Source: a virus (taxonomy: Duplodnaviria; Caudoviricetes). Taken from it: 64,000 nucleotides of DNA. A model generated the notes under the pieces. That model was not told where the DNA came from, ran no database searches, and saw only the letters and a program-made list of their open reading frames with translations. Below are positions 1 to 64,000 of the stretch, in pieces; positions within the stretch are counted from its first letter, which is position 1, and each line of letters starts with the position of its first letter. Position numbers and translations under genes: made by a program. The stretch covers positions 2,117 to 66,116 of the IMG/VR virus record IMGVR_UViG_3300032233_002306; one strand, 5' to 3'.

Positions 1-1
1 A

Positions 2-1069
2 CTTGAGGTAGTAGAAGGTCTTCAATTTGATAGGGGTTATAAGTCACCTTATATGGTTACAGATAATAACTCAATGCAAGCTATTCTCAATGATGCTTTA
101 ATTCTATTGTTTGATGGTAGAATTAGTACTGTAAAAGATCTACTTCCACTTCTAGAGCGTGTATCACAAGAAAATAAATCACTCCTTATCATCGCTGAAG
201 ATATTGATGGTGAAGCGCTTTCAACACTCATTGTAAATAAGATGAGAGGTATCTTGAAAGTAGCTGCTGTTAAGGCTCCTGATTTCGGTGAACGTAGAAC
301 ACTTATTCTAGAAGACATCGCTACTGTAACTGGCGGTACTGTAATTTCACCTACTAAAGGAATGAAATTGGATCGTTTTAATATGGATTGGTTCGGTAAT
401 GCTAGAACAGTTACTGTAGGTAAAGAAACAACTACAATTGTAGATGGTAAAGGCAACACAGAAGCTATCGACGTTCGTATTGAAGAATTAAAATTCCAAA
501 TCGATCAGTCTAATTCACCGTATGAAGTAGAACGCCTACAAGATCGTCTTGCTAAGATGATTGGTGGTGTAGCTATTATCAATGTAGGTGGAGGTACTGA
601 GATTGAAATGAAGGAAAGGAAAGATCGTATTGACGATGCTCTTCAAGCAACTAAAGCAGCACTTGAAGAAGGTATTCTACCTGGTGCTGGTATTGCTCTA
701 ATGCATGCTAGAACAGCTATTAGTCAAGCTAAAGTTGATGGAGTTGATTTTAATAAAGGTAAACAAATAATCTTAAAAGCGTGTAGCTCTCCATTCAAAC
801 AAATACTTAATAATGCTGGTGTAGACCATAATGAAGTATTAATGAATCTCAGAAATGCTTCAAATAATATGGTTCCAAACATTGCTGATGAAACATTAGT
901 AGATGCCTTCGAATCAGGCATCATCGATCCAACTAAAGTAGTTAGATGTGCTCTAGAGAATGCAGCCGCAGCCGCTGTAACGTTGCTGATGACTGAATGT
1001 GTAATCCATGACAAACCTACTGATAAGAAGAAAACAGACGAAGTTGATATGTCAGGGTTTGGAATGTAA
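2..1069 (+). CDS. groEL: Chaperonin GroEL (5'-truncated by window)
   Basis: Frame open from nt 2 (LEVVEGLQFDRGYKSPY). Contains AVKAPDFGERR, GGVAIINVGGGTEIEMKERKDRIDDALQATKAA and GIIDPTKVVRCALENAA motifs. Confidence 0.97.
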   Translation, partial: LEVVEGLQFDRGYKSPYMVTDNNSMQAILNDALILLFDGRISTVKDLLPLLERVSQENKSLLIIAEDIDGEALSTLIVNKMRGILKVAAVKAPDFGERRTLILEDIATVTGGTVISPTKGMKLDRFNMDWFGNARTVTVGKETTTIVDGKGNTEAIDVRIEELKFQIDQSNSPYEVERLQDRLAKMIGGVAIINVGGGTEIEMKERKDRIDDALQATKAALEEGILPGAGIALMHARTAISQAKVDGVDFNKGKQIILKACSSPFKQILNNAGVDHNEVLMNLRNASNNMVPNIADETLVDAFESGIIDPTKVVRCALENAAAAAVTLLMTECVIHDKPTDKKKTDEVDMSGFGM

Positions 1070-1078
1070 TTTCAACCT

Positions 1079-1387
1079 ATGAAAAAACTATACCTCGACG
1101 ATATCCGTACCCCTAAAACCAAGGGGTGGGATATCGTTCGTAGTTACGATGAATTTGTAAAGTGGATTGAGGAAAATGGATTACCTGATAAGGTATCTTT
1201 TGACCATGATTTGGGAGAAGAAGAAACAAAAACAGGATATGATGCGGCAAAATGGCTAGTTCAATACTGCCACAGCAATTGCCTCCCCTTCTTCCCAGAA
1301 TACAATGTTCACTCTGCTAATCCAGTTGGTAAGGCAAATATAGAGTCTTATCTTTCAAATGCAAAAAAACATTTAAATAAGTTATGA
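1079..1387 (+). CDS. Cyclic-phosphate-processing receiver-like domain protein
   Basis: LYLDDIR...SFDHDLG...GYD.AKWL...VHSANPVG pattern typical of this phage family. Confidence 0.75.
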   Translation: MKKLYLDDIRTPKTKGWDIVRSYDEFVKWIEENGLPDKVSFDHDLGEEETKTGYDAAKWLVQYCHSNCLPFFPEYNVHSANPVGKANIESYLSNAKKHLNKL

Positions 1388-2304
1388 AACAACACACACT
1401 CTGGATTGAACGCTATAGATCACAAATATTGGAACAATACATCGGCAACGATGCGGTTAAAGCCCGCATCGCCGATTGTATTGCCTCTAATGATATTCCA
1501 CATTTCCTATTTGCAGGTACAGCGGGTACTGGTAAAACAACATTAGCTAAATTAATTGTTAAGAATATTAAATGTGATTATCTCTACATTAATGCTAGTG
1601 ATGAGAATGGAATTGATATGATTAGAGAGAAAGTAAAGGGATTTGCTTCTACATCTACATTTCAACCACTTAAAGTAGTAATATTAGATGAGTCTGATTT
1701 CTTAACCCAACCGGCACAAGCAGCACTCCGTAATCTAATTGAGGAATATTCAATTACAACTCGATTTATACTTACTTGTAATTATATTGAGCGTTTAATT
1801 GAACCACTACAATCACGTTGTGAAACCCATCTACTAACACCCCCATCCAAAGGTAATGTTGCAAAACACGTTTGCACTAGTATTCTAGATGTTGAAGGAG
1901 TCCAATACGAAATGGCTGATGTGGCAACGATAATTAAGGAATATTATCCTGATGTTCGTTCTATTATCAAAGTATTACAACAGAATGTTAGAGACGGTAA
2001 ATTATCTGTAGCGGCTTTAGATGCTAATTGGACTAAACAACTAATTTTAATACTAAATAAACGCGATAAAAATGCTTGGTATCAAGTTCGCCAACTGGTA
2101 GCTGACAGTCAAGTAGACGACTTTCAAACCGCTTATCGATATATGTTTGAGCACTTGAATGAATTTAGTTACGGACACGATGCCGAACTATCAGTTATAT
2201 TAGATGATTTTATTTGGAGATCAGGTGTAGTGCCGGATAAAGAAATTAACTTTGCAGCCGCAATAGCAAAAATACTAGAAACAACTAAAAAACAAGTAAT
2301 ATGA
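1384..2304 (+). CDS. Sliding-clamp loader ATPase subunit (T4 gp44/RFC-like)
   Basis: Walker A GTAGTGKT, INASDENGID, Walker B ILDESD, SRC motif (LQSRC). Confidence 0.93.
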   Translation: MKQHTLWIERYRSQILEQYIGNDAVKARIADCIASNDIPHFLFAGTAGTGKTTLAKLIVKNIKCDYLYINASDENGIDMIREKVKGFASTSTFQPLKVVILDESDFLTQPAQAALRNLIEEYSITTRFILTCNYIERLIEPLQSRCETHLLTPPSKGNVAKHVCTSILDVEGVQYEMADVATIIKEYYPDVRSIIKVLQQNVRDGKLSVAALDANWTKQLILILNKRDKNAWYQVRQLVADSQVDDFQTAYRYMFEHLNEFSYGHDAELSVILDDFIWRSGVVPDKEINFAAAIAKILETTKKQVI

Positions 2305-2546
2305 GTCAAGAACAAATGAATCTAAACATTACATTAGATAAAACATCAGCAGTATCATGTGATAGCTGTGGTCATGAAGTATTCCAGGAAGGAGTAATGC
2401 TTAGAAAAGCATCTCGATTTATAACAGGAACAGCACAAGATGCTCTTATTCCAATTCAAGTATTTACTTGTAGTAAGTGTGGGAGTGTAAATGAAGAATT
2501 CTTACCTTCACAATTGAGAAACAAAAGCGAAGATAATGTTCTTTAA
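2301..2546 (+). CDS. Small zinc-ribbon protein
   Basis: CDSC...CSKC pairs; overlaps the clamp-loader stop codon. Confidence 0.65.
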   Translation: MSQEQMNLNITLDKTSAVSCDSCGHEVFQEGVMLRKASRFITGTAQDALIPIQVFTCSKCGSVNEEFLPSQLRNKSEDNVL

Positions 2547-2775
2547 AAAATATAAAATGCAAATAAAACAACTCCAACAAGAAAACGAACAACTTAAAGC
2601 ACAAATAGCTGGTCTTGCTTTTAATCTTAAAGCAGCAGACGATAAAATTAAGCAATATGAAATACAAATAGATAATCTCTATAAACAAAATATGGGATTA
2701 TCTAGTGAAGTAAAACATCTCAATATGCTTGCTATGACATCTAATTCTAACAGAAACGATTCAAGAAATTATTAA
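2536..2775 (+). CDS. Coiled-coil hypothetical protein
   Basis: Heptad pattern; coupled to neighbouring genes. Confidence 0.55.
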   Translation: MFFKKYKMQIKQLQQENEQLKAQIAGLAFNLKAADDKIKQYEIQIDNLYKQNMGLSSEVKHLNMLAMTSNSNRNDSRNY

Positions 2776-3146
2776 TGAATATATTTGATCATATTAAGAA
2801 TATCACAACTAATAAAGGACCATATCTAGGTGACGAAGGTTGGAATAATTGGATGATCAATCGTTATCTAAGTATGGATCCTGATTATTGTGAGGTAGTA
2901 AATATAGTACAAAAGAACACTTGGCAGATGAAAGGTGAGTATCTTTATAATCTATATAGAGATCTTATTCCTCAACAATATAAGTATCTTAAATATATTA
3001 AGGCTAAAAATAAAAAGGAATATAAAGCCGATCAAGTAGAAGCAGTAGCTACTTATTATGAAGTTAGTAAACATGAAGCCAAAGAATATATTAGTATGCT
3101 TCCTAAAGAAGAACTAGAAAACATAATAAATCAAATCAATGGGTAA
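2775..3146 (+). CDS. Clamp-loader small subunit (gp62-like)
   Basis: W.INRYLSM...Y.KYIK pattern; lies near the gp44-like gene. Confidence 0.7.
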   Translation: MNIFDHIKNITTNKGPYLGDEGWNNWMINRYLSMDPDYCEVVNIVQKNTWQMKGEYLYNLYRDLIPQQYKYLKYIKAKNKKEYKADQVEAVATYYEVSKHEAKEYISMLPKEELENIINQING

Positions 3147-3420
3147 GTATATAGACAGTGCTAAGGCATATAGAGAATATTTAACTTATATGGAACAACA
3201 AATGGAAGATACACCTAAACTAGACTCGATTGTTACTTCAATTATAGATCAATTTACAGCTCGTGCTAAAATGGGTAAGAAAAAATATGGTGTTGATTTA
3301 GATCGTACTGATCTATCCTTATTAGATTGGATCGAACATGCTAAACAAGAACACATGGATGCTATTCTATATTTGGAAAAAATAAAACAAGAAATCCTTG
3401 GCAAAGAAAAAGCTTTCTGA
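3139..3420 (+). CDS. MazG-like all-alpha NTP pyrophosphohydrolase
   Basis: KKYGVDLDR.DLSLLDWIEHAKQEHMDAILY pattern. Confidence 0.55.
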   Translation: MGKYIDSAKAYREYLTYMEQQMEDTPKLDSIVTSIIDQFTARAKMGKKKYGVDLDRTDLSLLDWIEHAKQEHMDAILYLEKIKQEILGKEKAF

Positions 3421-4339
3421 GATTGAGTTGAAGATTAAAAATCATCAACTCCCTATAGTTCATCCTGTCTTTCAAAAAAGCGTTTCTTATTCTCAATATT
3501 CGATGTGGGCTAAATGCCCACATCAATGGTATCTTACATATATAGAAAAGAAACAACCATATCAAGCAAGCATACACACTGTATTCGGAACAGCATTTCA
3601 TGAAACATTGCAATCATATATTACAACAATGTATAATGAAAGTGGGACCGCTGCTGATAAAATGGATTTAGAAACACTATTCCAAGAAAGATTCAGAGAA
3701 GTATATGCTAAAGAATATAAAGCAGCAGGGGCTCATTTCACTGATGCAACCCAAATGAGTGAGTTTTTTGATGATGGAATAGCAATATTAAGATGGCTTA
3801 AAACAAGGCGAAATAAGATATTTACTATTCGCAAAATGAAGTTATTAGGTATAGAATTACCTTTACTTTTATGTCTATCAACTAATTTATATTATAAAGC
3901 ATTTATTGATTTTGCATTATATGATGAAGATTTAAATAAAGTTTACATATATGACATCAAAACGTCGACTCGTGGATGGAGTGACAACGAAAAAAGAGAC
4001 GATCAAAAAACTGCTCAAGTCCTACTATACAAAGAGTATTTCGCAAAACAATACGGATGGAACGTTGAACAAATCGAAGTCGAATTCTTCATCGTTAAGC
4101 GTAAAATCTATGAACAAGCTGAATACCCTATTCCCCGGCTTCAGTCCTTTAGACCCGCTAGCGGAAAAACCAAACGAAAACAAGCAATAGATAATTTTGA
4201 AGCCTTTACTAAAGATTGCTTTAATAAAATTGGAGAACCACAAATAAAGTCTTACCTTAAAAATGTAGGTGAGAGTAGTTGTAAGTGGTGTCCCTATAAA
4301 GACAATCAAGAGCTTTGCGATAAAATACATTCTTCCTAA
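3398..4339 (+). CDS. PD-(D/E)XK (RecB/Cas4-like) exonuclease
   Basis: SYSQYSMWAKCP, FGTAFHE, FIDF...YDIKTS, C-terminal CKWCPY. Confidence 0.85.
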   Translation: MAKKKLSEIELKIKNHQLPIVHPVFQKSVSYSQYSMWAKCPHQWYLTYIEKKQPYQASIHTVFGTAFHETLQSYITTMYNESGTAADKMDLETLFQERFREVYAKEYKAAGAHFTDATQMSEFFDDGIAILRWLKTRRNKIFTIRKMKLLGIELPLLLCLSTNLYYKAFIDFALYDEDLNKVYIYDIKTSTRGWSDNEKRDDQKTAQVLLYKEYFAKQYGWNVEQIEVEFFIVKRKIYEQAEYPIPRLQSFRPASGKTKRKQAIDNFEAFTKDCFNKIGEPQIKSYLKNVGESSCKWCPYKDNQELCDKIHSS

Positions 4340-4372
4340 TAAGCGTATATATTTATATGCAAATATATTATT

Positions 4373-4567
4373 ATGGGAAACAAAATGCAATTAACAAGTG
4401 TAAAAGTTCCTGAAGATTTATTTGAGCAATTTAAAATTGCCTGTGTAAAATACAAATTCAGCGTACAAAAATTAACAGAGCGTTCAATGTATCTTTACCT
4501 AACAGATGAAAACTTCAGAAAAAACATTCACAATCAATTAGAAACACAATTTACAGGTAGTATTTAA
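4373..4567 (+). CDS. Small ribbon-helix-helix-like DNA-binding protein
   Basis: LTSVKV strand followed by two helices; heads the glycan cluster. Confidence 0.5.
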   Translation: MGNKMQLTSVKVPEDLFEQFKIACVKYKFSVQKLTERSMYLYLTDENFRKNIHNQLETQFTGSI

Positions 4568-4578
4568 AAATTAGTTAC

Positions 4579-6069
4579 ATGAAAGAAGGTTATATTCCTA
4601 AAGAACAACGTAAGAAAATCTTATTATTGTGCGATGATATCAGAATGACAAGTGGTATTTCCACTATGGCAAGAGAAATCGTTATTGGTACTGCTCATCA
4701 CTATAATTGGGTGAATGTAGGGGGTGCTATTAATCATCCTGACAAAGGTAAACGATTTGATTTAAGTGGAGATACAAACCAAAATACTGGCATTGATGAT
4801 ACTAATGTATCCCTATACCCAATTGATGGATATGGAAGTCCTGAACTAATCAGACAACTAATCCAACTAGAAAAACCAGATGCTATTATGTTCTTTACTG
4901 ATCCAAGATACTGGGTTTGGTTATTTCAAATGGAACATGAAATTAGAAAAATAATGCCTATGATTTATCTTAACATCTGGGATGACCTGCCTTACCCAAT
5001 GTATAATAAATCCTTTTATGAATCATGTGATACATTATTTGCTATTAGTAAACAAACAGAAAACCTTAATCGATGTGTTCTAGGAGCAGAAATATCAGCT
5101 GAAAAGATTATTAAATATATTCCTCATGGAATAAATGAAAATATATTCTTTCCTATTGATTCTTTTCACCCTGAATATTTAGCACTTCAAGAATTTAAAA
5201 AGCAAACATATGGAGATAAAGAATATGATTTTAATCTCCTATACAATGCAAGAAATATTCGTCGCAAATCAGTCCCCGATTTAATGTTGGCTTGGAAAAT
5301 ATTCATTGATGTGTTGCCTGAAGATAAAGCTAAAAAATGTGCTTTAACACTTCATACTCAACCCGTAGATGAGAATGGAACTGATTTACTTGCAGTACAA
5401 CAAATGTTATTTGGAAATAACCCAAAATATAACATTACATTCTCAACAGGGAGATACCCAGCAAATATAATGAACCTATTATACAATTCATCAGACGCTG
5501 TAGCATTGATTAGTTCAAATGAAGGATGGGGATTATCACTTACAGAAGGAATGATGTGTGGTAAACCAATCATAGCTACAGTAACAGGAGGAATGCAAGA
5601 TCAAATGCGTTTTGAAGATAAAAATGGTGATTGGATTAAATTTACAGAAGAATTCGGTTCAAACCATAGAGGTAAATATAAAAAACACGGTAAATGGGCT
5701 TTCCCTGTATTTCCAAGTAATATTAGCTTAATTGGTTCTGTTCCTACACCTTATATATTCGATGATAGAGCAGACCCACACGGTATAGCTGATCAAATTA
5801 AAGAATTATATGCTTTAAAAACAAATCAAATTGATGAATTTGGTTCTCATACTAGAGGATTTGAAACATACGAGGAAGTGAGTAAAGCAGCTCGTGAATG
5901 GGTAACATCAGATGAATCAATGCAATCAGCAAAAAATATGTGTAAGAATGTAATTGATGGTATTGATGAAACATTTAATAAATGGGAACCAAGGTATGCT
6001 TTTGAATTAATTAAAGTAGAACCACTAGAACAACCTAAACATTTTGTAAAACATCCTATAGCACAATAA
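4579..6069 (+). CDS. Glycosyltransferase, GT4/GT-B
   Basis: RNIRRKSVPDL and SSNEGWGLSLTEGMMCGKPII motifs. Confidence 0.9.
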   Translation: MKEGYIPKEQRKKILLLCDDIRMTSGISTMAREIVIGTAHHYNWVNVGGAINHPDKGKRFDLSGDTNQNTGIDDTNVSLYPIDGYGSPELIRQLIQLEKPDAIMFFTDPRYWVWLFQMEHEIRKIMPMIYLNIWDDLPYPMYNKSFYESCDTLFAISKQTENLNRCVLGAEISAEKIIKYIPHGINENIFFPIDSFHPEYLALQEFKKQTYGDKEYDFNLLYNARNIRRKSVPDLMLAWKIFIDVLPEDKAKKCALTLHTQPVDENGTDLLAVQQMLFGNNPKYNITFSTGRYPANIMNLLYNSSDAVALISSNEGWGLSLTEGMMCGKPIIATVTGGMQDQMRFEDKNGDWIKFTEEFGSNHRGKYKKHGKWAFPVFPSNISLIGSVPTPYIFDDRADPHGIADQIKELYALKTNQIDEFGSHTRGFETYEEVSKAAREWVTSDESMQSAKNMCKNVIDGIDETFNKWEPRYAFELIKVEPLEQPKHFVKHPIAQ

Positions 6070-6070
6070 T

Positions 6071-7357
6071 ATGAAACCATTAATAGTTATAAGCTGCCCA
6101 ATCGATACATTTTCCGGTTATGGGGCTAGATCAAGAGATATTGCTTTAGCAATTATCAAATCAGATAAATATGATGTAAAAATATTATCACAACGTTGGG
6201 GAGCTACGCCATTTGGGTTCCTCCAACAAGATAATCCCGATCATAAACTAATACTTGATTGTATATGGGCTCAACCCCAACTCCCTAAACAACCAGATTG
6301 CTGGATTCAAATTACGGTCCCAAATGAGTTCCAGGCTGTAGGTAAATTTAATATTGGGATGACAGCCGGTATTGAAACAACAATATGTGCTCCTCAATGG
6401 ATTGAAGGAATGAATAGAATGAATTTAAATCTAGTCTCCTCAGAACATGCTAAAAAAGTATTTGAAACTAGTGCTTTTGAAGAGAAAAATGAGCAAGGAC
6501 AAATACTTCGCTCTATTAAATTAGAAAAACCAGTAGAGGTATTATTTGAAGGAGTAAATACAGATATCTATAAAAAATTAGAATCTATTACTTCATTGAA
6601 CGAATTAGATATTATTAAAGAAGATTTTAATTATCTATTTGTAGGACATTGGTTGCAAGGAGAAATAGGACAAGATAGAAAAGATACAGGTATGTTAGTT
6701 AAAACATTTCTTGAAACATTTAAAAATAAAAAACAACGTCCTGGTCTTATTCTTAAAACATCCTCTGGAAACTATTCTATAATGGATAGAGACGGTATAT
6801 TAGAGAAGATTAGGCAAATTGAAGCCTCCGTTGGTGGTGATTTACCAAGTATCTATCTGATTCATGGTGAATTAAGCGATGATGAAATAAATGAATTATA
6901 TAATCATCCTAAAGTAAAAGCACACGTATCATTTACTAAAGGAGAGGGATATGGTCGCCCATTACTCGAAGCATCTATTTCCCAAAAACCAGTAATAGCA
7001 AGTAATTATAGTGGTCATCTAGACTTCCTCAACTCCGAAATGTCAATTTTGCTACCTGGAGAAGTAACTCAAATTCACTCCTCAGCAGCTGTAAAAGACA
7101 TGCTAATTCCAGAAAGTGGATGGTTTACTGTTAATTATGATAAAGCATCTGAAACTCTTGAAGATGTTTATAAAAATTATAAAAAATATATTGATGGGGC
7201 AAAGAAACAAGCTTATCGTTCACGTACTGAATTCAGTTTAGAGAAAATGTCTGAAATATTAATTAATATTCTAGAAGAAAAAGTACCTAAACAGATTCAA
7301 CTTAAGCTTCCTCAATTAAAGAAAATTGAATTACCTAAACTTAAAAAAGTAGACTAA
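6071..7357 (+). CDS. Glycosyltransferase, GT4-like
   Basis: FSGYGARSRD; TKGEGYGRPLLEAS...PVIASNYSGHLDF. Confidence 0.88.
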   Translation: MKPLIVISCPIDTFSGYGARSRDIALAIIKSDKYDVKILSQRWGATPFGFLQQDNPDHKLILDCIWAQPQLPKQPDCWIQITVPNEFQAVGKFNIGMTAGIETTICAPQWIEGMNRMNLNLVSSEHAKKVFETSAFEEKNEQGQILRSIKLEKPVEVLFEGVNTDIYKKLESITSLNELDIIKEDFNYLFVGHWLQGEIGQDRKDTGMLVKTFLETFKNKKQRPGLILKTSSGNYSIMDRDGILEKIRQIEASVGGDLPSIYLIHGELSDDEINELYNHPKVKAHVSFTKGEGYGRPLLEASISQKPVIASNYSGHLDFLNSEMSILLPGEVTQIHSSAAVKDMLIPESGWFTVNYDKASETLEDVYKNYKKYIDGAKKQAYRSRTEFSLEKMSEILINILEEKVPKQIQLKLPQLKKIELPKLKKVD

Positions 7358-7752
7358 TGCAAGAATCATTTATAATATGTCCTAAGTGTAAAGGTAATGC
7401 TTGCCATGAAGTATCAAATGATAAACTTACTGTTTGGAGTTGTTTTGGGTGTGGTTTCACATCCAATTCAACTTTAACAGAAGATAAATTAGAAGAAGTT
7501 GAATCTATAATTCCTCAACTACATAAAGATCTTCGATTTAAGGATGATAAAAATTACTACTGGTATCCTAGCAGTGTAATGTTAGAAGATAAATCACTAG
7601 TATTTGCTGATGGTAAATCCTTAGAAGAGTGGAAGTGGGCCGGTGTACAGTCTAAAGATGGTAAAGCAGATATGACAACAGTTAAATATTTTGAAGAAAA
7701 AGAATTTATGGAAGCTCTCGATTACATAGGCTTCTTTGAAAAACAAAAATAA
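7357..7752 (+). CDS. Zn-finger hypothetical protein
   Basis: CPKC...CFGC pairs. Confidence 0.55.
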   Translation: MQESFIICPKCKGNACHEVSNDKLTVWSCFGCGFTSNSTLTEDKLEEVESIIPQLHKDLRFKDDKNYYWYPSSVMLEDKSLVFADGKSLEEWKWAGVQSKDGKADMTTVKYFEEKEFMEALDYIGFFEKQK

Positions 7753-8368
7753 TGTTATGCCTTCAATCAGTTATGCAATCACAGCATGTAATGAACATGT
7801 TGAATTAGAACGACTATTAGATCATTTAAATGATTGGATTAGAGAAGAGGATGAAATAGTAATTCAATTGGATACTACAGCTACTGAAGAAGTAAAAGAA
7901 ATAGCATTTAAATATCCTGATCAAGCTACTGTTACTGCATTCCCCCTTGCAGGTGACTTTGCTCAATTTAAAAACAATTTAAAAAATTACTGTACTAAAG
8001 ATTATATCTTCCAGATAGATGCAGATGAAAATCTTTCTCAAGATTTAATACTAAATCTCTCTGAAATATTAGAACTTAATCCTGAAATTGAATTATATGC
8101 CGTTCCTAGGATTAATACAGTAGAAGGATTAACTCAAGAACACATTCAAAAATGGGGATGGCATGTTAACCAAGAGGGTTGGGTTAATTATCCTGATTAT
8201 CAAACACGTATACTTAAAAACATACCTGAGATAAAATGGATAAATAAAGTTCATGAGCGTTTAGTTGGGGCTAAAAATATAGTTCCCTTACCTGAAGGTT
8301 ATGATTTAATTCATCCCAAAACAATAGAAAGACAAGAAAGACAAAACGAATACTATAATACACTATGA
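7736..8368 (+). CDS. Glycosyltransferase, GT2 (probable start at MPSISY)
   Basis: SYAITACNE, FQIDADE (DxD), WINKVHE. Confidence 0.85.
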   Translation: MKNKNNVMPSISYAITACNEHVELERLLDHLNDWIREEDEIVIQLDTTATEEVKEIAFKYPDQATVTAFPLAGDFAQFKNNLKNYCTKDYIFQIDADENLSQDLILNLSEILELNPEIELYAVPRINTVEGLTQEHIQKWGWHVNQEGWVNYPDYQTRILKNIPEIKWINKVHERLVGAKNIVPLPEGYDLIHPKTIERQERQNEYYNTL

Positions 8369-9177
8369 TAATAAAAGCAAATCATTTTGATTCAGAAATA
8401 TTCAAAAAGAAATTATCTCATCTTAAAGATGTAAATTTTTCCCTATTTGTAGATTCTACCCCAGAAACACAAAATGAACTATCCGAAGTTAATATATTAG
8501 TACTTCAAGAACCAAATGAATATTTTGGATTACATGATTGGGCTATTCATAATAAACATCTATTTTCAGTTATATTAACATGGGATGACAAAGTAATTAA
8601 TAACTGTGATAATGCTATATTTCTACCCTTCGGACATACTTGGTTCAAACCAGATCAATATCAAAAAAACCACGATAAAAAATTTCAAATTTCCCATTTA
8701 AGGGGTAATTTATTAAAAACATATGGTCATTCTTTAAGACATGAATTATTAGATAGACAAAATGAAATTAAAATGCCTAAGAAATTTTTTGATGTTTATG
8801 GGGATCGATATAATATTGAAAAAGCTAGAGTTGACAAAGAAGAAGTATTTGGTGATTCTATGTTTGGTGTAGCCATAGAAAATGTATCTCATAATGGTTA
8901 TTTTAGTGAAAAGATATTAGATTGCTTCTTATTAAAAACAATCCCCGTTTATTGGGGATGTTCTTCAATAATAAGTTTTTTTAAGCAAGATGGAATTATT
9001 ATCTTTGATAATATTGATGATTTAATAGTTAAAGTTAATAAAATAGATGAATCATATTACAATGAACGTAAAGATATTATAGAAGAAAACTATAATTTAG
9101 CTCTACAATTTGTTGATTATGAACAAAATATTGTTAATGCTATAACAGAAATATTTAAAATTAATAGTATAATATAA
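8365..9177 (+). CDS. GT10 (fucosyltransferase-like) domain protein
   Basis: AIENVSHNGYFSEKILDCF...IPVYWG matches the GT10 nucleotide-sugar-binding motif. Confidence 0.7.
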   Translation: MIIKANHFDSEIFKKKLSHLKDVNFSLFVDSTPETQNELSEVNILVLQEPNEYFGLHDWAIHNKHLFSVILTWDDKVINNCDNAIFLPFGHTWFKPDQYQKNHDKKFQISHLRGNLLKTYGHSLRHELLDRQNEIKMPKKFFDVYGDRYNIEKARVDKEEVFGDSMFGVAIENVSHNGYFSEKILDCFLLKTIPVYWGCSSIISFFKQDGIIIFDNIDDLIVKVNKIDESYYNERKDIIEENYNLALQFVDYEQNIVNAITEIFKINSII

Positions 9178-10490
9178 TGCAAGAAATACTTAGACTAATA
9201 GAGGAATACATCCAGAAAAAACACTCTAAAAAAACATGGATAGCTGGTAAAGACTGGGTTCAATATGCGGGTCCGTACTTCGATTCACAAGAATATGTAG
9301 CTGCTGTTAAATCCTTATTAGGAGAGTGGTTAGTGTTAGGTGCTGATGCGATTAAGTTTGAATCTAAATTTCCTAAGTTATTTGGTAAAGAATACGGCTT
9401 ATTAACTAATAGTGGTTCAAGTGCTAATCTACTAATGATGGCTGCTATGACCTCTAAACGCGGTTATAATCTACCTAAAGGGACGAAAGTAATTACTCCA
9501 ATAGCTGGTTTCCCAACTACTGTAGCACCAATTATCCAATTAGGATTCACCCCTATATTCGTTGATATCGAGCTTGAAACATTAAACCTCGATCTAGATC
9601 AAGTTGAACAAGCATGTATTGCTCATCCTGACGCTAAAATCATTACATTTGCTCACGTGTTAGGTAATCCACCTAATATGAATCGCTTAATGGAGATAGT
9701 TAAAAAGTATAAACTAATACTATTAGAAGATTGCTGTGATGCTTTAGGTTCTACCTTTGAAGGTAAACCATTAGGATCATTTGGTAAAATGTCTAGCTGC
9801 TCCTTCTACCCAGCTCACCACATAACAATGGGTGAGGGTGGATTCGTAGCTATGAATGACCAAAATACAGAACGCATTGTTCGTAGTTTTAGAGAATGGG
9901 GTAGAGGGTGTTATTGTGTTGGTAAACAAAATCTACTAGAAAACGGAGCCTGTAAATGTCGTTTTAATAACTGGTTACCTTCCTTACCAAATGAAATATT
10001 TGATCACAAATACGTTTATGAAGAAATAGGATATAACGTTAAACCAATCGAACTACAAGCATCAATTGGTTTAGTTCAAATGGAAAAATTAAAGGAAATA
10101 GGAATTAAACGCAAAGAAAATTATAAAAATTTATTTGCTGCATTTAGTAAATACAAACAATATTTCCACTTACATGAAGCACAACCTGGAGCGGATGTTG
10201 ATTGGTTTGCCTTTCCAATAACAGTTAAAGATGGAACCTCATTCAAACGTTCTGATATATGCCAGTTCTTAGAAGCACATAAAATACAAACACGCCCCTA
10301 CTTTGCAGGTAATATTATGCTACAACCAGCATATACTCATTTAATGGATCCTAAAGAAGTGATTGAAAAATACCCTGTAGCTAGAAAAGTTACAACAGAT
10401 ACATTCTTCTTAGGTACATCACCTGTAATTAATAAGGAAAAAACAGATTATATAGAAACAATTTTAGATAAGTTTATAGGTACTTTATGA
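9177..10490 (+). CDS. rfbH: NDP-4-keto-6-deoxyglucose 3-dehydratase (RfbH/DdhC, DegT family)
   Basis: NSGSSANLL, LEDCCDALGS, SFYPAHHITMGEGG (His at the PLP site as in E1), SFREWGRGCYC. Confidence 0.9.
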   Translation: MQEILRLIEEYIQKKHSKKTWIAGKDWVQYAGPYFDSQEYVAAVKSLLGEWLVLGADAIKFESKFPKLFGKEYGLLTNSGSSANLLMMAAMTSKRGYNLPKGTKVITPIAGFPTTVAPIIQLGFTPIFVDIELETLNLDLDQVEQACIAHPDAKIITFAHVLGNPPNMNRLMEIVKKYKLILLEDCCDALGSTFEGKPLGSFGKMSSCSFYPAHHITMGEGGFVAMNDQNTERIVRSFREWGRGCYCVGKQNLLENGACKCRFNNWLPSLPNEIFDHKYVYEEIGYNVKPIELQASIGLVQMEKLKEIGIKRKENYKNLFAAFSKYKQYFHLHEAQPGADVDWFAFPITVKDGTSFKRSDICQFLEAHKIQTRPYFAGNIMLQPAYTHLMDPKEVIEKYPVARKVTTDTFFLGTSPVINKEKTDYIETILDKFIGTL

Positions 10491-11443
10491 AAAGAGCTTT
10501 AATCACTGGAGTTTATGGAATGGTTGGTAGCCATATGGCTGATTTTCTACTTAATAAAGGATATGAAGTTTATGGAACTTCTAGAAACATAAATAATCCT
10601 ACACAAAATATAGAAGAGTCTAAGAATAAAGTAAAGCTTATACAAGCAGATTTAAACGATCAATCCTCTCTATTTAAAGCAGTTGAAATAAGCAACCCAG
10701 ACGAAATCTATAACTTTGGAGCTGTTTCATTTTCTCCTAATAGTTGGCTAACTCCTGAATATACTGTTAATGTTAATGGGGTCGCGGTGTTAAAGTTATT
10801 AGAGATTATAAAACAAGTTAATCCGAGCATAAAAATGTACCAAGCTTCTACTAGTGAGATCTTTAGCAATCTAAAAAACACTACAGCTAATGAAGAAACT
10901 ATACCTTACCCAAAATCTCCTTATGGTGTAGCAAAACTATATGCGCAATGGATTATAAGAAACTATAGAGAGTCTTATGGGTTATTTGCTTGCAGTGGCA
11001 TAAGCTTTAATCATGAATCAGAAAGACGTGGACTCGAATTTGTTACAAGAAAAATAACAAAATCTGTAGCAGAAATTAAACTAGGTAAAAGAGACTCTAT
11101 AGAACTTGGAAACTTAGATATTAGTAGAGACTGGGGATACGCTCCGGATTTTGTAGAAGCCATGTGGTTGATGTTACAACAACAAGAACCCGATGATTAT
11201 ATTATCGCGACTAATAAATTACATACACTCAGATATCTTTTAGAAGTTGCATTTACTAATGTGGGAATTTCAGATTATAAAAAATATACAAAGATAAATC
11301 CTAAGTTTATTAGAACTAATGAAATTTATAATCTTAAAGGCGATTATAATAAGATAAAAAATAAATTAGATTGGCAACCTAAAACAAGTTTTGAAAATAT
11401 GATTAAAATAATGGTTAATAACGATTTAAAATTAATACAATGA
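10487..11443 (+). CDS. gmd: GDP-mannose 4,6-dehydratase
   Basis: YQASTSE, SPYGVAKLY, FNHESERRG.EFVTRKI, GNLD..RDWG. Confidence 0.9.
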   Translation: MKRALITGVYGMVGSHMADFLLNKGYEVYGTSRNINNPTQNIEESKNKVKLIQADLNDQSSLFKAVEISNPDEIYNFGAVSFSPNSWLTPEYTVNVNGVAVLKLLEIIKQVNPSIKMYQASTSEIFSNLKNTTANEETIPYPKSPYGVAKLYAQWIIRNYRESYGLFACSGISFNHESERRGLEFVTRKITKSVAEIKLGKRDSIELGNLDISRDWGYAPDFVEAMWLMLQQQEPDDYIIATNKLHTLRYLLEVAFTNVGISDYKKYTKINPKFIRTNEIYNLKGDYNKIKNKLDWQPKTSFENMIKIMVNNDLKLIQ

Positions 11444-12654
11444 AAATAGTTAATCTAGGAAATCACTATGTATCTGACTTTATAAAATCAGAAGTAGATT
11501 ACGAAAACAGAAAAAAATATAGTTTAGATTTAGAACTTGATGAAAATATAGGAGCTGCTAGATTAATAGAGGTTCCACCATCAAATACTATGTGGGGAAA
11601 ATATTGGTACCGTTCAGGGATTAATGCTACAATGACTAAAGAATTAGGAAACATTGTAGAAGAGATTACCTCACGAGTTAGATTAAATGAAGATGATGTG
11701 TGGTTGGATATAGCATGTAATGATGGAACTTTGCTAAGACAAGTACCAAATAACCTAATTAAAATAGGAATAGATCCTGCAGATGATAGTTTTGTTTCAG
11801 AATCTTCAAAAGTGGCTATTATTGTTCAAGACTACTTTAGTTATAATTCTTATCAAAGAACAGGGCACGGAGAAAAAAAAGCAAAAGTTATTACTACGAT
11901 TGCGATGTTTTACGATTTAATAGATCCTCATCCTTTTATTCAAGACATTTGTAAAATTTTAGATAATAATGGAGTATGGGTTTTACAATTATCATATACA
12001 CCATTAATGATAAAGCAATTAGCATTCGATAATATATGTCATGAACATGCATACTATCATTCTATTGGATCTTTTAAAAAATTATTCGAGCAACATGGAT
12101 TAAGAATAGTTGATTGTAATCTTAATGATGTAAATGGTGGAAGTTTTAGAGTATATGTACAAAAAGAATCTTCAGAAGTATCATCTTTTGGAACAAGTCC
12201 ATTAAGAGACGTATGTAATTTTAGACTAGAGTCTCTTTTAGAATATGAAAATAAGTATTATAATATATCTGATATTGATGTTTGGAAAAATTTTCAAAAT
12301 GATATTGAGGCTCTAAAACAGCAGACAGTAAACTTTATAAAAGAAGAAAAAGCAAAAGGAAAAAAGATTTGTGGATATGGAGCATCAACTAAAGGAAATA
12401 CCTTGTTGCAGTGGTTTGGACTAGATAATACATTAATTGACGCTGTTGCAGAACGTTCCCCTTATAAATTTGGATTAAAAACAATTGGAACTAATATCCC
12501 TATCCTACCAGAAGAAGAAGTTAGAATGATGAAACCAGATTATATGTTAGTATTACCTTGGCACTTTATTAATGAATTTATTCAAAGAGAAAATGAATAT
12601 TTAAATAATGGAGGTAAATTTATTGTACCTTGTCCTAAATTTGAAATTATTTAA
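11440..12654 (+). CDS. NDP-hexose C-methyltransferase (SAM-dependent)
   Basis: YWYRSGIN.TM, DIACNDG, DNICHEH, GYGASTKGNTLLQ, VLPWHF. Confidence 0.88.
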   Translation: MKIVNLGNHYVSDFIKSEVDYENRKKYSLDLELDENIGAARLIEVPPSNTMWGKYWYRSGINATMTKELGNIVEEITSRVRLNEDDVWLDIACNDGTLLRQVPNNLIKIGIDPADDSFVSESSKVAIIVQDYFSYNSYQRTGHGEKKAKVITTIAMFYDLIDPHPFIQDICKILDNNGVWVLQLSYTPLMIKQLAFDNICHEHAYYHSIGSFKKLFEQHGLRIVDCNLNDVNGGSFRVYVQKESSEVSSFGTSPLRDVCNFRLESLLEYENKYYNISDIDVWKNFQNDIEALKQQTVNFIKEEKAKGKKICGYGASTKGNTLLQWFGLDNTLIDAVAERSPYKFGLKTIGTNIPILPEEEVRMMKPDYMLVLPWHFINEFIQRENEYLNNGGKFIVPCPKFEII

Positions 12655-12655
12655 T

Positions 12656-12907
12656 ATGGACACTATTGGAAATCTAATTGATAAATTAACAATTGCTAAC
12701 ATCCGTATTTGGATGGCTGAAGATATTAAGCGAGATAAAAATGCTACTGATAAACAAATAGCAGATGCAACTCGTGTTACTAATATTACTAACTCATATC
12801 GTACTGATTTAATTCAAGAAATTGATGAGTCGTTAAATGAAATGGTTAGTACAGGTAAATTACAGAAATTATATAAACAAGGAACAACTAAGATGTATGG
12901 TAAATAA
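12656..12907 (+). CDS. DUF4254-like small helical protein
   Basis: TIGNLIDKLTIANIRIW..ED..R pattern. Confidence 0.55.
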   Translation: MDTIGNLIDKLTIANIRIWMAEDIKRDKNATDKQIADATRVTNITNSYRTDLIQEIDESLNEMVSTGKLQKLYKQGTTKMYGK

Positions 12908-13700
12908 TTTCTTAATGTGTGGTAAGCTAGGAGACTTCCTACATGCTATGTTCGCAGTTAAGAATATTTGTGAACAGAATAATATCAAAGCTAATATCTA
13001 TATGTACAATATTGGTTGGGAATTTGGAATACAAAAATCTCATTCTGAATTACAGCCAGTTTTTCTGCAACAGAGTTATGTCGATACATTTAATATATTA
13101 AAAGACTATGAGATTGATCCTATTCAAATTCCCCAACAAAACACGCCCATTAGAGTTTATAATAAAAAGCTTTTAGAAGAAGGTTATATTGATTTAGGTA
13201 ACTATATAAGATCACCGTGGCTTTATAAAACTTGTTGGTCAGATTTGTATAGTAAAACTTTTAATTTTAAAATTGGAAAAGATTATAAATGGATTACCTA
13301 TGATAAAATTAATTCCGATCTTGAAAATAAAATATTAATTCAAAGAAAAGCCCATACGTTAAGAAATCCAAACTTTCACTATAATAATATTATAGCAAAT
13401 TATGGTAAAGAAAATATTATATTTATTTCATCCACTCAAAAAGATTATGAGGAGTTTCCAAATAAATCAGAGATACCTTTTTATAAAGTTACTACCTTAG
13501 ACCAATGGTTTACTGCCCTTAATTCAAGTGCTATGATAGTAGCTAACCTGTCAGCTCCAGCAGTAATGGCACATGCTATGGATAAGCTACGAATTATAGA
13601 ATTACCATACACAGTAGATGCACAACATTGTATTGGAGAGGAACGTTACTCTAATAATGTCTACTGGTATCTTAGTGATCAAGAAAATAATTTAAAATGA
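12897..13700 (+). CDS. Putative GT9-like glycosyltransferase
   Basis: GKLGDFLH N-terminal motif; cluster context. Confidence 0.5.
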   Translation: MVNNFLMCGKLGDFLHAMFAVKNICEQNNIKANIYMYNIGWEFGIQKSHSELQPVFLQQSYVDTFNILKDYEIDPIQIPQQNTPIRVYNKKLLEEGYIDLGNYIRSPWLYKTCWSDLYSKTFNFKIGKDYKWITYDKINSDLENKILIQRKAHTLRNPNFHYNNIIANYGKENIIFISSTQKDYEEFPNKSEIPFYKVTTLDQWFTALNSSAMIVANLSAPAVMAHAMDKLRIIELPYTVDAQHCIGEERYSNNVYWYLSDQENNLK

Positions 13701-14530
13701 AACCATTTGTAATATACACTTATGATTATAGCCCGGGGGTAGGTGGTATTAAAGTAATGCACAAATTATGTGACATGCTTAATAAAAATAAGTTTGAGGC
13801 TTATTTAATGCCAATCCATATTAGAGATGATTTCTATACTTGTGCAGACTATAATACTCCTCTAATTACTCAGGAAGTATATAATAATATAGAAAATGCT
13901 ATTGTTATTTATCCTGAAGGTATTCATAATAATCCATTAGGTTCCAAAAACGTAGTTAGATGGATATTAGGTCCTTCTCATCAACATGATGCTGAAACAT
14001 ACTCTAAAGAGGATTTAATATATTGGTATATGGATTATTATTATACTGATTATTTAGGTCAAAAGGAAAATATACTTCATATTCCTGAATTTCATAGTGA
14101 TATATTCAAAGATATGAATTATAACAGAATAGGTAGTTGTTATACTATTAGAAAAGCTAACCCAACAACATTAATTCATCCCTCTGATTCTATATTTATA
14201 CCTTTTGAAGCAGCAGGTAATTTAACAAGATTAGCTGAATTATTTAACAAAACTAAAAAATTCTATTGTTATGATACTTATACTTTCCTATCAGTTCAAG
14301 CGGCAATGTGTGGTTGTATTAGTATAGTAGTACCTGATCCTAATGTAACTAAAGAACAATGGTTAGTTGGGTCACGATTAAGTAAGTATGGAATGGCATA
14401 TGGGGAAGAAGATATTCCTAGAGCATTAGAAACATTACCTTTATTGTTTGAGGAAATAAACAAAATGAATTTGGAGATGGACAAACAGGTTATTAAATTT
14501 ACAGAACACTGTCAAAATTATTTTAAATGA
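13697..14530 (+). CDS. WavQ-like putative glycosyltransferase
   Basis: GGIKVMHKLC, VIYPE...NPL..KNVVRW, AAMCGC.S.V. Confidence 0.6.
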   Translation: MKPFVIYTYDYSPGVGGIKVMHKLCDMLNKNKFEAYLMPIHIRDDFYTCADYNTPLITQEVYNNIENAIVIYPEGIHNNPLGSKNVVRWILGPSHQHDAETYSKEDLIYWYMDYYYTDYLGQKENILHIPEFHSDIFKDMNYNRIGSCYTIRKANPTTLIHPSDSIFIPFEAAGNLTRLAELFNKTKKFYCYDTYTFLSVQAAMCGCISIVVPDPNVTKEQWLVGSRLSKYGMAYGEEDIPRALETLPLLFEEINKMNLEMDKQVIKFTEHCQNYFK

Positions 14531-15483
14531 AAGTAGTATATATAACAGGATGTTTAGGATTTATAGGATCTTACATCACTAGAGAATGTCTTAAAAAAGG
14601 ATGGTATGTTAAAGGTATAGATAAAATGACATATGCTGCTAATGAGGAATTATTATGGGAGTTTAATGATTATAAAAATTTCTCATTTGTTAATTCTGAT
14701 ATTAATGATTTGAAATTTCTTTATGAGTGTGATTATGTTATTAATACAGCAGCTGAAACTCATGTTGGTAATTCAATAGCTAACAGTGATGAATTTATTC
14801 ATTCTAATATCAATGGTGTTCATAACCTACTTGAATTAATTAGAAACTACAGACAAGAAAGCACCAGAACACCTATATTATTACACTTCAGCACTGATGA
14901 GGTATATGGTGATATAGATACAGGAGCTCATACAGAAACAGATCTACTCAAACCATCAAACCCATACTCAGCAACTAAAGCAGCAGCGGACATGTTAGTT
15001 TTAGCTTGGGGTAGAACTTATAATTTACCTTATATTATTGTTAGGCCAACTAACAACTATGGTATAGGTCAATATGTTGAAAAATTAATTCCTAAAGCAT
15101 GTAAATATCTAATGTTGGGAAGAAAAATTCCACTTCATAATAATGGTACTCCAATTCGTAATTGGCTACACGCCCAAGATACAGCAAATGCAATAATTAA
15201 AATTATTGAAGCTAAAGTTCAAAATGAAATATATAATATAGCAGGTGGATTTGAACAATCAAATTATGATACAGTTGAGAAAATAATTAAGGAATATTCT
15301 AACTCATTAGATATATATCCTATGTCTCAATATCTTGATTTATCATACTCTAGAGTAGGACAAGATGTCAGATATGCTTTAGATGATTCTAAATTAAGAG
15401 CATTAGGTTGGAAACCAAAAGCCCAATTTGATTTAGAATTACATAATATTGTAAATTATTATAAAGAAAAATTCATATGGTAA
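14527..15483 (+). CDS. rfbB: dTDP-glucose 4,6-dehydratase-like
   Basis: GCLGFIG, AAETHV, STDEVYG, PYSATKAA, GQDVRY. Confidence 0.88.
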   Translation: MKVVYITGCLGFIGSYITRECLKKGWYVKGIDKMTYAANEELLWEFNDYKNFSFVNSDINDLKFLYECDYVINTAAETHVGNSIANSDEFIHSNINGVHNLLELIRNYRQESTRTPILLHFSTDEVYGDIDTGAHTETDLLKPSNPYSATKAAADMLVLAWGRTYNLPYIIVRPTNNYGIGQYVEKLIPKACKYLMLGRKIPLHNNGTPIRNWLHAQDTANAIIKIIEAKVQNEIYNIAGGFEQSNYDTVEKIIKEYSNSLDIYPMSQYLDLSYSRVGQDVRYALDDSKLRALGWKPKAQFDLELHNIVNYYKEKFIW

Positions 15484-17258
15484 AAATAAGTGATTTAATA
15501 GCAGAGTTTCTTAAAGAAAAAAAAATTAATACTGTTTTTGGTATTATAGGATCGGCTAATTCTCACATATTTGACTCTATTGATAAATTAGGTTATACTA
15601 AAATTATTAATGTTCATAACGAACAGGCAGCAGTACTCGCAATGGGTGCTTATTATAGAACCTCCGGTAAATTATCTGTTGCTATTGTTACTGCTGGGGG
15701 AGGCGCAACTAATGCAGTTACAGGAGTAGTTAGCAATTGGGCCGACTCAATTCCAGGTATCATTATATCTGGGCAAGAAAATTATAACTATACAAGTACT
15801 CAAGAAAATCTTAGGATGTATGGTACTCAAGGTTTGAATATAACTAAGATGGTTAAAGAGGTTACTAAATCAGCAGTAGCATTTGAAGATATTTCTGATA
15901 TTCAAACTACGTTAGAAACGCTTGATCATATAACAAGTATAGGAAGACCAGGTCCCGTATGGTTAGATATTCCTATGAATCTACAAGCTAAATTAGTTGA
16001 AAAAAGAGAATGGAATTTTATTAAACCCATTAAAATAGAAACAGATGTAGAACTTATTATAGATGAAATCAATAAATCTAAAAGACCAGTTATAGTAGGA
16101 GGTCATGGAATTAGATTAGCAGGTGCAAAAAAACAATTTAATCAACTCTTAAACTACACAAGAATCCCTACATTACTTACTTGGTCCGGTATAGACTTAT
16201 TAGATAATAACAATCCTAACTTTTTTGGTAGGTTTGGTCTATATGGACAAAGAGCCGCAAACTTTATTGTACAAAATGCTGATTTAGTACTTGTATTAGG
16301 TAGCAGATTAGCACTACCTCAGGTAGGATATGATTTTAATCAATTTGCAAGGGGAGCAAAAATTATAGTAGTAGATATAGATGAACAAGAAGGAACTAAA
16401 TATCCGGTTGATTTTGTTTGGGGTGATTGTAAAGATGTTATAGAGAATCTAATACAATCTTCATATATGATGTGGGGATATAAAGAAGAGTGGGTTAAAT
16501 ACTGTAATGGATTAAAACAAAACTATCCTTGGGTTGATGAAGAAATTCATAAAGATAATGAATATATTAATTCATATAAGTTTATGGATAGACTATCTAA
16601 TCATTTAAAAGATAACCACATTATAGTAACAGATATGGGTACTGCTTTATTAAGTGGTCATCAATCCCTTAAATTAAAACCTAACCAAACAATGTTTACA
16701 TCATTAGGTTTAGGAGAAATGGGATATGGTTTACCTGGTGCTCTAGGAGCAGCATTGGCTTGCCCTGACAGACCAGTATTATGTCTAAATTGTGATGGCG
16801 GAATAATGATGAATTTACAAGAAGCACACACAATAATAGAAAACAATTTACCTATTAAAGTAGTAATATTTAATAATGATGGTTATTTAATGATTAAACA
16901 TACACAAAAAATGTTGTTTAAAGGTCGTTATGCAAGTGTAGATAAGAAAACAGGTATAGGATTACCTAATTTTAATAAATTGATGTCTGCTTTTGGATAT
17001 AATTACTATGAATTAAAAAAATGGAATGATTTCGATAGAATAATAGAATCCTTCCTAAATGACCCCAACCCATCAACACTAGAAATATTCATGGATCCAG
17101 AACAGGATTTTATTCCTAAAGTAAAGGGGGTTCTTAAAGAAGATGGTAGTATATTTCCACCACCAATTGAAGAAATGTCTCCCTTACTGTCATTTGAGAA
17201 AATAGAAAAAGAAATGATTATTGGTGCTAGTGAAAAATCTAAATTAATTAAACGATGA
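15477..17258 (+). CDS. ThDP-dependent acetolactate-synthase-like enzyme (YerE-like)
   Basis: HNEQAA, RPGPVWLDIP, GLGEMGYGLP, ThDP motif CDGGIMMNLQE...NNDGY. Confidence 0.88.
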   Translation: MVKISDLIAEFLKEKKINTVFGIIGSANSHIFDSIDKLGYTKIINVHNEQAAVLAMGAYYRTSGKLSVAIVTAGGGATNAVTGVVSNWADSIPGIIISGQENYNYTSTQENLRMYGTQGLNITKMVKEVTKSAVAFEDISDIQTTLETLDHITSIGRPGPVWLDIPMNLQAKLVEKREWNFIKPIKIETDVELIIDEINKSKRPVIVGGHGIRLAGAKKQFNQLLNYTRIPTLLTWSGIDLLDNNNPNFFGRFGLYGQRAANFIVQNADLVLVLGSRLALPQVGYDFNQFARGAKIIVVDIDEQEGTKYPVDFVWGDCKDVIENLIQSSYMMWGYKEEWVKYCNGLKQNYPWVDEEIHKDNEYINSYKFMDRLSNHLKDNHIIVTDMGTALLSGHQSLKLKPNQTMFTSLGLGEMGYGLPGALGAALACPDRPVLCLNCDGGIMMNLQEAHTIIENNLPIKVVIFNNDGYLMIKHTQKMLFKGRYASVDKKTGIGLPNFNKLMSAFGYNYYELKKWNDFDRIIESFLNDPNPSTLEIFMDPEQDFIPKVKGVLKEDGSIFPPPIEEMSPLLSFEKIEKEMIIGASEKSKLIKR

Positions 17259-18103
17259 TTAAGGCTGGAATTATAGGTACAGGGAATATAGGGACTGATT
17301 TATTATTGAAAATACTCAAAGAAAAAAACATATACCCTGTTATATTTGCAGGACGCCGACTAGATTCAGAAGGAGTTAAAATTGCACAAAGTAAAGGAAT
17401 TAAAGTAACAGATAAAGGTATTCAATATTTTGTTGATAATCCTAAATGCTGTGATGTAGTATATGATTGTACAAATGCTGCGGATGCTATTGAACATTCT
17501 AAAATATTTAAATCCCAAGGAATTAAAGTAATAGATTTAACCCCGGCTAAAATAGGACCTCTATGTGTACCCAGTATTAATTCTGAAATTATATTAAAAG
17601 AGGATAATGTGAATATGATTACGTGTGGTGGGCAAGCATCAATGCCTATGCTTAATCTAATTTCTAAGTATTGTAAAGAATTAGAATATATTGAAATAAT
17701 ATCTCAAATTGCTTCTAAAAGCGCAGGCATGGCAACAAGAATTAATATTGATTCTTATATCCATACAACAGAGATGGCAATAAAGCAATTTACTAAATGC
17801 GATAACTGCAAAGTAATACTAAACCTTAACCCGGCAGAACCATGTGTTGATATGCAAACAACAATGTTCTTAAAATTTCAAAATATTGATTTTGAAGATT
17901 TAGTTGAAGAGATTTATAAGAAAATTAAAGAACTAAAAACATATATTCCACACTATGAACTAGTGCTACCCCCAGTTATTAATGATGATATACTTGTATT
18001 AAGTATCAAAGTAAAAGGAACTGGGGATTACCTACCTGAATATGCAGGTAATCTGGATATTATTAATTGTGCTGCGATTGAAGTAACTAAAAATTTATTA
18101 TAA
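17255..18103 (+). CDS. dmpF: Acetaldehyde dehydrogenase (acylating), DmpF/MhpF-like
   Basis: GTGNIGTDL, DLTPA, catalytic ITCGGQA, YAGNLDII. Confidence 0.92.
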   Translation: MIKAGIIGTGNIGTDLLLKILKEKNIYPVIFAGRRLDSEGVKIAQSKGIKVTDKGIQYFVDNPKCCDVVYDCTNAADAIEHSKIFKSQGIKVIDLTPAKIGPLCVPSINSEIILKEDNVNMITCGGQASMPMLNLISKYCKELEYIEIISQIASKSAGMATRINIDSYIHTTEMAIKQFTKCDNCKVILNLNPAEPCVDMQTTMFLKFQNIDFEDLVEEIYKKIKELKTYIPHYELVLPPVINDDILVLSIKVKGTGDYLPEYAGNLDIINCAAIEVTKNLL

Positions 18104-19101
18104 TGGGTAAAATCATAATAACGGATTCATCATTAAGAGATGGTAACCATGCTGTAAAACATACAATCAATCTTGATCAAATAAAAAGATATTGTCAGTT
18201 TGCAGATGAAGCTGGTATCCCTATTGTAGAAGTAGGACATGGAAATGGTTTGGGGGCTTCATCTTTATTGATTGGTTTATCACCACATACAGATGAACAA
18301 ATTTTAACTACAGCAAGAGAGAATCTTAAAACATCTAAACTTGGAATCCACATAATCCCAGGAATAGCTACAATAAAAAAAGATATAGAACCTGCTATCG
18401 ATTTGGGTGTAGATGTATTTAGAATTGCTACACACTGTACTGAAGCTACTTTATCTAAATCTCATATTGAATATTTAAAAAATAAAAATAAAACTGTATT
18501 TGGTGTACTAATGATGAGTGCATTAGCTGATACTAAGACTTTAGCTAAAAATGCTAAAATAATGGAAGATTACGGTGCAGACGCTATTATTATTATGGAT
18601 TCAACCGGCACCTATCTTCCATCAGATGTAAAAGAAAGAATGGATGAATTAAGTTATACTTTAGATATTGATTTTGGATTCCACGCTCATGATAATTTAG
18701 GTTTAGCAACAGCTAATTCACTAGTAGCAGCTCAGTGTGGTGCTAAATATATAGATGCCTGTATTAGAGGATTTGGAGCCGGGGCTGGTAACACACATCT
18801 AGAAATGCTAATCCCAGTACTAGAGAAAGCTGATTTTGATGTTGATGTTGATTTTAAAAAAGTTATTATAGAAGCAGATAAAGTAATGGATTATCTAGTA
18901 CCAACAGCTCCTATATCCACACCAGTAAATATATTAACAGGCCTTAATAGATTATTTTCAGGATTTGAGAAGCCAATTATTAAAGCATCTAAACTATTTG
19001 GAATAGAATACTCATCATTGATATTTGAACTAGGAAATAGAAAGTTAGTAGCGGGACAAGAAGATCTTATATTAGAAGTAGCACAAAAGCTAAAAAAATG
19101 A
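18103..19101 (+). CDS. dmpG: 4-hydroxy-2-oxovalerate aldolase, DmpG/MhpE-like
   Basis: SLRDGNH, EVGHGNGLG, GFHAHDNLG, GAGAGN. Confidence 0.92.
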   Translation: MGKIIITDSSLRDGNHAVKHTINLDQIKRYCQFADEAGIPIVEVGHGNGLGASSLLIGLSPHTDEQILTTARENLKTSKLGIHIIPGIATIKKDIEPAIDLGVDVFRIATHCTEATLSKSHIEYLKNKNKTVFGVLMMSALADTKTLAKNAKIMEDYGADAIIIMDSTGTYLPSDVKERMDELSYTLDIDFGFHAHDNLGLATANSLVAAQCGAKYIDACIRGFGAGAGNTHLEMLIPVLEKADFDVDVDFKKVIIEADKVMDYLVPTAPISTPVNILTGLNRLFSGFEKPIIKASKLFGIEYSSLIFELGNRKLVAGQEDLILEVAQKLKK

Positions 19102-19862
19102 AAATCCTAATTACAGGAACAAATGGTTATATAGGTAAATCGTTATATAATACTTTAAAAAATAAATACGAAGTATCTACTATTACTAGAGATAAATGTG
19201 ACCTAACTAATTCTGAGGATGTTAATTTTTATTTTTTAGATACTTGGTTTGATGTTATAATACATTGTGCTGTTGTTGGAGGTAGTAGATTAAAAGAAGA
19301 TGATTGGGGTGTTATGGATTCTAATCTACAAATGTACTATAACATACTAAGTAATAAATCCCACTATGGAAAACTTATACATTTAGGCTCGGGGGCTGAA
19401 TTATATAAGAAAGATCAACCTTATGGTTTTAGTAAAGATACAATTTATAAATCAATATTAACTAAAAATAATTTTTATAATATTAGAATATTTGGTGTGT
19501 TTGATGAAAATGAATTAGATACTAGATTCATTAAAGCTAATATAAAAAGATATGTTAATAAAGAACCAATAATTATTTATCAAGATAAATTAATGGACTT
19601 TATCTATATGCCTGACCTAATTAAAATAGTAGAATATTATATTAAAGATAATGGACCTAAAGAAATAAATTGTAATTATAATAAAACTTTTACTTTAAAA
19701 GAAATAGCAAATATAATTAATAATCTAAATGATTATAAAGTAGAAATAAAAATAGAACAAGAAAATTTTGGAGATGATTATATAGGTAATTATCTTCATC
19801 TAGAAATTGATTTTATTGGATTAAAACAAGGCATTATAGAAACCTATAATAAATTAAAATGA
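19098..19862 (+). CDS. NAD-dependent epimerase/reductase (SDR)
   Basis: TGTNGYIG, GSGAE, YGFSK. Confidence 0.85.
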   Translation: MKILITGTNGYIGKSLYNTLKNKYEVSTITRDKCDLTNSEDVNFYFLDTWFDVIIHCAVVGGSRLKEDDWGVMDSNLQMYYNILSNKSHYGKLIHLGSGAELYKKDQPYGFSKDTIYKSILTKNNFYNIRIFGVFDENELDTRFIKANIKRYVNKEPIIIYQDKLMDFIYMPDLIKIVEYYIKDNGPKEINCNYNKTFTLKEIANIINNLNDYKVEIKIEQENFGDDYIGNYLHLEIDFIGLKQGIIETYNKLK

Positions 19863-20803
19863 ATATAGTAGCCACATACCATATAATGCCTTGGGAAATA
19901 GATCATACTTTACTAACATTTACCCAACTAAAAAAATCCAAATACTACTTACCAGAAGGAGTAAATATTACAATCAAATCAGCTCTTAACTTATCAAATC
20001 ATTTAATTGATTGGGATAAAAGCAAATTACCTAAAGAATATTTTATTGAAAAATATAAAACGTTATCTATTCTACTTAAAGATTATAACCATGATAGTTT
20101 TATATATGATGGAGATGAATTATGGGGTCATTTAGACTTACAAAGAGATGCTGTATCATCTGAAACTAATTATTATATTAGTATATGTCCGGACATGTAT
20201 TTTAGTGAATATTTACTAAGTTATATGATTCAAGCAGCAATGTCAATTCCTAATAAGTACTTTATATTAACACCTCAAATTTGCAGAATGTGGGATGAAA
20301 GCTGGGAAATATTAACCCATCCTCAATTTGCTATTGGACCTCACTATGGGTGGGAAAAAACAACAGACATATTTGATGTAGATTATTATTTACACACATC
20401 TAGAGAAGAAATAAGTATAACCCCTATTAATCAATTAAAGTGGGCTGGGTGGTTTGATTTATATAATAAGGCTTTCTATGAAGATTTAGTCCAAATTCCT
20501 AATGAATGGAAAGGATATGGAGGGTTAGATTCTTACGGCTTAAATATTTGTTCCTATGCAAAACACATAGGATTAGATTTTCAACAATATAGGTTAGATG
20601 GCCAAATAATATTTGAATATTCAGTTGGTCCTCTAAGAACAGATGAAGTACATGGTTTTTCTAATTATTATAAAAACCTATTAGTTAAAAAAGATGTCTC
20701 TGAACAAAGAGAGGAATTTAATAAAAATTTACCTACATTTATAGAGAAAAAAATAAAAGAATTATATGAGCAACATATCATTGCTAGTAGCAGTCAAAAA
20801 TAA
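19859..20803 (+). CDS. Putative glycosyltransferase-like protein
   Basis: ICPD and WKGYGGLD patterns; cluster context. Confidence 0.4.
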   Translation: MNIVATYHIMPWEIDHTLLTFTQLKKSKYYLPEGVNITIKSALNLSNHLIDWDKSKLPKEYFIEKYKTLSILLKDYNHDSFIYDGDELWGHLDLQRDAVSSETNYYISICPDMYFSEYLLSYMIQAAMSIPNKYFILTPQICRMWDESWEILTHPQFAIGPHYGWEKTTDIFDVDYYLHTSREEISITPINQLKWAGWFDLYNKAFYEDLVQIPNEWKGYGGLDSYGLNICSYAKHIGLDFQQYRLDGQIIFEYSVGPLRTDEVHGFSNYYKNLLVKKDVSEQREEFNKNLPTFIEKKIKELYEQHIIASSSQK

Positions 20804-21911
20804 TCTAGAATATACTAAACACTTCTACCAAACAACTAGAGTACTTTATCCTGAAGTTGAAATATGTTTTAGTAGTTATGGTAGTACCGATGGTACCCAT
20901 GAGTGGTTAGATTCATTAAATGACCCATTTACTAAAATATTCCATTCAGATAAATATGGTAATTTTTCTGATAATTTTAATAAGGCCGCTTCAATGGCAA
21001 CTAAAGAATACATTGTGTTCGTTCACAACGATATTGTATTAGCCCCTGGATTTATTGAAAATTTAGAAAAATATTGTAACCCGGATACAGTAATATCTTA
21101 CACTACAATCGAACCACCTATATTTGCTGGACACGAACGCCCAGGTAAAATTATTAAGGACTTTAGCGCTGACTTAGAAACATTTAATATAAATGGATTT
21201 TATCAATTTGCAGCTGAAACTGTAGAAAAATATAAAGATAAAATTGAGCCGGGTGTTGTGTTCTTTATGTGTATGCCTAAAGACAAATATCTTGAAATTG
21301 GAGGTTTAGATAATTTATACAATCCAATGTTCTGTGAAGATGATGACTTAATATTAAGATGGAAATTAGCAGAATTAAATATAATTACTTCATTAGATGC
21401 TATTACTTATCATTTTGTATCGAAAACCTCTCGTTTCTCCGAAGAATATCAACAACATACTCAACAAATAGAACTACAATCAAATCGTAATTTTATTAGA
21501 AAGTGGGGTAATAAAGATTTTAAAACAAAATATGATATAGGATATATTATCAAAAATTGTAACACTCAACTTATTCCAACATTAGAATTATTTGCTTCTA
21601 CAATTTATGTTGATTATCCTTATCAAGATTATATTGAAACAGAACAACCCAATACTAAGTTTGATTTAAATAAACGTATTAAAAATATAAATGAATCTAA
21701 AACCAATCAAATATTAGTTGAATTTGATGCTACACAATTAAATCAAAATAATTTTCAACTATTACAACAATTACCTCAAATTATATTAGAATCTGAAGGA
21801 TTAGGGATATTTGAATTAGACATATTCAAGATAGATGTATCAGGAAGGGACCGTTTAGAAAAATACTTAATCGAAATAAATTCTCCCTATTACCAATCTC
21901 AACTTTTGTAA
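20766..21911 (+). CDS. Glycosyltransferase, GT2
   Basis: VFVHNDI, GGLD.LY.PMFCEDDDL, YHFVSKTSR. Confidence 0.85.
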   Translation: MSNISLLVAVKNNLEYTKHFYQTTRVLYPEVEICFSSYGSTDGTHEWLDSLNDPFTKIFHSDKYGNFSDNFNKAASMATKEYIVFVHNDIVLAPGFIENLEKYCNPDTVISYTTIEPPIFAGHERPGKIIKDFSADLETFNINGFYQFAAETVEKYKDKIEPGVVFFMCMPKDKYLEIGGLDNLYNPMFCEDDDLILRWKLAELNIITSLDAITYHFVSKTSRFSEEYQQHTQQIELQSNRNFIRKWGNKDFKTKYDIGYIIKNCNTQLIPTLELFASTIYVDYPYQDYIETEQPNTKFDLNKRIKNINESKTNQILVEFDATQLNQNNFQLLQQLPQIILESEGLGIFELDIFKIDVSGRDRLEKYLIEINSPYYQSQLL

Positions 21912-21936
21912 TTATATTTATGAGAAATCTAAATAC

Positions 21937-22476
21937 ATGGCTGATAAGCGCTCTGATAAGCAACCTCGACTAAGTAGAACCATAACACTAGGAGAAATCA
22001 ATTCAGAATCAGCTAATGATATAATTCAATCAATATATGAAATTAATGATGAGGATATTGGAAAAACGCAAGTAGAGCCAATTAAACTAATAATTAATTC
22101 ATTTGGTGGAGAAGTATATAGTGGACTAGCATTAATAGATACAATTGATAACTCATCGACCCCAGTTTATACAATATGCCATGGCTCAGCCATGTCTATG
22201 GCTTTAATAGTATATTCTGCGGGTCATAATAGATACGCTAGTAGAAATGCTACATTTATGTATCATGAAGCAGCATATCCAATTGAAGGCAAAGTAGTAC
22301 ATCATAAACAGGAATTAAAAGAGGTAGAACGTGTTGATAAGATATGTGATAATTATTTACTGTCTAAAACATCATTCACTAAAAAACAATTCAATGATGT
22401 TAAGAAAACACAAGGAGAATGGTATTTTGATATAGAAATAGCACAAGAACACGGGTTAGTAAACGAAATTTTATAA
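21937..22476 (+). CDS. clpP: ClpP-like serine protease
   Basis: INSFGG, catalytic Ser in AMSMA, His in FMYHE, C-terminal AQEHGLVNEI. Confidence 0.88.
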   Translation: MADKRSDKQPRLSRTITLGEINSESANDIIQSIYEINDEDIGKTQVEPIKLIINSFGGEVYSGLALIDTIDNSSTPVYTICHGSAMSMALIVYSAGHNRYASRNATFMYHEAAYPIEGKVVHHKQELKEVERVDKICDNYLLSKTSFTKKQFNDVKKTQGEWYFDIEIAQEHGLVNEIL

Positions 22477-22498
22477 TATTTATACATAAACGCATATA

Positions 22499-22801
22499 AT
22501 GGCTGAAGTAAAACCAAAACTTAGAGTAGATGTAAATCATAACCCAACTAAAAAGGGTATTAAGGTACAATTCGTATTACCACAAGAAATTGAAGGTGAT
22601 GCTAAAGCAGCCGCTACACAGAAATTACAATCTAAATTAAATCAGGGATTATCCCAATACAATTTAACTGTATCTCAAGATACAGACGTACCATATTCAA
22701 ATGTAATTGGGTTCTTAATTCCAATTGCTGATTTTAAATTATTTATTAAAAATGCAATTAGCGGTGGTAGTGTAGAAACCCCACCACCACCTGCAGTATA
22801 G
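22499..22801 (+). CDS. Hypothetical protein (probably late)
   Basis: ORF preceded by ATATTTAT motif. Confidence 0.55.
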   Translation: MAEVKPKLRVDVNHNPTKKGIKVQFVLPQEIEGDAKAAATQKLQSKLNQGLSQYNLTVSQDTDVPYSNVIGFLIPIADFKLFIKNAISGGSVETPPPPAV

Positions 22802-22803
22802 TT

Positions 22804-23121
22804 ATGATTAAAAACAAAAGAATGAGGCGAAAGATACCTGTTTTCAGAGTAAGCTTGCCACCAGGAACTTCCTACAGTATATTAACAGAAACTCCTGCCA
22901 TTCAACAAATCGTTATAGAAGAAACTTTATTTGCTATTAAAGAAGGTATCAATAAGAAGAAAAAATCTATTGTACTATTTGAAGTAGCCAATTCAGAATA
23001 TTATATTGAATTGAAGAAAGAGCAATGGAAACCATCTCTTGAACATGCAATGGAATATTACGTTGAAAAGGAAGAATACAATAAGTGTATTGAATGTAGA
23101 GAATTGATAAATAAACTTTAG
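22804..23121 (+). CDS. Protein with C-terminal UVR (UvrB/C)-like motif
   Basis: AMEYYVEKEEYNKCIECRELI. Confidence 0.6.
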   Translation: MIKNKRMRRKIPVFRVSLPPGTSYSILTETPAIQQIVIEETLFAIKEGINKKKKSIVLFEVANSEYYIELKKEQWKPSLEHAMEYYVEKEEYNKCIECRELINKL

Positions 23122-23123
23122 TT

Positions 23124-23543
23124 ATGGAAGAACACACTCAGGGTATTAAAACATCAATTGAGAGTATTATTGGGTCTGATACCGTTTTAAAACGTAAACG
23201 CAAAACCGAAGATGATATTAACCGTGAATCGTTTGAAAAAATAATTCAAACAATGGAAGCGGTACAAGTTAGATCAACTTTACTTCATAGTGAGTTTAAT
23301 TTGGATCTGCTTAATTATGATGAGAAATTTTATGAGGTTATAGATAGACTATTTACTCTTCATTTTGGACAAGCAGCAGCTGAAATAATATTCTTTTATG
23401 TATATGAGAGAATGGATCCGGATGGTAATACTAACCAACTATTAGATCAAGATGATAACCCAATACCACTAGAATCACCTTCAGATTTATGGTTGTTAGT
23501 TAATCATTTAAGAGATAAAACTAGCAAAACAAAGAAAAAATAG
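23124..23543 (+). CDS. Hypothetical protein
   Basis: ORF, operon packing. Confidence 0.55.
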   Translation: MEEHTQGIKTSIESIIGSDTVLKRKRKTEDDINRESFEKIIQTMEAVQVRSTLLHSEFNLDLLNYDEKFYEVIDRLFTLHFGQAAAEIIFFYVYERMDPDGNTNQLLDQDDNPIPLESPSDLWLLVNHLRDKTSKTKKK

Positions 23544-23545
23544 TT

Positions 23546-24148
23546 ATGCCTGCTACAAAAACATATAGTCGAGAAGACATTCTGCGCGCAATGCGCTTTA
23601 CTAAATCAAATCGTGCTGCTGCTCGCTATTTAGGATGTTCATATCAACATTATAAACCATATGCTAAATTATTTAGACTAGATGAATCCGACCCATCTTC
23701 ACCTACTTTATTTGATGCTCACAAAAACCAAAGCGGAAAAGGAATCCCAAAATTCCTCCCTAACCGAAGAAAAGAACCAAACGTCAAACTTATATTTGAA
23801 AGTGGAACAGGATGGGAATCATTCACTCCAGAAAAAATTAAATCAAGAGGAATAGCTGAAGGTTATTTAAGGGAACAATGTTATCATTGTGGTTTTGATG
23901 AGCGTCGAGTAACTGATTATAAGGTACCTCTATTACTTAATTTTAAAGATAGCAACCGCAATAATTATCTCGTTGATAATTTAGAATTGTTATGCTATAA
24001 TGATTATTTTCTATTAGTAGCAGATCCGCTGACACCAGATCAGGTACGTCATATTGAAGATAATACACAAGTTAAAGCAGTATCTCATGAATGGGATTTA
24101 GATGAAGCACATTTAGAAAATATGAGAGCATTAGGTCTTTTGGATTAG
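23546..24148 (+). CDS. HTH plus degenerate HNH-like domain protein
   Basis: SNRAAARYLG helix; CYHC...LLNFKDSNRNNYLVDNLELLCYND. Confidence 0.65.
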   Translation: MPATKTYSREDILRAMRFTKSNRAAARYLGCSYQHYKPYAKLFRLDESDPSSPTLFDAHKNQSGKGIPKFLPNRRKEPNVKLIFESGTGWESFTPEKIKSRGIAEGYLREQCYHCGFDERRVTDYKVPLLLNFKDSNRNNYLVDNLELLCYNDYFLLVADPLTPDQVRHIEDNTQVKAVSHEWDLDEAHLENMRALGLLD

Positions 24149-24187
24149 GCAAAATAAGATTATATATTCATAATATAAATAAAAAAT

Positions 24188-24475
24188 ATGCGTTACGAAT
24201 TAGCACAACAATTTGCTGAGTATCAGCTACCAAAAGAGATTAAAGATGCCTTTAAACAAGGAATCCAAATGATTGGTTCACTTAACTTTACTAGGATGAT
24301 GATGTTTGCAAATGAAGTTCAATTAACTAATGATGATGTTGATTACTTCATGAACATGAAACCCCAACGTAGCGAAGATGAATCATATGAGGATATGAAA
24401 ATTAGAGGTCGATTCTCTAAATCGCTTCTCAAATACAGAGCACATCTATACGATTATTCAGTTTATAATAAATAA
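24188..24475 (+). CDS. Hypothetical protein
   Basis: ORF downstream of a TATATTCA promoter. Confidence 0.55.
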   Translation: MRYELAQQFAEYQLPKEIKDAFKQGIQMIGSLNFTRMMMFANEVQLTNDDVDYFMNMKPQRSEDESYEDMKIRGRFSKSLLKYRAHLYDYSVYNK

Positions 24476-24480
24476 AACAT

Positions 24481-24705
24481 ATGCAATATTTTCAAGTAAA
24501 AGTACAATTCACTGTTGAAGACAGTAAGGGTAAAGTAAAGAAACAAAATGTAAATTATTTGGTTGATGCACAGTCAGTAACTGAAGCAGAAGCTAGAACA
24601 GTAAAATTCCTTACTGATAACAATGAACAAGCATTTGAAGTAAAATCAGCAAGCGAATCTAAGATCTTTGATGTTATTTCAACTGAAGTCCCAGAAGTAG
24701 AATAA
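24481..24705 (+). CDS. DUF4494 family protein (Bacteroidota-associated)
   Basis: YLVDAQSVTEAEAR motif. Confidence 0.75.
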   Translation: MQYFQVKVQFTVEDSKGKVKKQNVNYLVDAQSVTEAEARTVKFLTDNNEQAFEVKSASESKIFDVISTEVPEVE

Positions 24706-24763
24706 TTGAGATAATTGGTTTAGCTAAAATAAAGTCTTATATTCACGTTATAAATAAAGAAAA

Positions 24764-24991
24764 ATGATTTGGTATATTTACATAGTAAGCATAGTATACT
24801 GCATTTGGAGAATGAGTGCTAGTTACAATAAAAAATTTGGTAATAATCCAATCGGACCAACACCCGGACTAGAAACACTATTCATTCTGCCATTTGCTCC
24901 ATTGCTTGCTGTTATTGATGCTAGTATGACCTGGATTAAGTGGTATAAGGAAGCTGAAGAGGCTAAGAGAAGGAATACTAATATATTTTAG
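24764..24991 (+). CDS. Small membrane protein
   Basis: Two hydrophobic segments. Confidence 0.55.
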   Translation: MIWYIYIVSIVYCIWRMSASYNKKFGNNPIGPTPGLETLFILPFAPLLAVIDASMTWIKWYKEAEEAKRRNTNIF

Positions 24992-24996
24992 TCAAT

Positions 24997-25152
24997 TGTC
25001 AGGTGGTGAAAGGATATATCCACGGCATACACACCCACTCGTCTCGTGGGCGCTGAATTTGAGATAGGTAACGGGATATGGGTTGACCACAAAGCCGGCT
25101 ATTTTGTCCATTACCGAATCACAGCATGGAGGTTCAACTCCTCTCCTGACAG
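24997..25152 (+). ncRNA. tRNA-like RNA with enlarged D-loop and about 80-nt variable arm
   Basis: Acceptor TGTCAGG/CCTGACA+G; T-arm GGAGG-TTCAACT-CCTCT; stem CCCAC/GTGGG with loop TCGTCTC. Confidence 0.7.
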
Positions 25153-25381
25153 CCTGAACACAGTGAAGTCTAAAAGGTTGATTGGAAACTAGGTTAGAAA
25201 AGCCAATTGTAAAAGCAGATGTCCACTCACCCATCTTCTGCTTTCCTAAATAGCTTTGACACGCACGACAACTTGGAATGGTGCACGCTGAACAAGCTCT
25301 GTGAACGACCACGAAGAATACCTCACTGGTGCGTAGGTAAGTATCAAGTTCTTCTGACTGTGGGGAATAGACCCACTCTTA
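25153..25381 (+). ncRNA. Putative structured RNA between the tRNA-like element and tRNA-Leu
   Basis: Elevated GC; stems AAAGCAGA/TCTGCTTT, ACGCAC/GTGCGT, AACTTG/CAAGTT, TACCT/AGGTA. Confidence 0.4.
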
Positions 25382-25467
25382 GCCCCGGTGGTGGAATTGG
25401 TAGACACGCAAGACTTAAAATCTTGTTCGCGTAGCGAGTACGGGTTCGATTCCCGTCTGGGGCACCA
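25382..25467 (+). tRNA. trnL: tRNA-Leu(UAA)
   Basis: GCCCCGG/CTGGGGC acceptor; CAAGA-CTTAAAA-TCTTG anticodon arm; long variable arm; GGTTCGATTCC; encoded CCA. Confidence 0.96.
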
Positions 25468-25479
25468 ATATTTATTTAT

Positions 25480-25791
25480 ATGGCATGTCATTATTTAACA
25501 ATGAAAAACAGTGACGAATTCTACATGCGAATGAAGAATCGAGACGCTGATCTTATTTTAAAAATGGCAAAATGTGTTTTAAGTGCTTATAAACGAAATA
25601 AATCAAGTATTGATATATTTGATATTACGTTTAAAGTACTAAGCGACGGGTTAGTATTCACCATTGATAAACCACAATACAAGGAACTATTAGGTAATTG
25701 TATAAATGATTTGATTACAATGGAAGAATATGAGCTGTGTGCTGAAATAAAGAAAATACTAGATAAGAAGAAAACTAAAGAAGTTCTTTAA
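25480..25791 (+). CDS. Protein with C-terminal UVR-like motif
   Basis: INDLITMEEYELCAEIKKILD. Confidence 0.6.
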   Translation: MACHYLTMKNSDEFYMRMKNRDADLILKMAKCVLSAYKRNKSSIDIFDITFKVLSDGLVFTIDKPQYKELLGNCINDLITMEEYELCAEIKKILDKKKTKEVL

Positions 25792-25796
25792 CATAT

Positions 25797-26182
25797 GGGG
25801 CATACCGGTATCGATTCAGATGTTGAGGTAATATTACATGCAGGCGTTTGGTAGAGTCGCCTTAGAAAACTGCAAACAATAACTGACGAAATGTCAACAA
25901 TGACCTTCGACGACCTTATGGCGTTCGTAGGCGCCGACTACGCTTTAGCAGCCTAGTCCGCAAACGGGTGTGCGTAACCTAGGAACAGAATACCACCGAG
26001 TACTCACAATCGACTCGCTAAATAAGGACTGTGGATTAGTTTTATCTGTAGTCATAAAACAGATTGGTGGAAACGACCATAAAGGTCAGCCCTACTGATC
26101 AGAAGTAATTCAGATCTAAGCATGTGAGACGTTAATATTACTGTCTCTTCTGAAGACCTGGGTTCGAATCCCAGATGCTCCA
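25797..26182 (+). ncRNA. ssrA: tmRNA; tag ORF 25885-25956 (A)DEMSTMTFDDLMAFVGADYALAA*
   Basis: GGGGCAT/ATGCTCC-A acceptor with G3:U70; GGGTTCGAATCCC T-arm; GTAATATT/AATATTAC and ACATGC/GCATGT helices; ATAACT before the resume codon; YALAA end. Confidence 0.93.
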
Positions 26183-26280
26183 CTATTTTTTTATATTTAT
26201 GGATGTAGAGAAAACAAGGTTGTATATGAAGATATACAGCCTTTTTCTGTTTACACAATTAAAAATTAAAAATTAAAAAT

Positions 26281-26514
26281 ATGAAACACTTCTTCTCACA
26301 GTTGTTTAATGACAACAACACTATTAACGAAAAATCAGTTATTGGATTTCTTTCTTTTCTAGTAATGTTCGGATTTGCTGTAGCCGATATTGTAACTGGT
26401 TATCTTGGTAAAGATTTAGTAGTAAACGAATTTATATTTAATGCATTTTTAATTATTACTTTAGGTTGTTTTGGAATTTCTTCTATAGACAAATATATTA
26501 ATAATAAAAAATAA
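26281..26514 (+). CDS. Two-TM membrane protein (holin-like candidate)
   Basis: Two hydrophobic helices and a basic C-terminus. Confidence 0.45.
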   Translation: MKHFFSQLFNDNNTINEKSVIGFLSFLVMFGFAVADIVTGYLGKDLVVNEFIFNAFLIITLGCFGISSIDKYINNKK

Positions 26515-26519
26515 CATAA

Positions 26520-26822
26520 ATGGCTTCCAAAAGCTCAGCTGTAGATGCAGTAGCAAATAATATAAAATCTCCTATTACTTTTAAGGAGTTTTCTAAAGAT
26601 CCTGTTAAGGGTTTACTGTTTATCGTACTGATAGCTATAGGTTATTTGTATGTAGATGGTAAAATGAACTACAGTAATCAAATTGATAAGCAAGGCAAGA
26701 AGATTGAAAAACTTGAATCTAAAATTGATGTTTTATCTAATCAACTCAGACGATCTGATAGTGCCTTATCAGGAGCTATATCAACTATAAATTTACTACA
26801 ACAATTAGGAAAAATACAGTGA
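26520..26822 (+). CDS. TM plus coiled-coil protein
   Basis: LLFIVLIAIGYLYV followed by heptads. Confidence 0.5.
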   Translation: MASKSSAVDAVANNIKSPITFKEFSKDPVKGLLFIVLIAIGYLYVDGKMNYSNQIDKQGKKIEKLESKIDVLSNQLRRSDSALSGAISTINLLQQLGKIQ

Positions 26823-27178
26823 AAAAATACTTTGTTATATCGATATTGTTTTTATTGATTGGGTGTTCTTCTAAAGTTGAAGATGAAGAATCTCAGGAAG
26901 AACCTGCTGATGAACAATATTTTACAAGCATAAATAAATTAATTAGCAATAGTGATAAAAAACAACAAAGCGTTGCTGTTATTAATAAAGCTGTTGATAG
27001 TAATGTAACTGAAAGAATACGAGTAACAACAAAAGTTATAACTGTTATGAAAGAAAAAGTAAATGAACTAAAACAAACAAATGAAATACTTAAAGATAAA
27101 ATTGATGATGCTAATTCTAATATTGGCGTCCCTTATAAGCTACTCCCAATCCTACCCGATAGCCAAAACCATAGGTAA
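26819..27178 (+). CDS. Coiled-coil lipoprotein
   Basis: GTG start; lipobox LLIGC. Confidence 0.55.
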   Translation: MKKYFVISILFLLIGCSSKVEDEESQEEPADEQYFTSINKLISNSDKKQQSVAVINKAVDSNVTERIRVTTKVITVMKEKVNELKQTNEILKDKIDDANSNIGVPYKLLPILPDSQNHR

Positions 27179-27521
27179 AGATTCAGTTGTTATCATTAAT
27201 ATGAAACAAGCTGAACAGATAAACAAGTCTCATATTAAACTAACAAATGAGGTAGATAATCTAGAAAACAAATCATTAATCCTTAATATACAAAAGGCTC
27301 AAGGATATGCTTTAGTAGAGGCATATGATAGAGAGTATAAAAGAGCTAATATAAAAATAGAAAACCTAAATCTTCAGCTAGAAGATAAAGATAAAGAAAT
27401 TAAGTTTTTACATAGAAAAATAAATAGAACAATATTTCAAAGTATGTTATTGGTTGCTGGTTGGACTATATATACTGGTGTAAAAAGTGGGTCACTTCCA
27501 ATTATAAATACTAAATTATGA
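27081..27521 (+). CDS. Secreted/membrane coiled-coil protein
   Basis: Signal peptide and C-terminal TM segment. Confidence 0.5.
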   Translation: MKYLKIKLMMLILILASLISYSQSYPIAKTIGKDSVVIINMKQAEQINKSHIKLTNEVDNLENKSLILNIQKAQGYALVEAYDREYKRANIKIENLNLQLEDKDKEIKFLHRKINRTIFQSMLLVAGWTIYTGVKSGSLPIINTKL

Positions 27522-27691
27522 TAAAAAAAATTTTAATGTGCCTATTATTATTTTGGTTGGTATTTATATTATCTTTAGAAGTTTCTATAATAATACAAGA
27601 TATCTGCTTTGATAATGTAACCCAACAACACATAAAAACACTCAAAACAATTGGGTTTTATAGTATAAAGTAATCTATTAAAAAATAAAAT

Positions 27692-28258
27692 ATGCAAACT
27701 GGATTTAAAGAATTATTAAACCAAATGATGACCAGAAGATGGTATATCACGGCTATGGTTTTAGGTGGATTTATATTAATAATAGCAGGTATATTTGCCT
27801 CTATTACTGGTAACGCAGTAATTGCTGGTGAGTGGAAAGAACTATTATTATTGTTATTAGGTGCCTTTATAGGTAGTTATGGTAAAATTATTGATTATTG
27901 GTTTTCTGATACTGATAAAGATAAAATGCTCGTTCAGAAAATGGATGAAGAAGATGGTGTTAGTATGTCTCATACCAATGACATGAAAGAAACTAACAAA
28001 CCATTAACACCACTAATCCCAGACGCATTCGTAACCGCTGCTACTCATGCACATCAAACCAATATGGTTGAACTTGATATGAAAAAAGATCAACAAGAAC
28101 ATAATCAAATGATGTCTAAAGATCAACAAGAACATGAGCAGGAAATGGAAAAATTAGAATTTGAATTTCAATCTCATAGACAATGTGAACATGAATGGGG
28201 TGATAGTGATTATGATGGTGAATTAGAATGCCAAAAATGTGGTAAAATAAAAGATTAA
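27692..28258 (+). CDS. Two-TM protein with C-terminal Zn-finger-like tail
   Basis: Two TM helices; CEH...CQKC. Confidence 0.55.
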   Translation: MQTGFKELLNQMMTRRWYITAMVLGGFILIIAGIFASITGNAVIAGEWKELLLLLLGAFIGSYGKIIDYWFSDTDKDKMLVQKMDEEDGVSMSHTNDMKETNKPLTPLIPDAFVTAATHAHQTNMVELDMKKDQQEHNQMMSKDQQEHEQEMEKLEFEFQSHRQCEHEWGDSDYDGELECQKCGKIKD

Positions 28259-28312
28259 AAAGTTTGGTTCGGTCAAAATAACATTATATATTTACATCAA
28301 CAAAAATTATAT

Positions 28313-28486
28313 ATGATGAAAAAAGTAATGTTAGTACTTGCAATTGTAGTTACACTAGTTGCATGCGGAGGAAACAATTCAGTTGAAACTACAATCGCAG
28401 ACAGCACAGCTGTAGCTGATTCTTCAGTAGTAGTAGTTGATTCAACTGTAGCTCAGATTCCGGCTGATTCAGTTTCAGCAAAATAA
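28313..28486 (+). CDS. 57-aa lipoprotein (not in ORF track)
   Basis: MMKKVMLVLAIVVTLVACGG...; own promoter (TATATTTA 28287) and downstream hairpin GAGGGGGC/GCCCCCAC. Confidence 0.75.
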   Translation: MMKKVMLVLAIVVTLVACGGNNSVETTIADSTAVADSSVVVVDSTVAQIPADSVSAK

Positions 28487-28521
28487 TTAAGAGGGGGCGA
28501 TGAGCCCCCACTTTAATTTTA

Positions 28522-29019
28522 ATGGTTATGTACAAAATAAAACAATTTTTTAGACGTATTTATAATCTCTATCGTTGGTTTCCTATTATATGGAAGGATC
28601 AAGACTGGGATGATTATTATATTTTTGAGATTCTTAAATTCAAACTTAAGAATCAAGCCAAATATATTGGCTACCATAATCGCCACACTACAGCTAAACG
28701 CGATGCTGAAAAAATGATGTTATGTGTTCGTTTGATTGAAAAAGTTCAAAGTGAATATTATGGATGTGAGTATATGGATTACCATGAGTCCGACTTTAAA
28801 TGGATTGATACTAATCACCCCGATACTAAACAACTAGATATAGTGGAACTATCAGAACACTTTGATGATTACTTTAAAAAATATCCTCGTATTTATAAGC
28901 AGGTTGTAGGTAAAGATAAACACGAAATAGCATTTAGAATAGCTAGAATAAACGAAGAACGAGCACATAAATTATTATTTAAAATACTAGAACAAAACAT
29001 TAGAAGATGGTGGGATTAA
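28522..29019 (+). CDS. Conserved phage hypothetical protein
   Basis: WFPIIWKDQDWD...ILKFKL. Confidence 0.55.
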   Translation: MVMYKIKQFFRRIYNLYRWFPIIWKDQDWDDYYIFEILKFKLKNQAKYIGYHNRHTTAKRDAEKMMLCVRLIEKVQSEYYGCEYMDYHESDFKWIDTNHPDTKQLDIVELSEHFDDYFKKYPRIYKQVVGKDKHEIAFRIARINEERAHKLLFKILEQNIRRWWD

Positions 29020-29161
29020 TTATATTCATAGTAGCAATAGCAGCATCACTGGCTTGGTTATGGGCTGGAGGTATTGATTATATGGTTAAATACCATCCTA
29101 AATACAAAGGTGAAGATTGGTTAGATTGGAATGCTAGTGAAGAAGATAAAGAACAAATATT

Positions 29162-29635
29162 ATGAGAAAAATCATAATATTAATAATACTAGTATTACTA
29201 GGAATTAGTTGTAAAACACAAGACAAACAATTTGAAGGTGATAATAAAATTAACTTTATAAGTTATAATAAACTTCCTATTGTAGAAGGTAGAATTAATA
29301 ATAGAAAAGCATATTTTATTCTAGATTCAGGAGCCAGTATCTCAGTATTAGATGAAACACAATCTCATAAATTTAAATTTGATGTAGAAGAATCAGATGA
29401 TGAAGCTGCAGGTTATGGAGGTGTAGCACAATTCTCAAGTGTATATAATGCTGATATAGAGATGGGAGGTTTAAGTATGGTTACAAAATTTAAAAGCCAG
29501 GATTTAACTGCAATTGTAGTCATTATGGAAGCAACAGAAGGAGTTACCATATCTGGCATAATTGGAAACGATATAATGAAACCAAATAAATTTATCATCA
29601 ATTTTGCTGATGAAACAATTTCAATAGGAAAATAA
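29162..29635 (+). CDS. Retropepsin-like aspartyl protease, lipoprotein
   Basis: Lipobox LGISC; FILDSGAS; GIIGND. Confidence 0.8.
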   Translation: MRKIIILIILVLLGISCKTQDKQFEGDNKINFISYNKLPIVEGRINNRKAYFILDSGASISVLDETQSHKFKFDVEESDDEAAGYGGVAQFSSVYNADIEMGGLSMVTKFKSQDLTAIVVIMEATEGVTISGIIGNDIMKPNKFIINFADETISIGK

Positions 29636-29650
29636 ATTAAAATAAGGGTT

Positions 29651-30733
29651 ATGAATAATATTGATCGCCAGTATAAAGAACTACTAGACCACATTCTCCA
29701 CTTCGGTATTGAAAAGAAAGATCGTACAGGAACAGGTACAAAATCAATCTTCGGTTGGCAGATTAGACACAACATGAAGGAAGGATTTCCACTATTAACC
29801 ACAAAGAAAATGGCTTGGAAAACTATGGTAACTGAATTGTTATGGTTTTTGAGGGGTGATACTAATATAAAATTCCTTGTAGATAATGGTTGTCATATTT
29901 GGGATGGTGATGCATACCAGAATTATAGAAAGATAGAATTTGAAAGAATAATGTCTCAAAAGCATGGTGAATATCTTATGGGTAAAGAAGAATTCATCAA
30001 CAAAATCAAAACCGATGATGAGTTTGCTAAACAATGGGGTGAATTAGGTCCAATCTATGGTAAGCAATGGAGAAGTTGGACTAAATACAAAGAAGAATGG
30101 CATGAGCCTCATAAAGAGATTCAAGTAGACCAAATCACAAATCTAATCTCAGAACTCAAAACAAACCCAGATAGTAGAAGATTAATGGTTAGTGCCTGGA
30201 ATGTAGGTGAGTTAGATGATATGGTACTTCCGCCTTGTCATTATGGATTTCAAGTTTATACAAGAGAGTTGAGTGAAAGTGAAAGAGTTAAGTTGATGGA
30301 TAAGCGTTTAGGTCTAACGGAGAAAGATAATTTACCTACATACTACACAGTTACTGATTTAAAAGATAAAAATATACCTACTAGCGCAATCTCTCTAATG
30401 TGGAATCAACGTTCAGTAGATACATTTTTGGGTTTACCATTTAATATCGCTTCATACGGATTGTTACTTGAATTGATTGCAAAAGAAGTTAATATGGTTC
30501 CAGAAGAATTGATTGGTAACTTAGGAGATGTTCATCTATACAATAACCATCTAGAACAAGCAAAGGAACAAATTAGTAGATCATCATTTGAATTACCAAA
30601 ACTAAAAATGAATCCTATATTCTTAGCTAATTTGGAGCATAAAGGGTTGGATGAAGCCGTTAATGGACAAGTAAATTTTGAATTAGAAAATTATCAATGT
30701 CACCCATCAATTAAGACACCTTTGAGTAACTAA
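29651..30733 (+). CDS. thyA: Thymidylate synthase
   Basis: DRTGTGT, FPLLTTKK, LPPCH, QRSVD.FLGLPFNIASY, GDVHLY.NH. Confidence 0.97.
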   Translation: MNNIDRQYKELLDHILHFGIEKKDRTGTGTKSIFGWQIRHNMKEGFPLLTTKKMAWKTMVTELLWFLRGDTNIKFLVDNGCHIWDGDAYQNYRKIEFERIMSQKHGEYLMGKEEFINKIKTDDEFAKQWGELGPIYGKQWRSWTKYKEEWHEPHKEIQVDQITNLISELKTNPDSRRLMVSAWNVGELDDMVLPPCHYGFQVYTRELSESERVKLMDKRLGLTEKDNLPTYYTVTDLKDKNIPTSAISLMWNQRSVDTFLGLPFNIASYGLLLELIAKEVNMVPEELIGNLGDVHLYNNHLEQAKEQISRSSFELPKLKMNPIFLANLEHKGLDEAVNGQVNFELENYQCHPSIKTPLSN

Positions 30734-30749
30734 TATATTTATCAATGCT

Positions 30750-30977
30750 ATGATAAGATATGTTAAACACCATAATGTAGATTATATTATAATAGATAAA
30801 ACTATCCAAATAGATGGTGTGTTGATGCCTACTCAAATACAAGTAAATATAGATAAAATACCTGCACCTGATCGTCCAAAAATATTCCGTATCTTATCAG
30901 TAGCATTTGATCGTAATATTAGTTTTGATAAGTCTCCTAAAACACAACCAAAGAAACCGTGGTGGAAGGTTTGGTAA
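30750..30977 (+). CDS. Hypothetical protein
   Basis: ORF after ATATTTAT motif. Confidence 0.5.
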   Translation: MIRYVKHHNVDYIIIDKTIQIDGVLMPTQIQVNIDKIPAPDRPKIFRILSVAFDRNISFDKSPKTQPKKPWWKVW

Positions 30978-31005
30978 TGTCAAAATAACAATTTATATTT
31001 ACAGG

Positions 31006-31272
31006 ATGACAGTTAAAGAATTAATTGAATATCTACAAACAGCAGATCCCGAACTAAACGTATTCGTTAAGGGATATGAAGCTGGGTATAATGATGTTAA
31101 TACTTTTAACCATGAAGAATTGGTATTAAATGTTTGTAACGTTTGGTATTATGGCAAACATGAGTTACTCAAAAACATAGAGAAGAAAGATAAAATATTA
31201 GATAGAGAATCAAAACATAATTCAGTAAAAGGCATAATAATAGGTTATGAAGAAGACATTAATATTAGGTGA
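31006..31272 (+). CDS. Hypothetical protein (MTVKELIE family; similar N-terminus to 44338)
   Basis: Start reassigned to the ATG after the promoter motif. Confidence 0.55.
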   Translation: MTVKELIEYLQTADPELNVFVKGYEAGYNDVNTFNHEELVLNVCNVWYYGKHELLKNIEKKDKILDRESKHNSVKGIIIGYEEDINIR

Positions 31273-31987
31273 TACTCACGGCCGTTCAACTTGGAAATTA
31301 GCAATACATCAGGAACAACCTGATAGAGTTATTTTTATAGGTGATTATTTTGATTCATTTGAAATATCAGGTGTTGAACAAATAGACAACTTTAAACAAA
31401 TTATTAAGTATAAAGAAGATAACCCACAAGTTGAGGTTGTAATGTTAATTGGTAACCACGATCATCATTATTATCCCGAAATCGGATATACAGGTACAAG
31501 TGGATATCAAAATAAAATTGCACCTTCAATTAATCAAGTAATAGATGAGAATAGACATCATCTACAAATGGCTTATGGGTTTGAAGATTTCTTATTCACT
31601 CATGCTGGTGTAAGTCCTGTGTTTATGGATCAAGTATTTGGAAAAGATGATTGGTCTAAAGAGAGTGTTGTAGTTGATTTAAATGAATTATTTAAATATA
31701 AACCTAAAGCATTTGAATTTAATGGTTTTGATGGTTCTGGTGATAATACAACCCAAACTCCAATTTGGATTAGGCCAAGATCACTTATGGCTGTAAATAA
31801 AAACCATAAGAATGGATTAAAGAAAGATTATATCCAAATTGTAGGCCATACTCAAATGAGACGAATCGATTTAGAAGGATCAGATAAATTTACTGGTGGT
31901 AGATATTATTTCATCGACACAATGGATACATCAGGCGAGTATTTGGTGTGGCAAGACAATAAATTTACCGTTAACTCAATAAGATAA
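31247..31987 (+). CDS. Calcineurin-like metallophosphoesterase
   Basis: GDTHG, GDYFD, GNHD, THAG, VGHT motifs. Confidence 0.9.
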   Translation: MKKTLILGDTHGRSTWKLAIHQEQPDRVIFIGDYFDSFEISGVEQIDNFKQIIKYKEDNPQVEVVMLIGNHDHHYYPEIGYTGTSGYQNKIAPSINQVIDENRHHLQMAYGFEDFLFTHAGVSPVFMDQVFGKDDWSKESVVVDLNELFKYKPKAFEFNGFDGSGDNTTQTPIWIRPRSLMAVNKNHKNGLKKDYIQIVGHTQMRRIDLEGSDKFTGGRYYFIDTMDTSGEYLVWQDNKFTVNSIR

Positions 31988-31992
31988 AGGTT

Positions 31993-32604
31993 ATGAAAAA
32001 ATTAAAGTATATATTAGAAGATCTTAGATGGTTAAAGGTGTTAAATAGCCCCTTCAAACCATTTAGTGTTAGTTGGTATATAGGTAAAACACAAGTTGGT
32101 ACTCCATACTTCCTACCAAGGAAATGGGTTAAAGCAACTCCTGCATTAGCTACTGAAGCAGCATTAAACGAAATTAGGAGTGCAAAAGAATGGAATGAAC
32201 GAAATCGCGATTCAACATTTAAACACAGAGTAAAATCATTTGAAGAAGCATATAAAGAAAAAATGACATATCGTTTCCCAGTACCACTTAAAGTCGGATT
32301 CAGTTATTGTGGTTTAGGATGGAAAACAAAATGGACTGATACTGATTTTAGATATGAGTGGGGTCCTGTATTATCATTTGTGTTCTTTGGCTATCAAATA
32401 GCAGCAATGGTTGGGTATAAACACGCTAGTCATTATTGGGAATGTTGGTTATATTATGAATATGCTACTGATAAAACTAAATCAAAACATGAACGAATAG
32501 AACAATGTAGAAAAGAATTTCCACAAACATGGACAGTATCTTCTATGGGCAAAGAAGAGGTCGTAGATTACTATCAACGTATACTTAAAACTAAATATCT
32601 ATGA
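31993..32604 (+). CDS. Hypothetical protein
   Basis: ORF. Confidence 0.55.
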   Translation: MKKLKYILEDLRWLKVLNSPFKPFSVSWYIGKTQVGTPYFLPRKWVKATPALATEAALNEIRSAKEWNERNRDSTFKHRVKSFEEAYKEKMTYRFPVPLKVGFSYCGLGWKTKWTDTDFRYEWGPVLSFVFFGYQIAAMVGYKHASHYWECWLYYEYATDKTKSKHERIEQCRKEFPQTWTVSSMGKEEVVDYYQRILKTKYL

Positions 32605-32924
32605 GACATGCAGAACGAAAAGCAAATAAAGAAAGACAATTTTTAAAGGAGTTGATTGACAAAATGTTTGAACTTGCTGGTCACGATCTTAAGTTTGAAG
32701 ATGTAGAGGGTAGAAAGGATAATTGGTTTCAACAATATACAATGACTGAGGCTCAAAATAAGGAATGGAGGGAATGGGGTGTGAAACATATTAAAAAGAA
32801 AAAACGCTATTATTCAAAAATAGCTGAGCGTGAAATGGCATTTCTTGATTTATATTGTGGACTAAAAATATCTGATAGTAGATTTGGTTATGAAGAAGAA
32901 AAAAGCACAACAAACGAAGCGTAA
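32601..32924 (+). CDS. Hypothetical protein
   Basis: ORF, coupled to neighbours. Confidence 0.55.
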   Translation: MRHAERKANKERQFLKELIDKMFELAGHDLKFEDVEGRKDNWFQQYTMTEAQNKEWREWGVKHIKKKKRYYSKIAEREMAFLDLYCGLKISDSRFGYEEEKSTTNEA

Positions 32925-33099
32925 TTGGTTTATTGTAATGAACTCACAATTAGAATACTTTAGTGGATTAATGTATGGGGGTGAATTGGTATGGTGTAAT
33001 GATTATAATGAAGCTAAACCATTAGATGATGAACGTAAGTTTAAAACATTACAGATGCTTTGTTATAATGAAGAATTAGTACTAGATTATATTAACTAA
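32884..33099 (+). CDS. Hypothetical protein
   Basis: ORF. Confidence 0.45.
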   Translation: MVMKKKKAQQTKRNWFIVMNSQLEYFSGLMYGGELVWCNDYNEAKPLDDERKFKTLQMLCYNEELVLDYIN

Positions 33100-33107
33100 A
33101 AATAAAA

Positions 33108-33959
33108 ATGGTAAACCTAAACCTTGCCTACCCCAATGTCTCAGATATCTCATTTAAAACAGTTCAATTCCCTGATGGCCAACAGGATATAGTACTTCAA
33201 AGTTGGCCTAATTTAGACCAACCAGTTACTATTAGGTCAAGAATGAATTCATTCAAAGATATTGAATTAATCATATGTGCTAATAAAGCGCTTCGTAATT
33301 TAGGTTATAACGAAATTCATTTAAGTGTTCCTTACTTTCTAGGAGCTAGAAGTGATAGGAAATTCACAATGGGAGGTAATAATTACCTTAAAGATGTAGT
33401 TTGTCCTGTAATTAACCTTCAAAAGTTTGCTACAGTAACAACAATGGATCCTCATAGTGATGTAGTTGAAGCGTGTACTGATAACTTTAGAAAGATTAAT
33501 AATGTAGAATTGGTAAAATGGGCTCTAACAGATATAGACAATACATTCACCGCTCATGATAAAGTAGTAATTGTATCACCCGATTCAGGTGCTGTCAAGA
33601 AAGGATATCATGTAGCTAAAAGAGTTGGTTATACAAGAGAAATCATTACAGCAGCTAAGGTTAGAAACGTAACCACAGGACAAATTTTATACACTAGCGT
33701 TCCTATGGAACATGAATATGCTCTTGATTCTAAATTTGTTATGATTGATGATATTTGTGATACAGGTAGAACATTCACTGAAGTGGTTAAGGTAATAAAA
33801 CAAAAATACCCAGACGCTAAACAATATCTAATTGTAACTCACGGAGTGTTTAGTACAGGATTTGATGAATTGGCAAAGCATTTTGATTACATTTATACTA
33901 CAAATTCAATAGCAGATGTTACTGGGTTTGATTTTGTTAAGCAAATGAATGTATATTAA
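33108..33959 (+). CDS. Ribose-phosphate pyrophosphokinase-like enzyme (Prs/Adps family)
   Basis: FPDG, PYFLGARSDR, DPHS, VSPDSGA, IDDICDTGRTF, THG. Confidence 0.88.
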   Translation: MVNLNLAYPNVSDISFKTVQFPDGQQDIVLQSWPNLDQPVTIRSRMNSFKDIELIICANKALRNLGYNEIHLSVPYFLGARSDRKFTMGGNNYLKDVVCPVINLQKFATVTTMDPHSDVVEACTDNFRKINNVELVKWALTDIDNTFTAHDKVVIVSPDSGAVKKGYHVAKRVGYTREIITAAKVRNVTTGQILYTSVPMEHEYALDSKFVMIDDICDTGRTFTEVVKVIKQKYPDAKQYLIVTHGVFSTGFDELAKHFDYIYTTNSIADVTGFDFVKQMNVY

Positions 33960-33962
33960 ATT

Positions 33963-34361
33963 ATGAGAACAGAAGAAGAACGCCTCGCACATTACAGAGT
34001 AGCATTTTTAGAGAAAGTTAAAAAATGGAAATGGGATGTTGTTGAGGAATGTACCTATAAACAACGTGGTCGTAAAGCTAAAGTAACAACTCGACCCGAA
34101 TCAAAACCAAGAACTAAATTAGAACAAAACGCATTTGCTTATAACTGGATAAAATAATAAATTATGAATAAGTACGAAGCATTAGGTGGTAATTATTTTG
34201 GATTTGAATTATTTGAAGAAGTATTTAAAGTAATTAATGAACGTGGTTATAGTAATCAAGAACAAGCGTTTAAAGCAGGTGTAGCAAGTGCTGAAGCTGC
34301 TGTAAGACGTTTACGTGAAGAATATTATGAAACCATATCTAAATCAATGCCAATGGAATGA
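33963..34361 (+). CDS. Two small hypothetical ORFs (33963-34157, 34164-34361)
   Basis: ORF track, operon packing. Confidence 0.45.
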
Positions 34362-34996
34362 TATTTATAGGTATGAAATACCTACTAATATTACTCCTAC
34401 TCATCAACACAGCATTCGCTCAAGACACTATCACACTTGTACATAAAGCATATAAGACAACTTATAGCAAATCAAAACAATATCCTGTCAAGGTTGAATG
34501 GTGGGTAACTAAAGCAGCACTAACATGTCCTGTCAAGGCTAAACGTGGTGATAAATTTATTCCTGATCCTAAATTACCGCTTGAAACCAATTTACAATCA
34601 AGTTATACAGGAGCTGGATTTGATAGAGGTCATAATTTTCCATCAGCAGATGCTGCTTGTGATCAAATAATAAATGACGAGTCATTTTACTTCAGTAATA
34701 TGACAGCTCAATATCCACAATTAAACAGGGGTGATTGGAAATCATTAGAATCAATGACGCGTGACGCAGCACTTAAAGATGATTCTGTTCATGTTTGGTG
34801 TGGTTCAATTGGAGTAAGTAAGAAAATAGGAACTGTATCTGTTCCTGTTCAGTGTTGGAAGATAATTTATACTAAAAAGACAAATGAATGGTTAGCATTT
34901 TTATTTGAAAATGACACATCAAAAGCAGACGGACTTAAAAATAATGAAGTTGAAGTAAAGTTGATTGAGCAAATTACTGGTTTTAAATTCAAATAA
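34358..34996 (+). CDS. Secreted DNA/RNA non-specific endonuclease (NucA/EndA-like)
   Basis: Signal peptide; DRGH; FYFSNMTAQ...LNRGDW..LE. Confidence 0.9.
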   Translation: MIFIGMKYLLILLLLINTAFAQDTITLVHKAYKTTYSKSKQYPVKVEWWVTKAALTCPVKAKRGDKFIPDPKLPLETNLQSSYTGAGFDRGHNFPSADAACDQIINDESFYFSNMTAQYPQLNRGDWKSLESMTRDAALKDDSVHVWCGSIGVSKKIGTVSVPVQCWKIIYTKKTNEWLAFLFENDTSKADGLKNNEVEVKLIEQITGFKFK

Positions 34997-35010
34997 ACAA
35001 AAAATAAAAT

Positions 35011-35394
35011 ATGGCTATTCAAACAAAAGACGATGCACAGAGTAAAGCGGATAGGAGAGTTGATAGATCATTCTTTAAAAAGACAAAACAAAAACCACTA
35101 ATGGAAATGCAATTCAGCGAAGTAATATCTTTGGCTGATCAAATTGAATGGCTTAGATTGAAGAAGATAGAGAAAGAAAAACAACAATATAAATAAATAA
35201 ACATGACTAACGACACAATGTATTTCAATTGTATGGCTATTGAGGAATTGGTTCGTAGTATGGTTATGAGAGGTATAGACGATAATTCTAAATTAGTAGC
35301 TGCTGTGGATAAGGAATTCCATCCCCAAAACGCCTGGGAAATGGAGGTATATAGCGAAGCCATTATATATGCTAAGCAGGGAGTATTAAATTAG
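35011..35394 (+). CDS. Two small hypothetical ORFs (35011-35196, 35203-35394)
   Basis: ORF track. Confidence 0.45.
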
Positions 35395-35421
35395 ATATAT
35401 TTATTACCACAAATAAATAAA

Positions 35422-35745
35422 ATGAAACAGAATATTAACGAAATTAAAAGAATGCAGCAATTAGCTGGTTTATTGAAAGAAAATATGGATATGGGTGGAG
35501 ATAGTGTATCTAAAGAAAAAGTTAAAGAATGGATATGGTATGCTGCTGAAGAAGGAACAGATACAGAATATATGTCTACTTTAAATAAATATTTAGATGA
35601 CTTATTAATGGGTAGCAATGAAGTAACAAGAGAACAATTTAAAGATCTAATCAATTTTGGATATAACCTACCAGGATATGGCCCAATAGGCCACGGTGCT
35701 GATCCAGAGCCTGATGAATTATTTGATGACATGTTAAATAATTAA
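35422..35745 (+). CDS. Acidic protein with INEIKRMQQLAGL leader (putative internal virion protein)
   Basis: ATATTTAT at 35397; leader motif. Confidence 0.5.
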   Translation: MKQNINEIKRMQQLAGLLKENMDMGGDSVSKEKVKEWIWYAAEEGTDTEYMSTLNKYLDDLLMGSNEVTREQFKDLINFGYNLPGYGPIGHGADPEPDELFDDMLNN

Positions 35746-35839
35746 AAAATAAAATCAAAGAAGCTTTCCACAAGAAGGCTTTCTTGGTCAAAATTATTGC
35801 TATACATTCAATGTATTAAATAATTAAAAAATAAAGGTT

Positions 35840-36631
35840 ATGTCAAACGAATTGAATTCAAACGTAATGATGAGCAGTAACACTTACTCGCTCGAGCAAA
35901 TTAAAGCAATGGCTCCATCAGTATTCACTACTGATAAAGCACCCCACCTCACAGACAAATACATTCAAACCCCAACATCACGTGTTGTAGAGGATTTGAT
36001 GAGTATGGGATGGCAAGTAACTAAAGCGCAAGAAGTTAAAGCGCGTAAAGGTAAGGGATTCCAAAAACACATGGTTGTGTTCCGCAACCCCGAGATTATG
36101 ATTAAGGGTGCTAATGGCGACGATTCATTCCCTCAAATTCTACTTACCAATTCACATGATGGTAAAGCAGCGTTCAATTTTAGAGTAGGTATCTTTAGGT
36201 TAGTATGTTCAAATGGATTGGTTATTAGCGATGCTGATTTTAATAATGTATCAATCAGGCACACTAACTATTCATTTGAAACACTACAAACCAAAATTCA
36301 AGAGGTAATTGCTAAACTACCTAACCTGGTTCAAAAGATTAACCTATTCAAACAAACAGAACTGACTGAAGCTCAAATGGCCGACTTCGCTCAGAAAGCA
36401 GCATCACTCAGGACTAAACAGACCATTAACATTATGGATGTACTTACTCCTGATCGTCCACAAGATGCAGGTAATGACTTGTGGGTAGTGTTTAATCGCA
36501 TTCAAGAGAAAGTAATTGGTGGTAATTACAAATACGGGGGTAAGAATCGTAAAGCCCGTTCTGTTAAGAACTTCCAAAAGGACATTGAGCTGAATGAGCA
36601 ACTGTTTGAGTTGGCTGAGAGTTACCTTTAA
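35840..36631 (+). CDS. DUF932 (TIGR03299-like) protein
   Basis: PQILLTNSHDG...GIFRLVCSNGL...IRH motif. Confidence 0.85.
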   Translation: MSNELNSNVMMSSNTYSLEQIKAMAPSVFTTDKAPHLTDKYIQTPTSRVVEDLMSMGWQVTKAQEVKARKGKGFQKHMVVFRNPEIMIKGANGDDSFPQILLTNSHDGKAAFNFRVGIFRLVCSNGLVISDADFNNVSIRHTNYSFETLQTKIQEVIAKLPNLVQKINLFKQTELTEAQMADFAQKAASLRTKQTINIMDVLTPDRPQDAGNDLWVVFNRIQEKVIGGNYKYGGKNRKARSVKNFQKDIELNEQLFELAESYL

Positions 36632-36687
36632 TATATACTAGGTGGGGGTGTCAAAGCCCCCACTTACATTTATTTAAATAAAATTAT

Positions 36688-38054
36688 ATGATTATAGTAT
36701 TATCAGTAATAATTGTAATTATGATCCCATTTCTAGTAGGAGCAATACTTCGCATCGATAAACTCAAACAACACATAGAGTTATTAGATAGAGAACAACA
36801 TACTCAAAATAAAGATATAATAGAATTACTAAAATATAGAGGCGAATCATCAGTTGTCATACTACAACATTCAGACGTATTAACATACCTATGCGATCAA
36901 GATCCACTATTAAATAAAATAAAAATGCCCATTTCTACTATAGTAGGACAGGCATAATTCTTTTACTATATTTATTTAAATAATAAGGTTATGGTGTTAC
37001 AAGAACGAATAGAACAATACACCCCAATTAGTTATAATCAATGGTATTGGTGGAGACGTTTTAAATCACGTGACACACTACACAAATATCAACCACTTGA
37101 AGCCAAAATTAAAAATGGCGATTTTGAAGTAAGTGATTATCATTGGTGGTCGTTGTGGGAAAATGAATTAGAGAAAGAAGCAATATCCAAGTTAGAAGAT
37201 CCTAATAAACAACATGAACTTAGATGTTTATTTGGAGAGCGTAAACGTAGGCTAACAGAGGATTATATTAAAGACGAAGCCAAAATATTAGAAGCAATGT
37301 ATAAAGACTTCTGGCTTGAACTTAGAATGAAACAAGAAGAAGTAGAAGAAGAAATGCTTCAATTCGAAGGCACACTGTCAGAATTTTATTATTATATTTA
37401 TAGCAAAAAGAAATCAAATGGAAATTAAAGACATCTTAAGCGAACTGATTACAGTAGCAACTAACACCTTTGGTGAACGAGGTAACCCTGATAACTTCGA
37501 TTTAGAAGATTTCATTTCAACAATGGAAAGCTATTATGAAGAATTGGATGAAATAGGAGAATTTTACTTTGAAAGTGATGAAGAAGGATATGCATTCGAT
37601 GAAGACGAATACTAACCAAATAAAATAAAGATCATGTATAAAAACAGAAACTATAAACGTGTACTTGATACCAAACAAATCAAAGACATTATTAACCAAA
37701 TAGCCTTCGATCTTAAAGAATCACCCAAAGAATCAGCTAAGTATCTTATGGATTTATATCTTAATAATGATGCTGATGGTATATTTGAATTAGTAAGTGA
37801 TTGGGTTGAATATGCTGAAGATGAGGTAAAAAGACAACTTAATATAGAATTAACAGAAGATTCATTTGATGATGATCAATACACTCCACATTATGATTAT
37901 TAATATAATTTTAATAGTAATAGTAATAGGTATATTCTTTATGGTAATAATAGGATTACTAACAACTGAATTACAAGAAAAACCCAAATCAAACAAATTC
38001 AGACAATGGTGGAATAAATACATTGTGGATATGGATGGTAATTATAATAATTAA
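36688..38054 (+). CDS. Run of five small hypothetical ORFs (36688-36957, 36991-37428, 37418-37615, 37634-37903, 37866-38054)
   Basis: ORF track with promoter motifs. Confidence 0.5.
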
Positions 38055-38102
38055 TTTGGTGGGCAGCTTAAAGCTGCCTACCTTCATTTCAAATAATAAG
38101 TT

Positions 38103-38642
38103 ATGCGAACATTAGTAATTCATCCACACGATACATCAACACATTTTCTAAAGTCAATATACGAGAATATACCTAATAAAACAGTTATTACTGGCGGTTG
38201 GTCTATTGCTGGAGTGGAAAATTTAATATCGATGCATGATCGAATTATAATGATGGGACATGGTTCACCTAAAGGTTTATTCGGAATTAATTTTAATCGT
38301 AGTTATGTTATAGATAAAGACACAGTGGGTTTACTCGAAAATAAAGAATGTATATTCATTTGGTGTCATGCTGATCAATTTGTAAAGGAACATAACTTAA
38401 AAGGATTCCATAGTGGTATGTTTGTAAGTGAGGTTGGAGAAGCATTAATGTATAAATTGAAGGGTGATAAAAAATTAATAGACGAATCAAATAATACATT
38501 TGCATTTATGCTTGGTTCTATTATTGGTATTAATAAACCACTCCCGGAAATATATGAGCAAATAAAAAAAGATTATGGTTGGTTAGCTGAGCGAAACGAA
38601 ATAGCTAAGTATAATCATGAACGATTAGCTTTGGCAGAGTAA
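38103..38642 (+). CDS. Hypothetical protein with caspase/gingipain-like HG...C pattern
   Basis: IIMMGHGS and IFIWCHA. Confidence 0.4.
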   Translation: MRTLVIHPHDTSTHFLKSIYENIPNKTVITGGWSIAGVENLISMHDRIIMMGHGSPKGLFGINFNRSYVIDKDTVGLLENKECIFIWCHADQFVKEHNLKGFHSGMFVSEVGEALMYKLKGDKKLIDESNNTFAFMLGSIIGINKPLPEIYEQIKKDYGWLAERNEIAKYNHERLALAE

Positions 38643-38681
38643 AATAAAGATATTATATTTAACTAAATAAAAATCAAAAGA

Positions 38682-39188
38682 ATGATTCCATTAAGAGAAG
38701 CAATTGCAGAAAAGCACAGAATCGCTGAAAATACAGTATTCAGTCAGAGAATGGTTAAAGGAGATCTAACAAAAGAAGAGTATTTACTCTATCTAACCCA
38801 ACAATATTATCTCTTTGAAGAGTTGGAACGAAAATACCCCCCTAACGAATCCTTATTAAGAATTAATAATATAAAAGAGGATATCACTGAGCTTGGTGTA
38901 TTAGGAGATCAAATGGTTTCAACTAAGGCTTACGTTGATTATTTAGCTACTCTAGATTATGATTCATTAGCACCACATATCTATTTAAATTATCTAGCTT
39001 TAATTTATGGGGGGCAGATTATAAAGCAGAATATACCTGGCTCGGGTAAGATGTATGATTTTATAGAAATGCAAGCAGCTGTTGGCAGTATTAGAGCTAT
39101 ACAGAAAGATGAATGGGCTGACGAGGCTAACCTTGGATTAGATCACATTATAAACATATACAATGAGTTACAAAGTTACGCTGGATAA
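38682..39188 (+). CDS. Heme oxygenase (HemO/Ho1-like)
   Basis: Proximal His in KHRIAE; HIYLNYLALIYGGQII distal helix. Confidence 0.88.
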   Translation: MIPLREAIAEKHRIAENTVFSQRMVKGDLTKEEYLLYLTQQYYLFEELERKYPPNESLLRINNIKEDITELGVLGDQMVSTKAYVDYLATLDYDSLAPHIYLNYLALIYGGQIIKQNIPGSGKMYDFIEMQAAVGSIRAIQKDEWADEANLGLDHIINIYNELQSYAG

Positions 39189-39792
39189 AATAGCAGACGT
39201 AGTTAAAGAGATAATTGTAAATAAAGGTAAGGGACTAGAAATAGAGACTGAAGATTTTGGTTGGAATAATTATCGCTATGTGTCTAACCATTTTAGAATT
39301 GCTCATATAGAGAGATACTCGGATAAGAATCTAGAAGTTCTACACATCACCACTTTTCCTAACAATAATAATCCCAGTCCAATATTTGGATTTGACGTAA
39401 TTACTACCGACAAAAAACCACTTGCCGCGTTTCTTGATTATTCTCCTACTCTAAACAAAACAACCTATAAGTCAGATATTACATTCAACACCCTCTACAA
39501 TCTTCCAGATTGGGCTAAAAATATATTCTCTGAAGACGCTATTGCAATAATTCCAAGTGAGGATGATCTTAGTGTATTAGCTAAAGTAGTAGAAGATGCT
39601 TATAGTAAATATCTAGATCTGTGTATAGAGGTAGTACCTAACATAGAATTAGATCTAATTAAAAGCCATCAGAACTATTATTGTGAACAGCAACAAAAGA
39701 ATGAACGCACGTTTAATGTACTGAAAGCTAAGTTAGGAGAAGATAGGGCTAGATATTTTATGAGTACAATTTTATTTCCAAAAATAACCTAA
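39163..39792 (+). CDS. Ferredoxin-dependent bilin reductase (PcyA/PcyX-like)
   Basis: FRIAHIE, LHITTFP, PIFGFDV, QNYYCEQQQKNERT; overlaps heme oxygenase. Confidence 0.85.
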   Translation: MSYKVTLDKIADVVKEIIVNKGKGLEIETEDFGWNNYRYVSNHFRIAHIERYSDKNLEVLHITTFPNNNNPSPIFGFDVITTDKKPLAAFLDYSPTLNKTTYKSDITFNTLYNLPDWAKNIFSEDAIAIIPSEDDLSVLAKVVEDAYSKYLDLCIEVVPNIELDLIKSHQNYYCEQQQKNERTFNVLKAKLGEDRARYFMSTILFPKIT

Positions 39793-39853
39793 TAAGTTAT
39801 TTAAACTGTCAAAATTAAAGTCGTATATTCATCTAAACAAAAAATAAAAGGTT

Positions 39854-42626
39854 ATGCAAGACATTAATTATCCAATCGGATTTACTATTTTCAAGTTAGA
39901 TGAAGATAAAGAAGAGTATACCGTTACTGGTTTCCTGGCTAAGGAGTACCGATTTAGGGATTTTGATGGTGCTTATGATCTTGAAGAGTATATTCAAAAG
40001 CATATCGACTGTTCAGATATTACCTTTGACTCTGAGTATTGTCAGTTTTGGGCTTATACTAAAACTATTGAGCGAGCAAAGCAATTTGTTGATGATATAA
40101 CTGCTTGGGTAACTAAAATAAAAGAATTAGTAAATTAAATAGGCAGAGTAAAGGTATTATATTCATATAAATAAAAAATAAAATAAAAGTTATGAAAAAA
40201 TCAACACTCCTCGCAGAATTCGATCAGACAGTTCATTTAGTAAGCTTTTCAATTTCATCAGTATTTACTAAAGATGATGTAATTCAAATACTCAGAAATC
40301 TTGAAGGTGTACTTAAAGAGTATACAAGTGAAAATGAAGAAACGATACAAGATCGTTTTGTTTTAACAACTGAACAACTCGATTCATTGATAGAGACAGT
40401 TACAAATGAAATATCAGCAATGGATGAATATATTATTGATGATTATGATTTGAGTATAAATGATAAAGAGATACAATTGGATAGTATTAGTTTGAATAGT
40501 TGTGGTATAGAAGAAAAAGTAAGTGAAGCCGTTAATGGTTGGTTGGATAACATAAATGATGATGATTGTGGTTGCTAATTAAATTTGGTGGGCGGCTTAA
40601 AGCCGCCTACCTTCATTTAAATCAAATAATATGAATGAAATTCAAATGTATGATGCTATAACAGCATTCGGAAGACAGGTAATATATGATGTAATGGAGT
40701 TAGCAGCATGTTGTGACCTCAAAGTGGCACATAAGTCATTTAAAAGCCTAAACATGAATCGACATGCCGAGTGTATTGAATATATGTTTAAAGCAGAATT
40801 AAATAAAAAATCAAAAAAGTAATTATGGCTGACTTTAGTAAACAATGGTGCGACTTGAATGATCCCGAAATGCCTTATGACTTTGATATTGTAGAAGAAC
40901 ATAGCAAACTACAACCGGGATATAGTGTACCTTGGATATGTGAAGGGTTTGGATTTGTAATGATAGGTAAGGGACATAGCGATGAAATATTATTAGCAAT
41001 TCCGGATGATGAAGATCATAATTATATCAATTGGATTGAATATGATAAATTTATCAAGGAATATAAAATGAACCAAGGCATAGCTTAATTTAAAGCCTAT
41101 GGCTCACACACCACCCCACCTAATCCGTATATACGATTGGCAAGATTAAGGTCATATATTCAATTAAATAAAAAATTAAAACATGAAACTCGAAATTACA
41201 GATTCACAGGTATTCCGCACAGCGTATTTCACTATTGAAAGTGATAATGGTATGGTTTACCTCATTAATATGGCCGAGAATGAATTTGGTGATGATTGGA
41301 ATATAACCGATGAGAACCATAATAACATTGAAGATGAAGATATGTGTTCTAGATTGATAGATATTTGTGAATCAACATTTAATAAATAAGTTATGACAGC
41401 ACAAGAAAAAGCAGCTCACTTAGCAGCGACAGCAGAATTAATAGTATTAGCAGAGGTAGGGTTTAAATTAACACCAACCGAACGTAACAGTATTGCTAAA
41501 CGCCAAGCAATTGAAACTTGTAATGAGGTATTAGGGTATATGGGTGCGGATCGTGGTTATTCATTTTGGGTTGAAGTAAAAACAGAATTAGAAAAAATAT
41601 GACACCACAAGAGAAAGCAACTAAGCTAATAGATCAATATAGATTAATTCTAATCCAATCAGAAACAGATGCAGGAGAAGAAATACTGTGTACAACTATA
41701 GCTAAACAATGTGCATTAGTAGCAGTAGATGAGGTAACAGCAAACATAGAACCATCAATTTCTGAGGATGTAGCTTCAGCAAGATTTAAATATTGGGAAC
41801 AAGTAAAAATTGAAATTGAAAGTATATGAGCACATTTGAAATTGATTTCTTCGAATTAGCAATGTTAGCCGAAGCGTGTATACCGCCACGTCCAATTGCT
41901 CGAGCTATGTTTTGGCAAAGCTTAACAGATAAATATTGGTATCAATTTACCGAAGGCGAACGCGCTCATCTATTTGAGTGGATGCAGAAGAGTTGGGTAT
42001 ATGAGGATAGTTTGGAGAAGGAAGTGGATACTCAAGAATTCCATGCTAGATTCAATCCCGATAACCAATATATGGTTAAAACCAGTTATAATGGTAATGA
42101 AGATCCACATCAAAGAGCATTTAAGATGGGTGATAGATATTATATAAAACGCAATACATGGATATCAGAAGAATATATTGTATCGGCTTTTAAATTTACA
42201 CCTGAAAGAGAATATTAGTATGAATATAGCAATAGGTGATACAATAAAAACAGCAGTGGGTGGGCCATATAAGGTTATTAGCGTTAAGGATAACGCAATA
42301 ACATTTAAAATGAAAAACGGAATTGGTCAAACCATAACACAACACGTGACGGAATTGATTAAGAATGTGGATTTGAATTGTGAATATAGTGGATTACCAT
42401 CTGTTAAGGCATATGAAAAATAAATAATATGACGGAACAACAAACAATAGACAGTATAAACAAAACGTTAGATAGGATCGAGGCGAGAATGGATGAGATG
42501 AATAAAATATTGGGTAAGATAATGGATGAGATAGATAAACATAAGAATGGACCCAGCAAAACGATAACGAGTACGTACGACGGGGAAATAATGTATAGGT
42601 ATAAACAAAACAATAATGAGAAATAA
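39854..42626 (+). CDS. Run of small early hypothetical ORFs (39854-40138, 40192-40578, 40631-40822, 40825-41088, 41183-41389, 41393-41602, 41599-41829, 41826-42218, about 42220-42423, 42429-42626)
   Basis: ORFs with A-rich leaders and repeated promoter motif; 41393 and 41599 are tandem paralogues. Confidence 0.55.
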
Positions 42627-43071
42627 ACGACTACATCAAATTGAGGATATAGGTTTTTATGTGGCGATAGGGTTCGCTTCAATCGTTATAACGCTTGGTT
42701 TTTTAGCGTTGGTTGGCAAAGTGGTGATGAGTATATTTGGATAAATAAAATTAAATAATAAAATATGAGCGCAAGTAATATTGTTATGTTGTTAGGTTGG
42801 TTAATTTTAATGGTAAGTTTTTTGTGGCCGAGTAATAAATGGGGAGGAATCGTAGCAAAAACCGCCTTATCTGCGCTGAGTACTGGCCTTTTTTTAGCGA
42901 ACGCTATACATGCTTTTTTATCGTAAGTGTGTAAAACAAATTAATGTGTGGGGACGTGGTTTTTTGTACCGCGTCCCTTTTTGTTATGGTGTGTTGTGTA
43001 TGTGGAATGAGGTGGTGTAGGTGGATGATGGTGTTGGGCAGAGTTCTGTTTTTTCTTCGCCACTCCACCTC

Positions 43072-43467
43072 TTTTTTGTCGACGAAATATATACTTTTTT
43101 TTTTGTCTGAGCAATACGACTTTTTTTTGTCTAAACCAAATTTGTTTTTGTCAAGATTTTTTTGTAGCTTCACCCCAATTTTAAGTTTTTTTTTTGCTTA
43201 AATTTTTTTTTGTCGGCGGAGTTTTTGTCGTACATTCACGCCATGAAATTTTTAGAATCATATCCACCACACATAACACCCACGGAGATTTTTGTAAACA
43301 TTTTGTTTTGGGGAGGGATTTTTGTCGTGTATTTACTTAGGGAAACACCCCCATTCACAGCGATTTGGAGGGTAATAGCAATTTTTCTCATTGTATTATT
43401 CGGGACGGTATTGTGGGATAGATTTAAGGATAAATTAAAGGATTTTTTGAAGTAGGTTTTTTTTGTC
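43072..43467 (+). repeat. Cluster of T5-10GTC repeats
   Basis: At least 7 copies of TTTTTGTC (43072, 43095, 43121, 43145, 43203, 43222, 43319, 43457). Confidence 0.7.
43243..43455 (+). CDS. Small two-TM protein
   Basis: ATG after TACATTCA (43231); two hydrophobic segments. Confidence 0.55.
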   Translation: MKFLESYPPHITPTEIFVNILFWGGIFVVYLLRETPPFTAIWRVIAIFLIVLFGTVLWDRFKDKLKDFLK

Positions 43468-43503
43468 GCAGTTTTTTTCATACATTCACCGAAATTAATA
43501 GTT

Positions 43504-44133
43504 ATGAAAGTTATAGAAAAACAATGGCAATACGGGAGTTTTTTAGCATACGACGAGATCGATGAGGAGTTTTTAGCAACCGAGAAAGGCATTCGTGTAC
43601 TACCAGCGCCTTTTTTTTATGAAAAGAAATTATATTTTGAATTAAAACGCCGATACGAACCGGGTGAGAAAGCTACATTCCCCAACGGCGGATATGAGGT
43701 GGTGGATATGAGTGGAGGTATCCGCTCATATGACCTAGATCAGATAATCATCCACCCCCAGGTACTCCAACACAAGAAGATGTTGGATAAGATGGCTCGC
43801 CGCGCTGAGAAGCAAGCTAAGAAACGTGAGCGCACTATCAAGAAAATTGGTAAGGAGAATAAGGTCAAGCAGGGACGTAGGGGACGCCCAGCGATTGACC
43901 CAGCACTTAAGGCTGCCAGAGCCGCACTCAAGGTAGAAGCCGGAGTACGTAGTGGAGGTAAACGTGGGCGCCCTAAGAGCACTGAGCTTAAGACAGTGTC
44001 CCCACCAAAGGTCTCTACTGGTAAACGTGGACGACCAGCTTTGAGTGTGGAGGCGATCAAGCAACGAGCAGCAGACAAAGCAGCTACCACTAAACGTAGT
44101 GGTGGTAAACGTGGTAGACCAAAACGAGCATAG
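43504..44133 (+). CDS. Basic protein with four AT-hook-like (R/K)RGRP motifs
   Basis: RRGRPA, KRGRPK, KRGRPA, KRGRPK. Confidence 0.7.
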   Translation: MKVIEKQWQYGSFLAYDEIDEEFLATEKGIRVLPAPFFYEKKLYFELKRRYEPGEKATFPNGGYEVVDMSGGIRSYDLDQIIIHPQVLQHKKMLDKMARRAEKQAKKRERTIKKIGKENKVKQGRRGRPAIDPALKAARAALKVEAGVRSGGKRGRPKSTELKTVSPPKVSTGKRGRPALSVEAIKQRAADKAATTKRSGGKRGRPKRA

Positions 44134-44166
44134 TTTTTTACGTATATTTATCGAAATTAAAAATTA

Positions 44167-45505
44167 TGAATCAACAAGAAATTATTAATGAAGTAAATGT
44201 TTTGATTGAAGGTAGTGGATGGGTAATTGATGATTATGATGGAATGGATGGTTTTGATTACGTAACAATTCGTAAACCATCAAATTAAAATGTGGTCGGG
44301 CAAGTCCCGACCACTATCTTCATCGAAATTAAAAATTATGAAAGTAAAAGATTTGATTGAACAATTGAGTAAATTTGATCCAGAAACAGAAGTATTAGGT
44401 TCTTGTGTTGACCCATCAGATTTTGTTTATAAAGTACCTGTTAAAACAGTTATATTAGATAACCCATTTGATTCAAATGGTTACTCTGGTGTAGACGGTT
44501 CTGAAGTAGATTGGGATTTACACTACTATGAAGACGAAGACATGGATGAACCAGAATATGTTGGTCCAAAAGTTGTATTGATTAATTTAGGTGATGTGTA
44601 AACATCACCTTTTTCTGTCACGGTTTTTTGTGTATATTCATTCAAACAAAAATTAAACGTATGTTAACAGGTTACCAAAGACAATTGTTCAGTGAATTAG
44701 TTAATTTGAATTGGGAAACAGACCAGAATTATCCCCAGACCGTTAAAACAGCTTTGATCAATGAGTATTGGAGGGTGAGGAAAGAATTGGAGGATGATAT
44801 GGGTAAGGATGAGTATAGTAGGTATATTAACGGGATGAGACAAATGTTTGCTCCAGTAGGTGGATATGGGGATGAGAGTCCAGAGGAAGTAGAGCGTATG
44901 TACGCTTCGATTTAATAAAATGTGGCCGGGCGAAGCTCGGCCACTATTTTTGTATAAATAAAATTAAAATTATGAAATTACAATTAACAAAAACCGCCAA
45001 GCAGGAGTTAAAAGCAATTAACCTTAAATTAGATAAAACTGAAGGCGAGTATTATGATAAGATGAGTAAACGAGAGCGCCTAGTATCAGATGCAATGTTA
45101 TATGTTGATGATGCTTATGTAAATAATAAATTTAAACGTTTAGATAACTGGTGTAAACGTACAGGCGAAGGCGAATATACTGAAGATTATATGATGAATG
45201 TTAAACGTAAGGTAGGTAAAATGATAATGGAAGATATAATTACAATAGTAGAATAATAAAATGTGGCCGGGCAAAACCCGGCCACTATCTTTATTCAAAC
45301 AAAAATTAAACGTATGGCTAATATGGGTTATTGCAGATTCGAAAACACACTTAGAGACCTCAGGGATTGTTACAGCAACATGGATAGTGATGATTTGAGC
45401 CAATCAGAGTTTTATGCACGTAAACAAATGATTGAGTTGTGTTGGGATATTTACAGTGAATATTGTAATAATATCGATGATGAATTTGAAGACGAGTCAG
45501 AATAG
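44167..45505 (+). CDS. Small acidic early ORFs (about 44167, 44338-44601, 44651-44915, 44972-45256, 45314-45505)
   Basis: Each preceded by a promoter/hairpin unit. Confidence 0.55.
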
Positions 45506-45577
45506 GTTTTGTCCGGTCCAAATTTTTTAGTACATTCATATCACAAATATAAATAAATAAAACAAAAAACAAAGGTT

Positions 45578-45859
45578 ATGTCAAACAAAAAAGCAACAAC
45601 AAAAGGTAAAGAGACAGGAAAAGGTTCAAAAGGTCGTCCAACAGTAGCAGGTTCAGCTCGTCAAGCTCGTCTCGCAGCCAGAGAAGCCCGTGTAGCAGCA
45701 GGTGGTGAGGTTAAGCGTGGTAGACCAGCAGTACAAACCAGTGCTCGTCAAGCTAAACTCGCAGCACAAGCAGCCCGAGTAGCAGCAGGTGGAACTATTA
45801 AGCGTGGTCGTCCAGCAATTAAAAAGGTAGATGAGGTAGTAGCCGAAGTGGCTGCTTAA
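45578..45859 (+). CDS. Ala/Arg-rich protein with three GRP motifs and an internal duplication
   Basis: SARQARLAAREARVAAGGEVKRGRPA / SARQAKLAAQAARVAAGGTIKRGRPA. Confidence 0.7.
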   Translation: MSNKKATTKGKETGKGSKGRPTVAGSARQARLAAREARVAAGGEVKRGRPAVQTSARQAKLAAQAARVAAGGTIKRGRPAIKKVDEVVAEVAA

Positions 45860-45936
45860 TCAAAAAATGCCTAAGGTCCGCCATTCCATTTTGGGTGGCG
45901 GAACTTTTTTCGTATATTCATCCAAATTAAAATATA

Positions 45937-46481
45937 TGGATAAAATAAATGATTTTTTTAGTATATTGTTTTATAACATACAGATATTCCTTTTTGGTAC
46001 ACGAGTAAAAGGTGAGCCGGCTGGGTATCCAGAGAATAAACCTACGGATGTAAGGGATGGGGATGGTTTTTTTACATGGTGCCAGGAGTATAATGTAGGG
46101 TGTCGATCTAAGAACACAGGTGTTTTTTATTAGGCGAGATTTTTTATATACATTCATCTAAATAAAAATTAAAGTATGAAACAATTAACCAACAGAAATC
46201 TAATCGCAGGTACATCTTTTTTCGGTACAACATTCCCAGCGTCAGTTAACCAGCTAGTTGAAGCACTAGGGGAACCAACGCACGAGGGAAATGACGGTGA
46301 GGACAAAACCAATTTTGAGTGGAATATGGAGTTAGAAGACGGTACCGTATTTTCTGTTTACGACTGGAAAGAATATAGGGCGATTGGTATGGATGAAGTG
46401 ATCGACTGGCACATTGGGGGGAAAAATGGAGATAACACTATAAAAGCACTAGAACAACTATCAAAACTAATTATAAACTAG
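45937..46481 (+). CDS. Two hypothetical ORFs (about 45937-46133, 46176-46481)
   Basis: Own promoters. Confidence 0.5.
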
Positions 46482-46558
46482 GTTCATACTTTTAATTTTT
46501 AATGATTCGCCCTGGGTTTCTACCCGGGGCTCTTATTAGTAAAATAAAAAATGCAGTT

Positions 46559-46960
46559 ATGAAAATATTATTATTATTAATATTCCCTTTATTAGCTGGT
46601 GGGTCTGGGATTAAAATCACTCCTACCCTCCCCCCGGTAGAACCCAAGGCACTAACAGTTACCCTCACCACTTATACGGTTGATTCATCCCAGACAGACA
46701 GTACTCCCCTTATTACCGCTAGTGGGTTTAAACTAGATAGTCTTAACCCACGCAAGCACCGGGTGATAGCTATTAGTAGGGACCTTAAGGCCAGATTTAA
46801 ATTTGGGACCAGAGTGAGAATAACAAACGCAGGTCGATTTAATGGAGTGTATGTGGTGAGGGACTTGATGAATAAGCGCTTTAAACACAAAATAGACATC
46901 CTGATTAATTCAGAAGATAAACACACTAAATTAACTGATGTGGTTATTAATAAAATGTAG
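46559..46960 (+). CDS. 3D-domain (MltA/RlpA-like) peptidoglycan-active protein
   Basis: N-terminal anchor; TTY...QTDSTP.ITASG, IAISRDL, RD.MNKRF..KIDI. Confidence 0.8.
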   Translation: MKILLLLIFPLLAGGSGIKITPTLPPVEPKALTVTLTTYTVDSSQTDSTPLITASGFKLDSLNPRKHRVIAISRDLKARFKFGTRVRITNAGRFNGVYVVRDLMNKRFKHKIDILINSEDKHTKLTDVVINKM

Positions 46961-47007
46961 TTTGTATTGTCACAATTAATTGTGTATATTCATCCAAATT
47001 AAAACAT

Positions 47008-47193
47008 ATGAAATATCTAGTAATTGATTTTTTTAACGGTGATTATTTTATTACAGAGGAAACAACAATTGATGAGTTAGTTAATGCGATGTATAATGAT
47101 AGTGAAGAATTTGATTTAGATAAAGCAAAAGAATCATTTTTTGATGCTTATGATGTGTTTGAGATTAAAGGTGAGTTAGTAAAGGTGAATTAG
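47008..47193 (+). CDS. Small acidic hypothetical protein
   Basis: Own promoter (TATATTCA 46985). Confidence 0.6.
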   Translation: MKYLVIDFFNGDYFITEETTIDELVNAMYNDSEEFDLDKAKESFFDAYDVFEIKGELVKVN

Positions 47194-47214
47194 TTTTTTG
47201 TACATCAGATGAAT

Positions 47215-47240
47215 GTGGGTGGTCAGAAATGATCACCTAC
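47215..47240 (+). repeat. 26-bp hairpin/promoter repeat, left copy
   Basis: GTGGGTGGTCAGAAATGATCACCTAC; 25/26 identical to 48458-48483. Confidence 0.85.
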
Positions 47241-47260
47241 ATTTATATAAATTAAAAATT

Positions 47261-47416
47261 ATGGATGAAAATGTATGTTTTATTGATTTGGAAAATGATG
47301 AATGTGAAGGTTATTGGATAAGTAAGGATGAATTGATGATTGATGAAAATGTGATTAGTAAAGGTAAATTTGAAATTGAAGGTGATGTGTTTAATTATGT
47401 AAAAATATTTTATTAA
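47261..47416 (+). CDS. Cytosine-free gene 1 (51 aa)
   Basis: MDENVCFIDLENDECEGYW...; no C in the CDS; no A/P/T/H/Q. Confidence 0.75.
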   Translation: MDENVCFIDLENDECEGYWISKDELMIDENVISKGKFEIEGDVFNYVKIFY

Positions 47417-47473
47417 TTATTAGTTTAATTAAAATTAATATTGTATATTTATATAAATTAAAAATTATTAATT

Positions 47474-47728
47474 ATGAGAGTAGAATTAAAATTAAATGAA
47501 TTAGATGAAATGTTTAGTAAGTGTGGTAATGGAGTGTTTATTATGTGTATGAGTAATAGAGGGGATGAAATAGATAGGTTTAGGATTTGTAGAGAGAGTT
47601 GGAAATTAGGTAGTAGAGTGAATTGGGTGAAGTGTAAAAAAATATTGAATAAAAAAGGTATTGAATTTGTGGAGGGTGAAAGTGGATGGGGAATGAGAAT
47701 GAGTAGATGTATTGATTTTAATTATTAA
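47474..47728 (+). CDS. Cytosine-free gene 2 (84 aa)
   Basis: No C in the CDS; own promoter and leader. Confidence 0.8.
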   Translation: MRVELKLNELDEMFSKCGNGVFIMCMSNRGDEIDRFRICRESWKLGSRVNWVKCKKILNKKGIEFVEGESGWGMRMSRCIDFNY

Positions 47729-47788
47729 AATAAATTAGTTTAATTAAAATTAATTATGTATATTTATATAAATTAAAAATTATTAAGT

Positions 47789-48058
47789 ATGAAAAGTAAT
47801 TATGATTTAGTTTTAGAAGTATTTAAGAGTTATGAGATGGATATTGTATTGGAAGATTTTAAGAATAGTTTTATTGAAGGTGAGAATATAAGTAGAAAAG
47901 ATTATGTGATATTTTGTAGTAAATATGTAGATGATGCTGGTGAAGGATATTATATTGATTTAAATTGGAAGTTTATTGAGAGTGGAGGTGATTTGGAGTT
48001 AATTAATAGGTTGGATAGTGGGGATGATAGTTGGAGAGATGAATTTAATGATGAATGA
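47789..48058 (+). CDS. Near-cytosine-free gene 3 (89 aa)
   Basis: Single C at 47937 (Ala GCT). Confidence 0.8.
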   Translation: MKSNYDLVLEVFKSYEMDIVLEDFKNSFIEGENISRKDYVIFCSKYVDDAGEGYYIDLNWKFIESGGDLELINRLDSGDDSWRDEFNDE

Positions 48059-48117
48059 AAATAAATTTGATTGGTAAGAATTAATATTGTATATTTAATT
48101 AATTAAAAATTAAAGAT

Positions 48118-48288
48118 ATGAGTAAATTAAAATTTAGTGATGGTGAGGAATTTGATTTGGGTGGGCCTTTAAGGGTGGAAGAACGAAGTGATGGATGGTA
48201 TGTCTTAGGGGAAAATAGAATGATGGCTGTGGCTAGTCAGAGTGAAGGTCTTAAATTAATTGAAACATTAAAACAAGAATATTTATGA
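48118..48288 (+). CDS. C-poor gene 4 (56 aa, not in track)
   Basis: MSKLKFSDGEEFDLGGPLRVEERSDGWYV...; own promoter. Confidence 0.7.
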   Translation: MSKLKFSDGEEFDLGGPLRVEERSDGWYVLGENRMMAVASQSEGLKLIETLKQEYL

Positions 48289-48449
48289 ATTTAAGTTTAA
48301 AAGATGTAAATGATCTTTATTATGTAGTAGGTAGAATGATGCAGGTGGATAAGAAGGATAGGATGTTTATTAGTGATGAGGAATTAGAGGTGTTAAGTGA
48401 AAAACTGGTGGAATTAATTGAGGTAAAGTACGAGGAAGAAAATTATTAA
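48285..48449 (+). CDS. C-poor gene 5 (54 aa, not in track)
   Basis: ATGA overlap with gene 4; four C's in 165 nt. Confidence 0.65.
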   Translation: MNLSLKDVNDLYYVVGRMMQVDKKDRMFISDEELEVLSEKLVELIEVKYEEENY

Positions 48450-48457
48450 TAATAAAA

Positions 48458-48483
48458 GTGGGTGGTCAGAAATGATCACCCAC
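48458..48483 (+). repeat. 26-bp hairpin/promoter repeat, right copy
   Basis: GTGGGTGGTCAGAAATGATCACCCAC. Confidence 0.85.
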
Positions 48484-48508
48484 CTTCAACCCACACAAAA
48501 AATAAAAT

Positions 48509-48646
48509 ATGAAACCAACACGCGAACTTGATTTCACAATCCCAGCAATTGCACTCCTATTAATCCTCATCCTGGCAGCTACTAGTTGCTCACCTAATGG
48601 ATACGGTTGCCACGGCCGATCTAAAATCATCACCCGCGTACGATAA
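48509..48646 (+). CDS. 45-aa lipoprotein (not in track)
   Basis: MKPTRELDFTIPAIALLLILILAATSCSPNGYGCHGR...; lipobox ATSC. Confidence 0.65.
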   Translation: MKPTRELDFTIPAIALLLILILAATSCSPNGYGCHGRSKIITRVR

Positions 48647-48665
48647 ACAATTAAAATCAATTAAT

Positions 48666-49953
48666 ATGAGTATGTATACAATCAATATAGCTGCCTTAGT
48701 AACGGTATTAGTGAACACAGTATTGCTGGTAGCTGTCTGGAGGGATCAGCGCCGCAGGCAGAAATAAGTACGTATATTCAATCAAATAAAATTAAACATA
48801 TGAACAACAATTACGTTATCAGTTACAAGACAGCAGACAATGAATTCGGAATGATTACCGTTACAGGTGAAGATCACATTGACGCCGAGGCCACATTCTA
48901 TATGCTGGCCGATGAGAATAACTGGGCGATCGAGGAGGTGATGAGTGTAAGTGCCGTACTGGAGTTTACAGACGATGTCCACGAGATGGAAGACGATGAT
49001 CAGTGGTTAGATAAATTCGTCCATACACATTATTAGAAACGGGTGGGGCGAAAGCCCCACCTTATATTTACCACACAATTAAAAATTAAAACATATGATT
49101 ACAATTACAACAAACCACGATTGGGCAACTTCGGTAGATGATTTAAGACAAGGCTTACTTAATACGATCGAAACCGAGTTAGAGGAATACGATCCAGAAG
49201 ATACTGGATGGTCTAAATACAATAAAGACGAATTAAATGCTATAGTAGATAGGTACCTAAATGAGGTAACGGATGAGGAAATAGACGAATTCTTCGATGT
49301 TGATTTCTATGGTGATCGAGATGAGGCTATAATGTGTTACCTAAATGAGTGGGCATTCCATCCAGACGGAGCTGGTTATTAGGATAAAACGGGGCCGGTC
49401 AAAACCGGCCTCGTATATTCAACCCATAATAAAAATTAACACGTATGAAACAATTTATCGATCGCATTGCAGCTTCATTCATTGGCCTTATAGTATTATT
49501 CATTATTGAGGGTGTAGTCTCATTAGGACAGGCATTCCGGTTCGAAGAATATAACTGGATCGGTTGTATGATACAGGGTATGTTTATATTCCTGGCCGTA
49601 TGGGGAGCTAATAAGATATATGATGCTGAAAACCCACCGTCGAATAAGCCGATTAAATTCTAATCGGCTGATCAAAATACAACACGTATATTCACGGTAT
49701 AAAATTAATGAATATGAATTACATGATTAATAATCCAGCAAGTAAGGAAGTAGCAATCGCATTCGCCAAGTGGACTATCATCACCCGTATGTGGCAGTCG
49801 GACCTGACATTTGAGGAGCAGTACGAGTGCTGGATGAAGGAACTGGATAACCAGGCACACGATGCTAGATTGGCGTATGATACGACGGATATGGATGAGT
49901 ATGATGACTTCGAGCGCCAGATCGAGTATATGTCGGGCGCGTATGAGGATTAA
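48666..49953 (+). CDS. Small early ORFs (48666-48767, 48800-49036, 49095-49382, 49445-49663, about 49708-49953)
   Basis: Promoter/hairpin units upstream of most. Confidence 0.55.
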
Positions 49954-49958
49954 AGAGT

Positions 49959-50047
49959 CCGTCGATCGCGGGTCGCTAGCGGTTGTTAGCGGCCCGATAG
50001 CGATCTGATAGCGAAGTGCTCCCATGATAGCCGCGGTCCATCGACGG
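49959..50047. other. GC-rich nested inverted-repeat element
   Basis: CCGTCGAT/ATCGACGG outer stem; 12-bp hairpin 49969-49996; GATAGC three times. Confidence 0.6.
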
Positions 50048-50356
50048 GGTGTGGTTGGCGTAAAAAAAAGCTGCGATATTCTCAACACGCATACACCTCT
50101 ACACCACCGACAATATATACGCATATACCACAATCACAAGTTCTATTTAACCCATTTCACACCACCTTGCAATATTTCAAAGATCTCTTTTAACACACCT
50201 TTTTGCGTCGATGCAGTATTTATGTATATATGCAAAAATATCTACAAGACAATCTACTATTAACTAAAGAAGCATTCGAACAATATATAATAAAACAACA
50301 ATCAGCCCAAGCAGCATCGTTTGGGTTAACATTGGAACAGTATCAACAAGCCATTA

Positions 50357-50872
50357 TTAACGGGTCTGTTGTTCAATCTTCTCCACAATCAGGCAGTTTG
50401 TAAAGTCCCTACCCAAATCCTCAATCACACGCTGTGCCGTCACACTATCGACATGAAACATCTCCCTATTATCAGCTACTCTATATTCACTCAGATGTTC
50501 ATGTACTCGTTGTTCTAATATGCGTGAGGCATAACATTTTAGTGCCCAAACAGGCACCCATGGCGTAGGAATACCAGTTGCTCTATTAATATCACGCGCA
50601 CGTTTTACTGGGGTGTCGGTAGTCATCCCTATCTTTACCATACCAGGCATTGATTTATTCACTAACACATACACGTATTCCATTGCACGTACACCACCCG
50701 ATGAGTCTATTACGGGTTCTTTTAAGTATAGTATATCTTCCCATCCTTCCTTAAATCCAGGATCGGTAGTAGGTACTAATGCAAAATGAGTTGCAGAATT
50801 AAATTCTCCCGGTTTCAGCCGTATGTAGTATTGGATATCCTCTATTGGTATGCGAGTAAAATTACTTTTCAT
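50357..50872 (-). CDS. T5orf172/GIY-YIG (MUG113-like) domain protein
   Basis: YVYVLVN.SMPGMVKIGMT...RA.DI..ATGIP...LEQRVH..L...R...REMF. Confidence 0.85.
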   Translation of the reverse strand: MKSNFTRIPIEDIQYYIRLKPGEFNSATHFALVPTTDPGFKEGWEDILYLKEPVIDSSGGVRAMEYVYVLVNKSMPGMVKIGMTTDTPVKRARDINRATGIPTPWVPVWALKCYASRILEQRVHEHLSEYRVADNREMFHVDSVTAQRVIEDLGRDFTNCLIVEKIEQQTR

Positions 50873-51013
50873 CTACAATAATATAAATTAGGTATTTTGA
50901 CAGTCAAAATAACCTTAGTATGTTTAATCGTATATACGGATTGAAATGGTGGTGGTGTTAGCCATGATGCTGCGAATATTATTATTTTAATATATTTATG
51001 GAAAATATAGGAA

Positions 51014-51921
51014 ATGATATTTAAGATAGACTCTAAAGATAAAGCTGCTTTTTTAAATCGCATGGAAAAACAGGGCGAAACTATTAGTAGTGAACAAATT
51101 AAAGATATTAAACTTGAAGATTATTTTGAAGTAGAAATTACTAATCCTGAGCAATTAGAAACTGCGAAAGCAATTTTAAAACAATCTCCAAAAATAAACA
51201 CATTAAAAGAAAAACTTACTAAAAGTACACTTAAAGAAATGGTACGTCGGGAATTATATAAAATTTATAATTAATAAATAATATTAATAATAAAGAGGGT
51301 GTCTTGAAAAAGACGCCCTTTCTCTTTGGAGGTATAAAATTTCTTTCGTAACTTCGCCCTACGAGGGTTAGGGAAATAAGGGAATGAGAGATGATAGCAG
51401 GGGTTGGGGGAACGGAGGAGGTCATATATTTATATATAAACATATATTATGAAGTATAAAAACAACGTTGCAGAAAAATTGGGACAATTAGATGCAACAG
51501 CAAACAGAATTAAGTTTCAAGTAAATCGAGGAGCAGATCAAGATTTAACATTAGAATCTATTGATGATTTAAAAGAACAAATTGAAAAACTTCAAGAAAT
51601 GATTTCTTTGGAGCAAGACGATTTTGCACAACAATTTAGGGGGTAATTATGGTATGGTTTTGGATAATAATAATTCATTTAGTTGAAATAATAGGAATAG
51701 GAATTTTTCTTCTTCTTAGACGCAATAATGCACTTGAAAAAGCAGTTACTGAGCAGCAACAATATATTGATGCTATTAGTATAGTAATTGCAGATGGTGA
51801 TAGGCGTTTAAGGGAATTAGATACTATGGGTGCTTTTGAAGCTGATGATGAAGTAGGTACTTTCTTTCAAAATCTAAGAGAAATACAAACTACTATTAGT
51901 CAGTTTAATAATAGAAAGTAA
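51014..51921 (+). CDS. Three hypothetical ORFs (51014-51274, 51449-51646, 51649-51921 with TM segment)
   Basis: ORF track; ATATTTAT upstream of the first two. Confidence 0.55.
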
Positions 51922-51972
51922 TTTGGTTATGTAAATTATTTCCCGTATATTGATATTAAAATAGGGAATTAC

Positions 51973-52746
51973 ATGTCATATTATGAAAATTATGGAGCTG
52001 ATATATTTGCTGATGAAAAGGTATCGCTGACTAAGCGCGGTTTACCACGTAAGCGAAAACCAAAGGAACCTCGCATTTATTTTACCCAAGATACTGAAGA
52101 TGCTATTGTAGAATATCTTATAACAGTAGATACTACTGAGCGTAATCGCATTTATAACGATCGTATTGAATATGGTTTTTATAAATTAGCAGAGAATATA
52201 ATCCATACATTTAAGTTTTACTATACTGATACTGATACAATTGAAGAACTCAAGCATGAGGTTATTACCTTCTTGCTTGAGAAACTTCATTTATATAAAC
52301 CAGAAAAAGGTAAAGCATTTTCTTATTTCGGTACTATAGCTAAACGCTATCTTATCGTCTATAATGAAAATAACTATAAGAAACTCCAGGAACGAGCTGA
52401 TGTAGATGAATCTGATGAGGATCAGATGCAATTATATGAAAATGATAGGAATCTAGAGAAGTTATTTAATGAAAATAATTTCATGGATCAATATATTAAA
52501 TATATAGACACACATATATACCGATTATTTCCTAAAAAACAAGACGCTCAGACAGCTGATGCTATTGTTGAATTATTTCGCAAACGTGAAACATTAGAAA
52601 TATTTAATAAGAAAGCATTATATATCTACATTCGTGAAATAACAGACGTATCAACACCTCAAATTACTAAAATAATTAAAAAACTTAAAGTAATATACGT
52701 TCAATTATATAATGATTATTACCAACACGGGTATATAAAGATTTAA
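51973..52746 (+). CDS. Phage sigma factor (gp55-like)
   Basis: EELKHEVITFLLEKLHLYKPEKGKAFSYFGTIAKRYLI (region 2-like). Confidence 0.75.
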   Translation: MSYYENYGADIFADEKVSLTKRGLPRKRKPKEPRIYFTQDTEDAIVEYLITVDTTERNRIYNDRIEYGFYKLAENIIHTFKFYYTDTDTIEELKHEVITFLLEKLHLYKPEKGKAFSYFGTIAKRYLIVYNENNYKKLQERADVDESDEDQMQLYENDRNLEKLFNENNFMDQYIKYIDTHIYRLFPKKQDAQTADAIVELFRKRETLEIFNKKALYIYIREITDVSTPQITKIIKKLKVIYVQLYNDYYQHGYIKI

Positions 52747-52775
52747 TTACTTATATTTATACGTAAACATAATTT

Positions 52776-53168
52776 ATGGCTAATTTTGATGATGTTACTA
52801 TATTTGGTAATACATCACTATCAGACTTGTTCAAGCAGATACATAGGAATAATAAAGATGTTGATAAACAAATCAATGAATTCATTGATACTCTTAAACC
52901 TATTGCCACTTCTAATGCAGGTTCCGCAGTGATGTTAATGCCTACTGTTAAAGATTTAATTGATGTTAACGTAAAAAATAACGAACAGTTAATTAAAATG
53001 GCAGGTATAGCGCAGCGTGCTGCAACTGTTAATGCTAATACGGGGCAAGAATTAATTGATATGGATGAAATTAATGCTTTACTTGAAGAACAAAAAGCAG
53101 TGCAAGAGCAAGGTCAGAAATTATTAGACCAAGCCCCAGTAGTACAACAATTAGAAGCAATAAAATGA
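52776..53168 (+). CDS. Helical hypothetical protein
   Basis: ORF after ATATTTAT motif. Confidence 0.55.
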   Translation: MANFDDVTIFGNTSLSDLFKQIHRNNKDVDKQINEFIDTLKPIATSNAGSAVMLMPTVKDLIDVNVKNNEQLIKMAGIAQRAATVNANTGQELIDMDEINALLEEQKAVQEQGQKLLDQAPVVQQLEAIK

Positions 53169-54355
53169 GTTCATTTGTAATATCAAATAATTTAACTTCT
53201 GTAGTAAATTCTATAGGAAGAAATAATTTTGTTCCTAATCAAAAAACACAAATAGGAATGGTATTTGGTGTTGTCACTACTGAAAATACTCCTACAAAAG
53301 AAATGTTTAAAAAAGCAGGTGGGTTCAATGGTATAGGTAGTGTTTTTTATAAAAACATTGAAGAGGTAGAAACTAAAAATATTACAAAACCTATCGATAA
53401 TGATTTTTTAGATAAAGAATGTAATATAGCTATTCCAAAAACATCTTATCGTTCTTATTTTCCCCTCCTTAAAGAATTAATATATTTAGAAGATTTACCT
53501 TCTAATAACAAAAATATAAGTAGTACTTCAATAAAAAAATACTATTCAGGACCTATTAATATATGGAATAACCCCCAAATTAATTCTAATTTTAATAATG
53601 CTACTAATATTCCTGGTATAACATTTGTTCAAAATCCAAACATTAGACCCTTACTTCCTTTTGAAGGTGATTATATTATACAGGGAAGACAAGGTGCTGC
53701 TTTAAGATTTAGCTCAACAACTAAATTATATAGTAATTTAAATGAATGGAGTTCTATAGGAAATGAAGACAGTCCTATTACTATTTTATCTAATGGAATG
53801 TCATTTGATCCTAAAAAACAATATTATGTTGAACAAATAAATAAAGATAATTCTTCAATTTATTTAACCTCAACTCAAAAAATTCCTTTACAAACAGATA
53901 AAATAGGTACATTAAATAATTTAACTAATCCTTTAAATGTACCTGATTATTTTAATGCTCAAGCTATTATTAATAGTGATAGGGTAGTTATAAATTCTAA
54001 AAGGGATGAAGTAATGATATTTGCTAAAACAAATATTGAATTAAATACTAAAAATATTATTAATTTAAATGCAGATGAGCGCGTACATTTAAATTCTAAT
54101 ATTGTATTTTTAGGACCATATAATAACAATGCTATACCTCAACCAGTGCTATTAGGATATGAAACTATAAAATTATTTGAACATTTACAAGAAACATTAA
54201 CTAGATTAGCTTCATATCTATCTAGTGCCGTTAGCGCTCCTGAAGGAGCTCCTATATTAGGGTTAACTTCTGCTGGTCGAGATTTAATGGGTGATATGAA
54301 AAGAGTGTGTGATTTATTAGAAAAAATTCCTTCACAAAAAGTATTTACATCATAA
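53165..54355 (+). CDS. Baseplate hub/spike protein (gp5-like)
   Basis: EGD.IIQGRQG..LRF; INSDRVVINSK beta-repeats; PVLLG. Confidence 0.65.
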   Translation: MSSFVISNNLTSVVNSIGRNNFVPNQKTQIGMVFGVVTTENTPTKEMFKKAGGFNGIGSVFYKNIEEVETKNITKPIDNDFLDKECNIAIPKTSYRSYFPLLKELIYLEDLPSNNKNISSTSIKKYYSGPINIWNNPQINSNFNNATNIPGITFVQNPNIRPLLPFEGDYIIQGRQGAALRFSSTTKLYSNLNEWSSIGNEDSPITILSNGMSFDPKKQYYVEQINKDNSSIYLTSTQKIPLQTDKIGTLNNLTNPLNVPDYFNAQAIINSDRVVINSKRDEVMIFAKTNIELNTKNIINLNADERVHLNSNIVFLGPYNNNAIPQPVLLGYETIKLFEHLQETLTRLASYLSSAVSAPEGAPILGLTSAGRDLMGDMKRVCDLLEKIPSQKVFTS

Positions 54356-55599
54356 TGTCTAATACAACTAATATAGCACCTGTAGTATCTCCTGATATTT
54401 TAAAAACAATATCGGCATCTACTGCTATAAAGACTTTTGGCAATCAACTTAAAGATAAAGCAAAAGAACAAGTTATATCTGTTTTTAAAAATAAAGTAGG
54501 AGATTTAACAGGCCAGATAGAAAATATAATAAAAGAAGAAATTGAAGCAGGTTTAAATCATAATATTGAGTTAAAACGACTTAAGATATTATATGATAAT
54601 AAGCAAACAACAGAAGAAGATTATAATAAAGCAGTTATAGCTGAAAATAAAGCATATGATATTTTAATAGCAAGTTATAAACTACAAATCCAAAAACTTC
54701 AGGAAGATATACAAAATATACTTAATAATCCGCTTGATAAGATAAAAAATCAACAAAAGTCTTTTAAAGCAAGTATTAAAAATTTAAAGAAAAAAACTCA
54801 AGAATTTGAAACTAAATCAAAACAGGATTTAACTAAACAAGTTATTTCTAATGTAGTAAAAACATTAGTTCCTGTTATTGCTTTACAATTAGCAAATAGT
54901 TTTTCAACATTAATTACGCAAAGAAAAAAATTAGAAGAACTAGTTGATCAAGTAAATAATTATATAGATACTAAAGTTACAGATCAAATAACAGTAACTA
55001 TAGCAACTAATTTAAGAAATAATGCTGTTACTTTAATTAATAATAATATTAAAAAATTAGAAAATTTAAAGAAAAATATTGAACGTGTAAGTAAAACGAT
55101 AGCTACAATTGTTGTAATAGTAACTATAATTGAACGCATACTTAGTCTACCACTCCCTATTTTAATCCCTATAAAAATTCAATACCAACCTACTCTACAA
55201 AAACTACTAAGACTAATATCAGGATTAAGTGCATTATTAGTTATAGCTACTACTTTATTATCAAATGAAATAATAAGGTTAAATGAATTAAGAGATCGTT
55301 TAAAAGAGGTTAGTCTAAAATTAGACGGAAAAACATTGAATTTTGCAGATTTAACTACTTTAACTAATGAATTCCTACCCGCAGGGGGAAATTATGGATC
55401 TTATAAAGGATTTAAATTTGCTATTAAAGAAGAACAAAATCAAGCATTTGTTGTTAAAGGTAATAAACGTCGTTATGCTGTAGCTATTGATCGTTATGGT
55501 GTTGAAATTATTAAAAGTGAATATTCATTTACATTAGATCCTAACGACCTAATAGAACAATTAAAATTAATTATTGATCAACGAAATTTACAAGGATAA
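54355..55599 (+). CDS. Long coiled-coil/hydrophobic virion-associated protein
   Basis: Baseplate gene context. Confidence 0.5.
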   Translation: MSNTTNIAPVVSPDILKTISASTAIKTFGNQLKDKAKEQVISVFKNKVGDLTGQIENIIKEEIEAGLNHNIELKRLKILYDNKQTTEEDYNKAVIAENKAYDILIASYKLQIQKLQEDIQNILNNPLDKIKNQQKSFKASIKNLKKKTQEFETKSKQDLTKQVISNVVKTLVPVIALQLANSFSTLITQRKKLEELVDQVNNYIDTKVTDQITVTIATNLRNNAVTLINNNIKKLENLKKNIERVSKTIATIVVIVTIIERILSLPLPILIPIKIQYQPTLQKLLRLISGLSALLVIATTLLSNEIIRLNELRDRLKEVSLKLDGKTLNFADLTTLTNEFLPAGGNYGSYKGFKFAIKEEQNQAFVVKGNKRRYAVAIDRYGVEIIKSEYSFTLDPNDLIEQLKLIIDQRNLQG

Positions 55600-55612
55600 A
55601 ATATTTATAATT

Positions 55613-55990
55613 ATGAATACTAAGGCATTTAAAAGATTAATTAAAGAAGCAGTAATTGATGCTATTCATGAAGAATTACCATTCATTCTTGAAGAGCACA
55701 TGGCTAAACAAGAAAAAAAAGCACTACGCGAAAACAGAGCAATGAATTTTACTAGCAATGATGTAATATCTGGCAATTCAGATGTTAGAGCATCTTTGCG
55801 TTCTAAAATGGGCGAACAATTTGGATTTAATCAACCACAACAATATCAATCGAGTATACCTCTAGAAGTCATACACGATAAAATTGATGAAACTACAGGT
55901 GAACCTGTAAATCCATATTTAGCTTTTCTAGCCGACTCAGCTGCTAATATGACTCCTCAAGAAAGAGCAGGACTTAAAAATTTAGGATAA
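55613..55990 (+). CDS. Hypothetical virion-associated protein
   Basis: MNTKAFKRLIKEAV; ATATTTAT at 55601. Confidence 0.55.
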   Translation: MNTKAFKRLIKEAVIDAIHEELPFILEEHMAKQEKKALRENRAMNFTSNDVISGNSDVRASLRSKMGEQFGFNQPQQYQSSIPLEVIHDKIDETTGEPVNPYLAFLADSAANMTPQERAGLKNLG

Positions 55991-55991
55991 A

Positions 55992-56402
55992 ATGCCAATA
56001 CCCCAAACAATACGAGTAAATCCGTTAGATTTACAAAAGAATATTGCTATTGGGGTATCTTTACCTTTTAATGGTCCCGGAGTATTTAATAGTACTTATA
56101 CTACTAAAGATCAAATAAAATCTAATTTAGTTAATCTATTATTAACTAGTACTGGTGAAAGGATAATGAATCCCAATTTTGGTACCTATCTAAAAAGATT
56201 CCTATTTGAAGGAATTACAGATAGTAACTTAGAATCTTTAAAAGATAATTTATTAAATAGTATATCAATATACATACCTGATATTACTGTAATTAATATT
56301 ATTGTCACTCCTAATACTGATTATAATTCTATAGATTTAAATATAGATTATGTAGTCAATATTTCACAATCTCCTGATCAAGTAACAGTACAATTTACAT
56401 AA
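55992..56402 (+). CDS. Baseplate wedge protein, gp25-like
   Basis: IKSNLVNLLLTSTGERIMNPNFG. Confidence 0.88.
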   Translation: MPIPQTIRVNPLDLQKNIAIGVSLPFNGPGVFNSTYTTKDQIKSNLVNLLLTSTGERIMNPNFGTYLKRFLFEGITDSNLESLKDNLLNSISIYIPDITVINIIVTPNTDYNSIDLNIDYVVNISQSPDQVTVQFT

Positions 56403-56404
56403 TA

Positions 56405-58252
56405 ATGACTAACGAAGATAAAAATATATCATATTTAAATAAAGATTTTGGCGCCTTTAAAGCAGCATTACAACAATATGCTAAAACATATTTTCCATCA
56501 ACATATAATGACTTCTCCGAAGCTACCCCAGGTAATATGTTTATTGAAATGGCATCATATGTTGGCGATGTTATGTCATTTTATTTAGATACTCAAACAC
56601 AAGAGAATTTTCTTCTATATGCTAAAGAAAAAGAAAATTTATATGCTTTATCTTATGTAATGGGGTATCGCCCCAAAGCATCATATGCTTCTTCTACTGC
56701 TGTAGATGTATACCAATTAATGCCTGCTACTTCTTCAGACGGAGGTGTAACCTTTTCTCCAAACTATAATACCTACGGACTGATAATACCAGCTAATACT
56801 ACTATTACTTCAATTTCTACAGGTACTAAATTTTTAACTACTCAACAAATAGATTTTACAGATACGGGTAGTACTGAAATTAGTTTTGTAGATAGCAATT
56901 ATTTTCTATTTAAAAAATCTACTGAAGCTATATCAGCTGAGCTAAAAGAAACAACTATATCATTCCCGGGAAATCAAAAATTTGCTACTACAACCATTAC
57001 TGATACTAATGTATTACAAATATTAAGAGTTACAGGCAGTGATAGTAATACATGGTATGAAGTTCCATATTTAGCTCAAGCATCAATATTCCAAAAAGTA
57101 GCTAATCCTTCTTACTCTACAGATCAGGTTCCATATCTATTACAACTACAAAAAGTACCTAGAAGATTTACCTCAAGAATACTATCAGATAATACTTTAC
57201 AGTTAGAATTTGGGGCTGGTTTATCTTCAAACAAAACAGATAGCCAAATACTCCCAACTCCTGACAACATTCAGTTAGGTTTAGTACCTGGTATTTCATT
57301 ATTAACAAATAATTATAATGAAGCTTCTGTATTCTTTACTCAAGAATATGGATTAGCCCCTTCTGGAGATTTAAATGTAAAATATCTAGTTGGTGGTGGT
57401 ATTACATCAAATGTGCCCGCTAATGATTTGACTAATATAGACACATCCGGACTTTATTTTAAAAATGGTAATCCTGGAGGTGGAATAGCTACTACTGTAT
57501 TATCAAGTGTAGTATCTACTAATCCTAATCCTTCATCTGGAGGTAGAAATGGAGATACCACTGATGAAATAAGACAAAATGCTTTATATTCATATTCAAC
57601 TCAATTAAGGGCTGTAACAAAAGATGATTATATTATTAGAGCATTATCAATGCCTTCTAATTATGGAACATTAGCTAAAGCTTATATTTCACAAGATTTC
57701 ACTCGAGAAGATTTTCAACAAACAGTAGCCAATACCCAACCAGGTAATCCTCTTACTTTAGATTTATATATTTTATCTTACAATAGTAATAAGCAATTAA
57801 CTACTGCTTCTACTACATTAAAGCAGAATCTAGTAACATATCTCAATGAATATAGAATGGTTACTGATGCCATTAATATTAGAGATGCTTTTTATATTAA
57901 TATTGGTATTAATTTTGATATAGTAATATTAAGTGGATACTCAAATAAAGATGTACTAACTAATTGTATTTCAATTATACAAGACCACTTCAATATAGAC
58001 AAATGGCAAATCAACCAACCAATCATACTCTCAGACATTACCTCTAAACTTTTACAAGTTAAAGGAGTACAATCAGTAGTTAAACTAGAAATTACAAATA
58101 AACAAGACGCTACTAACACTATCTATTCACAATACGGATATGATATAGCAGGAGCCACTAGACAAGGAAATATATACCCTTCCCTAGACCCAGCAATATT
58201 TGAAGTTAGATATCCAAACACAGATATACAAGGTAGAGTTATTGTACAATAA
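56405..58252 (+). CDS. Baseplate wedge subunit, gp6/J-like
   Basis: YLNKDF, FIEMASYVGDV.SFYLD, RAVTKDDY. Confidence 0.9.
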   Translation: MTNEDKNISYLNKDFGAFKAALQQYAKTYFPSTYNDFSEATPGNMFIEMASYVGDVMSFYLDTQTQENFLLYAKEKENLYALSYVMGYRPKASYASSTAVDVYQLMPATSSDGGVTFSPNYNTYGLIIPANTTITSISTGTKFLTTQQIDFTDTGSTEISFVDSNYFLFKKSTEAISAELKETTISFPGNQKFATTTITDTNVLQILRVTGSDSNTWYEVPYLAQASIFQKVANPSYSTDQVPYLLQLQKVPRRFTSRILSDNTLQLEFGAGLSSNKTDSQILPTPDNIQLGLVPGISLLTNNYNEASVFFTQEYGLAPSGDLNVKYLVGGGITSNVPANDLTNIDTSGLYFKNGNPGGGIATTVLSSVVSTNPNPSSGGRNGDTTDEIRQNALYSYSTQLRAVTKDDYIIRALSMPSNYGTLAKAYISQDFTREDFQQTVANTQPGNPLTLDLYILSYNSNKQLTTASTTLKQNLVTYLNEYRMVTDAINIRDAFYINIGINFDIVILSGYSNKDVLTNCISIIQDHFNIDKWQINQPIILSDITSKLLQVKGVQSVVKLEITNKQDATNTIYSQYGYDIAGATRQGNIYPSLDPAIFEVRYPNTDIQGRVIVQ

Positions 58253-58269
58253 TATTAAATAATAAAAGT

Positions 58270-58869
58270 ATGAACCTAGACAAATTAAAAGGACACATTC
58301 CCGACAATGTAATTGCTCAAATTCCTGGAGTAATGGAAAAATTTCAAATTAATACTCCATTACGCTTAGCTCATTTCTTAGCTCAATGCGGTCATGAATC
58401 TGGTGGTTTTAGATTAACTAAAGAAAATCTAAATTATAGTGCTAAAGGCTTAATGGGTATATTTAAAAAATATTTTCCAACTCAAGCATTAGCTGATGCA
58501 TATGCTCGCAAACCAGAAAAAATTGCAAATAAAGTATATGGTGGTAGAATGGGTAATGGACCTGAAGCAAGTGGTGAAGGTGCAAAGTTCTGTGGCCGCG
58601 GATACATTCAATTAACTGGTAAAGATAATTATACTGCATTTGGTAAAGCTATTAATGAAAATATAATTGCTAATCCACAAGTAGTAGCTGAAAAATATGC
58701 TTTATTATCAGCAGCGTGGTTTTTTAATAAAAATGGCTTACATAAATTAGCAGACGGTGGTTCAACCGATGCCGTTGTAACGCAAATTACAAAACGCGTT
58801 AACGGTGGTACTATTGGTTTACCGGATCGTATTAAGCACTTTAAAGAATATTATGCATTATTAGCATAA
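58270..58869 (+). CDS. GH19 endolysin
   Basis: LAHFLAQCGHESGGF, GRGYIQLTGKDNY, VNGG.IGL.DR. Confidence 0.92.
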   Translation: MNLDKLKGHIPDNVIAQIPGVMEKFQINTPLRLAHFLAQCGHESGGFRLTKENLNYSAKGLMGIFKKYFPTQALADAYARKPEKIANKVYGGRMGNGPEASGEGAKFCGRGYIQLTGKDNYTAFGKAINENIIANPQVVAEKYALLSAAWFFNKNGLHKLADGGSTDAVVTQITKRVNGGTIGLPDRIKHFKEYYALLA

Positions 58870-58913
58870 AACAGACTTGTAATTGCTATATTTATATGTA
58901 GTAATTACTAATT

Positions 58914-60014
58914 ATGGCTGTTTATAAAATATTCCCTGAAAAGAGTGCTACTCTTTATTCATATTATCCTACCCTAAATGCAGGGTTAGACGAGATACTA
59001 GAAGCTAGTACCTACTATTCATTACAAGGTACTAATGAAGTATCTCGTCCTATTATTAAATTTCCATCTGATCAAATATCCGATATTATTACTAATAAAA
59101 TTAGTAGTAGTGCATTTGATGTTTATTTAAAATTATATTTAGCTAACGCCTCTGAAATTCCTACAAATTATACATTATTTATCCATCCATTATCTAAGGA
59201 TTGGAATGTAGGAACAGGTAGATTTGGTAATTCTCCTATTACTACTGATGGTGTTAGTTGGCAATATACAGTAGAGTCAGGTAGTAATGCCTGGGTTAGT
59301 GGTGCATTTGCAACAGGAACAACAGGATCCTATAGTGCTACAGGAACTGCAGGTGGTGGCACTTGGTGGACAAGTTCTCTTTATCAGTCTACACAATCTT
59401 TTACTTTTATTTCTTCAAAAGACATTGAAACTAAAGTAACCAATACCGTGTTGGCCTGGAATAGTAGCTCAATAGCTAACTATGGATTTATATTAAAGCA
59501 TTCATCTTCTTTAGAATTTACAGACGCTGACAAATTTGAAACTAAGTATTTCTCAGGCAATACTCACACTATTTACCCTCCTGCTCTTGAATTTAGATGG
59601 AATGATTCAGTATATAATACAGGGTCATTAATTGTAGTAACTTCAAGTTTATTTGCTCTTACGTTAGGGAATAATAAAGCAGAATATCAACAAGATTCAG
59701 TTCAACGTTTTAGAGTAAATGTTAGAGATCAATACCCATCAACAGCATTTAGAACTACATTAAGTTATGCTAATTCAAAAGCATTACCTTCTTCTTCATA
59801 TTGGTCAATAAAAGATTTGGATACTGAAGAAATTGTCGTAGATTATGATACATCATATACTAAATTAAGCTGTGATACAAACGGTAATTACTTTGATATT
59901 TACATGAATGGATTAGAACCTGAACGTTACTATAAATTACTTATTAAAACTGTAATTAACAATAAAGAAGTAGTAATATCAGATAAAGATTACATTTTTA
60001 AAGTTATAAGATAA
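58914..60014 (+). CDS. Virion structural protein
   Basis: Tail/baseplate context; beta-rich. Confidence 0.55.
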   Translation: MAVYKIFPEKSATLYSYYPTLNAGLDEILEASTYYSLQGTNEVSRPIIKFPSDQISDIITNKISSSAFDVYLKLYLANASEIPTNYTLFIHPLSKDWNVGTGRFGNSPITTDGVSWQYTVESGSNAWVSGAFATGTTGSYSATGTAGGGTWWTSSLYQSTQSFTFISSKDIETKVTNTVLAWNSSSIANYGFILKHSSSLEFTDADKFETKYFSGNTHTIYPPALEFRWNDSVYNTGSLIVVTSSLFALTLGNNKAEYQQDSVQRFRVNVRDQYPSTAFRTTLSYANSKALPSSSYWSIKDLDTEEIVVDYDTSYTKLSCDTNGNYFDIYMNGLEPERYYKLLIKTVINNKEVVISDKDYIFKVIR

Positions 60015-60349
60015 TGTCCCAAATCCCAGTCCAAAAAACAGTATATGATAAAACTACTTATAGTAGAGTTATCAATACCCAATTCAGCCAATTATTAAAT
60101 CAAGAAACTAGCGAAGATACTCTTTCTTTTTCTGTTGATGATTTTTTTACATTATATGATCAAGTATTTTATCAAATTCCTAAAGAAGGAGATACAAATT
60201 CACATCAGTATATTTTACAAAGGGAAGCTGACTATTTAGGTATTAGTATAAGTCAAGAAGATGTACAAGCTTTATTAGATGAAATTACATCTTTAAGACA
60301 ACAAGTATTAGATACTCAAACAATAATAAACGATTTGACTAAACAATAA
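60014..60349 (+). CDS. Hypothetical structural protein
   Basis: Coupled to neighbours. Confidence 0.55.
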   Translation: MSQIPVQKTVYDKTTYSRVINTQFSQLLNQETSEDTLSFSVDDFFTLYDQVFYQIPKEGDTNSHQYILQREADYLGISISQEDVQALLDEITSLRQQVLDTQTIINDLTKQ

Positions 60350-63300
60350 TGGCGGATAATATTAAAATAGTAGGTGAAATTTTAAATACACAACAAGTAT
60401 CTCGTTATGATGCTGATGATACTAATTTGCTTTCTCCTACATTATTAAAAGAAAGTTTTGGTCAACAGAATGATTATATTGAATATTTTGTTTATGATGC
60501 TGGAGGTAATCCTTTAAATATAGATTATAATTATAAAGATTTTAAATTACCTACTACATCATATATTGATCCAATTAGTGGAACTTTACCTATTATTGAA
60601 ATAGATCCTGTTATGGATCTACAAAATTTAGGATATTCATCTGGTGAATTTATAGTTCAATATAATTTATTTAATAACCAAATTTCAAATCCTAAAGCTG
60701 AGTTATTTTTAAAAGAAATATCAGCAGATAGAACTGAACTAAGAATAGGATCTACTATATTAACAAATGAGCAAATTGAAAGTGGATCTTTAGCTCTTAT
60801 AAATGAAGCCTCTGGTTCTTCATACTTTGTTGATTATTTACTTAATTTTGGTAATAATGAACAGGTAGTAGCTGTAAATGTTGCTCTTAATAAAGTAGAT
60901 TCTGGCTATGAAATCCTATTTAAATTATACCAGCCACTACCTGATAATATTCAGGAAAAATCTACTTTATGGGTTGTTAATGAAAAAGCAAACCCATATG
61001 TTTTTGATATCAATTTAGATAAACTAATTATCCCAGCTCCAGGCCCACAATTAAGAGGTCCTAACTTTGCTATTGATATACCTAACCAAAATAACATTGC
61101 TACTTCTTATCAAACATACAATGGTTTGGTAAGTAGTTTACAAAACGTTTCATCATCATATCAACAACTTTTAAGTTTAATTACTTCACAAAGTATTGAT
61201 ATTAATACTGACTATACTGACTTTAATAACTTTATATTCTTTAGTTCAGCTGAACAAAGAGTTATTAATTTTTATAATAAAGTAAAGCAAATTGAAGATT
61301 ATAAAAATAATATAGCAGTATATACTCCTTTAACCGCCAGCCGCCCTAATTTAATTTATGATTTAAATTTAGCTACAGCTAGTATAAACAATACTATAGT
61401 TAATTTTGATGGATTTGAATATTATTTATATTTTGAAAGTGGTTCTACTTTAACATCATCTTTAGAATTTGGAATTACTCCTTATCCTAAATCTAGTTCA
61501 TCAAAACCATTTACTTTATATTCAACTGGGTCTACTTTAGTTAATACTTGGTATAGTGCTGCTACCTCTAGTGCTTATAATTATGATGATTATAATCAAA
61601 ATAATTTAATATATACTGTTCCTTCATTTATTAAAGATGATGGGAATAATGATCAATATATAACCTTCCTTAATATGGTTGGTCATTATTTTGATAATAT
61701 TTGGATTTTCTTAAATGCAATTACTGATATTAATTTAGCAAATAACAATTTAGAACAAGGTATTTCTAAAGATTTAGTATATACTACTCTACAATCATTA
61801 GGAGTAAAATTATATAATAAATACGGAGATTCAAGTAATATTCCCTTCTTAATAGGAAATAATGGTAGTTCTAGTTTTGATAATAATTTTACCTCTACAG
61901 GTTCCTATTTAAATTCAATTCCTCAAAAAGATTTACTTGCTGAATCTTATAAACGTATTTATCATAATTTACCTTTACTATTAAAAACAAAAGGTACAAC
62001 CTATGGTTTACAAACATTAATATCTACCTTTGGTATTACTAGTAGTATATTGAATGTTAAAGAATATGGTGGTGATTTAAAATCCCAAACATTAGATGAA
62101 TACAATAATGATAAAATAAGGATTGTTTCTAATAGTATAGTTACAGGTAGTATTTTATCTCCTTTCATTAGTCTACAAGAACAACCAACATCGTCTCTTC
62201 TATTTAGAACAGATGATTTACATTATGCTGATATTTCATTTTCACCTGAAACTCAAATTGATACATACGCTTCTACCTCTATTGCAGCTGTAAACCCAAC
62301 TTGGAGTTTAGATGATTATATAGGTGATCCGAGACAAATATATAGTGGCTCATATAATGATTTAAACATTCAAAGAAATACCTATTATAATTTCACTGCA
62401 TCTAATATGGATTATGCTGGATTTATCCGCTTAATTCAATTTTTTGATAATTCATTATTTAAAATGATTAAAGACTTTGTTCCAGCAAGAACAAGTCTAT
62501 CAACAGGTATTACTATTAGTTCTCCTGTATTAGAAAGAAATAAATGGTCATATGCTAATCCATCTACTACTAGTGAAATAGAAGTAATGGATGGTAATTT
62601 AGAAGGCCCATCAATTACTACTGAATATACTGACATATATCAAGGATTAACCGGTAGTAGAGCAGCATACTATACAGGTGAATTTAGTGGTAGTATAATT
62701 GAATATGGTGATGATTGGATAGAAAGAAATTTTAATCCATATCTTCATCCTACAGCCAGTTTAACATCTAGTCTAAACGCTTTTAACCATTCAGAATTTA
62801 ATGTATTATTAAATAATGTATTTGCAAGTAGATTATCTATTACTAGACAAGATATAGAATTTATATATGGTACTACAGGGAGTATATTATCACCTGCCTA
62901 TTTACAAGATTCAAATGAATCTCTTACTACATATAATAGAGCAAGATATGAAGGTACTAAAGTAAGTAGTTTATTATATAGTGTATATACTAGTGCTTCT
63001 GCTGATTATAGTGGTGACTTATCATATGGTAAAACAGCAGCTATAAATAAAGATACAAGAAAAATAGGACTATTTACTGAAATAATATCTTCATCTTTAC
63101 TTCCTGGTCGTAATAGAGTAGCATTGAAATATCTTGTAGATGAATTCGGAGGTTTAACAGAATTAAACCAACGCAATAAACACTGGGAAGATATACAAAG
63201 AACATTTATTGCTGGTGATTACTTGAATGTATCTCAATTTGATAATCAAAAATCAAGTAATCAAAAATCAACAGACGGTAATAAACTAATATTTGATAGT

Positions 63301-64000
63301 GGATATTTATATAGTCCAATTTTATATTTTGCAACATGTAGTTTAACTCCTAAAATATATTTTGAAAACCTATCAGGAGCTAGTTCATATAGGGTATCAG
63401 CTAAAAACGGTACAACTCCTTTAACTATTAGTGGCTCTACCCCTTTAGGATACCCAATATCAGCAAGCTATGTACCTAATATATTTAATACCTTAAATGA
63501 TACAGCAGGTGCTCCTTATTTTTATGTTGGGAATTTAACCTCACATCCTAGTTATTCTGTTCAAGAAACAGGAGAACATAATGTGCAAGCTAGTTTTGAT
63601 ATAACAATGGATATATCAGGAAGTAATCAATCTGCTACGTGGTCACTTCAAGTATTTAGAAATAGTGAGGTTACTCCACTATATGAATCTGAACAAATAT
63701 TCAGTACAACGAGTGGAGGAAGTGGTACTCAAAATTTACTTGTTCAATTATTATATAGAAACTGCTGTGCCTCCGGAGATGTAATAAGAATAACAAACAA
63801 CACAAATGCAAATATAACTGATATAACCTCAGCTGCTGGTTCTGAAATGTACGGAGTACACAGAATAAGTGTACCTACTAATGGAACCCCAGTAAGTGTA
63901 ATATTATCTGTAAGTAAGATAGGACCGGTAACAACAGCACGAGATGCAGGATATTCCGAGTTAATTATTGGATCTTCAGTTCTTAGCTCATTTACCTACA
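60349..64000 (+). CDS. Large baseplate/tail protein (gp7-like wedge; 3'-truncated, over 1200 aa, absent from track)
   Basis: Frame open at every line spot-checked and at the window end; KRIYHNLPLLLKTKGT and KDFVPART patterns. Confidence 0.75.
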   Translation, partial: MADNIKIVGEILNTQQVSRYDADDTNLLSPTLLKESFGQQNDYIEYFVYDAGGNPLNIDYNYKDFKLPTTSYIDPISGTLPIIEIDPVMDLQNLGYSSGEFIVQYNLFNNQISNPKAELFLKEISADRTELRIGSTILTNEQIESGSLALINEASGSSYFVDYLLNFGNNEQVVAVNVALNKVDSGYEILFKLYQPLPDNIQEKSTLWVVNEKANPYVFDINLDKLIIPAPGPQLRGPNFAIDIPNQNNIATSYQTYNGLVSSLQNVSSSYQQLLSLITSQSIDINTDYTDFNNFIFFSSAEQRVINFYNKVKQIEDYKNNIAVYTPLTASRPNLIYDLNLATASINNTIVNFDGFEYYLYFESGSTLTSSLEFGITPYPKSSSSKPFTLYSTGSTLVNTWYSAATSSAYNYDDYNQNNLIYTVPSFIKDDGNNDQYITFLNMVGHYFDNIWIFLNAITDINLANNNLEQGISKDLVYTTLQSLGVKLYNKYGDSSNIPFLIGNNGSSSFDNNFTSTGSYLNSIPQKDLLAESYKRIYHNLPLLLKTKGTTYGLQTLISTFGITSSILNVKEYGGDLKSQTLDEYNNDKIRIVSNSIVTGSILSPFISLQEQPTSSLLFRTDDLHYADISFSPETQIDTYASTSIAAVNPTWSLDDYIGDPRQIYSGSYNDLNIQRNTYYNFTASNMDYAGFIRLIQFFDNSLFKMIKDFVPARTSLSTGITISSPVLERNKWSYANPSTTSEIEVMDGNLEGPSITTEYTDIYQGLTGSRAAYYTGEFSGSIIEYGDDWIERNFNPYLHPTASLTSSLNAFNHSEFNVLLNNVFASRLSITRQDIEFIYGTTGSILSPAYLQDSNESLTTYNRARYEGTKVSSLLYSVYTSASADYSGDLSYGKTAAINKDTRKIGLFTEIISSSLLPGRNRVALKYLVDEFGGLTELNQRNKHWEDIQRTFIAGDYLNVSQFDNQKSSNQKSTDGNKLIFDSGYLYSPILYFATCSLTPKIYFENLSGASSYRVSAKNGTTPLTISGSTPLGYPISASYVPNIFNTLNDTAGAPYFYVGNLTSHPSYSVQETGEHNVQASFDITMDISGSNQSATWSLQVFRNSEVTPLYESEQIFSTTSGGSGTQNLLVQLLYRNCCASGDVIRITNNTNANITDITSAAGSEMYGVHRISVPTNGTPVSVILSVSKIGPVTTARDAGYSELIIGSSVLSSFTY

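Follow-up and report, generated by a model that had tools for sequence, protein, structure and literature searches.

Promoter-early stem-loop (PeSL) cassettes are known from the T4-type phages RB49 and phi1 (Arbiol et al. 2010, PMC2839356; Comeau et al. 2014, PMC4122927). We analyzed a block of early genes in a 64,000-nt stretch of viral DNA (the window) from IMG/VR record IMGVR_UViG_3300032233_002306 (66,116 bp, 39% complete), and this block looks like a cassette of the PeSL type. PeSLs share with it a T4-type phage setting and small, non-essential ORFs, every one of them preceded by a stem-loop joined to a strong early promoter of host type. The block is flanked by such units in near-identical copies, relatives swap genes at them, and the bracket recurs in another slot. 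The promoters here are nevertheless of the Bacteroidota −33/−7 type rather than sigma-70, and the terminators are predicted. The exclusion of a base, as in our cassette, is mentioned neither in the abstracts of those two reports nor elsewhere in the literature searched.

Skewed composition as such has precedents. Purine loading (Szybalski's transcription-direction rule) and GC skew linked to transcription both leave the mRNA-sense strand richer in G than in C, and GC skew is indeed positive throughout the early region of this phage; that trend, however, is a modest statistical bias, whereas here a base is absent over 0.7–2 kb and only from particular gene families. Messages lacking ACA resist MazF in the single-protein-production system, and G-less or C-less transcription cassettes are used in the laboratory. 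In both, target letters are removed for immunity or for transcription with one NTP missing, but these cases are engineered or operate at the level of a motif, while the phage case is natural, does away with an entire base, and has persisted over a long period of divergence. Prokaryotic viperins (pVips), reportedly described by Bernheim and colleagues in 2021, make ddhCTP, to our knowledge the only immune product by which incorporating C brings RNA synthesis to a halt. On a C-free transcript ddhCTP would have no effect; no viperin was found here, and the link is a logical one only. Finally, GRINS, which are particularly widespread in Streptomyces, are repeated elements within large genes, among them PKS genes, and promote gene conversion (PMC8256042). 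They likewise recode protein-coding sequence through an intense strand skew, but our tract is unique in its record, has an AT skew near 0 (0.014), has lost one base wholly, and is limited by a promoter and a terminator.

The window comes from a T4-type phage that has not been cultured and that has the Immutovirus phages of Flavobacterium among its relatives; its host is probably Flavobacterium. Genes for a clamp loader and for a baseplate wedge lie in the window, both G001 and G003, the closest relative, carry a Gp23-type capsid gene, and one early gene is shared with Immutovirus. Neither blastn (7.5 kb) nor tblastn with ORF2 recovered anything among 50,697 phage records, and matches to the clamp loader all fall below 40% identity; a scan of genome contigs also gave no match to ORF2. 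The DNA of database homologs was taken from related loci.

What sets the block apart is its composition (Table 1). On the plus strand, the 696 nt of 47241–47936 comprise 281 A, 263 T, 152 G, and no C, and 47241–48165 (925 nt) comprises 364 A, 347 T, 213 G, and one C, which lies in a GCT (Ala) codon of ORF3. The initial annotation had reported these C counts and put the chance of the 696-nt run near 10^-45 at about 14% C. The recount agrees, and the window's C content of 14.05% gives log10 P values of −45.8 (696 nt without C) and −58.6 (925 nt with no more than one C). Base counts over the whole 66,116-bp record, the check it had proposed, show the tract to be unique, with the next C-free run reaching only 85 nt and no comparable long run without A, G, or T. 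The value of 0.014 for AT skew was obtained over 47001–48000, and A is not depleted in the tract; T, Cys, and Trp are enriched in the tract and its proteins. YC dinucleotides number 0 in 47241–48165 versus 74 in an equal stretch upstream, predicted folding energy per nucleotide is −0.07 to −0.12 in the cassette versus −0.20 ± 0.04 in neighboring early RNA, and internal terminators are absent. An assembly or sequencing artifact is ruled out because the same feature recurs in independent IMG/VR and metagenome contigs from other samples, where C-free runs reach 1475 nt (L001), 1665 and 293 nt (L021 and L022), 1221 nt (L036), and 307 nt (L013).

Table 1 Features of the cytosine-free cassette and its flanks (positions in the window).
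Feature	Position	Strand	Remarks
Upstream C-poor early gene, 61 aa	47008..47193	+	9 C/186 nt; adjoins the cassette in relatives too
Predicted 5′ bracket hairpin, GTGGGTGGTCAGAAATGATCACCTAC	47215..47240	+	Occupies the spacer between the elements of the cassette's first promoter
Putative −7 box, first cassette promoter, TACATTTA	47238..47245	+	Third base (47240) is the last C before the tract
C-free run, 696 nt	47241..47936	+	Takes in genes, spacers, and internal promoters
ORF1, 51 aa	47261..47416	+	No C; diverged relative of the first gene in L001/L021 (80–83 aa)
Putative −7 box, internal promoter 2, TATATTTA	47444..47451	+	
ORF2, 84 aa	47474..47728	+	No C; founds a family near-free of C wherever found
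Putative −7 box, internal promoter 3	47759..47766	+	
ORF3, 89 aa	47789..48058	+	One C (47937); second family, C-free family-wide
Second C-free run, 228 nt	47938..48165	+	
Putative −7 box, internal promoter 4	48090..48097	+	
ORF4, 56 aa	48118..48288	+	10 C/171 nt; distal, relaxed part of the cassette
ORF5, 54 aa	48285..48449	+	4 C/165 nt; L001 and L021 homologs have 0 C
Predicted 3′ bracket hairpin, GTGGGTGGTCAGAAATGATCACCCAC, cassette end	48458..48483	+	C reappears here

The three intact ORFs and the two C-poor genes behind them are present as first annotated, and each gene is preceded by a putative host-type promoter recognized from its sequence alone. TACATTTA matches the −7 box, TAnnTTT(A/G) (also given as TATATT(C/T)A), that precedes about 30 small genes of the phage, so the last upstream C does fall inside a promoter element, as had been noticed, and the purge begins at about the likely transcription start, a position that we place from the promoter consensus. 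At internal promoter 2, the consensus C downstream of the −7 box (TCCAAATT...AAACATATG) is replaced by T or A. A near-identical 26-nt hairpin stands on either side of the block (predicted folding energy −19.6 kcal/mol for the 5′ copy and −19.2 kcal/mol for the 3′ copy), abutting −7 boxes as in a promoter/stem-loop unit, and the record contains its core, GGTGGTCAGAAATGATCACC, at 47218 and at 48461 and nowhere else. The 5′ copy is probably the terminator of the upstream gene, homologs of which lie at L001:6676-6858 and L021:4370-4558 (6 C/189 nt).

The content of the bracket is exchanged among relatives. Cassettes of five genes in the window, five in L001, and six in L021 share their content only in part, and ORF4 has no counterpart in the ORF lists of the L001 and L021 cassettes. 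The same hairpin pair flanks the cassettes of L001 and L013, and in L013 it encloses a single C-free gene, an ORF3 homolog (L013:3048-3293), in a different slot. ORF2 homologs (45–62% identity) stand alone in densely coding units of about 230 nt that end in an intrinsic terminator; they contain 0–3 C each, while the genes on either side, which are preceded by promoters of the same type, are ordinary in C content. The trait is seen in G000, G001, and immuto_2-6A, and is missing from five other complete relatives and from CP220. Phage immuto_2-6A has one early gene in common with the window and one C-poor gene, gp143 (5 C/357 nt). This restriction to some lineages counts against causes common to all hosts.

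Across these loci, the exclusion follows transcription signals. In stand-alone units, C is kept within the −7 box and around −2/−3, but there is none from the inferred start to the 3′ arm of the terminator, and in multi-gene cassettes the internal promoters, 5′ leaders, and spacers are C-free as well. The ban on C extends over the likely transcribed span, with its 5′ end held most strictly. Any C present in the three related multi-gene cassettes lies distally: the first is at nt 697 of 1218 in the window, with the remainder at nt 926 or beyond, at nt 1666 of 1948 in L021, and at nt 1222 or beyond of 1336 in L036. Such a pattern is as expected if a C costs everything downstream of it. The window's distal C cluster in one gene, which may be a recent arrival there.

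Selection on the two C-excluding families can be read from their database members (28 for ORF2 and 18 for ORF3, with identity down to 53%). Pro, His, Gln, Thr, and Ala together make up 1.0% of the ORF2 proteins and 0.26% of the ORF3 proteins, versus 19.7% in ordinary small ORFs, while Ser, Arg, and Leu are kept at normal levels and encoded by AGT, AGR, and TTR. Codons ending in C account for only 11 of 1858 in these families. In 15 ORF2 genes, 120 of 222 alignment columns are variable and only 4 of these contain C, compared with 82 of 139 columns in a neighboring gene family (Fisher P = 4.5e-24). A conserved His codon (CAT) is retained in many ORF2 genes, so C is able to persist where the protein requires it. 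Whether homologs keep the exclusion while their proteins diverge had been posed as the test of the initial annotation, and they do: no homolog with ordinary C content was found, an exhaustive profile search included. Because the trait tracks the gene families into other slots and genomes, selection acts on the gene and not on the place, and these family comparisons establish that purifying selection, not local mutation, keeps the cassette C-free.

The proteins themselves match no PHROG or Pfam family and have no usable Atlas match. An AlphaFold model of ORF2 (pLDDT 86) has an alpha-beta-beta-alpha-beta-beta fold with no significant match in the PDB or BFVD, and its confidence shows that a 15-residue alphabet is enough for folded proteins. 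The proposal that the block is an early counter-defense module stands in part: the genes are conserved and early, their promoters are of host type, and the block is variable and mobile, as counter-defense islands often are, but its proteins match no known family or fold.

We consider the cassette to be, with a probability of roughly 45%, a transcription unit without roadblocks, one that needs no CTP and has no G in its template. In this mobile early-gene block of the PeSL type, purifying selection holds the sense strand C-free over the likely transcribed span, which begins near +1 of the first host-type promoter and extends as far as the 5′ arm of the predicted terminator at 48458. Because a sense strand without C gives an mRNA of A, G, and U only and a template without G, RNA polymerase would never require CTP and never read a template guanine over the cassette. 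If C incorporation were blocked by a CTP shortage or by chain terminators such as ddhCTP, or if template G were unreadable because it is modified or attacked, the cassette would still be transcribed. Its small accessory proteins, for which we infer a role in host takeover or counter-defense, would then still be made, and the selective agent would act during transcription.

A narrower version of this proposal, which we regard as doubtful, is that C-free early genes are the phage's answer to nucleotide-directed immunity, in which the host stops phage transcription at one letter (by CTP analogs or depletion, or by attack on modified template guanines), and that the mobile genes encode proteins that switch this immunity off. 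Against the transcription unit without roadblocks itself, every other gene of the phage has C and G in either strand and should stall the polymerase in the same way, which means that the cassette proteins would have to lift the block. T4-type phages rely on the host RNA polymerase; a host making ddhCTP must itself tolerate it, which also counts against such a unit. We know of no C-directed defense other than viperin products. No C-directed system, viperin, or other link to ddhCTP or CTP depletion was found here, where the connection is a logical one, and the 39%-complete record contains no deaminase, radical-SAM enzyme, or NTP-transferase.

Whatever the agent, one of four letters has been removed from whole messages, at the cost of five amino acids and through deep protein divergence, and the persistence of this state implies strong pressure on RNA cytidine or template guanine during infection. 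That pressure would act in the infection of Flavobacterium-type hosts, and we found no description of it. Base-excluding genes had been called undescribed, and literature searches on cytosine-free or C-less phage genes, on escape from ddhCTP, and on deazaguanine and the template strand likewise found no description. Identifying this pressure could reveal either a novel form of immunity or a known one put to new use, and the cassette proteins would then be candidate inhibitors of it; base-free transcription units also provide a simple sequence signature for finding such genes in other viruses.

The template might alone be responsible if the phage swaps G for a 7-deazaguanine derivative, so that a cassette template free of the modified base stays readable by an unmodified host polymerase, or when a host enzyme attacks that base. 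We think this unlikely as the sole cause, and its weight is already counted within the probability of a transcription unit without roadblocks. A G-free template had been among the alternatives initially listed, and it gains from relatives that carry the complete 7-deazaguanine pathway: G001, a complete genome with C-free units, encodes FolE, QueD, QueE, and QueC together with a PRTase and a MazG-like enzyme, and the fully modified immuto_2-6A combines the FolE/QueD/QueE/QueC pathway with gp143. The G001 pathway genes sit beside PolB and RNR, in the replication module. The pathway is not sufficient, however, since the QueC-positive complete genomes G007, G008, G009, and G011 and the fully modified CP220 lack a C-poor unit, and across nine whole genomes C-poor units show no association with it. 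No pathway gene occurs in the 66-kb record, which is without the replication module, or in G002–G005, and all remaining early genes carry template G. We know of no enzyme that attacks deazaguanine DNA.

A somewhat slimmer chance attaches to a finished RNA made immune to a cytidine-directed agent, either a C-specific (or YC/ACA/GCU-type) endoribonuclease, such as one of the toxin-antitoxin or abortive-infection type, or a deaminase, from either host or phage, that converts C to U. A constraint that is confined to the transcript, tracks the gene, and includes non-coding parts is in keeping with such an agent, and the loss of every C rather than of a motif suits single-base specificity. The phage's tmRNA and ClpP would help if many messages were cut. 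Yet avoidance of a motif-specific RNase would not need the loss of all C, and per-codon editing predicts no 5′-to-3′ polarity, whereas cassettes accept C in distal positions only. The phage yielded neither a nuclease nor a deaminase of this kind, and no deaminase was found in G000 or G001. The sole nuclease seen, Endonuclease_NS (34358–34996), is rejected as the phage's own agent, being absent from the complete G001, which has C-free genes.

Less probable again is optimization against universal host features, with no YC for Rho, no G-C helices, and avoidance of the scarcest NTP giving fast and complete expression. The absence of YC dinucleotides, a folding energy per nucleotide about half that of neighboring early RNA, the lack of internal terminators, and the positive GC skew of the early region all fit, and the polarity is consistent with Rho. 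Such optimization should nevertheless affect all relatives, yet the five complete genomes and CP220 are without a C-poor unit and neighbors whose promoters are of the same type show ordinary C content. The stand-alone units are too short and densely coding to leave Rho much room before their intrinsic terminator and still hold almost no C, and the loss of five amino acids is costly when set against a slight gain at each site.

It is very improbable that mutation without selection produced the tract, whether by strand-specific C-to-U deamination, acting on the non-template strand while exposed or on a cassette intermediate that is single-stranded, or by GRINS-like skewed recoding. The enrichment of T, Cys, and Trp is what C-to-T changes would yield, the cassette is mobile, PeSL mini-circles exist (PMC2839356), and intense skews that recode genes are published as GRINS (PMC8256042). 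But the trait follows families into other genomes and slots while same-promoter neighbors stay ordinary, Ser is kept via AGT, no stop codons arose, the His CAT codon is long conserved, and C is permitted immediately before the inferred start; there is almost no AT skew and, unlike GRINS, the element forms no repeat family within the genome.

Several further candidates were rejected. Cytosine-modified DNA is not indicated, as the thymidylate-synthase homolog bears the dUMP-type PFNIAS motif of an ordinary ThyA rather than of a dCMP hydroxymethylase, and a CTP drain through a phage sugar pathway lacks a nucleotidyl-transferase in the record. Avoidance of restriction sites, another alternative listed at the outset, is a misfit with an effect on one strand that ends at transcription signals. 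A replication-origin or R-loop element conflicts with a densely coding span whose trait follows genes to other slots and genomes. An explanation by tRNA supply or codon choice fails because leaders, spacers, and promoters are C-free too; the only tRNA of the phage is Leu(UAA).

The plus strand of window 47241-47936 (696 nt) contains 281 A, 263 T, 152 G and no C, and extension to 48165 (925 nt) adds a single C, at 47937. Against the 14.05% C of the window, log10 P is -45.8 for a C-free run of 696 nt; for a 925-nt stretch with no more than one C it is -58.6. The record is one virus contig (66,116 bp, CheckV completeness 39%), in which the second-longest C-free run measures 85 nt and no comparable run of any other base was found. 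The ORFs of 51, 84 and 89 aa (ORF1-ORF3) placed here by the initial annotation were recovered, and its description of their codon use holds (Ser AGT only, Arg AGR, Leu TTR, one Ala). It was equally right that genes 4 and 5 remain C-poor (10/171 and 4/165 C) and that the last C upstream of the tract falls within the -7 box TACATTTA.

The 20-nt core of the two hairpins that bracket the cassette has no further copy in the record. No hairpin was found inside the cassette, where one is hardly possible without G-C pairs. Every cassette gene has its own upstream copy of an early promoter, of the type that precedes about 30 small genes in the 35-50 kb region and consists of a TATATT(C/T)A box followed by an A-rich leader and the ATG. 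Relatives carry a TTTGGC box about 21 nt further upstream, a combination that corresponds to the Bacteroidota -33/-7 pattern. Cytosines are present in early promoters and leaders outside the cassette, for example TATATTCA-TCCAAATTAAAACATATG, and the corresponding positions within it are T or A. The phage is T4-type: it encodes a clamp loader as well as a baseplate wedge protein, and its closest relative carries a Gp23 capsid gene. Immediately 3' of the 3' hairpin, window 48509-48646 encodes a 45-aa lipoprotein-like ORF (signal peptide, LAATSC, 30% C) that has no counterpart among the ORFs listed at that position in contigs L001 or L021.

The tract is no artefact: independent contigs of the same design were recovered when the hairpin, ORF2 and the adjacent gene served as queries. 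Gene content varies from cassette to cassette, and in L013 a single C-free ORF3 homologue, enclosed by the same hairpin pair, sits in another slot, flanked by the homologues of window genes 45263 and 46176. Such slot change and gene swapping match the behaviour described for promoter-early stem-loop (PeSL) cassettes of T4-type phages (PMC2839356), and the cassette has the architecture of PeSL cassettes at the sequence level. This type of architecture was already known; the base exclusion matches no description returned by our literature search. Unlike the C-free tract, GRINS (PMC8256042) are repeats inside large genes without transcript-shaped limits, and purine loading is a far weaker bias.

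Location and extent of C-poor units and associated features (genome scans counted 200-nt windows holding no more than 4 C, or no more than 4 G)
Feature	Location or source	Description
Bracket hairpins	window 47215-47240 and 48458-48483	26 nt, near-identical, each about -19 kcal/mol by folding
L001 cassette	IMG/VR 3300032327_001032	C-free run 1475 nt; five genes, all C-free; same hairpin pair
L021, L022 cassette	two other samples	C-free runs 1665 + 293 nt; six C-free genes
L036 cassette	metagenome contig	C-free run 1221 nt
L013 unit	3300017917_002819	C-free run 307 nt; one gene
This record (G000)		one C-poor block, about 1 kb
G001 (complete, 160.8 kb, terminal repeats)		two C-poor units, both within 5-kb early region
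immuto_2-6A (cultured Flavobacterium phage)	NC_055915.1 68330-68686 (L200:1831-2187)	one C-poor gene, gp143, 5 C in 357 nt
G006 (complete relative)		no C-poor unit
G007, G008, G009, G011 (complete relatives)		no C-poor unit
CP220 (Campylobacter phage)		no C-poor unit
Complete 7-deazaguanine gene set	L053:7153-11619 (G001 107-112 kb)	

Homologues show that purifying selection holds these mobile early genes free of C across the span that is probably transcribed. The initial annotation had asked whether diverging homologues retain the exclusion, and they do: at 45-62% identity, the ORF2 homologues of more distant phages form stand-alone units (about 230 nt, 0-3 C) neighboured by genes of ordinary C content that have the same promoter type. 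C exclusion follows the gene. Among 15 aligned ORF2 genes, 120 of 222 ungapped columns vary and only 4 ever hold C, whereas C occurs in 82 of 139 variable columns of a neighbouring gene family (Fisher P = 4.5e-24). Pro, His, Gln, Thr and Ala make up 1.0% of 28 ORF2 proteins and 0.26% of 18 ORF3 proteins from a 5.8-billion-protein collection; their share is 19.7% in ordinary small ORFs of the same loci. When 1.84 billion representatives were searched exhaustively with a profile, only 12 clusters were returned, the remote ones likewise nearly devoid of these residues, and neither this search nor the 5.8-billion-protein collection yielded a homologue of ordinary composition. Ser, Arg and Leu occur at their usual frequency, coded solely by AGT, AGA/AGG and TTA/TTG, and C-ending codons number 11 of 1858. 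Any cytosines in ORF2 genes fall mostly in one conserved His codon (CAT) beside GGC; C persists where it is needed. A confident structure prediction (pLDDT 86) supports ORF2 as a real protein. The C-free 63-aa gene at L021:5316-5507 is paralogous to an early gene family of ordinary composition (window 44290-44601, 12.8% C), with the conserved TDPTDYTY motif swapped for residues that can be coded without C. The two offer experiments a natural pair, one recoded and one not.

In stand-alone units C is tolerated within the -7 box and around -2/-3; beyond this none occurs before the 3' arm of the terminator hairpin, right after the stop codon. Promoters internal to multi-gene cassettes, through which upstream transcription would read, have lost the cytosines of the -7 box and -2/-3. 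With the transcription start placed as predicted by the promoter consensus, these limits would match the transcript or, just as well, the template strand beneath it. The multi-gene cassettes with any C, a small sample of related cassettes, hold it distally: at nt 697 and then from nt 926 at the earliest of 1218 in the window, at nt 1666 of 1948 in L021, and at nt 1222 or beyond of 1336 in L036. Such a polarity would be expected if a single C forfeited all that lies downstream of it, as when polymerase stops or terminates.

Polarity and transcript-shaped limits favour a selective pressure that acts during transcription, a reading that we hold tentatively as the most likely one, at a probability of about 0.45. 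Polymerase would nowhere along the unit require CTP or meet G in the template, and would complete the unit when either process fails. Failure on the substrate side could reflect a lack of CTP or the presence of chain-terminating analogues such as ddhCTP; on the template side, guanine could be modified or attacked. It is a serious objection to any defence-type reading that every other phage gene contains C; the cassette proteins would then have to lift the block. The trait is restricted to some lineages and some gene families, a pattern that suggests an agent specific to those lineages. By its PFNIAS motif, the homologue of thymidylate synthase is an ordinary ThyA and so gives no sign of modified cytosine.

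On the template side, G001 encodes FolE, QueD, QueE and QueC with a phosphoribosyltransferase and a MazG-like enzyme (pyrophosphatase), adjoining PolB and RNR. No Pfam match to TGT was found at this gene set, which suggests a nucleotide-level route or a divergent DpdA. The closest cultured QueC, 62% identical, is that of immuto_2-6A, in which dG is wholly replaced (PMC10516641); its C-poor gene is a possible laboratory model. No deazaguanine pathway gene was found in the window's 39%-complete record. The C-poor unit is lacking in four complete QueC-positive relatives and in CP220, which is 100% modified (PMC10516641), and likewise in G006, the sole QueC-negative complete relative. The pathway is insufficient for the trait; a G-free template in a G-replacing phage stays as one branch of the explanation by pressure during transcription.

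The finished RNA might instead be immune to a C-directed nuclease or deaminase, which we regard as unlikely. A DNA/RNA endonuclease is encoded at window 34358-34996; this gene is missing from G001. No deaminase, radical-SAM enzyme or nucleotidyl-transferase was found in the 66,116-bp, 39%-complete record. Editing, moreover, would cost each C its own codon alone, and distal-only C is not expected from that. Slightly less probable still is an optimisation that counters Rho, RNA structure or the scarcity of CTP. The C-free RNA has no YC dinucleotides, and its folding energy per nucleotide is about half that of adjacent early RNA; both are automatic consequences of lacking C. Rho, RNA folding and CTP as the scarcest NTP act in every host, which the lineage restriction argues against. 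A mutational origin without selection is very improbable, since a C-to-T burst would have destroyed Ser codons and created stops, whereas Ser is kept and stops are absent.

In about 20 other early promoters the -7 box is preceded by GATGT, but both C-free-unit promoters of G001 (64893 and 59901, minus strand; L025:4946-4975) have TTTAT instead; GATGT itself has no C, so its loss is no by-product of a C ban, and these promoters may mark a separate regulatory class. An early promoter also lies upstream of window 45578-45859, whose 93-aa product repeats AT-hook-like motifs of the form GRP/KRGRP (homologue L025:4130-4291). The sole sizeable minus-strand gene near the early region, window 50357-50872, encodes a T5orf172/MUG113-domain protein, possibly a homing-endonuclease-like insert. 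The phage also encodes a tRNA-Leu(UAA) (window 25382-25467) and a tmRNA with a tag ending ALAA (25797-26183), which could be relevant if many messages are truncated during infection.
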